Source: Fibrobacteria bacterium
Lineage (GTDB): Bacteria > Fibrobacterota > Fibrobacteria > UBA11236
DNA: 64,000 nucleotides
NCBI GenBank assembly: GCA_043745805.1
Contig: JAYTSD010000038.1
Location: 34,807-98,806, forward strand
Direction of reading: 5' to 3'
The notes beneath the pieces are model-generated. The model saw only the letters and a program-made list of their open reading frames with translations, had not been told where the DNA came from and made no database searches. Every line of letters begins with the position of its first letter. The stretch's first letter is position 1. Of this stretch, positions 1-64,000 are shown piece by piece. The translations under genes and the position numbers were made by a program.

Positions 1-458
1 AATCGTATTTGCAAAGCGCACGTAATTATGCTTCGGCTTATGCGGGCATTGATGCCAGTCATAAAGGGGAAGCATTTTTGGAATTAATGGCGAATTACCG
101 TTCCTATTTGGAAAAACAGCATCGCCAAGACAGTTATGAAATCGCGCAAGAACTGAGCAGCAAAACGCCTTCTGAATTTGAGTTTGCTCCAGTCCCAGAA
201 AATTATTGGGATTTTGGGAGTTCGAATACACCAGAAAATACAGCGCATTGGAAAACTTATCAGCATACTTTGCGTTATTATCGTGGATCTAAAGTGGCCA
301 TGTCTTTTGCAATAGGGGCTTTAGCTTTAAACCGATTATCTTCTTTAATTAGCACTTTAAATCTTTATAAAAGAACTAGTGTGAGAACAGTGGCTTTGGA
401 TTTTATACCCGAATTAGGCCCCGAAAGCACTGGGGCTAGGTTAACCTTGACTTTTTGA
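1..458 (+). CDS. hypothetical protein, 5'-truncated by window edge
   Basis: Frame is open from the window start to TGA at 456-458; hydrophobic helix near the C-terminus; no recognised family. Confidence 0.6.
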   Translation, partial: SYLQSARNYASAYAGIDASHKGEAFLELMANYRSYLEKQHRQDSYEIAQELSSKTPSEFEFAPVPENYWDFGSSNTPENTAHWKTYQHTLRYYRGSKVAMSFAIGALALNRLSSLISTLNLYKRTSVRTVALDFIPELGPESTGARLTLTF

Positions 459-465
459 ATAACCC

Positions 466-494
466 TTGTTTTTTTTTGTGGGTTGAGTTATTAT
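466..494 (+). promoter_or_regulatory. sigma70-like promoter of the leu leader
   Basis: TTGTTT(466-471)-17 nt-TATTAT(489-494); predicted +1 is about 501, the A of the leader ATG. Confidence 0.5.
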
Positions 495-500
495 AAAATT

Positions 501-560
501 ATGTTTACAACACAACAGTCACAACTATTACTCTCGCTGCTTTTTAGGAACTCTAGGTAA
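501..560 (+). CDS. leucine attenuator leader peptide (MFTTQQSQLLLSLLFRNSR)
   Basis: 19-codon ORF with 5 Leu in 6 codons (CTA TTA CTC TCG CTG CTT), directly upstream of a terminator and leuA. Confidence 0.8.
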   Translation: MFTTQQSQLLLSLLFRNSR

Positions 561-584
561 AGAGGAGTGTTCGTGTTTTGTTTT

Positions 585-614
585 AAAGCCCGCTCCTAGG
601 AGTGGGCTTTTTTT
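585..614 (+). terminator. attenuator terminator upstream of leuA
   Basis: AAAGCCCGCTC-CTAG-GAGTGGGCTTT stem followed by a T run. Confidence 0.85.
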
Positions 615-655
615 ATTTCTCAATATTTTTTCAAGGTTCAATTGAAAGGTTCATT

Positions 656-2215
656 ATGTCAAACGAGTCAAAAAATCGAAAACCTTTTTTCTATGACGTA
701 ACTTTACGCGATGGAAACCAAGCTTTACGTCATCCCTGGAATGTGAATGAAAAAGAATTGGTATTTAAACAATTACTCAAATTAGGTGTGCAGGGCATTG
801 AAGTGAGTTATCCTGGCGCTAGTGAAATGGATTTTGCCGCAGCGCAGCATTTGGCAAGATTGGCACCCGATGACGTGGTAGTTGCAGGTTTGGCGCGCGC
901 CGTAGAACGCGATATATCCATGGCTTGGGAGGCTATTCAAGATGCTCCTCAACCACGCATTCATATATTTTTAGCCACTAGCCCTTTTGCCATGGAAAAT
1001 GTTTTGCGCATGGAGCCACAAAAAGTAAAGGCCAAAGCGATAGAAGCGATTGTCTATGCCAAGTCCTTGATGAAGGGTAAGGGTAGTATTCAGTTTTCCG
1101 CGGAACATTTTGGGGATTGTCGTGAAAATATGGATTTTGTAATTGACGTTTTTCATGAGGTAACGCGTGCGGGAGCTACGGTTATTAATTTACCCAATAC
1201 GGTTGAGCGCTATCGCCCTCAAATATTTGTAGACATGGTTAGGCAAGTGGTATTGGCATTGCCTTCGGAAGTTACCGTAGCGGTGCATACGCATAATGAT
1301 TTGGGTATGGCTACTGCGACTACTGTCGAAAGCTTTTTTGCGGGTGCGACGCAATTGGAATGTGCTTTAAACGGTTTGGGAGAACGTGCGGGAAATACCA
1401 ATATTTATGAAGTAGCCATGGCTTTATATAACTGCGAAGTCTCTATGCCTTTGCGTATGGAAGAAATTTATGAAACAGCTTTATTGGTTTCGGAATGGTC
1501 AAAAGTAGCACTTTATGAAAAAGCACCCTTAGTGGGTGCCGATGTAGTGGCACATCGCAGTGGCATACATCAAGATGGGGCGACCAAAACTAAGGGTATG
1601 AAAAAAGGGGCTTATCGCGCCTTTGAAGGTGATATTATTGGGCGTAAAGAAGCGGATCGCCTTGTTTTTACGAGTCAATCGGGTAAATCGGCTGTGTATG
1701 AAATTGTGAAAAGCTTGGGGTTACCTATTACTCTTGAAGAAGCCGCTAGGCTTCAGCCGGTTTTGAAGAAAATTTCGGAAGAAACGCAGGGTGAATTAAA
1801 TGACACGGAAATTTTACAAGCCTATGATCAGGAAATATTAAATGTGGCGGGGCCTTTATTTTTGAAAGATATTCGGGTGGACATAAGGGAAAAAGAGTTT
1901 GTGTTTTCCTTTACTTATCAAGGCAAGGATCATGAATTAAAAGGTCAGGGTACAGGGCCTATCGACGCTTGTATGAATGTCTTAGAGCAGATTGGATTGT
2001 ATTTTCATTTATTGGAATACACACAAATTGCCATGGATATAGAGCATTTGGATTTCGCGGCATATGCACTTTCCGAAATTAAATTACAAAGGAAGGTTTC
2101 GGCACAAGGTCAAAGCGAAGGACCAATTGTTATTGGCCGCAGTAAAGATTTGGATACTTTAAAAGCAAATGTTCGAGCCTTATTTCATGGGGTCAATCGC
2201 TTATTACAAGGGTAA
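656..2215 (+). CDS. leuA: 2-isopropylmalate synthase
   Basis: DVTLRDGNQ, HTHNDLG, GLGERAGN and HRSGIHQDG motifs plus a C-terminal regulatory domain (GTGPIDA); start moved to ATG 656 (GAAAGG RBS) because the GTG at 602 lies in the terminator. Confidence 0.92.
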   Translation: MSNESKNRKPFFYDVTLRDGNQALRHPWNVNEKELVFKQLLKLGVQGIEVSYPGASEMDFAAAQHLARLAPDDVVVAGLARAVERDISMAWEAIQDAPQPRIHIFLATSPFAMENVLRMEPQKVKAKAIEAIVYAKSLMKGKGSIQFSAEHFGDCRENMDFVIDVFHEVTRAGATVINLPNTVERYRPQIFVDMVRQVVLALPSEVTVAVHTHNDLGMATATTVESFFAGATQLECALNGLGERAGNTNIYEVAMALYNCEVSMPLRMEEIYETALLVSEWSKVALYEKAPLVGADVVAHRSGIHQDGATKTKGMKKGAYRAFEGDIIGRKEADRLVFTSQSGKSAVYEIVKSLGLPITLEEAARLQPVLKKISEETQGELNDTEILQAYDQEILNVAGPLFLKDIRVDIREKEFVFSFTYQGKDHELKGQGTGPIDACMNVLEQIGLYFHLLEYTQIAMDIEHLDFAAYALSEIKLQRKVSAQGQSEGPIVIGRSKDLDTLKANVRALFHGVNRLLQG

Positions 2216-2228
2216 CTTGTAATCTAGT

Positions 2229-2261
2229 CTTGAGATCTGGAGGTTAACTCTGGGTCTCAAG
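2229..2261 (+). other. 14-bp stem-loop downstream of leuA (possible terminator or 3' stabiliser)
   Basis: CTTGAGATCTGGAG-GTTAA-CTCTGGGTCTCAAG pairs fully, with 3 G-U pairs; no long U tract. Confidence 0.55.
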
Positions 2262-2318
2262 TTAAGTCGAAACATCTACAAGACTGTAACATAGATAAGC
2301 CGTCCCTTGAAAAATCTC

Positions 2319-2347
2319 TTGACGTGGGTTAACCTATGAGTTAACAT
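2319..2347 (+). promoter_or_regulatory. sigma70 promoter overlapped by a GTTAAC-N6-GTTAAC candidate operator
   Basis: TTGACG(2319-2324)-17-TAACAT(2342-2347); GTTAAC at 2328-2333 and 2340-2345. Confidence 0.65.
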
Positions 2348-2435
2348 TTGAGAGAACACGAGAATTTTCTGCTCAGTGCAGAGATTTTAGCGTTAACACT
2401 GGGGACTTTCCCCTTAACCCAATTTAGGAGATATT

Positions 2436-2759
2436 ATGTCAAAGGCAAAAAAATCCAAAGCTGCTCCCGCAAAAAAAGTGGCCGCCAAAAAACCTGCTAA
2501 AGCTGCGAAGCCTGCTAAAGCTGCTCCAGCCAAAGCTAGCGCTGCAAAATCTGCTGGTCCAGCAAAAGGATCCGTTGGCGAATTGATTCGTAAATCCCGC
2601 GAAGCTGCAGGTATTTCACAAGAACAATTGGCTGATAAATTAAACACCAAACGCACAGCTATTTCGCGCATCGAAAACCATGCTGATGATATTAAACTTT
2701 CCACTTTGGAACGTATTTCCAAAGCTTTGGGCAAGGAATTGAAAATTAAAATCGGCTAA
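2436..2759 (+). CDS. XRE-family HTH protein with N-terminal Lys/Ala/Pro histone H1-like tail
   Basis: AGGAG RBS; PAKK/PAKAA repeats, then SQEQLADKLNTKRTAISRIENHADDIKLSTLERISKALG. Confidence 0.9.
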   Translation: MSKAKKSKAAPAKKVAAKKPAKAAKPAKAAPAKASAAKSAGPAKGSVGELIRKSREAAGISQEQLADKLNTKRTAISRIENHADDIKLSTLERISKALGKELKIKIG

Positions 2760-2768
2760 GAGCTTCAA

Positions 2769-3473
2769 TTGCTACCCAGCATTTTGATTCCCTTATTAAA
2801 TAGTTTGCTGCGTTTGCGGCAAACTATTTCTTTTTCTGTATTTCCATCTATAATTTTAGTGCTCATTTCGCTTTTCACTTTACCCCATGCAGAACGAAAG
2901 CCGGTGGCTTTTGGCTTACTTGGCGGCCTCGGCGGAACTAGTTTTTGGGGAAATGATGTGCATGATTTTGCCATGGACATAGCTCCTACTGCAGGATTCA
3001 CTTTAACTGGACATTTACCTGAATTCATAGGCATAGAAATAGACGCTTTGTATTCCGTGAAAACGGGTTCATTTCGTAAATTTTTGAATGACAAGCAAAC
3101 GCAAGTATCTAGCGTTAAAATTCACTATCTCGAATTTCCATTATTATTAAAAATTACAGCTCCTACTGAAGGGGAAGTACATCCTATTTTCTTTGGAGGA
3201 CCGGCTTTAAGTCGTGCCATAATTAAAAAAAGTAATACGGATCTAATTAGCATTGGATCGGGTGGCATAATTTCACCTGAGACTTTGGAACCAGAAATTA
3301 AAAAAGAAAATATCGACGATTTTGATTTTAGCTTAATGGTTGGTGGAGGTTTGGAGTGGGGATTGGGAACTTTTCAGCTACGCTTAGATTTGGGTGAACA
3401 TTCCATTGATAAAACCAAAGCTTTGGACATAAAGACTTTTCACGTTGTTATGATAGCCGGCTTTATTTTTTGA
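2769..3473 (+). CDS. outer-membrane beta-barrel protein (porin/PorT-like)
   Basis: Hydrophobic N-terminus, amphipathic strands, 'HYLEFPLLLK' motif, terminal Phe; start uncertain. Confidence 0.7.
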   Translation: MLPSILIPLLNSLLRLRQTISFSVFPSIILVLISLFTLPHAERKPVAFGLLGGLGGTSFWGNDVHDFAMDIAPTAGFTLTGHLPEFIGIEIDALYSVKTGSFRKFLNDKQTQVSSVKIHYLEFPLLLKITAPTEGEVHPIFFGGPALSRAIIKKSNTDLISIGSGGIISPETLEPEIKKENIDDFDFSLMVGGGLEWGLGTFQLRLDLGEHSIDKTKALDIKTFHVVMIAGFIF

Positions 3474-3588
3474 TTCTCCATTTTTGTTCTAGCTTTGGAG
3501 TTTTTCAACGCTATTTTGCAGCTTAATGCTTTTTAGCATAGTCAAGTTTGCAAACTAAGGATATAATTTCCTAAAACCTTGGAGCAGG

Positions 3589-3756
3589 ATGAATCGAATT
3601 ACCCGACTGCTAATTCTTGTTTTTATCCTAGTGGGAGTAATAATAGGAATGATGCAATGCGCACAAAAATCTATGCATAAGCGAAAAAAACCTATTGATG
3701 CAAATCCACAGGGAAATTCTTTGCTCGAAATGCATCCCTTACAGATCAATGCTTAA
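3589..3756 (+). CDS. small membrane-anchored protein (55 aa), absent from the ORF track
   Basis: GGAG RBS at 3581; MNRITRLLILVFILVGVIIGMMQCAQKS... single TM helix; TATAAT at 3562-3567. Confidence 0.55.
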   Translation: MNRITRLLILVFILVGVIIGMMQCAQKSMHKRKKPIDANPQGNSLLEMHPLQINA

Positions 3757-3778
3757 TTTCCTGGAAGTTGTTTAAAAC

Positions 3779-4756
3779 ATGAATCAATTTTTTGCTGAGG
3801 GTGCTGAATTTTCATGGATAGAAACGCTGTTTACTCGCAAGCACTTTTCGCGTGATGGGCAAGGGTTAGGCGATGATGGCTATCTATGGCAAACTAGTGG
3901 GGACCATGTTTATGTTATTTCCACCGATACCAGTGTGGAAAATATCCACTTTGATTTGCAATGGGTAAAGCCAGAAATGGCTTTGGAAAAAGCTTTGCTC
4001 AGTAATTTATCGGATATCAATGCTATGGGCGGCAAAACCGAAAAAGTATTTTTGAATCTTTGCATAAAAAAAACTTGGGATTTAAATCAAGCCAAAATCA
4101 TGGGTGAAACTTTACAGTGTATGGAAGAGGACCAAGGCTTTCGTATTTGTGGTGGCGATACGGTACGTGCTGAGGGAAATTGTTTTTTTGCCTTCACGGT
4201 AATTGGTATGATTAAAGGGAATGCACTTTTGCGCAGTAATGCAAAGCCTGGTGATAAAATTTATGTAAGTGGTTGTCTTGGCGGCTCTGCCGCAGGATTA
4301 ACCCTTTTACAAAAGGGTCAAAAATTGGGGACTGAAAAATCTCTCGAGCCCTTATTGAGAGCCCATGTGCAACCGCAGCCGCCTTTAGGCTTAGGGCCAA
4401 AGCTGGCCGAGTTTGAGCGTGTAGCGGCTATGGATATTAGTGATGGATTGTCGTCTGAATTATGGCATTTGTCAAAGCAATCGCAATGCGCTTTTAAAAT
4501 TGATTGGGAAAAAATTCCCATGCATTCTGCTTTGCCCTTGGTGGGGGATGCGCAGCAAATCCGCGATTGGGTTTTGCATGGTGGGGAAGAATATCAACTA
4601 TTATTTACAGGTAAGTTTTCTGCAACGGAACTGGATCAATTACAGGTTTTCTCTTTGATTACCGAAATTGGGGAGGTTCGAGCTGGAGAAGGCGTGTATA
4701 TTTGTGAACCAAATGGTGATGAAGAATTATTAAACGCTAAAGGTTGGGTGCACTGA
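3779..4756 (+). CDS. thiL: thiamine-monophosphate kinase
   Basis: GDD, NLSDINAMGG, GGDT, MDISDGL and GGEEYQLLFT motifs. Confidence 0.92.
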   Translation: MNQFFAEGAEFSWIETLFTRKHFSRDGQGLGDDGYLWQTSGDHVYVISTDTSVENIHFDLQWVKPEMALEKALLSNLSDINAMGGKTEKVFLNLCIKKTWDLNQAKIMGETLQCMEEDQGFRICGGDTVRAEGNCFFAFTVIGMIKGNALLRSNAKPGDKIYVSGCLGGSAAGLTLLQKGQKLGTEKSLEPLLRAHVQPQPPLGLGPKLAEFERVAAMDISDGLSSELWHLSKQSQCAFKIDWEKIPMHSALPLVGDAQQIRDWVLHGGEEYQLLFTGKFSATELDQLQVFSLITEIGEVRAGEGVYICEPNGDEELLNAKGWVH

Positions 4757-4758
4757 AT

Positions 4759-6672
4759 ATGGCTGTGACGCAAGTTAAGCGCAAACGTAAAGTCGGTGAA
4801 ATTTTATTGTCGCAAGGCTATATCACCGCAGAGCAATTAGATAAAGCTTTGGCTGAGCATCAAAGCACTGGAATTAGTTTAGGAACCATTTTAGTTAAGC
4901 TGGGATTCATCGATGATGAAACGCTCAGTAATGTGCTTGGCAAGCAATTGGAACTATCGTATCGCAAACGCATTGGCGAAATTTTGGTGGATCAAGGTTA
5001 TATCCGCCAAGAGCAATTGGAAGAGGGTCTCAAGCAGCAAAAAGTTTGGGGCATGCAACTCGGTAAGTGCTTAGTCAAATTGGGTTACCTCGATGAAGGT
5101 AAAATTCTCGATGTATTGGCTGCGCAATTGGATTTGCAGCATGTAGTATTAGAAAATTTTAAATTTGAACAAAGTGCTTTAGCTTTTATCTCAGAAGAAA
5201 TGGCACGCTCCTATCGCTTGCTTCCGCTTTATGAAAAAGAGGGCGTACTCACAGTAGCGATGGTGGATCCCACCAATTTACGTTCCCTCGATCATATCAA
5301 ATTCAAAACCGGCAAAGATGTCGAACCTATGATTGCGACGGAAATCGAAATCATGCAGGCCATTGAACGCGCTTACATTGGAAATCAAAATCGATTAAGT
5401 GATTTATTAGGTCGCGAGGACAAAGACGAATTGGTATTGGTCAAAGCAGCCATTGTCGAAGACGACGATGATGATATTCCCATGGCCGATGAAGAAGGTC
5501 GGCAAATTGTTAAAATCGTAAATTTGATTTTAACTGAAGCCATTCGCCAGGGGGCTTCGGATATTCATCTGGAACCCCAAGAAAAAAATCTGCGCATTCG
5601 CTATCGCGTGGATGGTGAATTATTAGAGCAAAACCCGATACCGGGGCGCCTGATGTCACAAATTGTTTCACGCCTAAAAGTTTTAGGTGGAATGGATATT
5701 GCCGAAAAAAGACGTCCTTTGGATGGACGGGCGCATATTCAGTATAAAGGCAAAGAAGTTGATTTACGTTTGTCAACCTTCCCAACCTTGTTACGTGGCC
5801 GCGGGGTAACTGAAAAAATGGTGATTCGTATTATCGATCCCAATTTGACCTTACTCTCGTTGGATAAAATGAATCTCGCTCCCGAAGTGTATGAAAGCTT
5901 TGTTCGCACAATTGATATGCCCGATGGTATTGTACTTGTTACGGGTCCAACCGGTAGCGGTAAATCCAGCACTCTATATGCCTGTATCAAGCAGGTTTCT
6001 TCTCCAGAAGTCAATATTGTTACCATGGAAGATCCTGTTGAACGTAATTTAGAGGGTATTTCACAAGGCCAAATCAATGTAGGTGCAGGTTTTTCCTTTG
6101 CAGCAGGTATGCGCGCAATTTTACGGCAAGATCCCGATATTATTATGTTGGGAGAAATGCGAGATAAAGAAACCGCGGAAATGGCTATTCAATCGGCTCT
6201 TACAGGGCATATGGTGTTTAGTACACTACATACCAATGATGCCGCAGGCGCATTTACGCGCTTACTCGATATGGGCGTAGAACCTTTTTTGGTTACCTCT
6301 TGCGTCAAAGGAGTTTTAGCGCAGCGCTTGGTTCGGAAAATCTGTGAAAAATGTCGTCAGCAAGTTGTTATTGCCGATGCCATTTTAGAGCGGATTGGTA
6401 TTGTGCCCGGTACTCCATTTTTTCAAGGTTCAGGTTGCAATGCTTGTAATCGTTCCGGCTATCGTGGCCGTATAGCTTTATTTGAGTTTTTGGTTCCCGA
6501 TGTGGAAATCTTCAAAATGATTTTGGAACATAAGAGCAGTGCGGAAATTAGCCGACATGCCGTTAATGTTTGTGGAATGAAGTCTTTGCGCCGCGATGGA
6601 TTGGAAAAAGCCTTATCTGGCCTTACCACCATCGAACAGGTCGTTTCTGTGTCGCAAGACGATAGAGGATAA
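4759..6672 (+). CDS. type IV pilus/T2SS assembly ATPase PilB/GspE with duplicated MshEN N-terminus
   Basis: ASDIHLEP, Walker A GPTGSGKS, EDPVE, RQDPDIIMLGEMRD, tetracysteine Zn motif; start at ATG 4759. Confidence 0.92.
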   Translation: MAVTQVKRKRKVGEILLSQGYITAEQLDKALAEHQSTGISLGTILVKLGFIDDETLSNVLGKQLELSYRKRIGEILVDQGYIRQEQLEEGLKQQKVWGMQLGKCLVKLGYLDEGKILDVLAAQLDLQHVVLENFKFEQSALAFISEEMARSYRLLPLYEKEGVLTVAMVDPTNLRSLDHIKFKTGKDVEPMIATEIEIMQAIERAYIGNQNRLSDLLGREDKDELVLVKAAIVEDDDDDIPMADEEGRQIVKIVNLILTEAIRQGASDIHLEPQEKNLRIRYRVDGELLEQNPIPGRLMSQIVSRLKVLGGMDIAEKRRPLDGRAHIQYKGKEVDLRLSTFPTLLRGRGVTEKMVIRIIDPNLTLLSLDKMNLAPEVYESFVRTIDMPDGIVLVTGPTGSGKSSTLYACIKQVSSPEVNIVTMEDPVERNLEGISQGQINVGAGFSFAAGMRAILRQDPDIIMLGEMRDKETAEMAIQSALTGHMVFSTLHTNDAAGAFTRLLDMGVEPFLVTSCVKGVLAQRLVRKICEKCRQQVVIADAILERIGIVPGTPFFQGSGCNACNRSGYRGRIALFEFLVPDVEIFKMILEHKSSAEISRHAVNVCGMKSLRRDGLEKALSGLTTIEQVVSVSQDDRG

Positions 6673-6746
6673 ATTATCTCAAAAAAACTCTAGTTTGCTA
6701 ATTTGCCGCCCAGCGTTACAATACTCTAGGGGTTAAGTTAGTCTAC

Positions 6747-8789
6747 ATGAAACAAGCTTTATTATTACTCAGCCTTATTTATCTACTGAGGCCTTTGATT
6801 GATGCTGAGGATTTGCAGGGTACGGTAATCGATGAGTTACAGAATACCATTGCTAACGTACAAATCACTTTGCAGTATGCCGATTTTTTAAAGCCCGAAT
6901 ACCCTTTTCAACTTTTTACCCATAGTGATAAATCAGGCGCTTTTATTTTTAAAGGCTTACAACCCAGTAAACAAAATGATTTTCGCATTTTTGCCTCGTA
7001 CAAAAAACTTTCTTTAGCCTTGAAAACAAGTAATAGAGTGATGGGTCAAAGCGTTGAACATTTGGATAAACGGCTTTTGTTAACACTGCAACCTGCGCAT
7101 GATATTTACGTGCAATTTAAAATGCCCAAGAATCAAAACAAAGAGCTAAATAAAAACCAAATTGAATTGCACGGCGTAATGAATATTGATGAAGACAATG
7201 CTTGGTTTCCTCTATCGAAAGATGAAAATATTTTACGCGAATTGCCTTTCCGAAAAGTGGGAGTTAAATATCAAACCGCACTCAATGGCCAGGGTACTTT
7301 TTTTATTCAACCAGATTCTTTGGGAGCGAAAGACACGCTCATTTATTTGGAGGCTAAAGAATGGATTGAGGGACGAGTATTAGATAGCATGGGTTTGCCT
7401 ATTCCTGGAGTTTTATATAAAACCGAAAATGCATTTCGCCTGCTGGGATTAACGGATAGTGGAGGTGTCTTTCGCATACAAAAACCTCGTCATGGAGGGG
7501 TAACTTTATTGTTACGACATTTTGATTATAAAGATACTGTATTTTCTACGGAAACTTTTCCTCTGACTAGACCGCTGGCTATTACCTTGGCGCGAGGAAA
7601 AATAGTACAAACCCATTTAACCAATTATACTAGCGATTTTTTGCGAAGCTGTCAAATGCAAGCTCGGCCCTTGGAATTCGATAGTAATTTCGCAAAATGG
7701 AAGTTTCCTGGAGGTTCGACGCGTCGTGCCATAGCGGATTCATCGGGTCAGTTTTTTATGGCGGGACTAAGAGATGGAAATTATGTTGTGAAAATAGGCT
7801 GCGAAGCTACGGAAACAAGGGAAGATACGTTAAGGCCAGATAAAAATCTTCCAGAAGAAATTGTTTTGCGTAAAGGTTTTAAGGTTACGTATAAAATCCA
7901 AGAAAAAATAAATTCACTTTTAGCTCCTACAAATTTAACTAGGGTTTCTCCAATTGTTGGGGCTAAAATAAAAGTTCGTAAAGTATTAGAAAAGTCACTT
8001 CTTCGCCAAGGGGAAACCGATTCTGATGGTCAGTTGTTATTTACCGCTTTACCAGAGGGAAATTATGTAATACTAATTCGCGAAGCTGGACATATAGCCT
8101 TAAAACAAACTTTGCATATTAGTAAAGATACGCTCATAGAACTTTCGCTTGAACAAGGCTTGAGTATTAACGGCCAGGTTACTCAAAGCGATGGAAGTCT
8201 AGCGCAAGATTTACGTGTTTTCGCATTACCTGACTCATTAGTTAAGGAAAATGATAAAACGCATTTTATAGCTTCGGAGCCAATGGTTTTGCGACAGGGA
8301 GAATGGTCACTCACAGGTTTACCCGAAGGTTTATATACACTTGGTATTGCAGCACCATGGACTAAGACAAATCCATTCATGCCGCTTTTTAGAGTGGATC
8401 GGATCCATGCTGGAGAACAAAATGTTAAAATTCATTTACCGACGATGCGAGGTTTAAGTCTTCAGCCATTTTGTGGAGATAGCGCAAGCCTCGATACTTT
8501 TCAGATTTACGTTTTGTTACCTAGTCAAGATTCTCTACCTAGGTTGTCTCTTGGTCATGCGATGAGTCAGGTCCCTATGCAAGGTGAATATAATGTAAAT
8601 GCTTTTGTTGGTATAAAATATATTATTCATATGGAAAACCCTAAATACTTGACAGTGAATGAACTTATTCAAATTCCCGAAGGGGAAGGACGGTATATTA
8701 AAAAAATGGCCCTCACTTTGAAAGTTGAAAAGGTAGTGGAATTGCCTATTGCGAATAAAAGTATTCTGAAGGTAAATAAGCTTCATTAA
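6747..8789 (+). CDS. secreted protein with repeated carboxypeptidase-regulatory-like (transthyretin-like) domains
   Basis: Signal peptide; recurrent GxVxD, TDSxG and LPEGxY motifs. Confidence 0.7.
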   Translation: MKQALLLLSLIYLLRPLIDAEDLQGTVIDELQNTIANVQITLQYADFLKPEYPFQLFTHSDKSGAFIFKGLQPSKQNDFRIFASYKKLSLALKTSNRVMGQSVEHLDKRLLLTLQPAHDIYVQFKMPKNQNKELNKNQIELHGVMNIDEDNAWFPLSKDENILRELPFRKVGVKYQTALNGQGTFFIQPDSLGAKDTLIYLEAKEWIEGRVLDSMGLPIPGVLYKTENAFRLLGLTDSGGVFRIQKPRHGGVTLLLRHFDYKDTVFSTETFPLTRPLAITLARGKIVQTHLTNYTSDFLRSCQMQARPLEFDSNFAKWKFPGGSTRRAIADSSGQFFMAGLRDGNYVVKIGCEATETREDTLRPDKNLPEEIVLRKGFKVTYKIQEKINSLLAPTNLTRVSPIVGAKIKVRKVLEKSLLRQGETDSDGQLLFTALPEGNYVILIREAGHIALKQTLHISKDTLIELSLEQGLSINGQVTQSDGSLAQDLRVFALPDSLVKENDKTHFIASEPMVLRQGEWSLTGLPEGLYTLGIAAPWTKTNPFMPLFRVDRIHAGEQNVKIHLPTMRGLSLQPFCGDSASLDTFQIYVLLPSQDSLPRLSLGHAMSQVPMQGEYNVNAFVGIKYIIHMENPKYLTVNELIQIPEGEGRYIKKMALTLKVEKVVELPIANKSILKVNKLH

Positions 8790-8857
8790 ATAATCATGTT
8801 TTTTACATGCGATAAGTTTTGGATTTCCCTCATAATAGTATTAATTCTATTTAAATA

Positions 8858-10009
8858 TCAATACGCGGCTCTATACACCGCCAGCATATTTTCCTTATCT
8901 ACAGGAATGATGTTCGTCGCATGACAAGTGTCATGCATAGCATCTTGAGCAAGCATTTCCAAATCACTTTCCGGTACATTATGATTTCGCAAACCGAAGG
9001 GAATATCTAAGCTTTGCAAAAAATGGCGACAGGAATCTGACAAACAGGACCTTGCTATTCCTGCTTCATGAAACAGGCTTTGCACCTTTTTAAATTTACT
9101 GCGTGCTTCCGGCTTTAAATCGCTGACTTCTAAGAAGGTTAACGCATCAGGTAACAAAAGCGCATTGGCTAATCCATGATGTGTATTATAGTGTGCGGAT
9201 AAAGGATGCGCTAAAGAATGAATCATACCCAAGCCTTTTTGAAAAGCCGTAGCACCCATAGCAGCAGCCATTTGCACGGAGCCTCTGGCGATTAAATCAT
9301 TACCCTGTGTATAAGCCTTAGGTAAATACCGCAAAACTAAGCGCATGCCTTCTAAGGCAATGCCATCGGCCATGGGATGAAAGGAAGGGGTAAAGAAAGC
9401 TTCGAGGCAATGGGTGAAGGCATCAATACCCGTAGCGGCGGTGATACGAGGTGGCAAGCCTGCGGTAAGATTAGGTTGTAGCACGGCAATGTCGGGGATA
9501 AGGCGTGGATGAAAGAATATGGTTTTTTTTCCAGTAGCACGGAGAATAATTACTCCAGAACGGCCAACTTCGCTACCGGTTCCGGAAGTAGTGGGAATGG
9601 CATACAGCGGTGGCATGGCATTGAGAATTAATTTGTCGCCCCCTTTGGCATCATCATATTGTGCTAAGGGTCCGGGATGACAAACCATAAAGCGTATTAC
9701 TTTGGCTACATCGATGGGACTGCCGCCTCCAACGGCAATTAAGGCATCACAGTGAGCGGCTTGATAAGCCTCAACACCTTTTTCTACATCTTCTTCTAAG
9801 GGATTGGGATGTGTCGCATCAAATACCGTAACCTGTATTCCCGCAGCGCGTAAGGGTTGTAATACACTTTCCACCAATCCAGTTTTGACAAGATTAGCAT
9901 CGGTTACCAAAAGGGCATGCTTGATTTGTAAGGCAATTAATCGCTGCGTCAAAGCAGTTAAGGCATCGTCACCAAAAAAAATAACGGTAGGGTAATTGAA
10001 TTGTTGCAT
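8858..10009 (-). CDS. iron-containing alcohol dehydrogenase
   Basis: GGGSPIDVAK, PTTSGTGSE, DAFTHCLE and HSLAH...HHGLANA motifs. Confidence 0.92.
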   Translation of the reverse strand: MQQFNYPTVIFFGDDALTALTQRLIALQIKHALLVTDANLVKTGLVESVLQPLRAAGIQVTVFDATHPNPLEEDVEKGVEAYQAAHCDALIAVGGGSPIDVAKVIRFMVCHPGPLAQYDDAKGGDKLILNAMPPLYAIPTTSGTGSEVGRSGVIILRATGKKTIFFHPRLIPDIAVLQPNLTAGLPPRITAATGIDAFTHCLEAFFTPSFHPMADGIALEGMRLVLRYLPKAYTQGNDLIARGSVQMAAAMGATAFQKGLGMIHSLAHPLSAHYNTHHGLANALLLPDALTFLEVSDLKPEARSKFKKVQSLFHEAGIARSCLSDSCRHFLQSLDIPFGLRNHNVPESDLEMLAQDAMHDTCHATNIIPVDKENMLAVYRAAY

Positions 10010-10018
10010 AAACTTTCC

Positions 10019-11428
10019 TTAAATAATTTCAAAATAGCGTTGTAATTGCCAGTCAGTAATAGTCTTTTCATATTCGCGCACTTCCCAGTCGCGAGTATTG
10101 GCAAAGTGATCAACAAAATCGGCTCCAAATACTTCAACCGCTTCACCGGATGCACGAAAATTTCGTGTGGAATCACGTAAGTTACTTGGTAACCGTAAGG
10201 CTTCCGGTAATGTATCTTGGACATCATAGGCACTGGCTTTTACTGGTTCGCCTAATTTTAATTTTTGTTCTATACCTAGAAGTCCAGCGGCAATGCAGGC
10301 TGCAGACACTAAATAAGGATTGCCATCTGCGGCGCCTAAACGAAATTCCACCCGTTGTGATTTTTCACTGCCAGGGATAACGCGTAAGGCCGTGGTACGA
10401 TTCTCTACGCCCCACGTGGAACTAGTAGGGGCCCAAGCTCCTTTTACTAAACGCGTATAACTATTGATAGTTGGGGCGCACATAACTAAAAAAGGTTTCA
10501 AATATTTTTGCATACCCGCCACATAATTTTCCATCAAAGGACTCATACCTGCGCGTCCATTGGCTTTATGGAATATAGGTTCTCCGCTATTTAAGCGGAA
10601 TAAGCTTTGATGTAAATGTCCACTTTGGCCAGGAAAGTTTTGATTCCATTTAGCCATGAAGGTGGTCATTTTATTTTCCTTTTGAAAAAAAACTTTGGTA
10701 AAGGTTTTGAAAATAACCGCTTTATCTGCTTCGTGTAATGCTTCATCGGCTGCCAATGCAGCCTCCCAAACACCTGGCCCTGTTTCGCAATGTAGTCCTT
10801 CTATGGGGCAATCTAAAGTAAGGCAATAATCTTGTAAAGCAATAAATAAATCCGATTCTGAGGAACACCGTAACATAGAATATCCAAAGTTACCTGGCGT
10901 TAGTGGTTTCAAATTTCGATAGTTTTTTTCACGCACGGAATGTGGGGTTTCATCAAAGACAAAAAATTCATATTCGATTCCGGTTTTGGCTCCAAGACCC
11001 ATACCCTTAGCGCGTTCTAATATTTTTTGTAAAAGACTGCGTGGGCAAAGTGGGTGGCGACCTTCGCCTTTAGGATTAGTAAACTCGCCCAGAAAAAACG
11101 GAATATCCCCTTCATCCACTAATTGGCGTTCCGTGGATAAATCCAAACGAAAGGGAGCATCGGGAAAAGCAGTATGCCAACCGGTATAGGCGACATTATC
11201 ATATAATTTATCATCGACATCCCAACCCAAGACACAATCACAAAAAGCGCCACCGCTTTTAATCACGGAAGCGAATTTATCCAGCGACAAATATTTTCCA
11301 CGCATCACCCCGTCAATATCGGTTAAGCCTATTTTAACTCGATGAATACCTTGTTCATGCCAGTTTTTGAGACGGAGTGAAAGTTCATTTGCAGAATTTT
11401 CTTTTTTAGTATTGATTTTTGCTTTCAC
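10019..11428 (-). CDS. glutamine synthetase-like gamma-glutamyl ligase (PuuA/GlnA4-like)
   Basis: D-x-DGVMRGK, EYEF, HCETGPGVWE, SGHLHQSL, WGVENRT and EFRLG motifs; flanked by ALDH and ADH. Confidence 0.85.
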   Translation of the reverse strand: MKAKINTKKENSANELSLRLKNWHEQGIHRVKIGLTDIDGVMRGKYLSLDKFASVIKSGGAFCDCVLGWDVDDKLYDNVAYTGWHTAFPDAPFRLDLSTERQLVDEGDIPFFLGEFTNPKGEGRHPLCPRSLLQKILERAKGMGLGAKTGIEYEFFVFDETPHSVREKNYRNLKPLTPGNFGYSMLRCSSESDLFIALQDYCLTLDCPIEGLHCETGPGVWEAALAADEALHEADKAVIFKTFTKVFFQKENKMTTFMAKWNQNFPGQSGHLHQSLFRLNSGEPIFHKANGRAGMSPLMENYVAGMQKYLKPFLVMCAPTINSYTRLVKGAWAPTSSTWGVENRTTALRVIPGSEKSQRVEFRLGAADGNPYLVSAACIAAGLLGIEQKLKLGEPVKASAYDVQDTLPEALRLPSNLRDSTRNFRASGEAVEVFGADFVDHFANTRDWEVREYEKTITDWQLQRYFEII

Positions 11429-11438
11429 AGTTTTCCTT

Positions 11439-12836
11439 TCAAGGAAGTCGGAAATGAATGGCCTTGCGGCGGGTTAAACCATAAAATCCATATTTGGATA
11501 AAGTTGTTCCACGTCCGCTATCGCGTACACCCGTCCACGGTAAAGCCGGATCCAAATAATCACAACGATTTAAAAACACCGTACCTGTATGCATTTCGCG
11601 AGCAAAGTGTTCGGCTCTTTCTATGGAGCTAGAATAAAGGACTGCGGTTAAACCATATGGGGTATCATTCATGTAACTTATGGCTTGCTCATCATTATCT
11701 ACGGCTAAGATTGGCAAGAGGGGACCAAAATTTTCTTCCTGCATGATGCGCATAGCATTATTGACATTGATGATTAGGGTCGGTTCAAAAAATGTTGCTT
11801 GGCCTATTTTTTTTATTTGTCCACCAGCTAAAATACGCGCTCCCTGCGCCTGCGCTTCGGCAATTTGTATTTGCATTTCTTGGGCAGCATTGGCTGAGGA
11901 GAGTGGGCCTAAATTGGTTTTTCTATCCATAGGATCACCCAGCACATAGTCTGCAATTAGGGCTTTACATTTTTCTACAAATTCCAAGAAAAGACTTTTG
12001 TGTACATAAACTCTTTCAATACCGCAGCACGATTGGCCAGCATTATACATGGCACCATCAACTAAATCTTCAGCGGCTTTATTCAAATCCGCATCCTCCG
12101 CAACATACGCTCCATCTTTTCCACCCAATTCCAAATTAGCATCGATGAAATGAGGGAGGGTATTAATTCGATTTGCTAGGCAGCTCTGTACTCTATGTCC
12201 AGCGGCTACCGAACCCGTAAATACGACATGATTAATATTACCTTCGGAAATAATCTTTTCGGTTGTACCATGATCGGTGACAATGTTTTGCAAAATATTT
12301 TCACAATTTCCCAAACATCCAAAGGCTTTGGCAAAGTGTTCGCCAATGGCAGGTGTAAGGCTGCTATGTTTGAGAAGAACGGTATTGCCTGCTAAAAGTG
12401 CCGTAACAATACCGTTACCTGCAGTTAGCAGAGGATAATTCCACGGGGCAATAACAAAGACGACTCCTAAGGGTTCATGTTCTATGCGGCGTTGAAATCC
12501 AGGCTTAGGAGGTAAAATTTCTGGATTTAAAGTGGCTTCGGCAATAGATAATAAATATTCACTACGCTCCAAAAATCCTTTGATTTCATTTTCTGCTTGA
12601 GAAATAGGTTTTCCCATTTGTCGGGTGATATCCTCTGCGATTTCGGATTTATGCTGATGGAAATATTGCAATGCGACTTGTATTTGCTTTACTCTTTGCG
12701 CTACGGCTAATTGTCGCCAAATTTTAAAATTCGTATGTAAGTCGACTATAAGTCCAGTAACAGTTGCAAAATCTTGTAGGGGATATTCGCCAGCACTGAC
12801 TAAAGTGAAGGGGTTTAAAGGTTGTAAAAGCTTCAC
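11439..12836 (-). CDS. aldehyde dehydrogenase
   Basis: PWNYP, FTGS, LELGGKD, NAGQSCC and EENFGP motifs. Confidence 0.92.
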   Translation of the reverse strand: MKLLQPLNPFTLVSAGEYPLQDFATVTGLIVDLHTNFKIWRQLAVAQRVKQIQVALQYFHQHKSEIAEDITRQMGKPISQAENEIKGFLERSEYLLSIAEATLNPEILPPKPGFQRRIEHEPLGVVFVIAPWNYPLLTAGNGIVTALLAGNTVLLKHSSLTPAIGEHFAKAFGCLGNCENILQNIVTDHGTTEKIISEGNINHVVFTGSVAAGHRVQSCLANRINTLPHFIDANLELGGKDGAYVAEDADLNKAAEDLVDGAMYNAGQSCCGIERVYVHKSLFLEFVEKCKALIADYVLGDPMDRKTNLGPLSSANAAQEMQIQIAEAQAQGARILAGGQIKKIGQATFFEPTLIINVNNAMRIMQEENFGPLLPILAVDNDEQAISYMNDTPYGLTAVLYSSSIERAEHFAREMHTGTVFLNRCDYLDPALPWTGVRDSGRGTTLSKYGFYGLTRRKAIHFRLP

Positions 12837-12857
12837 GGCGTCTCCACTTTAGGATAT

Positions 12858-12915
12858 TAAATTGTGAAATTATTCCTCACAATTTAGTTTACCGTTACCC
12901 CATTGCTAAAGGCAA
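12858..12915 (-). promoter_or_regulatory. candidate promoter and operator of the ALDH-GS-ADH operon
   Basis: Minus-strand TTGCCT-18-TAAACT (12915-12886), then the perfect inverted repeat TAAATTGTGA-N9-TCACAATTTA (12858-12886). Confidence 0.55.
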
Positions 12916-12941
12916 TGAAATGAAGTCGAAACATTTATTTT

Positions 12942-14897
12942 TTAAGAATTCAGCAATTCAATTTTGGTTATCAAACGTTTATATAAACCCGATTCTCTTT
13001 GGATTTTTTGTTTTAAGGCTGATTTTAAAGCTTCTTCGGGCCCAAAAATGCCCACAAATTTTTTGGCTCTAGTGATGCCGGTATACAAAATCTCCTTGCA
13101 TAAAAGCGGATGCTCCGCTTCGGGTAAAATTAATACTACATAATCAAATTCGGATCCTTGACTTTTATGCACGGTCATGGCAAATGCAAATTCAAAGGCA
13201 GGAAGACTATGTATAGGAAGAGAAATAATGGTATTGCCTTTTTTAAAAAGGGCAAAATAGTTTTCAGCAAATTGGAGTATAATGCCAAAGTCTCCATTAA
13301 ATAAACCTTGGGTATAATCGTTTTCCAAAATGAGAATGGGTGCCCCATTAAAATAATATTTCGCTTCGCTTGAAGGGTCCCAAATTTTTCGCAATCGCAT
13401 TTGCATCCAGGCATTAATTGCTTCGGATCCGCACCAAAGTTTTCGCGTAAAGGTGAGTAGGCGTGGTTTACTAATAAAATCAAATGCTTGTTGTATTAGG
13501 TCTTGCAATGGCAAATTTTGCTCGGAGAGTTGCGAAACATTATATTTTTTTATGGAGTTTAACACAGTTAAATATGTGGATGAAGCTAAGTAATGTACAT
13601 TACTCCATGCTTGCAGAAGAGTGTCTCGACTTGTTTTGAAACTCGTAGAAGCCGCCAATCGAATGCAGCCTTCTGCTAAAAAAATCGCTTCCTTAATTTC
13701 TTTTTCTATGCCCAAGTTGAATAAGACCGCTGCAATGTCCTGACTATTAATAGCGGCGGCTACTTGGAGAATTTGTGCATTAGAACGATGGCTTTGATTT
13801 AATCGCAATATATGATTTTCAAGCAATGATTTTTCCGAATTAGGTAACAAATCGGCTAATAATGCGCCAGCCTCAATAGAAGGCAATTGATCTCTATCAC
13901 CCACTAAAATTAAAGCGGCTGATGGAGGTAAAGCATTTAATAAACGGGACATTAAAAATATATTGGCCATGCTGGCTTCATCGATAATTACTAAATCGGC
14001 AGGAATTGGATTTAACTTATTATAAATAAAGCTTCCTTCTTGACGATTAAAACGTAGGAGGCGATGCAAGGTTTCGCCTTTTAATTCTAAGAGTTGAGCA
14101 TCGATAGCTTTTTCCTGAGCCCCATTTTCTCGATTATAGTCAATACTTGTTAAGCCTTGTTGTAAAGCCTCCGAAAGCCTATCCGCAGCGCGTCCCGTGG
14201 GTGCGGCTAGTTTTATGCGTTCGGGTTTCAAATGTCGCGATCGCAAAACCCCGCGTAAAATATTAGTGGTTAGCGCCGTTTTTCCTGTGCCAGGTCCACC
14301 GGATATTAAAAAAAATGGCTTGATTAAACTTTGAGTTAAGGCCTCTATTTGCAAAGGGTGAAAAACTAAAGGTTGATTAGCGGAATCCTTTTTTCTTAAG
14401 GGAAATTGAATTAATAGTATGTCGAGTAACGCAGATAAAGGTTTCGTTAGGGGGAAAGTATAATCACTTTTTTGTAATAAGGTTGCAAGTGCCTGCGCGG
14501 ATTTATTTTCTGCGGCAAAATATTTTTGAAAATAAAGCGCCTGATCTTCATAAATTAAAGGTTTAAATTCATGCGCTTGCCCTAATATTGTCACATAATT
14601 TCCGGCATGTAATTTTTCTTGAAAGCCAAAAAAAATCATGTCCGCGGAGTATTTTTCCATGGCTAAAAATTTTAAGTAAAGATTTAATTCTGACAAACAA
14701 GTTTCGGTCTGCAAAGCCAATCTCAAGCTACCTTGGCGCATACGCCTACAGAGTAAAGCTAAAATTAAATGAAGTTCTATATCGTTTTGGAAATTGTCCT
14801 CACAAAGGAGGTCAATTAATTTAATGTCCAGCAAAAACAATTCTTCTTGTTGTAAGGCAGAGGAATAAAAATTCTGAAAAATCACATTTGCACTCAT
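12942..14897 (-). CDS. recD: exodeoxyribonuclease V alpha subunit
   Basis: GGPGTGKT, AAPTGRAA, IIDEASM, GDRDQLPS, TVHKSQGSEF and LYTGITRAK motifs. Confidence 0.93.
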   Translation of the reverse strand: MSANVIFQNFYSSALQQEELFLLDIKLIDLLCEDNFQNDIELHLILALLCRRMRQGSLRLALQTETCLSELNLYLKFLAMEKYSADMIFFGFQEKLHAGNYVTILGQAHEFKPLIYEDQALYFQKYFAAENKSAQALATLLQKSDYTFPLTKPLSALLDILLIQFPLRKKDSANQPLVFHPLQIEALTQSLIKPFFLISGGPGTGKTALTTNILRGVLRSRHLKPERIKLAAPTGRAADRLSEALQQGLTSIDYNRENGAQEKAIDAQLLELKGETLHRLLRFNRQEGSFIYNKLNPIPADLVIIDEASMANIFLMSRLLNALPPSAALILVGDRDQLPSIEAGALLADLLPNSEKSLLENHILRLNQSHRSNAQILQVAAAINSQDIAAVLFNLGIEKEIKEAIFLAEGCIRLAASTSFKTSRDTLLQAWSNVHYLASSTYLTVLNSIKKYNVSQLSEQNLPLQDLIQQAFDFISKPRLLTFTRKLWCGSEAINAWMQMRLRKIWDPSSEAKYYFNGAPILILENDYTQGLFNGDFGIILQFAENYFALFKKGNTIISLPIHSLPAFEFAFAMTVHKSQGSEFDYVVLILPEAEHPLLCKEILYTGITRAKKFVGIFGPEEALKSALKQKIQRESGLYKRLITKIELLNS

Positions 14898-17800
14898 AAT
14901 ATACTCACTGTATTTTTGTTTTTGCCCAGTGACAATAATTCATGCAGATATGCGGGGTAGGTTTTTTCTAATTGCTCTAAGTTGGGGCGATGAGTAAAAA
15001 TACCCATGGAATTCTCTTCCTGCATGCCACGCAAATAAAAATAATAGACGCCGCCAAAATGCTTTTCAAAATTATAATCAGCCAGCGTGCTCTTCAACCA
15101 TTTATGCAAAGCTAAACTATAAAGCATGATTTGCAAATCATACTTGCTCGATACAACACTATGCTTAAGGCTTTCGGGTAGATAATTCTCCAGCGTATTC
15201 GATTTCCAGTCCGCTAAATAATAAACTCCTTCAATGCGAAAAACCAAATCAATATATCCCCATAAAAAACCCTTTTGGGGAAACGTATCAGGAATAATTT
15301 CTCCTCGCATTTCCGAATCTGCACCTTGGAAGGGAAATAGAAATTCCATTTCATGGATGCGTTCTTGAATGGAGCAAAGTGAAAATGTGGAAGGATTGGA
15401 ATGGTTATGGAGTTTGGGAATAGGGCATTTAAGAGTATTCCACAATAGACGTAACAAGGACGTTTCGTATTTGCTGGGCAAAACATATTCTCGCATTTTC
15501 GCACGAACTAATCTGAGAAAAGATGTGTTTTCTAAAACCAAAATAAATTCAGACCAGGTTTTTACGGATTCAGTTATTTGAAAATCTACACCTTCTAAAA
15601 TATCATGCAATAAATTTCCGGTATCAGCTCCGCGCGGCAATACTTCCTCGATATCGGAAGTAAAGGTATTTTCCCAAGGTGGCAAGTCATCTTTTTGTAA
15701 ACGTTCTCCTTCCAATTCTGAACTGGCTTGGCTTTGATGTTTAAAAGCCAAATGTGAATACGACTCCACACGTAAACGCCTTAAAGCAAAAGGATAAAAA
15801 TGCTTAGGTAATAAATCCTTTGGGGGAGGCGAAATAGTAAAATCAGTAGTGACATTAGTTAAACTAGATAATGAACTTATGGCAGGGAGAGTATTTTTTG
15901 CAAGCAATAATTCTTCATCACGTTGGTAAAACAGCTGTGGATATTTGGCTTTAGCATTAATTAAGGCTTCGCGCAAAAATGTTCCCAAAGGACCAATTTT
16001 GACTCTAGTATATTCTTGACCAATAGTGGGAATATAAAGTCGGTATTTAGCGCGCGTGCAAGCTACATAAAAAAGTCTTTTGTCCTCATTGTCTAATTCT
16101 TCATCATGCAATTCTTTCCAAGACACATGCTTTTTGTCCAAAGCATAAACCTTATTTTCTCCCGAATGAAATGAAAGATATTTGGGTGCAAGTGCCTTTC
16201 CACCTTTGCCATAGCCACCGGCAATGAACACAATGGGAAATTCTAAACCTTTGCTAATATGCATAGTCATAATGCGAATTTTTTGTTTTTCACTCGCTAT
16301 GCGTTCAAGATCTTTTTCTTCGGATTGGGAACTATTAGTTTGTAAGCGCTTTTGTTGTAAATGCTTATACAAGCGCGACAAATCTAAATGCAAACGCAAA
16401 GCATCGACTTCTAACTCTTGCGCTAGATGTTTAAAATTCATCAGTCGTCTATCTCTATCGGGAGCTAAACTCAGGCGATAAACCAAACCCGAATCATTTA
16501 ATACGCTGTTAAAAAATTCTGGCCAAAGTCTTGCCTCTGCTAATTCTCGCCATCGGGAAAATGTTTTTTGCAAAATATGATCAGGTGAAATTTCTTTTAA
16601 GCCTGCAACATTTTCAGGAGGCAAATCACAAAATGCGGAAAGTAAAGCTTTGGTCCACAAGGCTATATCAGAGGGCTTTTCTAACGCTGCTAATAAAATG
16701 GAAAACTGCAAAGCTTCGACACCTTGATATAAGCCCGATTTTTTATAGGCAGCGTAAGGAATACCTGCTTCACGCAATAAAATTTCTAGACCACGACGAT
16801 CCGAGGCATCACGGACTAAAATACAAATGTCTCCAGCTAATAATGGACGAGTATTTTTTTCGGTATCTAATGGAATGGCAAAGTTTTCAGGCGCTTGTAA
16901 AAGCAATTTGATTTCATTCACTATCCATTGACGACTGCTGCGCTTGACTTCGGATAATTTGGTTAGGGAGGAAAAATCTTTGATAATGATAGGGGGTAAA
17001 TCATCCTTTGTTTTAAACCCGCTTTGCGTGAATGTGCCTCCACAATCAACGGGAGTATAGCTTAAGCCCTTTTCAAAAAGAGGTAATTTCCATGTAACGG
17101 TCAATGGAATTGATTTTTTGAGGGTAACATTTTCATTTTCCGAGGATTCATCTAAGGTTTGGGCTTTAAGTAAAGGCTCAAACCAAAGGGGATGAGAAAA
17201 TAGCCCATTAAAGGCTTGTAATAATTCTGGACTTGAGCGATAGCTTGTTCCTAAACCTTGGGCTTGCGCGAATCCTTTTTGTGCTAATGCATATAAGCTA
17301 TGGCGTGCCGAAAAATAAGTTTCAATGTCTCCGCCTCGAAAGGCATAAATAGCCTGCTTTGGATCGCCAATCAAATATAAAGGATGCGTATTATTTTCCT
17401 CGAGAAAAAGCGTTTTTAATATGCCCCATTGTAATCCGTCGGTATCTTGAAATTCATCGACCATACAATACTTATACTGAATACGTAATAGATCGACTAA
17501 TTCGGGACGAGAGTTAATAGTTTTATGCACATTACGAATCAAATCGTCAAAACTCAATAAACCTTTTTCTTCTTTATAAACCTTAATGCGCTGCTGAATG
17601 GATTTTATAGCTTCAATCTGAGGTATAAAAGTCATTGCTTTTTCGGCCTCGGCAATAGGATCAAGGAGTGTCTGAGCCGTTTTTACCAATGACACAAATT
17701 CTTGTAATGCCTGAGAATTTTTCGCATCGGGAGAGTTTAAGTAAAAAATATCCCAGCCATTATCCTTTAAGGTTTTTACCGAAGCTAAATCATCCACATG

Positions 17801-18568
17801 AATAAGAAATTCTTTTTGAGATGAAATGTCAAAGTCATTTGTTTTCCATTTTGAAAAATCAGATAAAATAAGAGCTATATATTTTAAAAAAGTGGCTTTT
17901 GCGTTTATATCCGTTTTTATTTTTTTATAACTCAAATAAAAAGCATGTTCTTTCGCTTCATTAACATCACCAAAAATATTCCCTAAGGATTTTAATATTT
18001 CTTGAACTTCTGTATTTAATCTTTCGCATAATTCGAAATCCGGTTCTGGCCAAAGTAAATCGCCCACTTGCGGATTATATTTTTGTGCGATTTCAAGTAA
18101 TGGCTCCCAATGACTGTCTTCATTTAAAATACGCGCTCTGGCTAAAGGTTGTTTGCGCATTTCCTCAGCTAAAAGTTGTTGATAAAGTGTTTTGTCATCA
18201 ACCAATTCAAAACTAAAAAGTGCCTGATTTTCAAAAGCGAACTGTTTTAAAATTTTTTTACAAAAACTATGTAAGGTGAAAATACTCGCTTGATCATAGC
18301 GCAATAAGCATGCTTTGAAATGCTGTCTATCTTTGGCGGAACGATTTTCATCTTTAGAAGCTTCGTGAAGCCGCCTTTCAATTTTTTCTCTTAACTCACC
18401 AGCGGCCTTGTCGGTAAAGGTGAGGATAAGAATTTGGGATAGATCGGGAGGATCGTATTGTGTCAAAAGACGCAATAAAATTTGCTCAATGGTATAAGTC
18501 TTACCCGTACCGGCCGAGGCTTCGATCAAGCCATGTTGTTGTAAATTCCAAGAACTAATTAAATCCAT
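14894..18568 (-). CDS. recB: exodeoxyribonuclease V beta subunit
   Basis: EASAGTGKT, DEFQDTD, GDPKQAIYAFRGGD, HISKGLEF and C-terminal nuclease GYIDL..DWKSN motifs. Confidence 0.94.
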   Translation of the reverse strand: MDLISSWNLQQHGLIEASAGTGKTYTIEQILLRLLTQYDPPDLSQILILTFTDKAAGELREKIERRLHEASKDENRSAKDRQHFKACLLRYDQASIFTLHSFCKKILKQFAFENQALFSFELVDDKTLYQQLLAEEMRKQPLARARILNEDSHWEPLLEIAQKYNPQVGDLLWPEPDFELCERLNTEVQEILKSLGNIFGDVNEAKEHAFYLSYKKIKTDINAKATFLKYIALILSDFSKWKTNDFDISSQKEFLIHVDDLASVKTLKDNGWDIFYLNSPDAKNSQALQEFVSLVKTAQTLLDPIAEAEKAMTFIPQIEAIKSIQQRIKVYKEEKGLLSFDDLIRNVHKTINSRPELVDLLRIQYKYCMVDEFQDTDGLQWGILKTLFLEENNTHPLYLIGDPKQAIYAFRGGDIETYFSARHSLYALAQKGFAQAQGLGTSYRSSPELLQAFNGLFSHPLWFEPLLKAQTLDESSENENVTLKKSIPLTVTWKLPLFEKGLSYTPVDCGGTFTQSGFKTKDDLPPIIIKDFSSLTKLSEVKRSSRQWIVNEIKLLLQAPENFAIPLDTEKNTRPLLAGDICILVRDASDRRGLEILLREAGIPYAAYKKSGLYQGVEALQFSILLAALEKPSDIALWTKALLSAFCDLPPENVAGLKEISPDHILQKTFSRWRELAEARLWPEFFNSVLNDSGLVYRLSLAPDRDRRLMNFKHLAQELEVDALRLHLDLSRLYKHLQQKRLQTNSSQSEEKDLERIASEKQKIRIMTMHISKGLEFPIVFIAGGYGKGGKALAPKYLSFHSGENKVYALDKKHVSWKELHDEELDNEDKRLFYVACTRAKYRLYIPTIGQEYTRVKIGPLGTFLREALINAKAKYPQLFYQRDEELLLAKNTLPAISSLSSLTNVTTDFTISPPPKDLLPKHFYPFALRRLRVESYSHLAFKHQSQASSELEGERLQKDDLPPWENTFTSDIEEVLPRGADTGNLLHDILEGVDFQITESVKTWSEFILVLENTSFLRLVRAKMREYVLPSKYETSLLRLLWNTLKCPIPKLHNHSNPSTFSLCSIQERIHEMEFLFPFQGADSEMRGEIIPDTFPQKGFLWGYIDLVFRIEGVYYLADWKSNTLENYLPESLKHSVVSSKYDLQIMLYSLALHKWLKSTLADYNFEKHFGGVYYFYLRGMQEENSMGIFTHRPNLEQLEKTYPAYLHELLSLGKNKNTVSIL

Positions 18569-18578
18569 TTATGACCTA

Positions 18579-21500
18579 TCAAAGATTTAATAAAAGACTA
18601 AAGCGTGCCTGGATTTTTTTAAAAGCATCAGCAGGAATTTCTTGATTTAATAAATCTTCGAATTTTAGATTTTGAACTCTTTCATCCTTGTTTTGTGTTT
18701 CTTCCAGCTTTTGTAATGCTTCGTATGGGTAAAGCCAAAAATTTTCATTCAATTCTTTTTGGAATTCTTTTAAGTAAAGCCAATCCAAATCTAAGGGCTT
18801 ATCCATGTCGGTTAATAAAGATTGCAAATAAAGCTTTGCCTCTTGTGCGGAAATATGCCAAGCCTTCCATGTTTTGTAAAAATATTTATTCTCCTTCCAG
18901 CAAAGCGTATGCGCTTCAAAAGGATGCGTTTGCAAGGTTATTGAGTAAGGACTTTCTTTTTGCAAAGCAAATAAATAAAAGAGAAACGGTTTAAGCACTG
19001 TCATGGCACTCAATTCATATTTTGAAAGGGTCAGAGAAATAAACGGCAATGGATTTTTTTCCAAATTCGCTGGAATGTACAATAAGGGAATGGAGCCATG
19101 CAATTGCCATGCTTTTTCCTCCGTCACAAGTGTGATACGCGGAAAAGCATTTTCGGGTGCAACTTGTGTTCCTCGAGCAGGTATTCCAAATGTCGGATGC
19201 CAATGTAAATTATATTCTTGGCCTAATTTTTGAGTAAACTGTTGTAACCCTTCGAAGCCTTCTTCAATCAATTTTTCTAATTGTTCGAGAGCGATACCCT
19301 GATATATTCCTTCAGGTGTTAAGCCTTGTAATTTCATTAAATTATACTTGGTTTTTAAAAAGCGTTTCGCTGTAGTGATATCCACTCTATTAGCTTGTAA
19401 ACAATCCATTAATATGGCTTCAATTAATCGTTTTTCTTGATCGGAAGTTAATTGAAAAGGTTCATTTTCATTTTGTGTGACATCCTCTTCGCCTTCCCAG
19501 GGAAGGTTCCATCGGTTTCTGAGAGTAAATCGTAAAGGATTAATAAGATATTTTTCGAGATCCGGTAACTTATATGTTTCCCTTACCATTTTTGTTACCG
19601 GGATGGAAATTTGACCAAAAGGGTGAATGAGGAATTGCCAAGATGCAGGCATGTCTAGATTGAAATCACTGCTACATTCTTGCTGTAATTGCGCGAGGCG
19701 TGCATCCACTTGATTAAAACTTTGGGGGGAGTCAAATATTTTGTTTTTTTCGTGAACAAATAATTCGGAACTATAAGAGAGCAGAGGTGCGTAGACTACT
19801 TGATAAGGCTTATTTTCTAAGGGTAAAAGGCATTCGGCTAAATAATCGATTAATTCTTTGAGGACAGGACTCATGGGCAATTCACGATCTTCGCGAATAT
19901 CACGATGTACATAACTCAGTACTAATTTTTCCTTTACACTCAGTAGCATTTCTAAAAATTGATATTTACTGCGTGCGGTATGATCTAAATCACCAATGAC
20001 TCGGCGGTATTGCCGTAGGTCTAAAGCTGAACTTTGATTTTGTCCAGGAAAATCGGATTCACCTAATCCGAGTACATAAACTTTTCGGAAAGGAATAATT
20101 CGCAAGGCGTTCATATCTGCAACATGAACGGCACCAAGAAAAAAAGGCGTATTCCCTAAGGATAAACGGGATAAAGCTAATCCAGCAGCTTCTACAATAT
20201 CGGAAAGCGAAATATTCGAAGCGGGATTATTGCTATTTACATTATTTATGGACATTACTTTTTGTAAAACATCTAAATCTTGTAAACCTTGCCATTCCCT
20301 AATTAACATAGTGCGGGCATGGGCTTCTTGAGGAAATTCTGGCGGCACGGTTAAATTGTTTTCTAAAAGATTTTGCAACATCGATGCAGCAATGGACCAA
20401 TGCGAAAAAATTTGTTTACGAAAAACTTTAATAGTTTGAAATAGTGACTCTAAGGTATGAATGAATTTTGCTAGAGATTCTTTATTCTCGGAATAACCAT
20501 CAGCATAAGGCAATATTTCAGTAATAGTATTTTCATAAACTTGTGCCTCGCCATCATGGGGGCTTTCCAAGACGGTACCCCAAAGTAAACGCTGCAATCC
20601 CCATTCCCAAGTATGTAGATTATCTTCTAAATAACCCTGATCATTTTTGTGTTCGGCATTTAAACTGTGGAAAATATGCAAATGCTCTATCCAATGTATC
20701 CATAATTGAATTTGCGTTTCATCCAAATCATGCTTAGTTTTAAAGCAGGGATTTTTGACAAAATCTAAAACCTCTTTGCGAGTGCATTTGCCAGTTAATA
20801 ATTGCAATAGCGATAAAGCACCTTGTCCATAAAGACTGTCACTGCCTGTTACCGTATCGCAGATGTTTAGGTTTATACGTGCGGGATTTGTTTTGTCTAA
20901 TTGTTCAAAAACGGAAGTTAAAAAAGGTTTATATTTTTTTAAATCTGGAATAAAAAGCGCGATATCGTCTAAGCATAAAGTTTTGTCTTCCAATAAATCA
21001 GCGACTAAGCTATGATAAACGGTTTCAACTTCACGCCTAATTTCTGGACAGGCGATAATTTGTAAGGACTTGTCTTGGAAAATTCTTTCTACCGCTGGTA
21101 AAATTTCACGTCGGTTTAATACGCTTTCTTGTAAAACCGATAATAAGCAATGTCGATTCGGTTCCGCGAAACATTCATAAAAATCATAATCAGTAATTTG
21201 ATTCCATAGCTGTACAATTTCACGACCCGGTTTTCCCCAAATACTTAATAAACGATTTTCCTCTTCTCCTGCATTTAATTCTTCTGCCTCTATTTCTTGT
21301 TGAGAAATGCTAAGTAGACTTTTTTCTTCATCCGCTAATTTTCTCCACGCCGCATATTGTTGATCGCGCAGTAAATGCAACTGTTGCTGGCGCTTTTCTT
21401 TGGGGGTTAATAAATCTTCCCAATAAGTTGCACAAGGATTTAGGGTATAAATCAAAAAATGCGCTTCGCGTCCAGGTAACTTCTTTTCATCGCTTAAAGC

Positions 21501-22274
21501 TTGAATTAAAGAGCGATGAAAAGGAGATATTTGTGAGAGTCCGAATAAATGATAAACAGGTGCCGTTTCTATTTTCAATTCCCGTTTTTGATTTAATACC
21601 ATTTCCGCATATTGTGGCAAAGTGTAATAATATTGACCGCTTTCTACGCCTAAGCGATCGCGCAAGCCATGGAGGCCAAAAATTTCATGGTACAATGTCT
21701 TTTGCCAAGCTTCTAAACGCATCGCTCTTTCCCGTGCATTCCCCACGAGCGATTTGGGCAATAATGGGGTAAAACAAGCCTGATTATCTTTCCATAAAAA
21801 GGTTAATGATTCGCGACCATGTTCTTGCACGCGACTGTATTCATATTCACGAAATAAACGCGCAACTTGTTCAGCCAATTGAAAGCTACGAGTAGAAAAT
21901 AGATTACTATTATCATTTACTTCGCTGGTATGTAAATATTTTTGGATTTCCTCAGGAGCCTTTTGTTGAAAAACCATCATGAGCATATATTGCAATTTGC
22001 GCTCATCTAATAATTCAGCAGATAATCTTTCTTTCGCTTGCCGATACAAATCCAAATCTGCTAAACGACTCCACAAAGTTTTTTCCAGTAAAGCAAATGA
22101 ATAATTCGCAACGATACCTTTTTTTTCAGCCAAGGCAGCTTGTACCCAAGTTTTTAAACTGACATTTGGAGTGGCAATAGAGGGCGGAGAAAATGGATCG
22201 ACGTAAACCAAGTTCTCCGACAATTTGTCGAGCAATACCGTGAGTGAATTACTGAAATACAGTTGAGCTGACAT
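18579..22274 (-). CDS. recC: exodeoxyribonuclease V gamma subunit
   Basis: YFSNSL N-terminus, NPCATYWED, LLSIWGKPGRE; start at ATG 22274 after AAGGAG; recC-recB-recD order. Confidence 0.9.
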   Translation of the reverse strand: MSAQLYFSNSLTVLLDKLSENLVYVDPFSPPSIATPNVSLKTWVQAALAEKKGIVANYSFALLEKTLWSRLADLDLYRQAKERLSAELLDERKLQYMLMMVFQQKAPEEIQKYLHTSEVNDNSNLFSTRSFQLAEQVARLFREYEYSRVQEHGRESLTFLWKDNQACFTPLLPKSLVGNARERAMRLEAWQKTLYHEIFGLHGLRDRLGVESGQYYYTLPQYAEMVLNQKRELKIETAPVYHLFGLSQISPFHRSLIQALSDEKKLPGREAHFLIYTLNPCATYWEDLLTPKEKRQQQLHLLRDQQYAAWRKLADEEKSLLSISQQEIEAEELNAGEEENRLLSIWGKPGREIVQLWNQITDYDFYECFAEPNRHCLLSVLQESVLNRREILPAVERIFQDKSLQIIACPEIRREVETVYHSLVADLLEDKTLCLDDIALFIPDLKKYKPFLTSVFEQLDKTNPARINLNICDTVTGSDSLYGQGALSLLQLLTGKCTRKEVLDFVKNPCFKTKHDLDETQIQLWIHWIEHLHIFHSLNAEHKNDQGYLEDNLHTWEWGLQRLLWGTVLESPHDGEAQVYENTITEILPYADGYSENKESLAKFIHTLESLFQTIKVFRKQIFSHWSIAASMLQNLLENNLTVPPEFPQEAHARTMLIREWQGLQDLDVLQKVMSINNVNSNNPASNISLSDIVEAAGLALSRLSLGNTPFFLGAVHVADMNALRIIPFRKVYVLGLGESDFPGQNQSSALDLRQYRRVIGDLDHTARSKYQFLEMLLSVKEKLVLSYVHRDIREDRELPMSPVLKELIDYLAECLLPLENKPYQVVYAPLLSYSSELFVHEKNKIFDSPQSFNQVDARLAQLQQECSSDFNLDMPASWQFLIHPFGQISIPVTKMVRETYKLPDLEKYLINPLRFTLRNRWNLPWEGEEDVTQNENEPFQLTSDQEKRLIEAILMDCLQANRVDITTAKRFLKTKYNLMKLQGLTPEGIYQGIALEQLEKLIEEGFEGLQQFTQKLGQEYNLHWHPTFGIPARGTQVAPENAFPRITLVTEEKAWQLHGSIPLLYIPANLEKNPLPFISLTLSKYELSAMTVLKPFLFYLFALQKESPYSITLQTHPFEAHTLCWKENKYFYKTWKAWHISAQEAKLYLQSLLTDMDKPLDLDWLYLKEFQKELNENFWLYPYEALQKLEETQNKDERVQNLKFEDLLNQEIPADAFKKIQARFSLLLNL

Positions 22275-22384
22275 AATCTCCTTACCCCATAAAAGGTAAA
22301 TAGATTGAGAAATGATACTTGCCACAAATGGCAAGAGAACCTTATTTGAAGGTATATTGTGGAGTACACAGGGGAGAATTAAAA

Positions 22385-23377
22385 GTGACCGACGAAAAGG
22401 ACCGCACGGGCAAGAAAATTTATTTTCGCATTCTTGGTTATGTGCTTAAACTCGCATTTGGCGCAGGAATTATAGGATGGTTAATTCATTCTCATGCATT
22501 ACAACCACAATTGATTGCCCAGGCTTTTCGCAGTCATAGCATGGTTTTATTGGCCGCGATGGGGATATATGCAGTTGTGGTATTTTGTTCTGGGTTGCGT
22601 TGGTTTATTTTATTGAGAGCGGCCGGACTAAAGATTGGTTTTGCCCGAGTGTTCAGTCTGCATATGATAGGAATTTTTTTTACGTGCCTTATGCCGGGAG
22701 GCACGGGAGGAGATCTGGTCAAGGGGTATTATTTGTTTCGCGAGGCAGGGTCACAACGCATACTGGGTTTATTTTCTCTGGCGATGGATAGAGTAATAGG
22801 CCTGTTTGGTTTATTAGGTATTGGTGCTTTAATGTCGCTGCTTAATTATTCCTTTATCGCGCAGCAGCCATTATTGCGTTGGAGCAGTTTGGTATATGGC
22901 GCCGTATTTGTGGGGACTATTTTCGTTTTCTTGTTTTTTATCTCTCCATTTTCTCAACCGTTAATCCTTTACTTGCAGCGTTTGCGTTTCGCAAAAAAAA
23001 TCATTACCCCTTTGGTCGAAGCCCTGCAGGTATACCGCGCTTGTTCAGGAAGTTTAATAGTAACCTTCCTGTTAACCATGTTGCTTCATATCGGTTTGAT
23101 TGGTGTGTTTGCCTTAAGCGCTTATGCTTTGGATTTGCATTTGCCTTTTCTTCGTCATGGTTTCTTAGGACCCACTTTAACCATGATTAATGGTTTACCC
23201 ATTGCTCCTGCGGGCATCGGGGTCGGTGAAGCTGCAGGTAAGGTGCTTTATAAGATGATGGGTTTAGCGCAAGGCGGTGGGGAAATTTTAGCCTTATATC
23301 ATGTATGCGTATTGTCGGTTTCGCTATTCGGAGCCCCTTTTTATTTTCTCTTTCGTCCTAACAAAAGTAAAGTATAG
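22385..23377 (+). CDS. UPF0104/lysylphosphatidylglycerol-synthase TM domain (putative flippase)
   Basis: RW..LL, PGGTGGDLVK, DRVIGL and PIAPAGIGVGE motifs; GTG start after GGGGAG. Confidence 0.85.
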   Translation: MTDEKDRTGKKIYFRILGYVLKLAFGAGIIGWLIHSHALQPQLIAQAFRSHSMVLLAAMGIYAVVVFCSGLRWFILLRAAGLKIGFARVFSLHMIGIFFTCLMPGGTGGDLVKGYYLFREAGSQRILGLFSLAMDRVIGLFGLLGIGALMSLLNYSFIAQQPLLRWSSLVYGAVFVGTIFVFLFFISPFSQPLILYLQRLRFAKKIITPLVEALQVYRACSGSLIVTFLLTMLLHIGLIGVFALSAYALDLHLPFLRHGFLGPTLTMINGLPIAPAGIGVGEAAGKVLYKMMGLAQGGGEILALYHVCVLSVSLFGAPFYFLFRPNKSKV

Positions 23378-23384
23378 GGAATTT

Positions 23385-24113
23385 TTAGCTAAAACCCAGT
23401 CCCATCAATTTACCACAAGCCAATAAGGGCGCATGAATAGCACGCAAACGTGTCTCTCCCAAACCCAACCAATAAGCTAAGGTATCCTGCTTAAAACCAT
23501 CGATTTCCCTTGGGGAAAATCCACCTTCGGATCCTATGAGTAAATAGTAAAGATCATTTTTGTTTTCGGGAAGTTTATCGGATCCTGGATGCGCAATAAT
23601 TAATGGTCTTTGGGTATTCTGTTCTCGCCAACTTGATAAACTAATCGGTTCTAAAATTTCCGTGAGCCACGCTTTCTTTGCTTGCTTTAAGGCAACTAAA
23701 GATTTTTGCTTCAAACGTTCAACGGCCTTTGCGTAATTTTGATCTTTGAATTCTTGCGTATAATCCGAGAACACCAAATGAATTTGAGCAATAGTGAGCT
23801 GGCATAAGCCTTCAATAGGAATTTCTAAATCCTTCCCCTTTAGCCAACACAAAACCAAATTTAAAGCGGGGGGATTAATTATTTCTTGAACTTTTTCTAA
23901 AGCTTCAAAATGTAATTGCTTGCCTAGTTGATTGAGTTTGCAAAGGAAAACCGTACCCATTCCATTACTCACTAAAACTTCCGTGCCAATACTTAAGCGC
24001 AATACCCGTAACATATGTGTTTCTTCGGTTTCGGGTACAGAAATCAATTCCCCCACGTTTTTTAAGGGCGCATAAAACCAAGTTTCATCAAAAAGTTTTG
24101 CTTCGGCGGTCAT
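23385..24113 (-). CDS. rsmE: 16S rRNA m3U1498 methyltransferase
   Basis: HMLRVLRL, IGSEGGFS and LGETRLRA SPOUT motifs. Confidence 0.85.
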   Translation of the reverse strand: MTAEAKLFDETWFYAPLKNVGELISVPETEETHMLRVLRLSIGTEVLVSNGMGTVFLCKLNQLGKQLHFEALEKVQEIINPPALNLVLCWLKGKDLEIPIEGLCQLTIAQIHLVFSDYTQEFKDQNYAKAVERLKQKSLVALKQAKKAWLTEILEPISLSSWREQNTQRPLIIAHPGSDKLPENKNDLYYLLIGSEGGFSPREIDGFKQDTLAYWLGLGETRLRAIHAPLLACGKLMGLGFS

Positions 24114-24430
24114 GACAATTTTAAAAACCGTTTCATGACTTCAAAAAAACCATTTTCACGACTCAACCAATAAAGACAATAACCTTGAGCACCAGTAAAG
24201 AGCAAACCTAAAAGAAGATTGATTAAAAAGACAAACCATTTTATTTCGGCTTTAAATACAGCTGAAAAACTGAGTAACAAAAGGGTAACACAGGAAAAAA
24301 ACAAGCCACAAAAACTGGTAAAAAGTATGGCTTGATAATCCATAAAGTCGGGGTTACGCCAATAGAGATAGCCGGATCCCAATAATAGCAGGGTATTAAT
24401 AGCTTGTAAAAAACCAATTGTTAAAGGCAT
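24110..24430 (-). CDS. small membrane protein (3 TM)
   Basis: Three hydrophobic segments; overlaps both neighbours in an operon. Confidence 0.65.
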   Translation of the reverse strand: MPLTIGFLQAINTLLLLGSGYLYWRNPDFMDYQAILFTSFCGLFFSCVTLLLLSFSAVFKAEIKWFVFLINLLLGLLFTGAQGYCLYWLSRENGFFEVMKRFLKLS

Positions 24431-25305
24431 TAGTTTCCTATTCCATATACAGTCGCGGTAAGCGCTGTTTCCGTGTTTATTCGATTACATAAATGTTCTA
24501 AAAAATCGTTTTCAATGGGCGTACAAAAAACCTCTGAAGGTTGTCGCGCCAAAGTATAAAGTTGTACTTCCCGAATTTTAGCGCCACTAGCGTGAATGCG
24601 ATTTAAGCGTTGTAAATAGGCTTGAATTTCTTTTTCATGCGGAGTCATTCCTTCTAAGCGACAAAAAAAAGATTGCATCACAAAGGGAAAATTTTGACCT
24701 AAGACAATTAAATTCTGTTCAATTTGATCTAAAGAAATTTTAGAGACATTAATTTTCTGAAACCATTCTTCTGTTCCCGCATCGAGCTTGGCCCAGATTT
24801 CTCCGCGATGAGATAAGAGATGTTTAATTCCAGCTAAAACTTTTGGCCGATTAAGCAAGGTTGCATTGGTGATGAGTAAAAGTTGAAAATCTTTTTTATG
24901 ATGTTGGTTCTGAAATTTTTCCAATAAAGCACATACGGCTTCGAATTCAGGGACCATGGTGGGTTCACCATCTCCGCTAATGGCGATGTCTTTTAATATT
25001 TTTTGTTTAGCGGGAATATCGGCAAATTTTTCTAAACCCGAAGCACCTTTTTCATCGAGTGTAGCGAAAAAAGATTGTAATTCCTGTTCAATTTCGTGCA
25101 CGTCGATATTTTGTTTAAGTTTGTCACCCGTTCTATTCACTTGGCAGTAAGGGCAATCAAAATTGCAGGCTTTATCTAAGTTGAGATTAATGCCTAAAGA
25201 CAAGCCTTGCGAGCGACGGGAAATGACCGGATAAATGTATTTGTAGTTTGCATAAATACGGGGATGATGAGATTGAGCATTATGCAAAGATTCAGATGAC
25301 GACAT
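24430..25305 (-). CDS. radical SAM protein of unknown function
   Basis: CNFDCPYC motif, SRRSQGLSLGINL, SGDGEPT. Confidence 0.88.
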   Translation of the reverse strand: MSSSESLHNAQSHHPRIYANYKYIYPVISRRSQGLSLGINLNLDKACNFDCPYCQVNRTGDKLKQNIDVHEIEQELQSFFATLDEKGASGLEKFADIPAKQKILKDIAISGDGEPTMVPEFEAVCALLEKFQNQHHKKDFQLLLITNATLLNRPKVLAGIKHLLSHRGEIWAKLDAGTEEWFQKINVSKISLDQIEQNLIVLGQNFPFVMQSFFCRLEGMTPHEKEIQAYLQRLNRIHASGAKIREVQLYTLARQPSEVFCTPIENDFLEHLCNRINTETALTATVYGIGN

Positions 25306-25358
25306 TGTAGAGTAAAATATATTAGAATTCCTAAGAAACAGTTTAGTTGGAATTAATT

Positions 25359-26483
25359 ATGTCTAAAGTTAAGCCAAAGGTAAATTCTAAAAGCGAGGAA
25401 AAATGGTCGAAGCGTGATCGTCATTTTATGTCCTTGGCATTTGCCGAAGCCCAAAAAGCCCGAGGTAAAACTTTACCCAACCCTGCTGTGGGCGCTGTGC
25501 TAGTGCAAAAGGGTAAAATTATTGGCCGTGGATTTACCCAACCCTCTGGTCAAGCGCATGCGGAAATTATGGCTTTGAGGGATGCTGGACCTAAAGCAAA
25601 AGGGGCAATACTATTTGTGACTTTGGAGCCTTGTAGTCATTTCGGACGGACTCCGCCTTGTGCAAATGCCATTATCGCCGCAGGAATTAGTGAAGTGGTA
25701 GTAGCTATTCGTGATCCCAATCCTAAAGTAGGCGGACAAGGTTTACGAAATTTGCGAGCGGCAGGAATTAAGGTTCGACTCGGCTTAATGGAGGAGTATG
25801 CGGCGATTTGGTATGCTCCATTTTTCTTTTATATCAAGCATGGACGTCCGCAAATTATATTGAAAATTGCGCAAAGTTTGGATGGTAACATTAATGCTAA
25901 CCCTGGCCAAGAGACGGCTATTACAGGTTTAGAAGCCCAGCTCTTTACCCATGAATTACGAACTAATGTGGATGCCGTGCTCATTGGGGGGAAAACTTTT
26001 CGCGTGGATAATCCCCAGCTTACGCCGCGTTTGGTAAAAGGACCCGTACCTGATGCGTTGATATTAAGTCGAGGAGACCATAAGGATGCTTGGCCCATTA
26101 CGCATTATTTGCTAGCCGGAAAACGCGAAGGCCGAACGGTATTACTTACTCCCGCATTAAAAAACACACCTCAGCATGCGATTCATGAAGTGATTCCACT
26201 AAAAGCTTCCGCGCAAATATTGATGCAAGCATTGGAAACGATTTTTCAAAGCCGAGGTTATCACTCCATTTTGATTGAGGGTGGAGCTGAAATATGGAAT
26301 TTATTTTTGCAAACCGGACATTGGGATGATTTGTATTTATTAACTGCACCCAAGTTTTTACCGAATGGTCAATGCTGGCATGACAAGTTGGCAGTTGACA
26401 TTGGAAAGCATTGGGTTTTTGATAAGTTTGTTCCCGTAGGGCAAGATATTTTGCTAAAAATTAAAAATACCAGAAAGCATTAA
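25359..26483 (+). CDS. ribD: bifunctional pyrimidine deaminase/reductase
   Basis: PNPAVGAV, HAE, TLEPCSHFGRTPPC, SLDG and IEGG motifs. Confidence 0.95.
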   Translation: MSKVKPKVNSKSEEKWSKRDRHFMSLAFAEAQKARGKTLPNPAVGAVLVQKGKIIGRGFTQPSGQAHAEIMALRDAGPKAKGAILFVTLEPCSHFGRTPPCANAIIAAGISEVVVAIRDPNPKVGGQGLRNLRAAGIKVRLGLMEEYAAIWYAPFFFYIKHGRPQIILKIAQSLDGNINANPGQETAITGLEAQLFTHELRTNVDAVLIGGKTFRVDNPQLTPRLVKGPVPDALILSRGDHKDAWPITHYLLAGKREGRTVLLTPALKNTPQHAIHEVIPLKASAQILMQALETIFQSRGYHSILIEGGAEIWNLFLQTGHWDDLYLLTAPKFLPNGQCWHDKLAVDIGKHWVFDKFVPVGQDILLKIKNTRKH

Positions 26484-26485
26484 TT

Positions 26486-27160
26486 ATGTTCACGGGCATT
26501 ATTCAAGAAATAGGCGAAGTCCTGCAAATTCAAGCAGGAGCGGATGCTAAAACCTTTACACTAAAGGCTCCTAAGAGTCGCCCGCTTTTAAAAATTGGGG
26601 ATAGTATTGCTTGCAATGGGGTGTGTTTAACTGCTACACAAATTACCGCGAATGGATTTACGGCTACTGCCGTTGCGGAGACTTTAGCTAAAACGAATTT
26701 AGGGCAATGGAAAAATGGAATTTCAATTAACCTCGAGTTAGCGGCAACACCACAAACCCCACTAGGCGGCCATTATGTTATGGGTCATATTGATGGGGTA
26801 GTCGAGGTGTTACGTTGGAGAGAAATGGGTGGCGCAGGTGGTGGTAAAGAATTAACGGTAGGACTTCCCAAACCATTTGCCAAATATTGCGTGGCCAAAG
26901 GCTCATTCGGATTGAATGGTGTAAGCCTTACTATTGCAAAAATTGAAAATACGGAATTGACTTTTGCTTTGATTCCGCATACTCTGGAGCAAACCAATTT
27001 AGGCAAGGCTCTTCTCGGAGACACTTTTAATTTTGAAGTGGATATACTGGGAAAATATGTAGAGAAATTATTGCGATCTTCGCAAGAGGACGATTCACAA
27101 AGAAATAATGAAAAATCGATACAAAAATCACAAATAGAAAAGTGGGGCTATGGGTTTTAA
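26486..27160 (+). CDS. ribE: riboflavin synthase
   Basis: MFTGII N-terminus, GDSIACNGVCLT, GGHYVMGHIDG (E. coli ribC equivalent). Confidence 0.95.
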   Translation: MFTGIIQEIGEVLQIQAGADAKTFTLKAPKSRPLLKIGDSIACNGVCLTATQITANGFTATAVAETLAKTNLGQWKNGISINLELAATPQTPLGGHYVMGHIDGVVEVLRWREMGGAGGGKELTVGLPKPFAKYCVAKGSFGLNGVSLTIAKIENTELTFALIPHTLEQTNLGKALLGDTFNFEVDILGKYVEKLLRSSQEDDSQRNNEKSIQKSQIEKWGYGF

Positions 27161-28322
27161 TAAAATACCAGAAGCAATTGCGGATATTAAAAAAGGCAAA
27201 CTCATACTTGTCGTCGATGATAAAAGTCGCGAAAATGAAGGCGATATTGTTTTTGCCGCCAGTAAATCAACTCCTGCAAAAATCAATTTTTTGGCAAAGT
27301 ATGCCCGTGGTTTGATTTGCGTGGCGATGTCCGCGGAACGAGTTGATGCCCTTAAACTCGCGCCCATGGTAGAAAATAATTCCAGTGTGCATGAAACGGC
27401 ATTTACGGTTTCCGTAGAAGCTAAAACTGGAACCACGACGGGCATATCGGCATCCGATCGCAGTCTCACTGCGAAATTATTAGCGGATGAAAAATCCGGT
27501 CCCCAGGATTTTGTAAGTCCCGGCCATGTTTTTCCTTTGAAGGCTAAAAGGGGAGGTGTGCTCGTGAGAGCCGGTCATACCGAAGCTGCCGTGGATTTAG
27601 TGGCGATGGCAGGATTGGGTTCCGCGGGCGTAATATGCGAAGTCATGAATGAAAATGGCACTATGGCGCGCTTGCGCGATAATATGCTTTTTGCCAAAAA
27701 ACATGGGCTTAAAATCATTTCCGTAGAAGATTTGATTTCTTATCGGCGTTTACAAGAAAAATTAATTAAACCTCTTTGTTCTCCGCTTATGCCTACCAAA
27801 CATGGGAACTTTCAATCCTTTGTGTATGAGGATTTAATTCATGGTAGACGACATATTGCTTTGGTGCGTGGTGCGATTCGGGCGGACAAACCCGTGCTGG
27901 TGCGTGTACATTCGGAATGTGTAATGGGTGACGTTTTTGCTTCTCAGCGCTGTGATTGCGGAATGCTTTTGCAACAAGGGATGGAAGCCGTAGCGCGTCA
28001 GGGTGGCGTATTGCTTTATATGCGGCAACTTGATCCCGAAGCCAATTTTTTGCAGAAGATGGAAGGTTATGTTGAAGAAGACAAACGCACAAAAGCTAAT
28101 GCTAAGCTAGGTGAAAATACTTCTAAGCAACATCACCCTAGTCTTATGGATTCGCGTACCTATGGCATTGGAGCCCAAATTTTATTTGATTTAGGCGTGC
28201 GTCAATTACACCTTTTGACCAATAATCCCAAACGCATTCAAGGTTTGGAAGGGTATGGTTTAAAAATCATTAATCAAATTCCGCTTGGTCGGGAAGTAAA
28301 ATCACGCAAAAAGGTGACCTAA
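27150..28322 (+). CDS. ribBA: DHBP synthase fused to a (possibly degenerate) GTP cyclohydrolase II domain
   Basis: RENEGD, TTGISASDR, PGHVFPL, GHTEAAVDL; C-domain has HSEC..RCDC but lacks EGRGIG. Confidence 0.88.
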   Translation: MGFNKIPEAIADIKKGKLILVVDDKSRENEGDIVFAASKSTPAKINFLAKYARGLICVAMSAERVDALKLAPMVENNSSVHETAFTVSVEAKTGTTTGISASDRSLTAKLLADEKSGPQDFVSPGHVFPLKAKRGGVLVRAGHTEAAVDLVAMAGLGSAGVICEVMNENGTMARLRDNMLFAKKHGLKIISVEDLISYRRLQEKLIKPLCSPLMPTKHGNFQSFVYEDLIHGRRHIALVRGAIRADKPVLVRVHSECVMGDVFASQRCDCGMLLQQGMEAVARQGGVLLYMRQLDPEANFLQKMEGYVEEDKRTKANAKLGENTSKQHHPSLMDSRTYGIGAQILFDLGVRQLHLLTNNPKRIQGLEGYGLKIINQIPLGREVKSRKKVT

Positions 28323-28403
28323 AAAAAGCTTAATTGCCGGAATATTGCTAAATTCGTTCCTCCTTTTTAAAACTGGAATAAATCCAGGAAAGCAGGAGAT
28401 TTT

Positions 28404-28868
28404 ATGGCCATCATTGAAGGTAAATTGTCGGCGCAAAACTTAAAGGCAGCAATTATTGTTTCCCGATTTAACGCATTAGTTACCAAAGAATTATTAGCAG
28501 GTGCCCTCGACTGTTTTGTGCGCCATGGTGGCGTGGAAAAAGATTTAACCATCATCTGGGTTCCAGGTGCTTTTGAAATAGCGCAGGTCGCGCAAAAAAT
28601 AGTGAAAATCGGTAAAGTAAATGCGGTCATTACTTTGGGCGCAGTTATTCGTGGAAGTACACCGCACTTTGATCAAGTGGCAAACGCAGTAACCAAAGGT
28701 GTGGCGGACATTGCCCTGCATGCTTCTATCCCCGTAGTATTTGGTGTATTAACTACGGATAATTTAGAACAAGCTTTAGAGAGAGCCGGTTCCAAGGCTG
28801 GTAATAAAGGCTGGGATGCAATGCTCACAGCAATTGAAATGGCGGACTTATTGGATAAATTGAAATGA
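28404..28868 (+). CDS. ribH: 6,7-dimethyl-8-ribityllumazine synthase
   Basis: [23 protein letters not shown] and GNKG motifs. Confidence 0.96.
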
Positions 28869-29278
28869 ATTCACGTAGAAAAGGGCGTGAATATGGAATG
28901 CAATTACTCTATGCCATGGAAGTAGGTAATCAAAGTTTTGGAGCAGCCTCCTCAGCGGTTCCAGGCGATGAAGAGTTTAGTGAAGAGGCTAAACAATATG
29001 GCGCTTTATTAGCCGAAAAAGTTATGTCACAAATGGAAGATATTGATGCGCGCATTAAAGAAGCTTCCAGTAATTGGGAAATGGAAAGAATCGCCGTAGT
29101 GGATAAAATTATTATCCGTTGCAGCGTAGCGGAAATGCTCTATTTCAAAGATATCCCTGTGCGTGTAAGTATTAATGAAGCTATTGACATCGCCAAAAAA
29201 TATTCCACTGAAAATTCTAGCCGTTTTGTAAACGGTGTACTCGATTCTATTGCCCGTCAGGGCTCTAATTTTAATTAA
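28865..29278 (+). CDS. nusB: transcription antitermination factor NusB
   Basis: RRKGRE N-terminus, [19 protein letters not shown]; ribH-nusB synteny. Confidence 0.95.
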
Positions 29279-29286
29279 GGATAAAC

Positions 29287-32115
29287 ATGAATAATGATAA
29301 AAAAACCCGAATAATTCTAAGCCTCCTCGCTTTTGGAATAGCCTTTGTGACTTATTTGCTCACCATGGCACCCACAGTATCCTTTTGGGATTGTGGAGAG
29401 TTAGTGGGTTCATCCAATATTTTAGGTAACCCCCATCCTCCTGGAAATCCATTTTTCATATTGATTGCGCGGTTGTTTATTTTGTTCGCACCTTTTAAAG
29501 AACTGGCCACGCGCGTGAATTTTATTTCCGCCTTAACCAGTGCCTTAACAGTTACGGTAGTTTTCTTGTTTACCGAAAAACTTTTGACCATAGTTTTTAA
29601 AGATACGCTCACACGCTTTAATGTTTTTTGCTCGGCTTTCATTGCCTTTCTCTTAGTCACTTTTTCCGATACTTTTTGGTTTAGTGCAGTAGAAGCGGAA
29701 GTGTACGGAACTTCTATGTTAATCGTCATGTCTATTTCTTGGTTATCTCTCTACTGGTATGAGAATATGGGCCAAGCTAAAGGGGATCGTGCTTTATTAT
29801 TGATTTGTTATCTCGGCTTTTTAGGTATGGGTGTGCATCCTTTTTCTTTCATTACTATTCCTGCCGTGGCGGTATTTATTTTATTGGCTGATAAAGAAAG
29901 CCGTACCAATGTTCCCATGCTGATTACGGGTTTGGCATTATTGTCCATCATCTATGCTATTGGGAATTTTATATTTTTTGCCCTTGGCGCTTTGGTTTTT
30001 TGTTTTGTGGGTTGGGTACTTACTCATGATCAAAAATGGCGCAAGAAATGGTCTTTTTCCATGTGGCTTTGCATTGTGGCTATTGCAGGATTTTCTTCTT
30101 ATGCCTATGTGCCTTTACGCTCAAAAGTGAATCCCGATATTAATGAAGGGGAACCCGATAATTGGGTAGCCTTTAAAGAATATTTAGAACGTAAACAATA
30201 CGGTTCCGAATCCATGATAGAACGCGCTATACATAGACGCGGACTATTTTCCAGCCAAGTTTTAGTGCATCCCCACATGGGTTATGGTGGATATATGTTA
30301 TCACAATATTTTCCTTGGAAAGTAGGAGAAACACGCGGCGATGAAAATGAACCAGTGGTACGCAATATTTTTGGCAAAAAAATGGAATTCCATACTTTAT
30401 GGGACACTATTGGTAGCAAGCCTGGAGTACAAGGCATTTTGTTTTTACTCTTTCAATTACCTATTGTCCTTGGAGGCTATTGGGTTTATAAAAAAAATAA
30501 AGCGATTGGCTTATATGCGGCTATACTTTATGTGTCAACGAGTTATGGTTTAATTTTTTATATGAATTTTGCGGATGGCTCGCAACTTGAAGCGCGTGAT
30601 TATCAATACTGGATGGAAAGTGGAGGCAAACCCGATAACAAACCCGATCCAGTACATTTGGAAGTAAGAGATAGGGATTATTTCTTCACGCCAGGATTTA
30701 TTTATATGGCGATATTATTTGGCTTCGCCTCAGCCTTGGCCATGCAAAGATTGAGAGAAAAGCAAGGCGATTCGTCTAGCCTTCCTAAAGGTGTAGGCAT
30801 TGCACTAGCGAGTTTGGCTTTTGCCGTACCGGCTTTTTCAAATTATAAAGAACATAATCGCAGTGGAGATTATGTGCCTTGGGATTATGCCTACAATATG
30901 CTGCAATCATGTCGTCCTAATAGCATACTTTTTACTAATGGAGACAATGACACTTTTCCTTTATGGTTTTTGCAAACGGTAGAAGGCATTCGTCATGATG
31001 TGCGCGTGGTCAATCTCTCTTTGGTGAATACCAATTGGTATATCAATCAAATGAAAGAGGTCGAACCGCTAATGAAAATCGGTTTTTCCAAAGAACAAAT
31101 TGATGCTTTGGAACCGGCACAATGGCCGTACAAACAAAAAGTTAGCGTGCCGATGCCGAATAGTAAAATTGTAGTGGATTTAGAACCACGCCCTTATATT
31201 AAGGTGCAAGATATTATGGTGATGAATTTGGTACAAAATAATTATCCCAAACATCCTGTGCATTTTGCGGTGACCGTATCCGATGATAATATGATGGGCT
31301 TGGAAAAATATTTGAAAATGGAAGGTATGGTCTATACCTTAACTGAAGAAAAGCTCAATAAAGAAATTGATGCCGCCGCTACGGCGCGTTTGGTGGACTC
31401 AGTTTATAAATATCGTGGATTGGGTGATAATTCAGTATTCATTGATTTAAATACCGAAGGATTATTAACTAATTACTCGGCTACTAATTTCCGCTTAGTG
31501 ATGTGGGCACAAGAAAAGATTACCGCTCTTGATAAAACCATTGTGGAATTGAAAGCGAAATCTAATGATTCGGCAAAAGTTGAGTTAGCCTCCAAAGAAA
31601 AAGAACGCCAAGAAAAAATTGCTTTTGGTGAAAAGTATTTGAAACTGAATAGCAAAATTCTTCCTCGTGAATGGCGCAATGAATATTATAGTGCCCAATT
31701 TTACACCTTCATTAAAGACTATCCTAAGGCGGAAGCAGAATATTTGAAGGGCTTAAAAAGCTCTCCCAATCCTAAACTATTCGGAACCAATTTAGCCCAA
31801 TTATACTTGGAAGAGCAAAAGTTTGGACAAGCTGAAGTCATATTAAATGATTTGAAAAAGAATAATCCTAATGATTTTGAATTGTGGTATGGACTGAGTG
31901 AGCTCTATCAAAAGCGCGGCGATATTGCTAAAGCTCGTGAAGTACTCGCTGAATGGTTACAGAAAAATCCCGGCCACCAATATGCATCCATGGTGGATCA
32001 GCAAATTCGCGCCATGACGAATCAATTACGTGCTCCTAAAATAGATAGCACAAATATGCCTAAGACGAAGGATAGTGCTGCGGCGCATGATTCTTCGGCT
32101 CATCAGCGCGGATGA
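29287..32115 (+). CDS. DUF2723 / TMEM260-like GT-C membrane glycosyltransferase with C-terminal TPR
   Basis: APTVSFWDCGE, HPPG, FSDTFWFSAVEAEVY, RDRDYF and FTNGDNDTFPLW motifs; many TM helices. Confidence 0.88.
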   Translation: MNNDKKTRIILSLLAFGIAFVTYLLTMAPTVSFWDCGELVGSSNILGNPHPPGNPFFILIARLFILFAPFKELATRVNFISALTSALTVTVVFLFTEKLLTIVFKDTLTRFNVFCSAFIAFLLVTFSDTFWFSAVEAEVYGTSMLIVMSISWLSLYWYENMGQAKGDRALLLICYLGFLGMGVHPFSFITIPAVAVFILLADKESRTNVPMLITGLALLSIIYAIGNFIFFALGALVFCFVGWVLTHDQKWRKKWSFSMWLCIVAIAGFSSYAYVPLRSKVNPDINEGEPDNWVAFKEYLERKQYGSESMIERAIHRRGLFSSQVLVHPHMGYGGYMLSQYFPWKVGETRGDENEPVVRNIFGKKMEFHTLWDTIGSKPGVQGILFLLFQLPIVLGGYWVYKKNKAIGLYAAILYVSTSYGLIFYMNFADGSQLEARDYQYWMESGGKPDNKPDPVHLEVRDRDYFFTPGFIYMAILFGFASALAMQRLREKQGDSSSLPKGVGIALASLAFAVPAFSNYKEHNRSGDYVPWDYAYNMLQSCRPNSILFTNGDNDTFPLWFLQTVEGIRHDVRVVNLSLVNTNWYINQMKEVEPLMKIGFSKEQIDALEPAQWPYKQKVSVPMPNSKIVVDLEPRPYIKVQDIMVMNLVQNNYPKHPVHFAVTVSDDNMMGLEKYLKMEGMVYTLTEEKLNKEIDAAATARLVDSVYKYRGLGDNSVFIDLNTEGLLTNYSATNFRLVMWAQEKITALDKTIVELKAKSNDSAKVELASKEKERQEKIAFGEKYLKLNSKILPREWRNEYYSAQFYTFIKDYPKAEAEYLKGLKSSPNPKLFGTNLAQLYLEEQKFGQAEVILNDLKKNNPNDFELWYGLSELYQKRGDIAKAREVLAEWLQKNPGHQYASMVDQQIRAMTNQLRAPKIDSTNMPKTKDSAAAHDSSAHQRG

Positions 32116-33248
32116 AACGCCCTCGTCTTCTTCTGCTCAATTGGCGGGACATGAAAAATCCCGAAGCAGGCGGAGCGGAGGTGCATCTGCAAGAAGTGGC
32201 TCGGCGTTTAGTCGCTGATGGCTTTGTTTGCATTCAGTATTCCCATGCTTTTCCTGGTGGTAAAGATCGCGAGAATATTGAAGGTGTGCAAGTTATTCGC
32301 CAAGGAAGCAAGCTACTATTTAACTTTACGGTTTGGAAAAATTTACGACGCTGGGTGCGCGAGCATCAAATAGATGTTGTATTAGATGACTCCAATAAAA
32401 TTCCTTTTTTGGCGCCCTTGCTTTCACCCGTTCCGGTAGTCGCGCAAATCCATCATTTATTTGGCCGCGTGGTATTTAAAGAAACCGCTTGGCCTATGGC
32501 GCTTTATGTATTGGCTTTTGAGAAGCTAATGCCTTGGGTATACCGTAATGTGCAGGTTTATACAGGTTCGGCAAGTAGTCAGAGCGAATTACGAAGCAAG
32601 GGTTTTAAACGCGTGAATATTGCTGTCGAAGGGGTGGATTTACAACTTTATCAAGTTCCAGCGAACAACCAAAAAAAGCCTCGGCAAATATTATATGTGG
32701 GACGTATTAAGCGTTATAAAAAATTGGAAATCATTTTAGAAGCCTTGGCATTGGTGCAAAAAAAATGGCCTGAGGCTTATTTGCTCATTGCCGGTAGCGG
32801 AGATGATACCCCTCGATTAAAAGCCTTAGCCCAAAGTAAAGGCATGGCATCCTCGGTGAAATTTTTGGGATTTGTTACGGAAACGCAAAAGGTACACTTG
32901 TATGCGGAATCCGCCGTGGTAGTTAATTCTTCGCTTAAAGAAGGTTGGGGTTTAACCTCTATTGAAGCAAATGCTTGCGGCACTCCTGTGGTGGCTACCA
33001 ATGTTCCTGGATTATGCGATAGTGTACGCCATGGCGAAACCGGATTACTTGTTCCTTTTGGGGATGCGCGAACTTTTGCCCAAGCCTTAGAGAAAATTTT
33101 GGCAGGGGATAATTTTACCCAAACAATGATTGAGGCCGGATTAAATTGGGCGCATCAGCATACTTGGGAGCCCGCTTATACGGCTACGCGCGAAGGTATT
33201 TTGCAAGCTTATGGCGAAAAGTCTAAGGGAGCAAAAAGTGTCGACTAA
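32112..33248 (+). CDS. glycosyltransferase family 4
   Basis: NWRD..NPEAGGAE and EGWGLTSIEANACGTPV motifs. Confidence 0.92.
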   Translation: MKRPRLLLLNWRDMKNPEAGGAEVHLQEVARRLVADGFVCIQYSHAFPGGKDRENIEGVQVIRQGSKLLFNFTVWKNLRRWVREHQIDVVLDDSNKIPFLAPLLSPVPVVAQIHHLFGRVVFKETAWPMALYVLAFEKLMPWVYRNVQVYTGSASSQSELRSKGFKRVNIAVEGVDLQLYQVPANNQKKPRQILYVGRIKRYKKLEIILEALALVQKKWPEAYLLIAGSGDDTPRLKALAQSKGMASSVKFLGFVTETQKVHLYAESAVVVNSSLKEGWGLTSIEANACGTPVVATNVPGLCDSVRHGETGLLVPFGDARTFAQALEKILAGDNFTQTMIEAGLNWAHQHTWEPAYTATREGILQAYGEKSKGAKSVD

Positions 33249-34269
33249 GCCAAAAAATCAAAATTGGAAAAAACCACTTTGGTTAGCATTCCGTATCATG
33301 GCAGTTACCTTGGTTTTACTCTATGTCTTTAAAAAAAATGGGCAAGGCAAAATTCTTACAGCACTTTTATCAGCAGATCCATTTTGGATCAGCTTGGCCG
33401 CTCTGTTATTTTTTGTCTCCATCATATTAGGCTCTTTGCAATGGTATTTATTGCTGCATTATCAAGGCGTGGACTTAAAGCCTAAGGCCTGTTTTCGCAT
33501 TTACTATTCAGGCATGTTTGTAAATAATTTTTTGCCTTCTACCGTAGGAGGCGATGCTTTACGCGTTTATCAAGTACAAAAAGAAGGTGCTTGGTTAGGT
33601 AAAACTATGGCGGCTACCTTTATAGATAGATTATTCGGTTTTTGTGTGCTGTCGCTTTTTTCTTTAGTGGCGGTATTGGTTACGCTTTGGCAAGGAACTA
33701 TAGACCCTTCTGTCTTCCGGCATCTTTTTGCAGTGGTAACTTGTGTGTTTACGGTATTAACAATGGTTTTGATTTTATTACTGAGTCGACGTATATCCGG
33801 ATTATTGCATCGCCTTATTCGTCGGATGGGTTTGCGTTGGTTGGATGAAACCTATACGCGCGTGCAAGCGCATAGCGATGCCTATCGTTCTCAACCAGCT
33901 AAAATGATCTTGGTTTTGGCTTTGGCTTCCGTGGTGCAAGTACTGCGTATTTTTGTGCATTGGTTTTCGGCTATAGGTTTGGGTTTGCATATAGCCCCTA
34001 TTTTTTTCTTTTCCTTTATTCCTATTATCGCTTTGGCGGGTGTTATTCCGCTTAATATTGGGGGTTGGGGAATTCCGCAAAGTTTAGGGGCTTATCTTTA
34101 TAACTTGCCAGGAGTTATTGTAGCCTCGTCTACATTTACTAATGCCAACGCTCCTGCAGCGGCTTTAGCTTTTTTACCTTCCGTGATTGGCTTGGTTGTC
34201 ATGCTCGGAGGAGGTTTTTACTTTATTTTTCCAAACACAACTCCAGCGAATGAGCAGAAACTCCCATGA
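33238..34269 (+). CDS. UPF0104/LPG-synthase TM domain (putative flippase)
   Basis: NNFLPSTVGGD, DRLFG and PLNIGGWG motifs; GTG start at 33238. Confidence 0.85.
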   Translation: MSTKPKNQNWKKPLWLAFRIMAVTLVLLYVFKKNGQGKILTALLSADPFWISLAALLFFVSIILGSLQWYLLLHYQGVDLKPKACFRIYYSGMFVNNFLPSTVGGDALRVYQVQKEGAWLGKTMAATFIDRLFGFCVLSLFSLVAVLVTLWQGTIDPSVFRHLFAVVTCVFTVLTMVLILLLSRRISGLLHRLIRRMGLRWLDETYTRVQAHSDAYRSQPAKMILVLALASVVQVLRIFVHWFSAIGLGLHIAPIFFFSFIPIIALAGVIPLNIGGWGIPQSLGAYLYNLPGVIVASSTFTNANAPAAALAFLPSVIGLVVMLGGGFYFIFPNTTPANEQKLP

Positions 34270-35207
34270 AACTTTCAATTGTAATTCCTGCTTTTAATGA
34301 AGTGGAAAGCCTACCTAAATTAATGGAAGAAATTCGCGTAGTATGCGAAGCCGAAAAAATAGCCTATGAGGTGATTGTCATCGATGATGGTAGCACCGAT
34401 GGTACCTTTGAATGTATTCAATCTTTGTCTACGCAAGATAATCGTGTGGGTGGATTTAAATTTCGCGGGAATCGCGGCAAAGCGGCGGCGTTAGCGATTG
34501 GTTTTCATCATGCACGCGGTGAATATGTGATTACCATGGATGCCGATTTACAAGACAATCCCAAAGAAATTCCTGCACTTATTAAAATGCTTGAAGAGGG
34601 CGCAGATATGGTATCGGGATGGAAACAGAAGCGTTATGATCCTTGGCATAAAACTATTCCTTCTAAGTTTTTTAATGGTATCACCAGTCGCGTCAGTGGC
34701 CTGTCTTTGCATGATTTTAATTGTGGATTAAAAGCTTATCGCTCCGAAGTAGTGAAAAACATTACTTTATATGGTGAATTGCATCGCTATATTCCGGTGA
34801 TAGCGAATTGGAATGGATTTAAGGTTGTCGAAAAAATTGTGGAGCATCGCGCACGTGAATTTGGTTATTCAAAATATGGCTGGGCCAGAGCTAAAGGGTT
34901 ATTCGATTTAATCACCTTGGTTTTTTTACATCGCTATACCAATCGACCTTTGCATTTATTTGGATTTATTGGATTAGTTTTTTCCCTCTTGGGGGCATTT
35001 ATTCTAGCTGGATTTGGCGTAGATTGGATTGTCACTCACAATATTCATATTCGTCCCCTCATGCTGGGTGGCATGGCTTCGGTGATACTGGGCATTCAAT
35101 TTGTGTCTATTGGTTTAATTGGGGAAATGATCAATCAACGCTTCGCCGCTTTAAATGGCGCGAATGTTTTGGCACCGGTTGCTAAAACTACAGAAAACTT
35201 TAGGTAG
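34266..35207 (+). CDS. GT2 polyprenyl-phosphate glycosyltransferase (ArnC/GtrB-like)
   Basis: IPAFNE, DDGSTD, MDADLQD, HDFNCGLKAY; two C-terminal TM helices. Confidence 0.9.
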   Translation: MKLSIVIPAFNEVESLPKLMEEIRVVCEAEKIAYEVIVIDDGSTDGTFECIQSLSTQDNRVGGFKFRGNRGKAAALAIGFHHARGEYVITMDADLQDNPKEIPALIKMLEEGADMVSGWKQKRYDPWHKTIPSKFFNGITSRVSGLSLHDFNCGLKAYRSEVVKNITLYGELHRYIPVIANWNGFKVVEKIVEHRAREFGYSKYGWARAKGLFDLITLVFLHRYTNRPLHLFGFIGLVFSLLGAFILAGFGVDWIVTHNIHIRPLMLGGMASVILGIQFVSIGLIGEMINQRFAALNGANVLAPVAKTTENFR

Positions 35208-35210
35208 ATT

Positions 35211-36080
35211 TTGCGCGTATTAATTGTCGGTTGTAAGGGGTTGTTAGGCCAAAATTTATTGGCTTATGCACCCGCTGAAGTAGAATTGTGTGGGATCAGT
35301 AAAAGTGCGGATCCTTTAAATAACTCTTGCTTAAAAGCTTATCGTAGCGTAGATGTTACAGTCCGTGCTGATTTGGAAAGAGCCATAAAGGATTTTAATC
35401 CCGATTGGATATTTAATGCAGCAGCCATGACCCATGTCGATCGTTGTGAAACCGAACCACAAATTTGCGCCCAATTAAATCGCGATAGTGTGGAATGGAT
35501 GGCGGCGAGTGGGAAGCCCATGGTACATATTTCCACCGACTATGTTTTTGATGGAGAAAAGGGTCCCTATGCCGAAGAAGACGTTACCCATCCTTTAAGC
35601 GTTTATGGACAAATTAAATTAGAGTCCGAAAATATCGTATTGCAATATTCTTCCCAATCCCTTGTGATACGCACTATGCTCTTATGGGGCAAACAAATGG
35701 GAGACAAAACCAGTTTTCCTGACTTTGTGAAAAATACTTTGGAACAAGGGAAAATGGTTCGCTGTGCAGACGATCAGTGGGGACATCCTACATTGGTCGA
35801 TGATTTAGCACAGGGCATCTGGACGCTATGGAAGCTGAAGTCGGTCGGTCTTTTCCATATCAGCGGGCCGGATTATGTTAATCGTTTGCAATGGGCTGAA
35901 GCCATCGCACAATTTTATGGCTTGCCCTTAACCGGTTTGACCTCAGTTAAAACATCGGAATTGGGGCAACCCGCTCGTCGACCGCTAAAATCAGGACTAA
36001 AAATCGATAAATTCGTGCAAGCGACGGGACTAAAACCAAAAACTTTGCAAGAACAATTGCAATTTGTAAAAAATTTTTAA
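35211..36080 (+). CDS. rfbD: dTDP-4-dehydrorhamnose reductase family SDR
   Basis: GxxGLLG, AAMTHVDRCE, HISTDYVFDG, YGQIK and ARRP motifs. Confidence 0.85.
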   Translation: MRVLIVGCKGLLGQNLLAYAPAEVELCGISKSADPLNNSCLKAYRSVDVTVRADLERAIKDFNPDWIFNAAAMTHVDRCETEPQICAQLNRDSVEWMAASGKPMVHISTDYVFDGEKGPYAEEDVTHPLSVYGQIKLESENIVLQYSSQSLVIRTMLLWGKQMGDKTSFPDFVKNTLEQGKMVRCADDQWGHPTLVDDLAQGIWTLWKLKSVGLFHISGPDYVNRLQWAEAIAQFYGLPLTGLTSVKTSELGQPARRPLKSGLKIDKFVQATGLKPKTLQEQLQFVKNF

Positions 36081-36115
36081 GGGTCTTTTTATATTAAACC
36101 CATTTTGGAACTCCC

Positions 36116-36820
36116 ATGTCTAGAATATTAATCATAATTCCCACCTACAATGAAACGGAAAATCTTCCATCCTTACTGGAAAAAATCCGTGCCTTAAATC
36201 TTGGCCTTGAAGTGCTCGTAGTGGATGACAATTCTCCCGATGGCACGGGTAAATGGGTGAAAAAGGAAATGGCGGAAAAACCAGATTTGCATCTGTTGCA
36301 ACGCGCCGGAAAATTAGGCCTGGGTAGCGCTTACCGCGAGGGTTTTAAATACGCTATTGCAAATAATTATGATTTAGTTTTTGAAATGGATGCGGATTTT
36401 TCCCATGATCCTAAACATCTTCCTGAGTTTTTAAAACAAATAGAAGATCATGATTTGGTCTTAGGTAGCCGCTATATTACCGGTATCACCGTGGTTAATT
36501 GGCCACTCAGCCGTTTACTGCTAAGTTATTTTGCTAATTCTTATGCACGTTGGATTACAGGCTTACCGATTAAAGACTGTACCGGCGGCTTTAAATGCTT
36601 TCGCGTATCTGCCTTAAAAACTTTGGATTTAACAAAAGTCAAAAGCGATGGCTATTCCTTTCAAATCGAAGTGACGTATAAGTTATGGAAAAAAGGATTT
36701 CGGATAAAGGAAATCCCGATCATTTTTGCTGATCGGACTGCAGGTGTTTCTAAAATGTCCGGTACGATTATCAGCGAAGCTTTGTTTTTATTGATTCGTT
36801 TGCGTTTGGGGAATCATTGA
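36116..36820 (+). CDS. polyprenol monophosphomannose synthase (Dpm1/Ppm1-like GT2)
   Basis: PTYNE, DDNSPDGTG, KLGLGSAY, EMDADFSH, GYSFQIE and GVSKMS motifs. Confidence 0.9.
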   Translation: MSRILIIIPTYNETENLPSLLEKIRALNLGLEVLVVDDNSPDGTGKWVKKEMAEKPDLHLLQRAGKLGLGSAYREGFKYAIANNYDLVFEMDADFSHDPKHLPEFLKQIEDHDLVLGSRYITGITVVNWPLSRLLLSYFANSYARWITGLPIKDCTGGFKCFRVSALKTLDLTKVKSDGYSFQIEVTYKLWKKGFRIKEIPIIFADRTAGVSKMSGTIISEALFLLIRLRLGNH

Positions 36821-36821
36821 A

Positions 36822-38432
36822 GTGACCGACGCTTTGCGTCCGGGATTATCGGTTATAATCGTTTCTTATAATGTAAGAGAATATCTCGACGCTTGTTTAC
36901 AAAGTGTTTTGCATGCCGCACAAAAATTCTCCGGCACTTTGGAAGTGATTGTTTTTGACAATGATTCGCGCGATGGCACTTTAGCTTTGTTACGTCCACG
37001 TTACCCCACGGTGAATTGGCTGAGCTCCGATCGTAATTTAGGTTTTGGATCCGGTTGTAATCGCGGCGCGGCGGTGGCTACGCAGCCGTTATTACTATTT
37101 CTCAATCCCGATACCATTGTGAGCGAAGATACTTTTACAGTGATGTGGGATTTTTTCCAACAGCAAGAAAATATTGGCGTTGCAGGCTGTAAAATTGTGA
37201 ATCGTGATGGAAGCCTACAGCTTGCTTGTAAGCGCAGTTTTCCTTCGCCTAAAGTAGCGGCTTTTAAATTGATCGGTTTATCCGCATTGTTTCCCCAAAG
37301 TCGGATTTTTGGCCGTTACAATCTTACCTTTTTAGATCAAAACCAAACTCATGAAGTGGACGCCGTTTCTGGATCTTTTCTTTGTGTGAATCGCGATTTA
37401 TATCAACAAATACATGGCTTTGATGAAGAGTTTTTTATGTATGGCGAGGACTTGGATATTTGTTTTCGCATTAAGCTTTTAGGCAAAAGAAATTATTATC
37501 ATCCCGCCACCAAGGTGATACATTTCAAAGGTGAAAGCGCTAAGAGCAGACCTTTACGTTCTTTCTTTTATTTCTATGAAGCTATGGTGATTTTTTCTAA
37601 AAAACATTTTGAATTAAGAGTATTGCCTTTTTCATTGTTTTATTTAGGCATCTTTATATTAGCCTTGGTGAATTTTGCTTCGGAGCGGGTACAAAAATGG
37701 CAACGCTGGCTAGTGGATTTACTGTTAGTAAATGGTGTCTTGGCTATGGTGAATCAATTCTATATGCATCTCTTGGGTCAAGCGTCGCTCTTTTTTTATA
37801 ATCGTAGTTTGTATTGGTTTTGGCACGCCTTAGTCTCGGTATTTGTTTTTATTCCCATGGTTAATATTGGGGAATATGGCCGTCGCATGCAGTCGCCAGC
37901 CAAAGTATTTTGGACTTTATGCATTTCTTTTTTGAGCTTTTTTTCGGTCAGTTTTTTTATGAAAGAAGAAGCTTATTCTCGGGTAGTTTTTGGTTTCACC
38001 GCTTTACTTTGTTTAATTCTTTTGCCAGGTTGGCGCCTATTCGTGCAGCATGGAGGGCGGTTTTTGTCTAGGATTATGGGGGCGAATAAACGTGTGGCTA
38101 TTATTGGAGTGAATGAAAAAGCACGTCAATTAGCACTTTTAATCGAAGCTGACCAATTACCGGGATATGAATTCCTCGGTTTTATTCCTGTTAATGTTGC
38201 CGAAATTAATGCAGACATGAAAGCTAATATTATTGGCGATTTAAATGCTTTAGCGGGTCTTATTAACAAAGTGGACTTGCATCAGGTGATAATCGCGGGA
38301 GAAGAGAGCAGTTATGAAACGGCCTTGTCCATTCTGGCCAAAACTTCACGCGGAAAATTAGACGTTAAAATGCTCGTTGGCGACCCAATGCCTGGATCAA
38401 TATCCTTAATTGACTTAGATTTTGGAAAATGA
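36822..38432 (+). CDS. GT2 glycosyltransferase with C-terminal TM bundle and Rossmann-like domain
   Basis: IIVSYN, NLGFG, LNPDT, FDEEFFMYGEDLD, HFKGES; then TM helices and an IIGxN Rossmann-like segment. Confidence 0.88.
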   Translation: MTDALRPGLSVIIVSYNVREYLDACLQSVLHAAQKFSGTLEVIVFDNDSRDGTLALLRPRYPTVNWLSSDRNLGFGSGCNRGAAVATQPLLLFLNPDTIVSEDTFTVMWDFFQQQENIGVAGCKIVNRDGSLQLACKRSFPSPKVAAFKLIGLSALFPQSRIFGRYNLTFLDQNQTHEVDAVSGSFLCVNRDLYQQIHGFDEEFFMYGEDLDICFRIKLLGKRNYYHPATKVIHFKGESAKSRPLRSFFYFYEAMVIFSKKHFELRVLPFSLFYLGIFILALVNFASERVQKWQRWLVDLLLVNGVLAMVNQFYMHLLGQASLFFYNRSLYWFWHALVSVFVFIPMVNIGEYGRRMQSPAKVFWTLCISFLSFFSVSFFMKEEAYSRVVFGFTALLCLILLPGWRLFVQHGGRFLSRIMGANKRVAIIGVNEKARQLALLIEADQLPGYEFLGFIPVNVAEINADMKANIIGDLNALAGLINKVDLHQVIIAGEESSYETALSILAKTSRGKLDVKMLVGDPMPGSISLIDLDFGK

Positions 38433-38461
38433 CTTTTTGGAGCCTTTAAGAGAAAGGGATT

Positions 38462-39415
38462 ATGCCAATACCTAAGGGACCTTATTTAGAATTCGAAAAA
38501 CCAGTAGTTGAACTGGCCCTTAAAATTGAGGATTTATTAAAAGATTCTGAAATTACTTCGGCGGATGTGCGTCAGCTGATTACTAAAAAAGAAAATTTAC
38601 AGAAAAAAATTTACAGTAAATTAACGGCTTGGAATAGAGTAGAGCTTTCCCGCCGGGTCGGACGACCTTATACCTTGGATTATATTCAAAGTATATTCAC
38701 CGATTTTCAAGAATTACATGGCGATCGTGCTTTCGCAGATGATCCTGCAATCGTGGCGGGTTTAGCAAAAATTAAAGGCCAAAGCGTGGTCGTGATGGGT
38801 CATCAAAAAGGTAAAGACACCAAGGAAAGTTTGCGCCGGAATTTTGGTATGGCCAATCCCGAAGGTTATCGTAAAGCCTTACGTTGTATGCGCCTTGCCG
38901 AAAAATTTAATTTACCCGTGATAAGTTTTATTGATACCATGGGAGCCTATCCTGGTATTGGAGCCGAAGAGCGCGGACAAGCGGAAGCCATTGCGCGAAA
39001 TTTACAGGAAATGTCTATACTTCCCGTGCCTATAATCATTGTCATTATTGGCGAAGGCGCTAGTGGTGGTGCTTTGGGTATTGGTGTAGGTGATAGGATG
39101 TTGATGTTAGAAAATGCCTGGTATGCGGTGATCTCACCCGAAGGTTGTGCCACCATATTGTGGGGCGATTCAGCAAAAAAACAAGACCTCAGCGAAACCA
39201 TGAAATTAACCGCCGCGGACTTGGCGCAATTAAAAATTGTCGATAGAATAGTGCCCGAGCCTTTAGGTGGAGCACATTGGGATCCCGAAGAAATGTTCGG
39301 TATTATGAAAACTATTTTGATTGAAGAATTAGACGTTTTGAAAAAAAATAAGCCTGCTGAATTGGTTGAAAAAAGATTTGAAAAATTAAATGCGCTGGGT
39401 TCTTTTTCCGGCTAG
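38462..39415 (+). CDS. accA: acetyl-CoA carboxylase carboxyltransferase alpha
   Basis: [36 protein letters not shown] and VISPEGCA motifs. Confidence 0.97.
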
Positions 39416-39423
39416 GGAGATTT

Positions 39424-39681
39424 ATGGTCGATCCACAACTTTTGGAAATATTATGTTGCCCCGAAACCAAACAGGATATTTCCTTGGTTTCCAGTGAAAT
39501 TATTGAGAAGTTAAATCAACTTATTGACAAGGGTTCTCTTAAGAATCGTGGGGGCGAATTAGTCAAGGAAAAATTGAACGGCGGATTATTGCGCAGTGAT
39601 AAGCAATATTTGTATCCAATTCGGGAAGATATTCCCATTATGCTAATAGATGAAGCAATTTCTATGCAAGGTTTGATATAA
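39424..39681 (+). CDS. Trm112/YcaR family protein
   Basis: LLEILCCPETK ... YPIREDIPIMLIDEA. Confidence 0.88.
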   Translation: MVDPQLLEILCCPETKQDISLVSSEIIEKLNQLIDKGSLKNRGGELVKEKLNGGLLRSDKQYLYPIREDIPIMLIDEAISMQGLI

Positions 39682-39698
39682 TTGTGGATTGAGAGAAT

Positions 39699-39763
39699 TC
39701 AAGTTTTGGTTTGTGCCGCGTTGTCATTTTGCAGCACAAGTTGGGTTTTAACTTGATTTTTTT
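39699..39763 (+). terminator. long G-U-rich hairpin with U7 tail
   Basis: TCAAGTT...TTGTGC...GCACAA...AACTTGA followed by TTTTTTT. Confidence 0.45.
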
Positions 39764-39784
39764 ATTCTCACCGAAGGGGCGAAA

Positions 39785-42229
39785 ATGAGCATTCTATACT
39801 CCACCGAACAGCTACAGGAAAAATTTCCTATGGGGCATAAATCTATGTCCTTCGCTAGACTTGCCGATGGCTTAAGGCGCGAAAAGAAAATCGATGAGGC
39901 TATTGCACTCTGTAAACAAGGCATCGCGCAATTTCCACATTATCTAAGCGGATATTTGATATTGGCAAAATGCCTAATTGAAACCGATAAACCCGACGAA
40001 GCTAAACTGCAATTAGAATCGGCTTTAAAAATCGATCCCAAATGTTTATATGCCTTAAAGGCTTTAGGTGACATATTGGTTACCTTGCAATGGCAAAATG
40101 CTGGAGCTGATTTATACGCCAAAGTTTTACAAATTGATCCATGGGATAATCAAGTTCAATCCCTTTATGCACGGTATGCAAAAGTAACCGCAGCCACTCC
40201 TGCTGCTGTCGAATTTAAACCCATAGCGCCTTTGCGTCCCCCTGTGGGTGGTGAAAGCTTGCCTTTCTTGACGCCTCCTCCTCATTTGGAAGCAGCAGCG
40301 AATATTGTGGACATGCCACTTAATGATGATTTGCAAATGTTACCTGAAGAATTGGATGGAAGCTCACTTTCCGATGCTTTAGAAGCGCTACCTTTTTTCC
40401 AAGAAACCGTGACTACTCCGGCACAAGAAATAACTGGCGAGCGCAAAAGCTTAACTTTGGCCGATGAAATTAGCCTTCCTGAAGCATCTGAAGTACTCGA
40501 AGTAACAGATATAACTGAAGTACCTGAAAATATTGTTTCGGTTTCTGATACTGCCTTTGCGCCTAATCCAATATTGGAAATGGAAAGAGAAGAGCAGGCT
40601 TTCGCTTCAGATGAGAACGCTTCGGTTTCGGGTAATGATATTGAAGAGGCTATGGATAAGCTTTTTGATCCTAAGCCAATCACGACAGACTTTACCATGG
40701 AGCAAGATGCCTTTGCTACTCAAGCTATGCCAATAGCAGAAGAGCATAAACCGACGCATGAATTTATCGAAGCGTCGAGTGTCACACAAACTTTGGAAAG
40801 AACGGTTGAATTCGAAGAGGAAATCAAAAAAGATGGATCGGCTACGGCGACCATGCCCGTTACTTCCGAGAATCCTGTTAGTGGCTCGGATGTCGCTCAA
40901 CGTCTCGAAGATATTTTTACTCCAGAAAGCGATACTCATGCTGATCCTCGCAGTGAGGAAATGGAAAGTGTAACGGAAGCCATGTCAGCTATATCAGCGA
41001 CTGAAACGCAAGCGCACATTTTGGAACCAGAAGAGTTTACTGGTTTAACCGATACCGACCGAGTACTAGGTGATGATGTTGTTGCACAGTTGGATTCACT
41101 TTTCCCCGATGATAGTTTTCCCCCTGTGGCTCAGTCAATTATTGAGCCAGAAGTAGAAGCAGAAAGTATTACCAGAGCCGTTAATATTGACCTAGCGGAA
41201 GCAAATGAAAATCTTGAACTTGAGCAGACCATGATGTTGCCTATTTCAAGAGAAGAATTGCCATTACCTGAAGTTGAGATCGATGCCCCGCTAAAATCGG
41301 CGGAACCCTTAACCCAATTCCCTTCAGAATCCATGCAGGAAGAGGATGAAAATATTACGGCAGGCCAGGCCACCATGGTTTTGTCTCGAGCCCAATTCGA
41401 GGATGCACCCACACTACCAGACATGCCATCGTCAGTGGATGAAGGTACAGGCGTTTTTGATTTACGAACACAATTAGCGGCCTCAGAGCATACGGAAACT
41501 ATTCCGGTGGTAGACGGTCGTGATATTACGGATCGCTTGGATGAATTGTTTGGAGCCGAAGATACCCATTATCAACCCATTGAAATGGTGGTCGAAAATG
41601 AGGCGCCTGGGCTGGAGGAAACAAGCTCCACGATTGATTTTAATTTAGAACCTCAACCCATAATGGAAATAGATTCTAAGTCCGATATTGCTACTGATTT
41701 TATGACTCCCGTTGTTTCCGGGGATGATGTTAGCGCGCGACTGGATCAAATTTTTCAAGAAGAGCCTACGGGGATGTTTAAGGTTATGGTTGATCCTACA
41801 GCCGACGCTTCGGATCTTGAAACTAGCGATGATATTTTACATCGGCCCTTATTAGGTGGAAATATTATGGAAACGTCTGCATTTCCGCTTGCGAATTTGC
41901 AAGAGGAGTCGAATACAGAAGAGATTATTTCTGCCACATCTGACGATAATTTCGAAGAAGAGGAAACTTCTGCACTAGGAAGTGCTCCAAATGTTGCCAC
42001 AGTGACCCTTGCGGAAATATATTTCCAGCAAGGATTAAAAGAACAGGCTTTACAGATTTATCGTCAGCTTTTGGAACTCGAACCGGATAACACATCGGTT
42101 CAAAAACGGAAATTGGAAATTGAAGCGAACTTAGCTGAAGAAGCTAAGCGCAGTCCAGAGGAAAGCGATACCGATTTCCCTCGGCGGAAGCCAAGACCTG
42201 GATTAAAAGTTCCCAAAAGAAAAAAATAA
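39785..42229 (+). CDS. TPR protein with long acidic disordered linker containing 5 repeated helical motifs
   Basis: N-terminal TPRs; E/D/P/T-rich middle; C-terminal TVTLAEIYFQQG TPR-like cap and basic tail. Confidence 0.8.
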   Translation: MSILYSTEQLQEKFPMGHKSMSFARLADGLRREKKIDEAIALCKQGIAQFPHYLSGYLILAKCLIETDKPDEAKLQLESALKIDPKCLYALKALGDILVTLQWQNAGADLYAKVLQIDPWDNQVQSLYARYAKVTAATPAAVEFKPIAPLRPPVGGESLPFLTPPPHLEAAANIVDMPLNDDLQMLPEELDGSSLSDALEALPFFQETVTTPAQEITGERKSLTLADEISLPEASEVLEVTDITEVPENIVSVSDTAFAPNPILEMEREEQAFASDENASVSGNDIEEAMDKLFDPKPITTDFTMEQDAFATQAMPIAEEHKPTHEFIEASSVTQTLERTVEFEEEIKKDGSATATMPVTSENPVSGSDVAQRLEDIFTPESDTHADPRSEEMESVTEAMSAISATETQAHILEPEEFTGLTDTDRVLGDDVVAQLDSLFPDDSFPPVAQSIIEPEVEAESITRAVNIDLAEANENLELEQTMMLPISREELPLPEVEIDAPLKSAEPLTQFPSESMQEEDENITAGQATMVLSRAQFEDAPTLPDMPSSVDEGTGVFDLRTQLAASEHTETIPVVDGRDITDRLDELFGAEDTHYQPIEMVVENEAPGLEETSSTIDFNLEPQPIMEIDSKSDIATDFMTPVVSGDDVSARLDQIFQEEPTGMFKVMVDPTADASDLETSDDILHRPLLGGNIMETSAFPLANLQEESNTEEIISATSDDNFEEEETSALGSAPNVATVTLAEIYFQQGLKEQALQIYRQLLELEPDNTSVQKRKLEIEANLAEEAKRSPEESDTDFPRRKPRPGLKVPKRKK

Positions 42230-42253
42230 TTTTATTGCCGGAAAGGGTAGGGC

Positions 42254-42736
42254 ATGGAACTGAGCGATGTCACTCAACTTGTCAAACTATTAGACAAAAG
42301 TAATTTAACGGAAATCAGCTATAGCGATGAAACCACGAAATTGGTTTTAAAGAAGGAGCTGTTTGCAGCGCCTTCCGCGCAGGCTCCCGCTATGCAATAC
42401 ATTCAAGCGCCCGCATTTGCTTCGGCGCCTGCTGGGTCTTATGCGGCCTCAACAGGGAATGGGGAATTATCCATTGCAGAGAAAGCAACAAGCAAATCGA
42501 AAGAAATTACCTCGCCTATGGTGGGTACTTTTTATTCAAGCGCTACGCCAGGTGCAGCGGCTTTGGTACAAGTGGGGACTACGGTAAAACCGGGAATGGT
42601 ACTTTGTATTATTGAAGCTATGAAAATCATGAATGAAATCGAAAGTGATATTGCTGGCGTGGTGGAAGAAGTGTGTGTAACCAATGAAATGCCCGTTGAA
42701 TATGGGACCGTTTTGTTTCGCGTGAGACCTCTCTAA
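42254..42736 (+). CDS. accB: biotin carboxyl carrier protein
   Basis: ITSPMVGTFY and IIEAMKIMNEI biotinylation motif. Confidence 0.96.
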   Translation: MELSDVTQLVKLLDKSNLTEISYSDETTKLVLKKELFAAPSAQAPAMQYIQAPAFASAPAGSYAASTGNGELSIAEKATSKSKEITSPMVGTFYSSATPGAAALVQVGTTVKPGMVLCIIEAMKIMNEIESDIAGVVEEVCVTNEMPVEYGTVLFRVRPL

Positions 42737-42742
42737 GTAAAA

Positions 42743-43843
42743 ATGAATATCGAAGCGCTTCTCAAAGAAATGATATTGCGGAACGCGTCCGATTTGCATT
42801 TGCGAGTGGGATCACAACCTGCATTTCGTATCAATGGGGAGCTTTATCGTATGCAAGGGGATAGGCTTTCCCAAGAACAGATGGAGCAATTCATTCTGGA
42901 CTTAATGGACCGTAACCAAAAAGCTAAATTCGATGAAACCCAAGAATTTGATTTTGCCGTAGGGGTACGTAACATTGGGCGTTTCCGCGTAAATGCTTAC
43001 CGGCAACGTGGCACTTCCGCTCTTTCCTTGCGTGCCATTGTGGGTGTGGTTCCTGTTTTCGATCAACTCGGCTTACCGGAAGTGATTCGTGATTTAGCCT
43101 TGCGTAAGCGCGGATTAATCTTGTTAACAGGTACTACTGGATCAGGCAAGAGTACCACTTTAGCTTCGATGATAGATCATATTAATGAACATACGTCTTC
43201 GAATATTATTACTATCGAAGACCCTATTGAATTTTTATACAAAGACAAAAAAAGTATTATTTCCCAGCGGGAAGTCATTACTGATACCGGAGGATTTCCT
43301 ACGGCATTGCGATCGGCTTTTCGGCAAGATCCAGATGTGATTTTGCTGGGTGAAATTCGAGATGCCGAAACCATGTCTATTGCTTTAACAGCAGCCGATA
43401 CGGGGCATTTGGTATTGTCTACTTTACATACGATGAACGCGGTAGAAACCGTAAATCGTATTGTTTCATTTTTTCCTCCTCATCAACATCAGCAAATACG
43501 TTTGATGTTAGCGAATACACTAGTAGCGGTTATTACTTTACGATTACTGGTACGCAAAGATGGGCGAGGTCGCGTACCGGCTTGTGAAATTATGGTGAAC
43601 AATGCCACGGTTCGTGAATTATTAAATCAACCTGAGAATACTCATTTGATAGATACAGCCATCCGGGAAGGGTTCACGCAATACGGTTCCCAATCCTTTG
43701 ATCAGAGCATGCTGCGCTTATTCCAAGATGATCTCATTAGTTATGAGACCGCTTTGCGCAATGCAAGCAACCCGGATGATTTTGAACTTAAAGTCAGAGG
43801 GGTGGAAGGTACCTCAGATAGAAGTTGGATGTCCGGTGTTTAA
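42743..43843 (+). CDS. type IV pilus retraction ATPase PilT/PilU family
   Basis: [45 protein letters not shown] and [11 protein letters not shown] motifs. Confidence 0.93.
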
Positions 43844-45197
43844 AAAGATTTTAATTGCCAATCGTGGCGAAATTGCACTTCGTATAATACGTACTTGTAA
43901 AGAAATGGGCATAAAAACCGTTGCGGTGCATTCTACTGCGGATGAACATTCCTTACATGTGCATTTTGCGGATGAAGATATTTGTATTGGCCCTCCTGCT
44001 TCAAAAAGCAGTTATTTGAATATGAAACAAATTTTAGCGGCGGCGGAATTGACCAATGCCGATGCGATACATCCAGGTTACGGCTTCCTTTCGGAAAACG
44101 CAAAGTTCGCGGAAATGTGTCAAGAAAATAAAACGGTTTTCATCGGACCCACTGCCGAATTAATTCAATCCATGGGTGATAAGAGCACGGCTAAAGCCAC
44201 TATGAAAAAAAGCGGTGTGCCAACTATTCCCGGATCCGAAGGCTTGGTATTAACTTTAAAAGATGCTTTAGTTGCAGCGCAGCAAGTAGGTTACCCTGTT
44301 ATTGTGAAAGCTTCGGCTGGTGGGGGTGGACGCGGTATGCGGGTGGCCTACAATGAAGACGAATTAAAAAAAGTTTATCCGGTTGCTGTGGCAGAAGCCG
44401 TGGCCTGCTTTAGCCGAGGTGACTTATACCTTGAACGTTATTTCACCGAACCACGTCATGTGGAAATTCAACTTATCGGTGATAATTTTGGCAATATGGT
44501 TTATTTAGGCGAACGAGATTGCTCTATTCAACGCCGTCATCAAAAATTAATTGAAGAAAGCCCAAGCCCAGCAGTAACTCCTGAGATACGTCAGAAAATG
44601 GGAAAAATCGCTGTTGCCGGTGCATTACAAGCAGGCTATACCAATGCAGGAACCATTGAGTTTCTTTTTGATAAAGACTCTTCTTTTTATTTTATGGAAA
44701 TGAATACTCGTATTCAAGTGGAGCATCCGGTTACCGAATGTATTACCGGTGTCGATTTAGTACGCGCGCAAATCAAAGTAGCTGCGGGTGAGAAATTAGA
44801 GTTCTCGCAAAAAAGTATTTTGTTGGCGGGTCATGCCATTGAGTGTCGCATCAATGCGGAAGATCCTTATAATGACTTTAGACCTAGTCCAGGATTAATT
44901 ACCCATTTTAATTTGCCCGGTGGCATGGGTGTACGTGTCGATACACATTGTTATAGTGGTTATCAAGTACCTCCTAATTATGATAGCATGATCGCCAAAT
45001 TAATAGTACATGCCCCGACGCGTGAATTTGCCATAGCTCGCATGTTACGGGCTCTTGACGAATTTGTCATTGAAGGCGTGAAAACCACCATTCCTTTACA
45101 TAAACGTATTTTACAACATCCTAAATTTATCAAGGGTGAATATACCACCCGCTTTTTGGAACAAAATCCAGAATTGTTTGTGGAAAAAATCGCATGA
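43836..45197 (+). CDS. accC: biotin carboxylase
   Basis: [44 protein letters not shown] start at 43836 overlaps the pilT stop. Confidence 0.96.
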
Positions 45198-46171
45198 GTG
45201 TCTTATTAAAAAAAATCAGTATTAGTTCTGCTTCTGAAATGGTGGGTGTATGGCCGGCCATATTCATGCCTTTAAATAACGATGATCCTAAACGTTTAAA
45301 TAATACCATTGATTATGCAAAGGCGAAAAAAATCATCGATGATTTAATTGCCGAAGGGGTAACGGGATTGGTACCTGTAGGAACCACGGGTCAAAGTCCC
45401 ACGGTGAGCACCACGCAACATCTAGATTTTATTCGTTTCACTGTTGATTATGTGAATGGCCGTGTGCCCATTATTGCCGGAGCCGGATCAAATTGCACAC
45501 GCGAATCCGTAGATATGATTCAAAAGATTCAAAGTGCTTTAGGATCAGTTGCCGTGCTTTGTGTGACTGGTTATTATAATAATCCTCCACAAGAAGGATT
45601 GCTTGCGCATTATCGAATCCTTTCAAAAGAAACCGGCTCCAAGATTGTGATCTATAATGTGCCGGCACGCACAGCAAGTTATTTGGAAGCTGAAACGGTT
45701 TTGGAATTAAGTAGCGATGTCAATATCATTGGGCTTAAACAAGCGGTGGATTTCAAAAGCGCAGGAAAATTTCGCGAGGATACGCAACGTATTGGCTCAC
45801 AAGTTAACGCTTCAGAATTCTCCTTATTCACAGGTGAAGATGATGCCTTCTATTCCATTTTAGAATTAGGCGGACAAGGTATTATTACCGCAGCGGGAAA
45901 TATTCCCGAGGTGGCACGCCAATATTTACAACTATGGAAGCAATACAAAGAGGGTAACAAAGCTGCTGCGGAGCAAATTCAAAAAGATTTAGCCCCAATT
46001 ATTCAAGCGGTATTCTGTCGTAAAAACCCAATTCCTTTGGGAACTTTTTTTAATTCCCCCCTTTATTTGCCTCTAGTTTCCGTAAGTGAAACCGAAGGTG
46101 GGGGCGAGGCGCACCATCAAATTATGAATCTTATTGAAAAATCAATACCTAGTTTGAAGAAATATCATTGA
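45194..46171 (+). CDS. dapA: 4-hydroxy-tetrahydrodipicolinate synthase (divergent)
   Basis: [30 protein letters not shown] and IIGLK (Schiff-base Lys) motifs. Confidence 0.8.
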
Positions 46172-46722
46172 CACAATTTAGCGATAAACGCTTACAGCAT
46201 ATTCACGACAAAATTCGCACCATACCCAATTGGCCTAAGCCAGGTGTGCAATTCCGCGACATTACCACATTATGGAATGATGCCGAAGGGTTTCAGCTTT
46301 CCACCGATCTTTTTGCAGAAGCTTTTCGTAAGCTGGATTTCGACAAAGTGGTAGGGATTGAAAGTCGTGGTTTTATTTTAGGGGCTGCGTTGGCGGATCG
46401 TTTGGGCAAGGGGTTTATTCCTATTCGCAAAGCCGGAAAATTACCTGCGACCGTGGAACGTTATGAATATGAATTGGAATACGGTAAAGACTGCGTGGAG
46501 ATTCATCATGATGCTTTAAAACCAGGTGAAAAGGTTTTATTGATGGATGATTTAATGGCGACTGGCGGTACCATGCATGCTTCCATTGAGTTGATCAAAA
46601 AAGTTCAGGGTATTGTAGTAGCGTGCGCGGTACTGGTGAATTTGCCTGATTTGGGTGGCGCGAAGATCTTGCAGGATCAAGGCCATAAAGTTTTTGCCTT
46701 ATTGGAATTTGCAGGCGAATAA
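46168..46722 (+). CDS. apt: adenine phosphoribosyltransferase
   Basis: WPKPGVQFRDIT, ESRGF, RKAGKLP and DDLMATGGT motifs. Confidence 0.96.
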   Translation: MTQFSDKRLQHIHDKIRTIPNWPKPGVQFRDITTLWNDAEGFQLSTDLFAEAFRKLDFDKVVGIESRGFILGAALADRLGKGFIPIRKAGKLPATVERYEYELEYGKDCVEIHHDALKPGEKVLLMDDLMATGGTMHASIELIKKVQGIVVACAVLVNLPDLGGAKILQDQGHKVFALLEFAGE

Positions 46723-46738
46723 ACCGTACACTTAAGAC

Positions 46739-47551
46739 ATGCTGTGGAAAAATTTTAAGGGAAATCTTTTTCGCTTTATTGGACCCAATGTCTATCGCGG
46801 TATTCATGCCGGCTATTTTTTTATTCGCCTTATTTACGCTTTATGCTCTTCACGTTTCGGTGAAAAATTTTTTGGTCGCGACTTAATTGCTTTTGCGGAT
46901 CGATTAAAACCCGGGGATCAAGTATTAGATATAGGGGCTTTTCTTGGAGCCTCAACGGTATTGTTTGGAAAAGCTGTTGGACGAAAGGGCCTAGTTATTG
47001 CCTTCGAACCGATACATGCTCGTTTACTCAAGGTTATTTTAAAACCATTCTGTTTAAAACAAATTTCGGTGAAGAACATAGCCTTAGCAGCAAAAAATGG
47101 AAACACTGAATTAGTAATCCCTCTCTATAATGGAATTCCGCTTTACTCGCAATCGGGATTTATGGAATCTTATATCGGCGATCATATCGGCAAGGAATAT
47201 ACTTTTCAAAAATTTACTACGTCACTTATAAGGCTAGATGATTTTCTCTTGCAGAGAGGGATTGCTCCCGAGTCTTTAACCGCCATTAAAATTGATGTGG
47301 AAGGGGCTGAGATGGCCGTTTTTGAAGGCGCAGAGGATTTTTTTAGACGTTTTAAGGGAATGCTTTTATGTGAATTTTGGTATAATCAAAACCCACCTTT
47401 AGGTTGGATTTGGCTACAAGAACGAGGGTATTCTTGCAGTCACCTTAGAAAGGATAATGTCTGGGTTTTGGTTAATACTCCGGAAGCACTTGCTGCAATA
47501 AGTCGAGGAGAAACTTATGGAAACTTTTTTTGGGAAAAACTCAACAAATAG
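46739..47551 (+). CDS. FkbM family methyltransferase
   Basis: LDIGAFLG, AFEP and IKIDVEGAE motifs. Confidence 0.85.
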   Translation: MLWKNFKGNLFRFIGPNVYRGIHAGYFFIRLIYALCSSRFGEKFFGRDLIAFADRLKPGDQVLDIGAFLGASTVLFGKAVGRKGLVIAFEPIHARLLKVILKPFCLKQISVKNIALAAKNGNTELVIPLYNGIPLYSQSGFMESYIGDHIGKEYTFQKFTTSLIRLDDFLLQRGIAPESLTAIKIDVEGAEMAVFEGAEDFFRRFKGMLLCEFWYNQNPPLGWIWLQERGYSCSHLRKDNVWVLVNTPEALAAISRGETYGNFFWEKLNK

Positions 47552-47797
47552 ATCTTAATGTTTCCGAAAACTAATATGCTAATAGTTAGTAGTATTATAA
47601 TTAGTAATATTATTTGTTCCAATAAATTAATCGTACGATAAATAATTTGAGTATTTTTTGAGATTGTTGTTTCAATTTTATTTCAGATCACTCATTAGAA
47701 ATAGAGAAGAAACTTTTGAGTAATGTGACTGAAATTTTATTGAAATCATAAACCCTTAATATTCCCTCCTTGTAATTGGAATACAACGGAGGAAAAT

Positions 47798-48646
47798 TTG
47801 CATAAGTTTTATTGGGTAATGTTCGCCTTATATTTAGGGTTTGGACAAACCACCACAATCGCAGCTGAACCCGCAACAGCTGCGGAAGCAAAAATGCAAG
47901 TCGAACGTCTAAAACAAGACATTGCACATGAAGAAAAAACTTGGTCGGAAGAAGTCACCCATGAAAAAGAAGCAGAAAATAAACGTCGTCAGCGCTTTAC
48001 TGAGTTCAATCAAGATAAACAGCATTTACAACAAGCTATTGCGGAACAAGAAAACAAACTCAAGGCACTGTTAGGGAAAATGGAAAGCCATCAATTCAAA
48101 GAAAAAGAATTGCAGGCAAGGTTTTCTCAGTTCAATCGAGTTATTAATGCTCAAGCTTTAGAATTGCGTAAGGTTATGAGTTTAGGTTTACCCTATCAAA
48201 TGGATAAGCGTACTTCCTCATTGAATTTATTGTCACGCGATTTACAAAGCGAAAACATTTCTCCTGAAGAAGGAATGAATCGTTTGTGGGCTGTATATCA
48301 AAATGAACGAAGAATAGCTCAAGATGCAGAAGTATATTCTGGTGATTTTAATAATGAAGGTGGCGACCCAATCCAAGTTAAATATCTTCGCATTGGCAGA
48401 CAAATTTTAGCGTTCAGTTCGCTGGATGGAATGCAATTAGGGATTCTTAGAAACCCAAGGGCGGAACAGTATGTTTGGATGAGAGAAAGGGAAATGGATT
48501 TCGCAACACGCCAAGCATTGAAGCAGGCAATAGCGACTGCGGAAGGAAAGTCGGTTCCAGGTTTTGCACCTTTTCCGATTTGGAAAAATACGTTTGCTTT
48601 TAATCACAGCTCCGATAGTTTGAATTTATCCATGGGGAAAAAGTAA
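47798..48646 (+). CDS. DUF3450-like coiled-coil periplasmic protein (TtpB-like)
   Basis: GGAGG RBS, TTG start, signal peptide, coiled coil, GLPY and YLRIGR motifs; first gene of the ExbB/ExbD/TonB cluster. Confidence 0.7.
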   Translation: MHKFYWVMFALYLGFGQTTTIAAEPATAAEAKMQVERLKQDIAHEEKTWSEEVTHEKEAENKRRQRFTEFNQDKQHLQQAIAEQENKLKALLGKMESHQFKEKELQARFSQFNRVINAQALELRKVMSLGLPYQMDKRTSSLNLLSRDLQSENISPEEGMNRLWAVYQNERRIAQDAEVYSGDFNNEGGDPIQVKYLRIGRQILAFSSLDGMQLGILRNPRAEQYVWMREREMDFATRQALKQAIATAEGKSVPGFAPFPIWKNTFAFNHSSDSLNLSMGKK

Positions 48647-50208
48647 TGAGAAAAATATTATCTTTATTTTCTATCACTTTAGTAGCCATAATACTATTAC
48701 AAAATACTACTCAAGCTGAAACTCGCCGACGAGAAGAGCAAAAAGTTCAAGAAGAATTGGACAAGGCTCGACAAGAATTGGATTTATATCGTAAACAATT
48801 AGATGATACGCGTATTAAACGCTGGCAAGATAAACGTAATGCTGTTGCCGCTCAAGAAGCCTTTAGTGAAGCATGGGGCGACCTTAAAGCCGAAATCGAC
48901 AGATTAAATCAGGTTAAAAATCAAAAAGAAGAGACCTCACTACGATTGCAAACTCAGGAATCGGAAAAGGATCATGAAGTCGCTGAACAAGAAAATCGTC
49001 TCAAACAATTTGGATTACAAATTCAAGAAAAATTAAATGAATTGGAGCAAGCAACAGAAAATGGATTTCCCATTCGAACCGTGGAAAAGCTTGGGCAAAT
49101 ATCCAACTTCAAACAATCTTTAGCACAAGGAAATAATGCATCAGGGTCAGCTTTAGAAAAGTTGTTTACGCTTTCCTTACAAGATTTTCAAGACGGTGAG
49201 TCGAGAGAACTTGTTCGAGATAAATTGGCAGTAGAAGGGTTAGCTACTCAAACGGGAAGTGCGGGAGGTCGTGTTAATGCAGCCGCTCAGGCTAAACGTG
49301 TAGCCGGATATAAAATTCGTTTGGGACAAGTTTATGCGGCATTTATTAGCACCGAAAGTGAAGATGTCGCCATTTTAGGAAAGACGGGGAGAATAGATTC
49401 CAAGTCTTGGGAATGGATCGAAGATTTGCCTGAAGGTACACGCAAAAATTTACGGCAAGCTGTTGAAGGGCTAGCAGGAAATCAGGACATTAGTTTTCTG
49501 CCCATTGATGTTTTGTTGATCAAAGCGAATGGTGAGGGGTTTACCAGTAAATCCTCAAACACTTTTTGGAAAAGCGTGCAGCATGAATTCGATGGAGGCG
49601 GTTGGGTAATGTGGCCTATCATGACTCTAGCAGGATTAGGCATACTCATTATTTTCGAAAAAACGTTTGTCTTTTTACGAATGGATCAGAATGCACAAAA
49701 ATTAGCCGACGAAGTTTTTGCTTTATCCGCTGCCGGCCGTATTCCACAAGCTATGGACCTTTGTCGAAAAGCTAAAGGATCCGTAAGTCGTGTGTTACTG
49801 TCAATTTTAGAAAATTCAAATGATTCTCGAGAAGAAGCCGAAAGTCATGCGCATGAGGTTATGCTTCATGAAGCTCCTATTTTAGAACGCCGTATTACAA
49901 CTATGAATATTTTGGCGGCGGCGTCGCCTTTAGTAGGTTTATTGGGTACGGTAACTGGTATGGTACGTTTATTTGATGTCATTACTGTACATGGAACGGG
50001 TAACCCAAAGCTTATGGCGGGTGGAATTTCGGAAGCTTTAATCGCAACGAAATGGGGGCTAGGTGTAGCCATTCCCATGCTTTTATCCTATAACTGGTTG
50101 GATACGTGGTCGGGGAAAATTATTGGTAATATGGAAAAATATTCTGCACGCTTATTGAATTTACTCTTTGTGCGAAATCGAAAAAAAGTGGAAGAAAATG
50201 TTTTTTGA
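48646..50208 (+). CDS. large MotA/TolQ/ExbB proton channel protein (TtpC-like)
   Basis: Periplasmic coiled coil, then GGWVMWPI, SPLVGLLGTVTGM and GGISEALIAT. Confidence 0.85.
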   Translation: MRKILSLFSITLVAIILLQNTTQAETRRREEQKVQEELDKARQELDLYRKQLDDTRIKRWQDKRNAVAAQEAFSEAWGDLKAEIDRLNQVKNQKEETSLRLQTQESEKDHEVAEQENRLKQFGLQIQEKLNELEQATENGFPIRTVEKLGQISNFKQSLAQGNNASGSALEKLFTLSLQDFQDGESRELVRDKLAVEGLATQTGSAGGRVNAAAQAKRVAGYKIRLGQVYAAFISTESEDVAILGKTGRIDSKSWEWIEDLPEGTRKNLRQAVEGLAGNQDISFLPIDVLLIKANGEGFTSKSSNTFWKSVQHEFDGGGWVMWPIMTLAGLGILIIFEKTFVFLRMDQNAQKLADEVFALSAAGRIPQAMDLCRKAKGSVSRVLLSILENSNDSREEAESHAHEVMLHEAPILERRITTMNILAAASPLVGLLGTVTGMVRLFDVITVHGTGNPKLMAGGISEALIATKWGLGVAIPMLLSYNWLDTWSGKIIGNMEKYSARLLNLLFVRNRKKVEENVF

Positions 50209-50851
50209 ACAAATTTTTTCCGGCCTCACTAAAGCGGGATGGGTTATTATTCCTCTTGTTTTTGTTTCATTTGGTGGGTGGTATTTAATATTTCATCGGG
50301 GCATGGTTTTACAAAAATTATCAGGTGGGCCTGCGCTTAAGTGGCGAACAGCATTGCATGCCCATGATTGGGAATCGTGGCTCAATGGATTGTCGATTCG
50401 ACAACAAAAAACATTAACAGGAGCTACTCTAAAAACGTTATATAATTTGCGTGATGAGGGGCGCGAGGCGATGGAAGCTAAATTAGATGAGCTCATGAAA
50501 TTTGGGATTCCAGAATTGGAAAAAAGCTTGTCGACTCTCGCTATTTTTGCAATGGCTGCCCCTTTAATGGGTTTACTGGGAACGGTGAATGGAATGGTGC
50601 AAACCTTCCAAGTGATAAGTGCTTTTGGTACTGGTAACACAGCACTTATGTCGGATAGTATTGCGGAATCGCTTATGGCAACTCAAAATGGTTTATTGGT
50701 TGCATTTCCCTTGATGATTATGCATATGCGCTTAACCTCTAAAGCCGAGGCGATTGAAAAAACGACTTTGTCAACGGCACACGCTTTAATCAACCGTTGT
50801 TTCGTATCGGAAATAGAAATGCCAGAAAATATTTTAGGAGGCCGTGCATGA
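50198..50851 (+). CDS. exbB: MotA/TolQ/ExbB proton channel protein
   Basis: APLMGLLGTVNGMVQTF and SIAESLMATQNGL; ATG at 50198. Confidence 0.85.
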   Translation: MFFEQIFSGLTKAGWVIIPLVFVSFGGWYLIFHRGMVLQKLSGGPALKWRTALHAHDWESWLNGLSIRQQKTLTGATLKTLYNLRDEGREAMEAKLDELMKFGIPELEKSLSTLAIFAMAAPLMGLLGTVNGMVQTFQVISAFGTGNTALMSDSIAESLMATQNGLLVAFPLMIMHMRLTSKAEAIEKTTLSTAHALINRCFVSEIEMPENILGGRA

Positions 50852-51258
50852 TTCCTGCGATTAGGAAAAGAGGACGTAAGGATGTAGAAATCGCCATTGT
50901 TAATTTGGTAGATGTCATTTTTGTGTTACTTATATTTTTTATCATGACAACAACCTTTTCCAAGGAAACAGGTTTGGATATTACTAAACCTGCGGCAAGT
51001 TCTGCAACCCAATTGGAAAAACAAAACATTCTCATTGGAATTGGCAAAGAGGGCACTATTCATTTGGATGAACGCCAAGTCGATTTAACATTATTACAAA
51101 ACATTTTGCGTCGAGAAGTAGCGGAGGATGCTGAACGCACTGTGGTTATTGTGGCCGACCGTAATGCTGATTTGGGAGCGGTCGTTGATGTTATGGATGA
51201 GTGCAATTTGGCAGGTGTTAAAAAAGTGTCCGTTGCTTCGAATCAGGACGCTAAATGA
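50848..51258 (+). CDS. exbD: biopolymer transporter ExbD
   Basis: NLVDVIFVLLIFFIMTTTF, IVADR and VVDVMDEC; ATG at 50848. Confidence 0.9.
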   Translation: MIPAIRKRGRKDVEIAIVNLVDVIFVLLIFFIMTTTFSKETGLDITKPAASSATQLEKQNILIGIGKEGTIHLDERQVDLTLLQNILRREVAEDAERTVVIVADRNADLGAVVDVMDECNLAGVKKVSVASNQDAK

Positions 51259-51875
51259 GAGGCACTATCTTTCTTACTTTGGGTGCTTTTGTTGGTAGCA
51301 TATTGCTTAATATTTGCCTATTTAGTTTTCTGCCCTTGATGACCTATTTTACGCAACATCAAAGCGGAGATAAAAAAATTACCCAAGAAATGAAAGTATT
51401 AAATTTGGCTATGATGCCAAAAAAGAAAGAAAAACAAAAATCGCAAGAGTCTCATAAACAAGTAGAAAAAAAATCTTTGGAACCAGGAAAATCAGTTTCC
51501 CGTCAACGATTTGTTATGGATTTAGGCGCTGGTGGTGGAAGTGGTGCCGCTGTAGGTAACGGTGGCGTTTCGGGCGGTGATTTAAAACAAATGAGCTATG
51601 CCGAAGGCGAAACCGATGTGGATGCCGTTCCGGTTTTTCAATCGGCACCCAAGCGTCCCAAAAAAGCTGAATCTGCAGGGGTAACAGGAATTGTACGTTG
51701 TTTATTAACCATCGGTGAAAATGGTCAAGTTGTTGACATTCAATTTTTAGAAACACCTGGTAATTTTGGATATGAGGAAGTAATTCGAGAAGAATTATCC
51801 CGATGGCGCTATCGACCAGCAACTGTTGGTGGAATAGCTGTTAAACAAAGAATTGAACAACCCTTTAAATTTTAA
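51255..51875 (+). CDS. tonB: energy transducer TonB
   Basis: N-terminal TM anchor, charged linker, TonB_C-like 'WRYRPA..GG.AV' end. Confidence 0.8.
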   Translation: MRGTIFLTLGAFVGSILLNICLFSFLPLMTYFTQHQSGDKKITQEMKVLNLAMMPKKKEKQKSQESHKQVEKKSLEPGKSVSRQRFVMDLGAGGGSGAAVGNGGVSGGDLKQMSYAEGETDVDAVPVFQSAPKRPKKAESAGVTGIVRCLLTIGENGQVVDIQFLETPGNFGYEEVIREELSRWRYRPATVGGIAVKQRIEQPFKF

Positions 51876-51917
51876 TAGTTGTTGTAACTTAAATGTTACC
51901 TTAAAAAGGATTCGGCT

Positions 51918-52997
51918 ATGGTGACTATAAATTGGTTTAAAAATAAGCCGATTGTGGATAAAATATTGACTCAGGGTCCATCGGTAAAGTTTTTTTGCCT
52001 AGCTTTTGCATTTACAGTATCCATGGTACTGGCACTTCCAATTTCTCATTTAGAATTAGGAAATGAAGCCTTTAATCAACAACAATATTCCAAAGCATTG
52101 GCCCATTATCGCAAAGCACTCTCTGAAGGTGAAAATCGCCCCATGGCGCTTTTTAATATGGGCAATAGCCTATATTTATTGAAACAAGAGGGACGCGCTT
52201 TATCGTTATATGAACAAGCCATTCGTGAAGCGCCTGATTTCATTCGTCCCTATTTAAACGCGGGTGGCATTTATTTCAAATTCGATCAAATGGGATTAGC
52301 TTTGACACGCTATCATCGTGCACTTGAATTGGATTCTAGTAATGTGAATGTATTAAAAATGTTAGGTGAGTGTTATATAAAAATTGGTGATCGATCTCAA
52401 GCCCTATATTATCTGGATATTGGAAGACGTTTGGAACCAGAAAACCTGGATTGGTATTATGCCATGGTGGAAATTTTTGTGAAAATGGAGGATATGCATT
52501 CGGCGGAAAAAATTTTACAAGAAGCATTGTCTACAACTATAGAATCAAGTGCGATATATTTTTACCTCGCAGAATTATTTCAGTCAGAGGGAGAGAAGAC
52601 GCAAGCTATCGGAGCCTATATACATGGTATGGAATTAGAACCTACCAATGCAAGGGCACCATTTCAGCTTGCTTCTTTACATGAAGAAATGGGAAATCCA
52701 TTTTTGGGATTATCTGTTTTAAAAGAAGCTTCGTTACAAAAGCCATTGCAAAAGGAGTGTTATTTAGAAATGGGCAGGCTTTATTTTAGTCTTGGACAAT
52801 TTTCGGTGGCAGTAGATAGTTATGCAGAAGCCGCCAAATTAGGCGAGATTCATGCCCTAGGTGGCCTGCTAAACGTGGCGAAGCGCGTATATAATCAAGG
52901 TGAGAAAGTTCAAGCACGGGAAATTTTTAAGCGGATACAAATTTTATTTCCTAATGATCCTGAAGTATCGCAAACGCTCAAAGATTTGGGAGCTTAG
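51918..52997 (+). CDS. TPR repeat protein (TtpD-like)
   Basis: Multiple TPR repeats after a hydrophobic N-terminus; last gene of the TonB cluster. Confidence 0.8.
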   Translation: MVTINWFKNKPIVDKILTQGPSVKFFCLAFAFTVSMVLALPISHLELGNEAFNQQQYSKALAHYRKALSEGENRPMALFNMGNSLYLLKQEGRALSLYEQAIREAPDFIRPYLNAGGIYFKFDQMGLALTRYHRALELDSSNVNVLKMLGECYIKIGDRSQALYYLDIGRRLEPENLDWYYAMVEIFVKMEDMHSAEKILQEALSTTIESSAIYFYLAELFQSEGEKTQAIGAYIHGMELEPTNARAPFQLASLHEEMGNPFLGLSVLKEASLQKPLQKECYLEMGRLYFSLGQFSVAVDSYAEAAKLGEIHALGGLLNVAKRVYNQGEKVQAREIFKRIQILFPNDPEVSQTLKDLGA

Positions 52998-53111
52998 CTT
53001 TTTGCCATAAAAATTCAAAGTAAAAACACGAATAATTTATTTTGAAATTTAAGCGATAAGTAAACCCCAAAACCCCTTTGGCTTAGCCCTGGCATTTTTT
53101 ATCCTTTGGGT

Positions 53112-54890
53112 ATGGCTATTCATATTCTGTCGCAAGCGACTATTAATAAAATTGCAGCAGGCGAGGTTATTGAACGCCCAGCGAATGTAGTCAAGGAATT
53201 ACTTGAAAACGCTTTAGATGCAAAAGCAACCAAGATTTCGATGGCCATCGAAGAAGGTGGCAAAGATTTAATTCGTGTGGCCGATAACGGCTTAGGAATG
53301 CGTCGCGAAGATTTAAAAATTGCTTGGTTGCCCCATACCACCAGCAAAATTCGTCAAGCGGAAGATTTAGAAGCGGTGGCTACTTTTGGATTTCGGGGTG
53401 AGGCTTTATGCAGTGTCGCCGCCATTGCCGAATTAACCATTGAAAGCCGTCATGCGGAAGAGGAAACGGGTGCAAGGATTGTACTTTCCGATTCTGTGCA
53501 ACAAGAGTGGAGTGAAATATCGCGTAACCTAGGAACTACCGTAACAGTAAGAAACCTTTTCTTGCATACACCGGTACGCCGTAAATTTATGGCAAGCGCA
53601 AAAAGTGAATCCACAAAAATTTTACAATCCGTGCTTAAAGTCGCCTTTGCTTATCCGCAAGTGAGTTTTCGCCTCATGGAAAATGGCCGAGAGATTTTGC
53701 ATTTGAGTGAAGGGTCGCTTAAGCATCGTGCGGGTGAAGTATTTGGTTTTGCCGTAGCCGGAGAATTAATTCCGGTGAATTGGTTCGATGGGGCAATGCA
53801 TATAGAGGGTTTTGTTTGTACGCCGCAACAAGCTAGGGCAAGGGCGAGTCAGCAATTTTATTATATCAATCGGCGATCCATTCAAAGTGGCATGATGAGC
53901 CGAGCCTTTGCGCAAAGCTATGATGTATTGCCTCCTGGCCGTTATCCCATGGGTGTTTTATTTTTTACTATGCCTCCCGAAGAAGTAGATGTGAATGTAC
54001 ATCCCACTAAAAAGGAAGTGCGTTTTTTAAATGAAGGCCAAATTTATTGGGCTACGCAACAAGCGGTTAAAACCACCTTAAGAACCATTGTTGAATCGCC
54101 TACCTTGGACTTAATTACTCCTCCCGCTTCTCTTATGTCTTCAATAAATGCAGAAAAAAATATTGCACCGAAGTTTGTTTTTCAAGAGGAAAGCGCGGGG
54201 AGTAACATTTCAGCCTCCACTCGTCCCTTCGTGGAAGAGAAACAAATAGCCTTATTTCCAGAAAACTCAATTTCACCGAAAAAAATAGGCAGTAATCCCG
54301 TATTACCGGGAACGCAAAATATTCCTTATTTGCAGTTACATCAACGTTACATTGTTTTTGCCGTTGAAAGTGGGTTTATGCTTTTGCAACAGCAAGCCGC
54401 ACATGAAAGAATTCTTTATGAAAAAGCTTTGGTGGATTTACGCTCGAATGGGCGATTGAGTTCACAGCAATTGCTTTTTCCGGAGATTCTCGATTTTTCT
54501 CCTGTGGAGTCACGGTTGCTGGAAGAAAATTTAAATCTTATTCAAGCGCTAGGATTCGATTTAGAATCCTTTGGAGGAAACACTTTTCAATTGCGCGGCT
54601 TGCCTTTTGAAATTCGTCCCGAACAGGGTAAGAAAAATGTTTATGATTTAGTACAGCAATTATTGATCGGTGAAAAAGGGAAAAGTGAAAGTGATTTTGT
54701 GCAAAAAATTGCACGCGCCTTTGCCCGTACTGCCTGCATTAAATTGGGTCAAGCTTTGGATTATGCGCAAATTACGGCTTTAGTAGATGGTTTATTTGCT
54801 ACGCAAAATCCTTTCGTATCGCCTTCGGGTGATGCTATTGTGATTCGTTATCCTCTGGATGAAATCGAGAGAAAATTGGGATTGATATAA
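53112..54890 (+). CDS. mutL: DNA mismatch repair protein MutL
   Basis: IAAGEVIERP, KELLENALDA, TFGFRGEAL and DVNVHPTKKEVRF motifs. Confidence 0.96.
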   Translation: MAIHILSQATINKIAAGEVIERPANVVKELLENALDAKATKISMAIEEGGKDLIRVADNGLGMRREDLKIAWLPHTTSKIRQAEDLEAVATFGFRGEALCSVAAIAELTIESRHAEEETGARIVLSDSVQQEWSEISRNLGTTVTVRNLFLHTPVRRKFMASAKSESTKILQSVLKVAFAYPQVSFRLMENGREILHLSEGSLKHRAGEVFGFAVAGELIPVNWFDGAMHIEGFVCTPQQARARASQQFYYINRRSIQSGMMSRAFAQSYDVLPPGRYPMGVLFFTMPPEEVDVNVHPTKKEVRFLNEGQIYWATQQAVKTTLRTIVESPTLDLITPPASLMSSINAEKNIAPKFVFQEESAGSNISASTRPFVEEKQIALFPENSISPKKIGSNPVLPGTQNIPYLQLHQRYIVFAVESGFMLLQQQAAHERILYEKALVDLRSNGRLSSQQLLFPEILDFSPVESRLLEENLNLIQALGFDLESFGGNTFQLRGLPFEIRPEQGKKNVYDLVQQLLIGEKGKSESDFVQKIARAFARTACIKLGQALDYAQITALVDGLFATQNPFVSPSGDAIVIRYPLDEIERKLGLI

Positions 54891-54987
54891 AGTAAAACCT
54901 AAGAATGCATATTAACTTTCCATAAAATTTCTTTTCCCCGCATTTTATTTTTGGCATTCTGGTTATGCCGCCCATACAATTAGAGAT

Positions 54988-55599
54988 ATGTGGATTAATA
55001 GAAAAATTTTAGCTCGATCATTTTTGTTTTCAGGTCTCATCCTTTCGATGTCCCAAGCTAAAACAGCCATTGCTTTTTTAAGTATAAAAAGTGAACGCGA
55101 TCCATTGCAAAAGAACGATCTCTTGCGCCGTATTCATTGGACCTTAGGTGCAGACTCTAATTTTGTTTCCTATTCGGAAGAGGAAATCGAAGCCTCCTTT
55201 AAAAAAGTAGCTTTAAAAGATGTCGATATTGATACCTTGGGAGCCAAAGCCGTTTGTGAATTACTAAATGCGCAATTTATATTATTTGCACATTTAGATC
55301 CTGTGACGATTCAGGACAAAAGGATTATATGGATGCCTTGGTCGCATAAAGTTAAATGGATGCAAGCGGTTCAATTTCGTATTCGTGATGTCTCGGGAAA
55401 TTTGAAATTTGACACGACCGTAACTGCGGAGTTAAATCTTAAGGAGCATGCTTTAGGAAATTATCCACGACTGGCTGAACTTAGCCCTTTATTACGCGAT
55501 GAACTTAAAGGCAGGTTATTGGCTGTTTTGGCGGATAATATATCCAAGGCCGCGAGTGCAAAGCTCAGTGGTCTTGTGAATATAAACAAAAAGAAATGA
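54988..55599 (+). CDS. hypothetical exported protein
   Basis: Signal-peptide-like N-terminus; no recognised family. Confidence 0.6.
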   Translation: MWINRKILARSFLFSGLILSMSQAKTAIAFLSIKSERDPLQKNDLLRRIHWTLGADSNFVSYSEEEIEASFKKVALKDVDIDTLGAKAVCELLNAQFILFAHLDPVTIQDKRIIWMPWSHKVKWMQAVQFRIRDVSGNLKFDTTVTAELNLKEHALGNYPRLAELSPLLRDELKGRLLAVLADNISKAASAKLSGLVNINKKK

Positions 55600-55615
55600 T
55601 GTCGATTAATACCTA

Positions 55616-57262
55616 TTAAGGTGTAATATAAATGCCTTTATTATCTGGTCTTTGTAACGCATAACTAAGTTTCATCCAAATAGCAGAACGTGCTTTTCGA
55701 GTGACTTGCATTTCATCTATCCATCCCGAAAATTCATATCCCGGTTTACCCATTGCATTTTTGCCAACCACAAAAACTTTAGTGGCTGGACTGGGCAATA
55801 AATTTTTAAAGAAGGTTTGCCCTTTTATTTCACCATCCACATATAACCAAATTTTTATCCCGTCATAAATTCCTCCCAGATTATGCCAAGCGGAGTCTAA
55901 AAGGTTGACTGATGAATCGGCTGCGGTAACATGTGTGTTTCCTAGAGAATCGGAGACTACAAATTCGGCAAAACCTTTTTTGTTAATTCTAATGACATAA
56001 GAGTCACCCATACTAACCAAATTACTTCCCGAGTCTCCTAAGGCATTAGTTTTGGCCCAAACAGAGACTGTGACCATATGGGAGATAAACGGTTCCGTAG
56101 GATTGGGTAACACAATATAATCTCCAAAATCAAATTGTTGCCCTAAGCCCAAAACCCCTGTTTTATTGGTGGATAAGACTTTATCATTACCCGCATTTCC
56201 ATTTCCCGAAGCATCGTGATAAACACCATTTTTAATGGTGTCATTCGCAGATTCAGATAAATGCCAAACATGGCTCCATTGCTCTTCCGCAAAAAACACG
56301 TTGAAGCCACTAGAAGTATTTTTGGCGTTGGGACTGCCCCAATACATGTGAAGATATTGTTGATCACTGTTTCCATAAAGAACCTGTACCTTAACCCAAA
56401 GCATAGCGGTTTCTTGCCCTTTATCCCAAGATTCAATTTCATAGGGTAAGGGGATACCATTGGAACTTGTGAATCGAATATCACTGCCGCTACTTAAGGC
56501 TTGCGTGAAATCAAAATTATTGTGATTCAAACGAATAGGCACGGGGACATTGATTTCATTGGAAATGATATTCATTCCTAGTGCTGTGGTATTCAAATGT
56601 ATTTTAGCAGAATATTTCCAATCTTGATAAGGCGAGACCACCGTAGATTCATTGGGATCCACTACAATATTCTTGTAGACTACAAATGAGCTACCATCTT
56701 CTTTTCGGCAACGAATTTCTGGATAAATTCCTGGAGGAGTGGAATCCATAGAGACAAATGATTTTGCAGCAATGATTGGGCTACTGAACGATGTTCCAGG
56801 TAAATAGATCGTTCCTTTAATATTGAATAATGATTCAGGTAAATAAACTAAAAGGGTGGTTGGATTTTTTAAAACCACTTGAGTTATGCTGGTATTTTTT
56901 TTATCCACCACATCAATACCCGAAGAAAATACGCTCGTTCTCGTATCCAATTGAATGGCCGCAATATTATAAGAGCCGGTGGGAATATTATTAAACTCGT
57001 ATTTGCCAACTCCATCCGTGGTATCGATGTGAATATTAGTAGATGATTTTAGCGAGGTAGGATCATAGCTCAGCGGAACAAGACTTACTTCGGTTCTTGT
57101 GGCAGGTGAGCCATCTTCATGAGCGATACGACCTGTAATAGTATTAGTGGTTTCGGATCCGCCTCCTGTAAGGCGATTATCTGAGCAAGAGCTTAATGCC
57201 AAAACTATGCTGGCACATATCAGTAAGACTAATAAATAAATTCCGTTTAATTTTTTTTTCAT
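55616..57262 (-). CDS. lipoprotein with carboxypeptidase-regulatory-like, DUF2341 and LamG domains
   Basis: Lipobox LSSC followed by GGGSETTN; GSDIRFT..LPYEIESWD..WVKV..MYWG (DUF2341); WHNL..YVDG..GWIDE (LamG). Confidence 0.85.
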   Translation of the reverse strand: MKKKLNGIYLLVLLICASIVLALSSCSDNRLTGGGSETTNTITGRIAHEDGSPATRTEVSLVPLSYDPTSLKSSTNIHIDTTDGVGKYEFNNIPTGSYNIAAIQLDTRTSVFSSGIDVVDKKNTSITQVVLKNPTTLLVYLPESLFNIKGTIYLPGTSFSSPIIAAKSFVSMDSTPPGIYPEIRCRKEDGSSFVVYKNIVVDPNESTVVSPYQDWKYSAKIHLNTTALGMNIISNEINVPVPIRLNHNNFDFTQALSSGSDIRFTSSNGIPLPYEIESWDKGQETAMLWVKVQVLYGNSDQQYLHMYWGSPNAKNTSSGFNVFFAEEQWSHVWHLSESANDTIKNGVYHDASGNGNAGNDKVLSTNKTGVLGLGQQFDFGDYIVLPNPTEPFISHMVTVSVWAKTNALGDSGSNLVSMGDSYVIRINKKGFAEFVVSDSLGNTHVTAADSSVNLLDSAWHNLGGIYDGIKIWLYVDGEIKGQTFFKNLLPSPATKVFVVGKNAMGKPGYEFSGWIDEMQVTRKARSAIWMKLSYALQRPDNKGIYITP

Positions 57263-58068
57263 AAACTGAGAGGAAATAGTTGAATGTTTAATTGGTAAAC
57301 TTGATCGGGGTTTTTTATTTCTTGCGCATACTTCAATAGCATGGCTCGAAACCCTTTTATCATATCATTTATCTCTTCTAAATCTTTATGCGAAACGGTA
57401 ATGGTTACCGTGGAAATATTACGCATCTCCTTGGCATGACGCTCTAAAGATTCAATCGCCAATTTCAAAGTTTCTTCTTGAAAGGTTCTCACCGAAATGG
57501 AGCGACTGAGTTCACCAGAGGTTACAATTTTATTGGTTTGCTCTAATCGACTTTCTTTATTTTCTGTAACTAAGTTAAGATTTTTTAATAATTCAATAGC
57601 CTCTTTGGCTTGAGCCGCTGTAATAGGTGGGCTTAGTTTTGCGGCTAAAGCTTTATAATCTCCGCTGAAGGTATAAAAATCGAGTAAGGTGAGAATGGCG
57701 GAGTAATACCATTTTTGATAATACTTATATTGATTTTTTTCTAAAGTATAAGATTTGAAGCCTTTTAAGGATAAAAGCTTTTCATAGTATTGTTTGGTTT
57801 CTCGATCGGTTTTAGCTTTATTAAAGCGAACTAGGAAAGAAAAATATTCGGCATCACTACCCGTTAATCCACAAAAATGAATAAAGGTTTCGATGGACGG
57901 CTCGCTAATATGCCTTTGTTTTTGAAAAATTTTGACAAGATGGGATGCATCCGTTGCCACCTTACCGCCCATATAGCGATAAGAGAAATACGGATTACCT
58001 TTTTTTTTCTCTTCGTAGAATTCTTTGAGATACTCTCGATACTCAAAAAAATCTTTTACTGATCTCAT
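57259..58068 (-). CDS. TIGR02147 family protein (N-terminal HTH, C-terminal DUF4423)
   Basis: YREYLKEFYEEKK..FSYR, WYYSAI, RNIST and C-terminal VYQLNIQLFPLS; start at ATG 58068; ATGA overlap with the lipoprotein gene. Confidence 0.9.
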   Translation of the reverse strand: MRSVKDFFEYREYLKEFYEEKKKGNPYFSYRYMGGKVATDASHLVKIFQKQRHISEPSIETFIHFCGLTGSDAEYFSFLVRFNKAKTDRETKQYYEKLLSLKGFKSYTLEKNQYKYYQKWYYSAILTLLDFYTFSGDYKALAAKLSPPITAAQAKEAIELLKNLNLVTENKESRLEQTNKIVTSGELSRSISVRTFQEETLKLAIESLERHAKEMRNISTVTITVSHKDLEEINDMIKGFRAMLLKYAQEIKNPDQVYQLNIQLFPLSL

Positions 58069-58102
58069 AGTGCTAAAGCTAATGTCAAAGGTGAAATATT
58101 GC

Positions 58103-58235
58103 TGTGGGCAAATTGCCAAAATCATTATTTTGTGGACAAAAATGCCCACAATAAACACTAATTTAACTTAAAAAATGAGATTTAAGGCTTTGGATAGGAT
58201 AGCATAGCAATAAAAGCCCACAAATATTGTCCACA
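58103..58235. promoter_or_regulatory. five TGTGGRCW boxes upstream of the TIGR02147 gene
   Basis: Copies at 58103-58110 and 58131-58138 (+), and 58143-58150, 58215-58222 and 58228-58235 (-). Confidence 0.65.
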
Positions 58236-58273
58236 CCATTAGGCTTGGCTAACAGTGATTTGAAATGGGGGAT

Positions 58274-58310
58274 AAAAAAAGGCTTCGAAACCAGATCAGT
58301 TTCGAAGCCT
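58274..58310 (-). terminator. Rho-independent terminator
   Basis: AGGCTTCGAAAC/GTTTCGAAGCCT 12-bp stem with a T run on the minus strand. Confidence 0.9.
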
Positions 58311-58332
58311 AAGCTTAAGAAAAATAAAAGAG

Positions 58333-59046
58333 CTAGTCTTTCCAGACTAAAATGCTACCGCAGCTTTCGCAAGTTAAAAGATTATTGCGTTTGCTGATTT
58401 CAATAATACGTTGTGGAGTTTGTGTACGATTACAAACTTCGCAGGCTTTTTGATCGCGATTAATGGCGGATACCACATTTGGATTTCCGCGACGCTGTAC
58501 CACTCTATCGTATACCGAAAGAATTTTTTTGCTGAGATTTTTACGAGGTTCTTCCCCGTGGGCTTTTTGTTCATTAATGCGATCTTGAATGCCGCTTAAC
58601 TCATCGCTCAAGGTATTTAGCAATGGCTCATTGTCTTCGGAAATTTTTGCAAAAGACGCTTGCGCATTTTCTTGATCTTTTAAAATATTTTCATGCACTT
58701 GTTGAAAGTGAATGGTATTGGCTTGAGCCATATCGATATTTTTTTTGTGCGTCGCAATTTCAGAATGAATGGCGTCGTATTCACGATTAGTACTAATATT
58801 ATCAAGTTTTTTATTACTATCGTTTAAAGCGATTTGCTCGCGTAAGGCAATTTCTTGATTTTCTTCAATCTTCGCTTTGGTTTCAGCCAAGTCCGAATTG
58901 ATTTTTTCAAGCTGGGTTTTTTCGCGTATAACTTCACCTTTTAAGTTCTGAATGCGAACAGGTAAATCTTTTTTAGTAAGCTCCAGCTCATGGGCTTTTT
59001 TGTCTACCGCTGAGAGCTCCAGGAGAAGCTTTAATTCTTCTTGCAT
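58333..59046 (-). CDS. coiled-coil C4 zinc-ribbon protein (DUF164, CT398/HP0958-like)
   Basis: Long coiled coil plus CEVC...CESCGSIL. Confidence 0.88.
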   Translation of the reverse strand: MQEELKLLLELSAVDKKAHELELTKKDLPVRIQNLKGEVIREKTQLEKINSDLAETKAKIEENQEIALREQIALNDSNKKLDNISTNREYDAIHSEIATHKKNIDMAQANTIHFQQVHENILKDQENAQASFAKISEDNEPLLNTLSDELSGIQDRINEQKAHGEEPRKNLSKKILSVYDRVVQRRGNPNVVSAINRDQKACEVCNRTQTPQRIIEISKRNNLLTCESCGSILVWKD

Positions 59047-59121
59047 ATTGAACCCAATAAATTCCGATTGTTAAAACAAAAAGCCGCGAGGCGAATGCCT
59101 CAAAACCCAACACGACAAGAT

Positions 59122-59152
59122 AAAATAACAGCGCAGTTACTGCAAGCTGTTA
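59122..59152 (-). terminator. possible terminator after pth
   Basis: Minus strand TAACAGC-TT-GCAG-TAA-CTGC-GCTGTTA followed by TTTT. Confidence 0.45.
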
Positions 59153-59167
59153 AATTGGAATCAACTT

Positions 59168-59749
59168 TTAAAGTGGATTTTGCGCGCGTCGATTAAAGCG
59201 ATTAGCGGCTTTTTCCCAACCTTGAGTAAGACCCATAGTGATCAAATTCTTGAAATCAGGATAAAGGGTTTCAAATTTTTTTTGATCGTTGGTATCATAA
59301 TGTCGCAAAACAAAATTGGCTAAATCTTCTTGCGGTGGGCAAGGGCCAACGCCTATACGTACACGAATAAATTTATCACCAAGATGTTGAATGATATTGC
59401 GCAAGCCATTATGTCCCCCATGACCGCCATCAGCACGCACTTTCATTTGACCTAGGTTTAAATAAATATCATCGACGACGACAATTAAATTTTGCAAAGG
59501 GATTTTATAAAAACTGAGTAAGGATTGTGCGGATTCACCGCTGAGATTCATAAAGGTTTGCGGCTTAGCTAAAAGAATAGGTGTATCACCGAATTTTATT
59601 TTTTGCGTGAAGGCTTTGCCTTCTTCTTTCCAATTTGCGGAGCCTATTTCTTGTGCGAGGCGATTTAAATAGGTAAAGCCAATATTATGTCGGGTTTGTT
59701 CATATTTTGGGCCCGGATTTCCCAGGCCCATGAGAATAAACATATCCAC
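59168..59749 (-). CDS. pth: peptidyl-tRNA hydrolase
   Basis: GLGNPG, TRHNIGF, KPQTFMNLSG and GGHNGL motifs. Confidence 0.96.
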   Translation of the reverse strand: MDMFILMGLGNPGPKYEQTRHNIGFTYLNRLAQEIGSANWKEEGKAFTQKIKFGDTPILLAKPQTFMNLSGESAQSLLSFYKIPLQNLIVVVDDIYLNLGQMKVRADGGHGGHNGLRNIIQHLGDKFIRVRIGVGPCPPQEDLANFVLRHYDTNDQKKFETLYPDFKNLITMGLTQGWEKAANRFNRRAQNPL

Positions 59750-59761
59750 TGAGAAAAAGGT

Positions 59762-60445
59762 TTATTTTTTCTTAGCAGCAGGCTTTGCGGCGGCAGGTGC
59801 TTTAGCAGCGGCAGCGGGTGCTTTGGCGGCAGCTTTTGCAGCAGCAGGTTTAGCCGCAGCAGCAGGAGTAGCAGCACCAGGTGCAGCAACTTCTTCTTCT
59901 TTACGTCCGGAAGTTACTCCAAATAAAGCTGTTTTGGGAGGCGTTACAAAAGAGCCCTTTTCGAATTGTAAATCGCGAACATAAAAAATTGTTCCCGAAG
60001 CTAATTCCGAAACATCCAAATCAAATGAATCGGGAATATCTTGGATTTTTGTTTTTAAACGAACAAATTTTTTCATTTGAGAAAAAACACCGCCTTGGGT
60101 TTTTACGCCAACTGGCATGCCATGAGTGGTTACAGGAACGGCTACCGTAACGAATCTTTCTTCATTAACACGTAAAAAATCAATATGCGTAATGGTTCTT
60201 TTAATGGCTTCGCGTTCAATGGCTTTAATGAGCACAGTCTGTTTTTTGCCATCCACATCAAGCTCAATCACATGATTTAATTTGGGCAAATGAGGACGTA
60301 AATCGGTAAAGTTAACTTCTAAAAGTTCTGGTTCTTTTTCGAGACCATAAATTACGCCCGGAACTTTTCCGGCTTTGCGCATTTGTAGTAAAACTGATTT
60401 TGTTGATTTTTCTCGTTTGCGGCCGAGTAATACTGTCGTTTCCAT
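59762..60445 (-). CDS. rplY: 50S ribosomal protein L25/CTC with Ala/Lys/Pro C-terminal tail
   Basis: GKVPGVIYG, HIDF and GVKTQGG motifs; upstream of pth. Confidence 0.93.
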   Translation of the reverse strand: METTVLLGRKREKSTKSVLLQMRKAGKVPGVIYGLEKEPELLEVNFTDLRPHLPKLNHVIELDVDGKKQTVLIKAIEREAIKRTITHIDFLRVNEERFVTVAVPVTTHGMPVGVKTQGGVFSQMKKFVRLKTKIQDIPDSFDLDVSELASGTIFYVRDLQFEKGSFVTPPKTALFGVTSGRKEEEVAAPGAATPAAAAKPAAAKAAAKAPAAAAKAPAAAKPAAKKK

Positions 60446-60566
60446 AATTTTCCTTTTTCAGTAAACGCGGAAGTCTGGCGCGCCTTTCTGAGATTATTTA
60501 TTTGCTTCTTACGAAGCCATGACTTCTGTACCATGAAGAGGCCAAAAGGCTTTCCAAGTGGACGCG

Positions 60567-60595
60567 AATGTAGTAAAACCCCTTGTAGGAGTCAT
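60567..60595 (-). promoter_or_regulatory. sigma70-like promoter of rplY-pth
   Basis: Minus strand ATGACT-17-TACATT, giving a 5' UTR of about 115 nt. Confidence 0.5.
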
Positions 60596-60696
60596 TAGTA
60601 TTTAGGAAAACCTCGACTTTTAAAACCCTAGAGTTTCGTCATGGATTCCTATCGGTGGCAAATAATGTTAAGCTTGCAGGGAAGATGGAGGATTTT

Positions 60697-60900
60697 ATGA
60701 ATGGAACATCCTTAATTATTGGCTTAATAACGGGTTTAATAGGTATGGGTTATTTCAGCTATGGAAAAAAGCAAGGAAAGAGCATACCCATGTTCGCCGG
60801 TGGGGCATTATGTGTTGTGCCCTATTTTTTTGAAAACAACTTAATCTTGGCGGCTGTTTGTTTGGTGCTGATTGCGGCGCCTTTTATATTCCGGTATTAA
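60697..60900 (+). CDS. small 3-TM membrane protein
   Basis: GGAGG RBS; IGMGYFSYGKKQ...LCVVPYF conserved-looking motif. Confidence 0.8.
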   Translation: MNGTSLIIGLITGLIGMGYFSYGKKQGKSIPMFAGGALCVVPYFFENNLILAAVCLVLIAAPFIFRY

Positions 60901-60939
60901 CGCGTCATTTAAAAGTCAATATTGAGCAAATGACCTAGT

Positions 60940-60973
60940 AAAAACGGCAACCCATTGAAGAGTTGCCGTTTTT
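60940..60973. terminator. bidirectional Rho-independent terminator
   Basis: AAAAACGGCAAC-N10-GTTGCCGTTTTT between the convergent small gene and tRNA. Confidence 0.85.
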
Positions 60974-60977
60974 GTTT

Positions 60978-61052
<75 letters not shown>

Positions 61053-61067
61053 TCAAATTTTGAAGCA

Positions 61068-61096
61068 ATAGTAGCTAGAAAGCCAAGGCATTTCAA
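61068..61096 (-). promoter_or_regulatory. sigma70 promoter of tRNA-Gln
   Basis: Minus strand TTGAAA-17-TACTAT. Confidence 0.7.
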
Positions 61097-61115
61097 TAAT
61101 TAGTAGCGAAACTAT

Positions 61116-61198
61116 AAAAAAAAATTGCAGACGTTTGGGACGTCTGCAATCTTGAGGCTAAGGGAGGACAAAACCCTTAGCCACTTGCGGGTAACGAA
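61116..61198 (-). ncRNA. candidate small RNA (two stem-loops, anti-SD loop, intrinsic terminator)
   Basis: GGCTAAGGG-TTTTGTCCT-CCCTTAGCC hairpin, then ATTGCAGACGT-CCCAA-ACGTCTGCAAT plus T8; no upstream minus-strand CDS to terminate. Confidence 0.65.
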
Positions 61199-61209
61199 GC
61201 GATAGCAAA

Positions 61210-61224
61210 GCGAAAGATATGCCA
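61210..61224 (-). promoter_or_regulatory. sigma54 (-24/-12) promoter of the candidate sRNA
   Basis: Minus strand TGGCAT-ATCTT-TCGC with exact GG-N10-GC spacing. Confidence 0.55.
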
Positions 61225-61396
61225 TAAATTAATTAATGAAATTACGGAAAATGCAAAGCTTTATTCTGGAAATAGGGAATGTTGGTCAGTTTTTAACCAG
61301 CAGATTCAGAGCAGTTGATGTTTATTTGCTCAATTTAAATGAACCATTTGGGGTATGAGTTTGTGCTTATGTGGAGCAATAGCTAGTTTAGCACCC

Positions 61397-62884
61397 ATGC
61401 TTAAATGGATTTTTCTGCTTTTGGTTTTATGGACTTCGGTTCTAGCTGCCGAGATGAAATCACCGCTCGCAAGTAATGTGGATAAAAAGATTATTGTCAT
61501 TCCCGTTGAAGGGGAAGTGGACTATGGACTTTATGCTTTTTTAAAACGTAGTGTGGCCGAAGCTTTGCCATTAAAACCCGATTATATTGTTTTTAAAGTG
61601 AATACTTTTGGTGGCGAATTACATGCGGCTTTTGAAATTGTGGATTTGCTCATGGGTATTTCTCAGTGCAGCACTTATGTCTTCGTCGAACAAAAAGCTA
61701 TTTCTGCGGGCGCTTTAATTTCATTATCCGCAAATCGCATTGCTATGGGGCAAGGTACTACCATAGGTGACTGTGCGCCTATCACACAAGGTCAAGACGG
61801 CATCGTGATGTTAGGCGAAAAAATTCAATCTCCCTTGCGTGCTAAATTCAGAAACCTAGCCGAAAAAAATGGTTACCCTAGTTTACTTGCCCAAAGCATG
61901 GTTTCCACGGATTTGGGCGTGGTGCAGGCTTTTAAAGCAGGTCAGGATTCTAGCAAACATTATTTTACGGTAAAGCAATGGGATAAACTGAGCGCTGCGG
62001 ATCAAGCGCCATTCATATCCCATAAAATTTTAGTAGCGGATGGGGAATTGTTAACCATGACTGATTTGGAAGCGCAAGCTTTGGGTTTTTCGCAAGGATC
62101 ATTTGCCAATTTCGAAGCCTTTATAAAAGCAAAACATTGGCAAGCGACACAGGAATTTAAATCTACTTGGTCCGAAGATTTAGTCCGTTGGCTTGGAAAA
62201 CTATCTCCCATTTTAATGCTATTAGGATTTGGCGCATTGTATCTGGAATTCAAAACCCCAGGCGCGAGTTTTTTTGGATGGATAGGTTTTATCGCTTTAG
62301 GCATAGTTTTCTTTAGTCATTATGCCATTGGTTTAGCGCATTATACTGAATTACTTTTACTCATAGGCGGCTTCATTTTGTTCTTATTAGAGATTTATTT
62401 CTTTCCGGGAACCCTAATATTAGGGGCTTTGGGAGTGATTTGTATTATGGCGGGCTTGGTGCTTTCCATGCAGGCCTATACCTTCCCCGATCCAAAAATG
62501 CCTTGGGAATTGCGCGATATGTTAAAACATGTTTCATTTATTTTGGCTTTGGCGGTTTCCGCATTGGCGATTCCTTTTTTAGCGATGAGATTTTTATCTC
62601 CGATTTTGCCTAAAGGTTATCAAGTCGTTTCGCTTACTACACTGAAAGATGCGAAGGTTATTACTGAAGAAAGTAGAGACTTACATTTAGGTCAAAGTGG
62701 ATTTACTAAAACCGGATTGCGGCCCATGGGAAAAGCGGTATTTGCCGATAAAACATATGAAGTGGTTGCGCGTAGCCATTTTATCGAAGCGGAGACTGTG
62801 GTAGAAATCGTGGAAGTTACGGGTAACAAAATCGTAGTAAAGCGTAGGGATGATTTGGTAATGCCAAAGGATATCGTTGTATGA
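61397..62884 (+). CDS. nfeD: NfeD family membrane-bound ClpP-like serine protease
   Basis: NTFGG, AISAGALI and EK motifs; TM bundle with EFKTPG; C-terminal LRPMGKA OB fold; start uncertain (61355 or 61397). Confidence 0.88.
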   Translation: MLKWIFLLLVLWTSVLAAEMKSPLASNVDKKIIVIPVEGEVDYGLYAFLKRSVAEALPLKPDYIVFKVNTFGGELHAAFEIVDLLMGISQCSTYVFVEQKAISAGALISLSANRIAMGQGTTIGDCAPITQGQDGIVMLGEKIQSPLRAKFRNLAEKNGYPSLLAQSMVSTDLGVVQAFKAGQDSSKHYFTVKQWDKLSAADQAPFISHKILVADGELLTMTDLEAQALGFSQGSFANFEAFIKAKHWQATQEFKSTWSEDLVRWLGKLSPILMLLGFGALYLEFKTPGASFFGWIGFIALGIVFFSHYAIGLAHYTELLLLIGGFILFLLEIYFFPGTLILGALGVICIMAGLVLSMQAYTFPDPKMPWELRDMLKHVSFILALAVSALAIPFLAMRFLSPILPKGYQVVSLTTLKDAKVITEESRDLHLGQSGFTKTGLRPMGKAVFADKTYEVVARSHFIEAETVVEIVEVTGNKIVVKRRDDLVMPKDIVV

Positions 62885-63351
62885 AGTATGCTTGGCCTTT
62901 GCTTTTACAATTATTGGCGCTGATTGCGGGAATAGCTGAAGCTATTTTACCTTCATTTGGAATCTTGTCCATACTTTGTGCCGCTTTATTTGCCTACTCT
63001 TGGTATTGGATTCTTTCGCATTTAGGCAGCGCCGCTCCTTGGGCTTTTGGCGGCGCGGATCTCATACTGATCCCTTTAAGTGTGTGGATTGCTTTTAAAT
63101 TAATGAATGTGATAAATATTTCGCATAGCGCAACTTTAGGTAGTGGCTCGGGGTTAGACGCGGAAGAACAGCATTTGCAAAAACTAATTGGCCTTGAGGG
63201 TTTGGTGGAATCGCCACTGCGACCTATTGGAAAAGTTTTAGTAAACGGAGATGTTTATGAAGCAAAAACCGAAAGTGAGTTTTTGTCCCAGGGTGAAAAA
63301 ATTCAAGTGCAAAAAATTTATGGCAACCAGATAATTGTCGCTCGGATCTGA
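62881..63351 (+). CDS. short NfeD-like protein (TM helices plus OB fold)
   Basis: EAILPSFG and SPLRPIGKV..YEAK motifs. Confidence 0.85.
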   Translation: MKYAWPLLLQLLALIAGIAEAILPSFGILSILCAALFAYSWYWILSHLGSAAPWAFGGADLILIPLSVWIAFKLMNVINISHSATLGSGSGLDAEEQHLQKLIGLEGLVESPLRPIGKVLVNGDVYEAKTESEFLSQGEKIQVQKIYGNQIIVARI

Positions 63352-63401
63352 AAAACTTAAAACCAATAACAAATCAAAAAAATAAATCTTAGGAGAATAA
63401 A

Positions 63402-64000
63402 ATGGATATAGCTGTCATTGTTTTAGTCATCGCCAGTATAGTGGGTATAATTTTATTTTTTATAGTGGCAAGTTTTTTCTCACTTTGGTTACAAGCTTTT
63501 ATGTCCAAGGCGGATGTTTCAATAGCCTCATTGATTGGAATGAAGCTGCGTAAAGTACCACCTAAAGTTATTGTAGAAGCAAAAATTATGGGCATTAAAG
63601 CCGGTTTAGAATTGGATACTGAAGCCTTAGAAGCACATTATATGGGTGGTGGCCATGTGTTGCGCGTGGTACAAGCTTTAATCGCTGCAGATAAAGCCAA
63701 TATCCCCTTAAATTTTAAACGCGCCGCAGCCATTGATTTAGCAGGTCGAAATGTTTTAGAAGCGGTGCAAATGTCGGTAAATCCCAAGGTGATTGAAACG
63801 CCTATGGTCAGCGCCATGGCAACTGATGGAATTCAATTAAAAGCGGTGGCTCGCGTTACAGTGCGTGCGAATTTGGATAAGCTAGTAGGCGGTGCGGGAG
63901 AAGAAACCATTTTAGCACGCGTGGGTGAAGGTATTGTTTCGACGATTGGTTCGGCAAAAAGTCATAAAAGCGTTTTAGAAAATCCTGATCAAATTTCCAA
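63402..64000 (+). CDS. floA: flotillin-like protein FloA (YqfA), 3'-truncated
   Basis: AGGAG RBS; translation gives [66 protein letters not shown]; absent from the ORF track because no stop lies in the window. Confidence 0.93.

Follow-up and report, generated by a model that had tools for sequence, protein, structure and literature searches.

The spacer between a tRNA-Gln gene and nfeD in the genome of an uncultured Fibrobacteria bacterium carries on its minus strand a sigma-54-type promoter box, a perfect hairpin and an intrinsic terminator, in this order. Does such a unit produce an RNA, and what could the RNA do? The spacer belongs to a 64,000-nt stretch of DNA (the window, whose numbering is used throughout), and a first-pass annotation had proposed that it encodes a sigma-54-dependent small RNA (sRNA) which represses translation in trans through an anti-Shine-Dalgarno (anti-SD) seed. 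The best explanation of the data presented here is a single-copy, lineage-specific, sigma-54-dependent gene for a candidate non-coding sRNA of ~82 nt on the minus strand. This assignment is tentative, and we give it somewhat less than an even chance.

Organization of the minus-strand unit

The minus-strand sequence was re-read, and the positions and the description of box, hairpin and terminator in the first-pass annotation were found to be correct. The features of the region are the following.

61116..61224, minus strand: the unit between tRNA-Gln and nfeD, with three ordered elements (box, hairpin, terminator)
61225..61354, minus strand: upstream region expected to hold an enhancer-binding site; weak inverted repeats only
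61210..61224, minus strand: sigma-54-type -24/-12 box TGGCATatcttTCGC, from sequence; matrix score 18.1 bits
61192..61213, minus strand: tandem 11-nt direct repeat TCGCTTTGCTA / TCGCTTCGTTA, 82% identity between the copies
61183..61198, minus strand: predicted 5' single-stranded tail UUCGUUACCCGCAAGU, 16 nt, from sigma-54 spacing and fold
61156..61182, minus strand: hairpin 1, a 9-bp perfect stem with the 9-nt loop UUUUGUCCU; CCUCCC spans the end of the loop and the 3' arm
61116..61153, minus strand: intrinsic terminator, a 14-bp stem with 11 perfect Watson-Crick pairs as its core, loop CCCAA and 9 T
61225-61112, minus strand: 37-codon ORF, opening at an ATG without a Shine-Dalgarno sequence, with its stop past the U-run
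61500-61330, minus strand: 56-codon ORF, antisense to the start of nfeD
61355-62884, plus strand: nfeD (membrane-protease gene), divergent from the unit
61096-61068, minus strand: promoter-like site of tRNA-Gln, TTGAAA-17-TACTAT, from a sigma-70 scan
61052-60978, minus strand: tRNA-Gln, co-oriented with the unit and 64 nt downstream of it

The box has the form GG-N10-GC on the minus strand and consists of TGGCAT (61224-61219), five bases, and TCGC (61213-61210), with GG at 61223-61222 and GC at 61211-61210. From the position of the -12 element and the standard sigma-54 spacing, +1 would fall near 61198. The tandem 11-nt repeat covers the stretch from the -12 element to just past this putative +1, and an AT-rich palindrome, CATTAATTAATTTATG (61223-61238, minus strand), abuts the -24 element; either may be bound by a regulator, or both may have arisen by chance.

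Downstream of the predicted 5' end, the 16-nt tail was mostly unpaired in the fold prediction, with an opening energy of 0.78 kcal/mol. Hairpin 1 is made of GGCTAAGGG (61182-61174), the loop TTTTGTCCT (61173-61165) and CCCTTAGCC (61164-61156), its 9 bp being 100% complementary, and the loop and 3' arm do read UUUUGUCCUCCC as first annotated. The terminator, annotated as a perfect 11-bp stem plus U8, has 11 perfect pairs in its core (ATTGCAGACGT / ACGTCTGCAAT) and 14 with its extension (61153-61140 with 61134-61121); the T-run at 61124-61116 has 9 T, of which 8 fall outside the perfect core. Folded alone, hairpin 1 was predicted at -14.9 kcal/mol and the terminator at -17.7 kcal/mol. The 89 nt from 61200 to 61112 folded at -36.4 kcal/mol, compared with a mean of -14.7 kcal/mol (sd 2.85) for 200 shuffled sequences (z = -7.6), none of which was as stable as the native one. 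Since no T-run follows the terminator stem when the plus strand is read, the terminator is one-way and belongs to the minus strand.

No minus-strand coding sequence feeds this terminator, which upholds the earlier statement. The nfeD gene is divergent, and there are only two minus-strand frames upstream of the terminator, the 37-codon and the 56-codon ORF, neither of which is credible. That tRNA-Gln is provided with a promoter of its own, as had also been stated, agrees with the promoter-like site at 61096-61068.

The whole 2-kb stretch, including the nfeD/tRNA-Gln junction, was reproduced with zero differences in the Logan contigs of two sequencing runs, X1 and X2. These runs may be the source of the assembly, so that reproducibility is shown rather than independence. 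Contigs from two further runs, X3 and X4, were fragmentary and identical where they covered the region, and the four DNA runs, all from one study, therefore offered no micro-diversity for covariation.

The box among the candidate sigma-54 promoters of the genome

The proposal presupposed a sigma-54 factor, and one is encoded. The genome (3.95 Mb in 50 contigs, 99% complete, 40% G+C) contains rpoN as a 535-aa frame matching Sigma54_DBD at 207.8 bits, together with 15 strong genes for enhancer-binding proteins (bEBPs; Sigma54_activat, above 190 bits each). The pattern TGGCA[CT]-N5-T[TC]GC occurs 42 times genome-wide, and 18 of these occurrences were found in the ~9% of intergenic DNA, defined as DNA outside a crude ORF map of this genome, where ~4 were expected.

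A weight matrix was trained on 18 boxes of this genome, leaving the studied box out. The studied box scored 18.1 bits, the leave-one-out median of the training boxes being ~17.7 bits, and it ranked 24th among the 444 GG-N10-GC sites above 8 bits. Of the sites reaching 18 bits, it was the sole intergenic one not used in training; the 8 other non-training sites all lay within ORFs, from which, by our arithmetic, ~0.8 intergenic sites of this quality would be expected by chance genome-wide. The -12 element TCGC departs from the consensus TTGC. TTCGCT occurs in three boxes of the training set of 18, at 42-78 nt from the downstream genes, which encode Hsp20, a MerR-type regulator and a PEP-CTERM protein. 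As scored with this matrix, TGGCAT-N5-TCGC falls inside the sigma-54 promoter repertoire of this genome.

The set of boxes itself was also inspected. Several sigma-54 boxes lie within ~1.5 kb of bEBP genes. A Pfam scan of 12 genes downstream of boxes matched 10 and left two without a match; the FlgB rod protein, the Rod-binding/SLT protein, Hsp20 and the sensor kinase found behind boxes are typical sigma-54 targets. The products of the candidate regulon, as read from box-gene pairs on contigs C1, C6, C8, C17, C20, C27, C28, C31, C43 and C50 of the genome (G000; L106-L117), are Hsp20, a MerR-type regulator, a PEP-CTERM/DUF4114 protein, a flagellar (FlgB) rod protein, a Rod-binding/SLT protein, an ECF sigma factor, SpoVG, an amidohydrolase, a PAS/HAMP sensor kinase and a Tsx-like channel.

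Terminators were surveyed in the same way. Of the 232 terminator-like sites in intergenic DNA, 183 lie behind a gene of the same orientation, and 28 are orphans whose stem has 8 bp or more. A sigma-54 box within 250 nt upstream was present at one of these 28 only, the terminator of the studied unit. By post hoc arithmetic, we estimate that such a box and an orphan terminator would come together by chance ~0.002-0.01 times per genome. The survey also brought up a two-way terminator-like hairpin, AAGGGAGGC...GCCTCCCTT, at G000:C4:63214-63235, with T-runs on both sides and, by the crude gene map, orphan on both strands; it may mark another small unannotated gene.

The region expected to bind an activator was less informative. 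Only weak inverted repeats were seen upstream of the box (61225..61354). With the sequences upstream of other sigma-54 boxes, this region shared 67 11-mers, no excess over 10 shuffles (21-77), and no bEBP gene was found on the contig carrying the unit.

Search for paralogs, homologs and similar layouts

The first-pass annotation had suggested searching the genome for paralogs of the same promoter-hairpin-terminator layout, and Rfam for a family. The genome yielded no such paralog in the orphan-terminator survey and one copy with a covariance model, and Rfam yielded no family either. At E values up to 10 over 60700-61600, Rfam returned only tRNA-Gln and, on the terminator alone, rli32; this best non-tRNA hit reached 17.2 bits against a gathering score of 100. 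At gathering thresholds, nothing besides tRNA was found in the whole window.

DNA searches with the 302-nt spacer against 40 relatives gave only matches of 15-44 nt, the best at E 0.02, and two of these that were inspected proved to be unrelated GC-rich sequence. The covariance model, R1, which was built from the single sequence, found no homolog in 31 genomes of the family or 38 of the order. It gave three marginal hits (E 0.02-0.24), including the terminator after an acyl-carrier-protein gene, an apparently unrelated sequence and a unit in genome G027 that is described below. Two metagenome matches to the promoter-plus-seed pattern were rejected, being GC-rich, without the layout and about as many as expected by chance. 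Apparent genomic repeats of ATTCCCTATTTCC were rejected as well, their contexts being unrelated. A close relative of the neighbouring NfeD protein was not found in the metagenome contigs. Among the genomes and metagenome contigs searched, the unit as recognized by sequence occurs in this one uncultured sediment bacterium only; its genus is represented by this genome alone, and the test of conservation is thus low in power.

A pattern scan of 39 genomes detected the promoter-to-terminator layout in two hits only, the studied unit and the unit in G027, which represents another family of the same order. Most other hits of the scan had, by eye, a Shine-Dalgarno sequence and a start codon nearby downstream. 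In the G027 unit (G027:C31:21059-21172(-) = L088:1506-1619) the box is of the consensus type, TGGCAT-N5-TTGCA, and TGGCATctggaTTGCA is followed ~90 nt on by an 8-bp GC-rich terminator with T8. There is no ORF between box and terminator, and the unit is divergent from a solute-binding-protein gene. It was the best of the marginal covariance-model hits, its sequence is unrelated to that of the studied unit, and no homolog of it was found in 29 other genomes. The scan shows that a putative promoter-to-terminator layout of this kind recurs in the order.

Gene order at the locus and the possibility of a relic

Gene order at the locus was compared with that in relatives. The gene for tRNA-Gln(ttg) stands just before that for L25 in 27 of the 29 L25 loci of relatives, as it does in this genome, where L25/Ctc (rplY) and then pth lie downstream of tRNA-Gln on the same strand. 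In relatives with at least 300 nt of upstream sequence, ispE directly precedes tRNA-Gln in 21 out of 26 cases; the usual succession in relatives is ispE, tRNA-Gln, L25, pth. In this genome, an intact ispE lies on contig C14 (G000:C14:92150-92450), where a different tRNA follows. None of the 29 nfeD loci of relatives has a tRNA beside nfeD, and in many of them a conserved divergent ORF occupies the place of the tRNA. From these arrangements, we conclude that the join of nfeD to tRNA-Gln, within the rearranged stretch 60446-61354, is specific to this lineage and that the 300-bp spacer consists of new sequence. One relative, G021, is flagged as unpublished; leaving it out shifts each count by one and no conclusion.

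Given that the unit sits exactly at the rearrangement junction, orphan debris is plausible, and the main rival to an sRNA gene is a non-functional relic of the rearrangement, that is, a hairpin and an orphan terminator that remained next to tRNA-Gln. It could represent the leader and terminator of a lost sigma-54 gene, in which case the box would be fortuitous or would serve no product. The junction unique to this genome among those searched, the present position of ispE on another contig before a different tRNA, and the failure to find a homolog of the stretch in the relatives, order genomes and metagenome contigs searched are all consistent with a relic, and the 27 other orphan terminators in the genome indicate that orphans are not rare. 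However, a box of such quality at the right distance and on the right strand is improbable by chance, as estimated above, and both stems are perfect, with zero sign of decay. The 37-codon frame bears, by eye, a faint likeness to the C-terminus of IspE; when 21 IspE C-termini were used as tblastn queries (E up to 10), the intact ispE on C14 was the only hit and the locus gave none, so this candidate remnant was dropped. The relatives, moreover, show by eye no obvious terminator between ispE and tRNA-Gln. Altogether a relic seems to us somewhat less likely than an sRNA gene, while still deserving to be taken seriously.

Some observations on the neighbouring genes may be recorded here. The gap between tRNA-Gln and L25 is ~530 nt in this genome, compared with roughly 140-220 nt in the two relatives measured. 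It contains, at 60655-60900 on the plus strand, a small membrane-protein ORF of 81 codons, or more likely of 67 codons with the ATG at 60697 as its start, in front of which stands GGAGGA; the ORF had no match in Pfam or NCBIfam. It converges on a hairpin at ~60946-60975 that can be read as a terminator working in both directions, for the ORF and the tRNA alike. The C-terminus of L25/Ctc is a low-complexity tail rich in Ala, Lys and Pro (59762-59890, minus strand), and an L25 query against the genome contigs gave only 3 distant loci at 24-27% identity and no information on synteny, the low-complexity peptide having swamped the scan. At 58333-59046 on the minus strand there is a gene for a 237-aa coiled-coil protein with a C-terminal C4 zinc ribbon (Zn_ribbon_9), which matched the CdsZ model weakly (42 bits against a cut-off of 275). 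H. pylori HP0958 and Chlamydia CT398, which are reported to bind RpoN, we take to be relatives of the family of this protein. In three GC-rich relatives (G011, G017 and G013; L057, L058 and L059), long hairpins of G/C-rich tandem units, for example GTCGGGA repeats, replace ispE upstream of tRNA-Gln.

Alternative promoter, leader and plus-strand readings

An sRNA could also be made here from a promoter other than the sigma-54 box, either a weak sigma-70-type promoter or one that is not recognised as such. The off-consensus -12 element TCGC and the upstream region that yields no assignable activator site would fit this, and a TTGCAT-17-ATTAAT sequence with ~7/12 matches was noticed by eye just upstream of the box. 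A sigma-70 scan of the minus strand over 61100-61354, however, returned no site with at least 9/12 matches, the only such site nearby being that of the tRNA, and the sigma-54 box scores as a typical member of the genome's own set. We consider another promoter rather improbable.

The unit might instead be a sigma-54-driven leader with its terminator, acting as an attenuator or insulator before a tRNA-Gln-rplY(L25/Ctc)-pth operon. It is co-oriented with tRNA-Gln at a distance of 64 nt, and L25/Ctc and Pth are encoded downstream on the same strand. Nevertheless, a separate promoter-like site precedes the tRNA, the terminator, at -17.7 kcal/mol and with U9, is very stable, no alternative antiterminator pairing was found by eye, and the relatives have no such element before tRNA-Gln. 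The probability of a leader is accordingly low, and we would not build on it.

It is also very unlikely that the functional strand is the plus strand, with the hairpin presenting AGGACAAAA (AGGA in the loop) as a CsrA-type site in a long 5' UTR of nfeD. CsrA is encoded in the genome (82.2 bits), and the plus-strand loop does contain AGGA. On the other hand, the plus strand has no promoter-like site in 60500-61900, the hairpin is ~175-200 nt from the nfeD start, the loop offers a single GGA only, and the T-run of the terminator makes sense on the minus strand only. RNAs of the CsrB/RsmZ type would show several GGA in their loops; the plus strand has the single AGGA loop, and the minus-strand RNA, lacking any GGA, would not be a CsrA sponge. 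A gene for a 37-residue peptide at 61225-61112 (minus strand) can practically be dismissed: its frame is open from an ATG, but this ATG lies inside the -24 box and has no Shine-Dalgarno sequence, and the frame stops only after the U-run, which would leave the terminated transcript without a stop codon.

Anti-Shine-Dalgarno motif and predicted targets

For the candidate sigma-54-dependent sRNA, the motif in hairpin 1 was then considered as a pairing site. The claim of an anti-SD seed was weakened. In the fold prediction UGUCCU was exposed (probability of being unpaired 1.0), while the following CCC was locked in the stem (probability of being unpaired 0.0); in UGUCCUCCC, bases one to six are free and the final three are paired. 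Opening of CCUCC was calculated to cost 7.1 kcal/mol and that of UCCUCCC ~10 kcal/mol. With half of the seed buried at such a cost, the accessible element would be the loop UUUUGUCCU and not the full anti-SD sequence.

The targets that had been suggested fared worse. GGAGGA precedes 79 and GGAGG 197 of the 3291 predicted starts in the genome. The former frequency corresponds to ~1.3 sites per 64 kb, so that the two GGAGGA-type matches pointed out in the window, as supposed targets, equal the number expected by chance. The best duplex of the loop segment over all start regions was -30.1 kcal/mol, within the range of -24.0 to -30.9 kcal/mol obtained with 12 shuffled seeds, and genome-wide duplexes of the 5' tail showed no excess over shuffles. 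Target prediction from genome-wide duplexes thus did not single out the native seed, as shuffled seeds did equally well; an accessible seed with better-than-chance targets, the mark of a trans-acting base-pairing sRNA, was not found by these calculations. The longest complementarities to ribosome-binding sites, GGAGGACAAA, occur before two ORFs, of 962 aa and 178 aa, on contigs C4 and C29, and serve as leads only.

Searches of the 99%-complete genome for Hfq and for ProQ found neither, so the Hfq-dependent mechanism of the Qrr type would not be applicable here.

Proposed mode of action

If the unit is an sRNA gene, one of the enhancer-binding proteins of the genome, once activated, would allow sigma-54 RNA polymerase to transcribe from the box at 61224-61210. 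The candidate RNA would extend from ~61198 to ~61117 on the minus strand, where the strong intrinsic terminator would end it, and would be composed of the 16-nt free 5' tail, the stable hairpin with its loop UUUUGUCCU, and the terminator hairpin with the U-tail. Such an RNA would most likely act in trans and without Hfq. Its loop could nucleate on AGGA-containing sites, possibly with spreading of the duplex into the CCC of the stem, and/or the 5' tail could pair; the partners would presumably be the translation-initiation regions of mRNAs.

Repression through the anti-SD motif is speculative. In its fullest form, a recently born, lineage-specific, sigma-54-induced RNA would, upon a stress or developmental signal, mimic the anti-SD sequence of 16S rRNA and damp mRNAs with a strong GGAGG(A) ribosome-binding site, in the absence of Hfq and ProQ. 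By the crude start map, mRNAs with a GGAGG(A)-type site belong to 79-197 of ~3300 genes. We regard this form of the proposal as quite improbable at present.

Comparison with known systems

The Qrr1-5 sRNAs of Vibrio are encoded by free-standing genes of ~100 nt that depend on LuxO and sigma-54. These genes combine a sigma-54 promoter, an activator, stem-loops and an intrinsic terminator; they occur as several paralogs, and the RNAs need Hfq. The studied unit, in contrast, is single-copy, lies in a genome where Hfq was not found, and has no sequence or structure match in Rfam. RsaE/RoxS of the Firmicutes have motifs rich in C/U within hairpin loops or next to them, and these motifs are complementary to G-rich ribosome-binding sites. 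RsaE/RoxS are widely conserved and expose several C-rich motifs, whereas the RNA considered here has one motif, which is predicted to be partly paired. Pxr of Myxococcus is a small RNA gene transcribed from a sigma-54 promoter under an NtrC-family activator. Campylobacter jejuni, to our knowledge, has no Hfq.

GlmY/GlmZ of Yersinia and other enterobacteria and NrsZ of Pseudomonas are likewise sRNA genes with sigma-54 promoters and NtrC-family activators (PMC3045617, PMC4253122). GlmY/GlmZ, NrsZ and Pxr, each conserved within its clade, are RNAs that are larger or undergo processing, and their activators and upstream sites are defined; the studied unit showed none of these features in the present analysis. 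Another counterpart is CJnc230, also called FlmE, of C. jejuni. It is an sRNA of ~90-100 nt with RpoN-dependent expression and two stem-loops, whose short anti-SD motif CCUU pairs at ribosome-binding sites and represses translation; the seed is single-stranded between the stem-loops, the RNA is conserved across Campylobacter, and its action is experimentally proven (PMC11187230). On that description, its sigma-54 link, two stem-loops and anti-SD motif have predicted counterparts in the studied unit, which differs in being a free-standing candidate, unconserved among the genomes searched, with half of CCUCC buried in a stem. The unit resembles the sigma-54 sRNAs in its predicted layout and is a member of none of them by sequence or structure.

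Sigma-54 sRNAs with anti-SD motifs have already been described (Qrr, GlmY, NrsZ, CJnc230), so the present unit adds to an established theme and starts no new one. A real RNA would enlarge by one sRNA the sigma-54 regulon of this uncultured sediment bacterium, in which neither of the usual RNA chaperones was found, and the locus might then be an example of an sRNA gene born at the junction of a rearrangement. Should the anti-SD mimic prove true as well, then, together with the non-homologous G027 unit, sigma-54 riboregulators would appear to arise repeatedly in this uncultured order.
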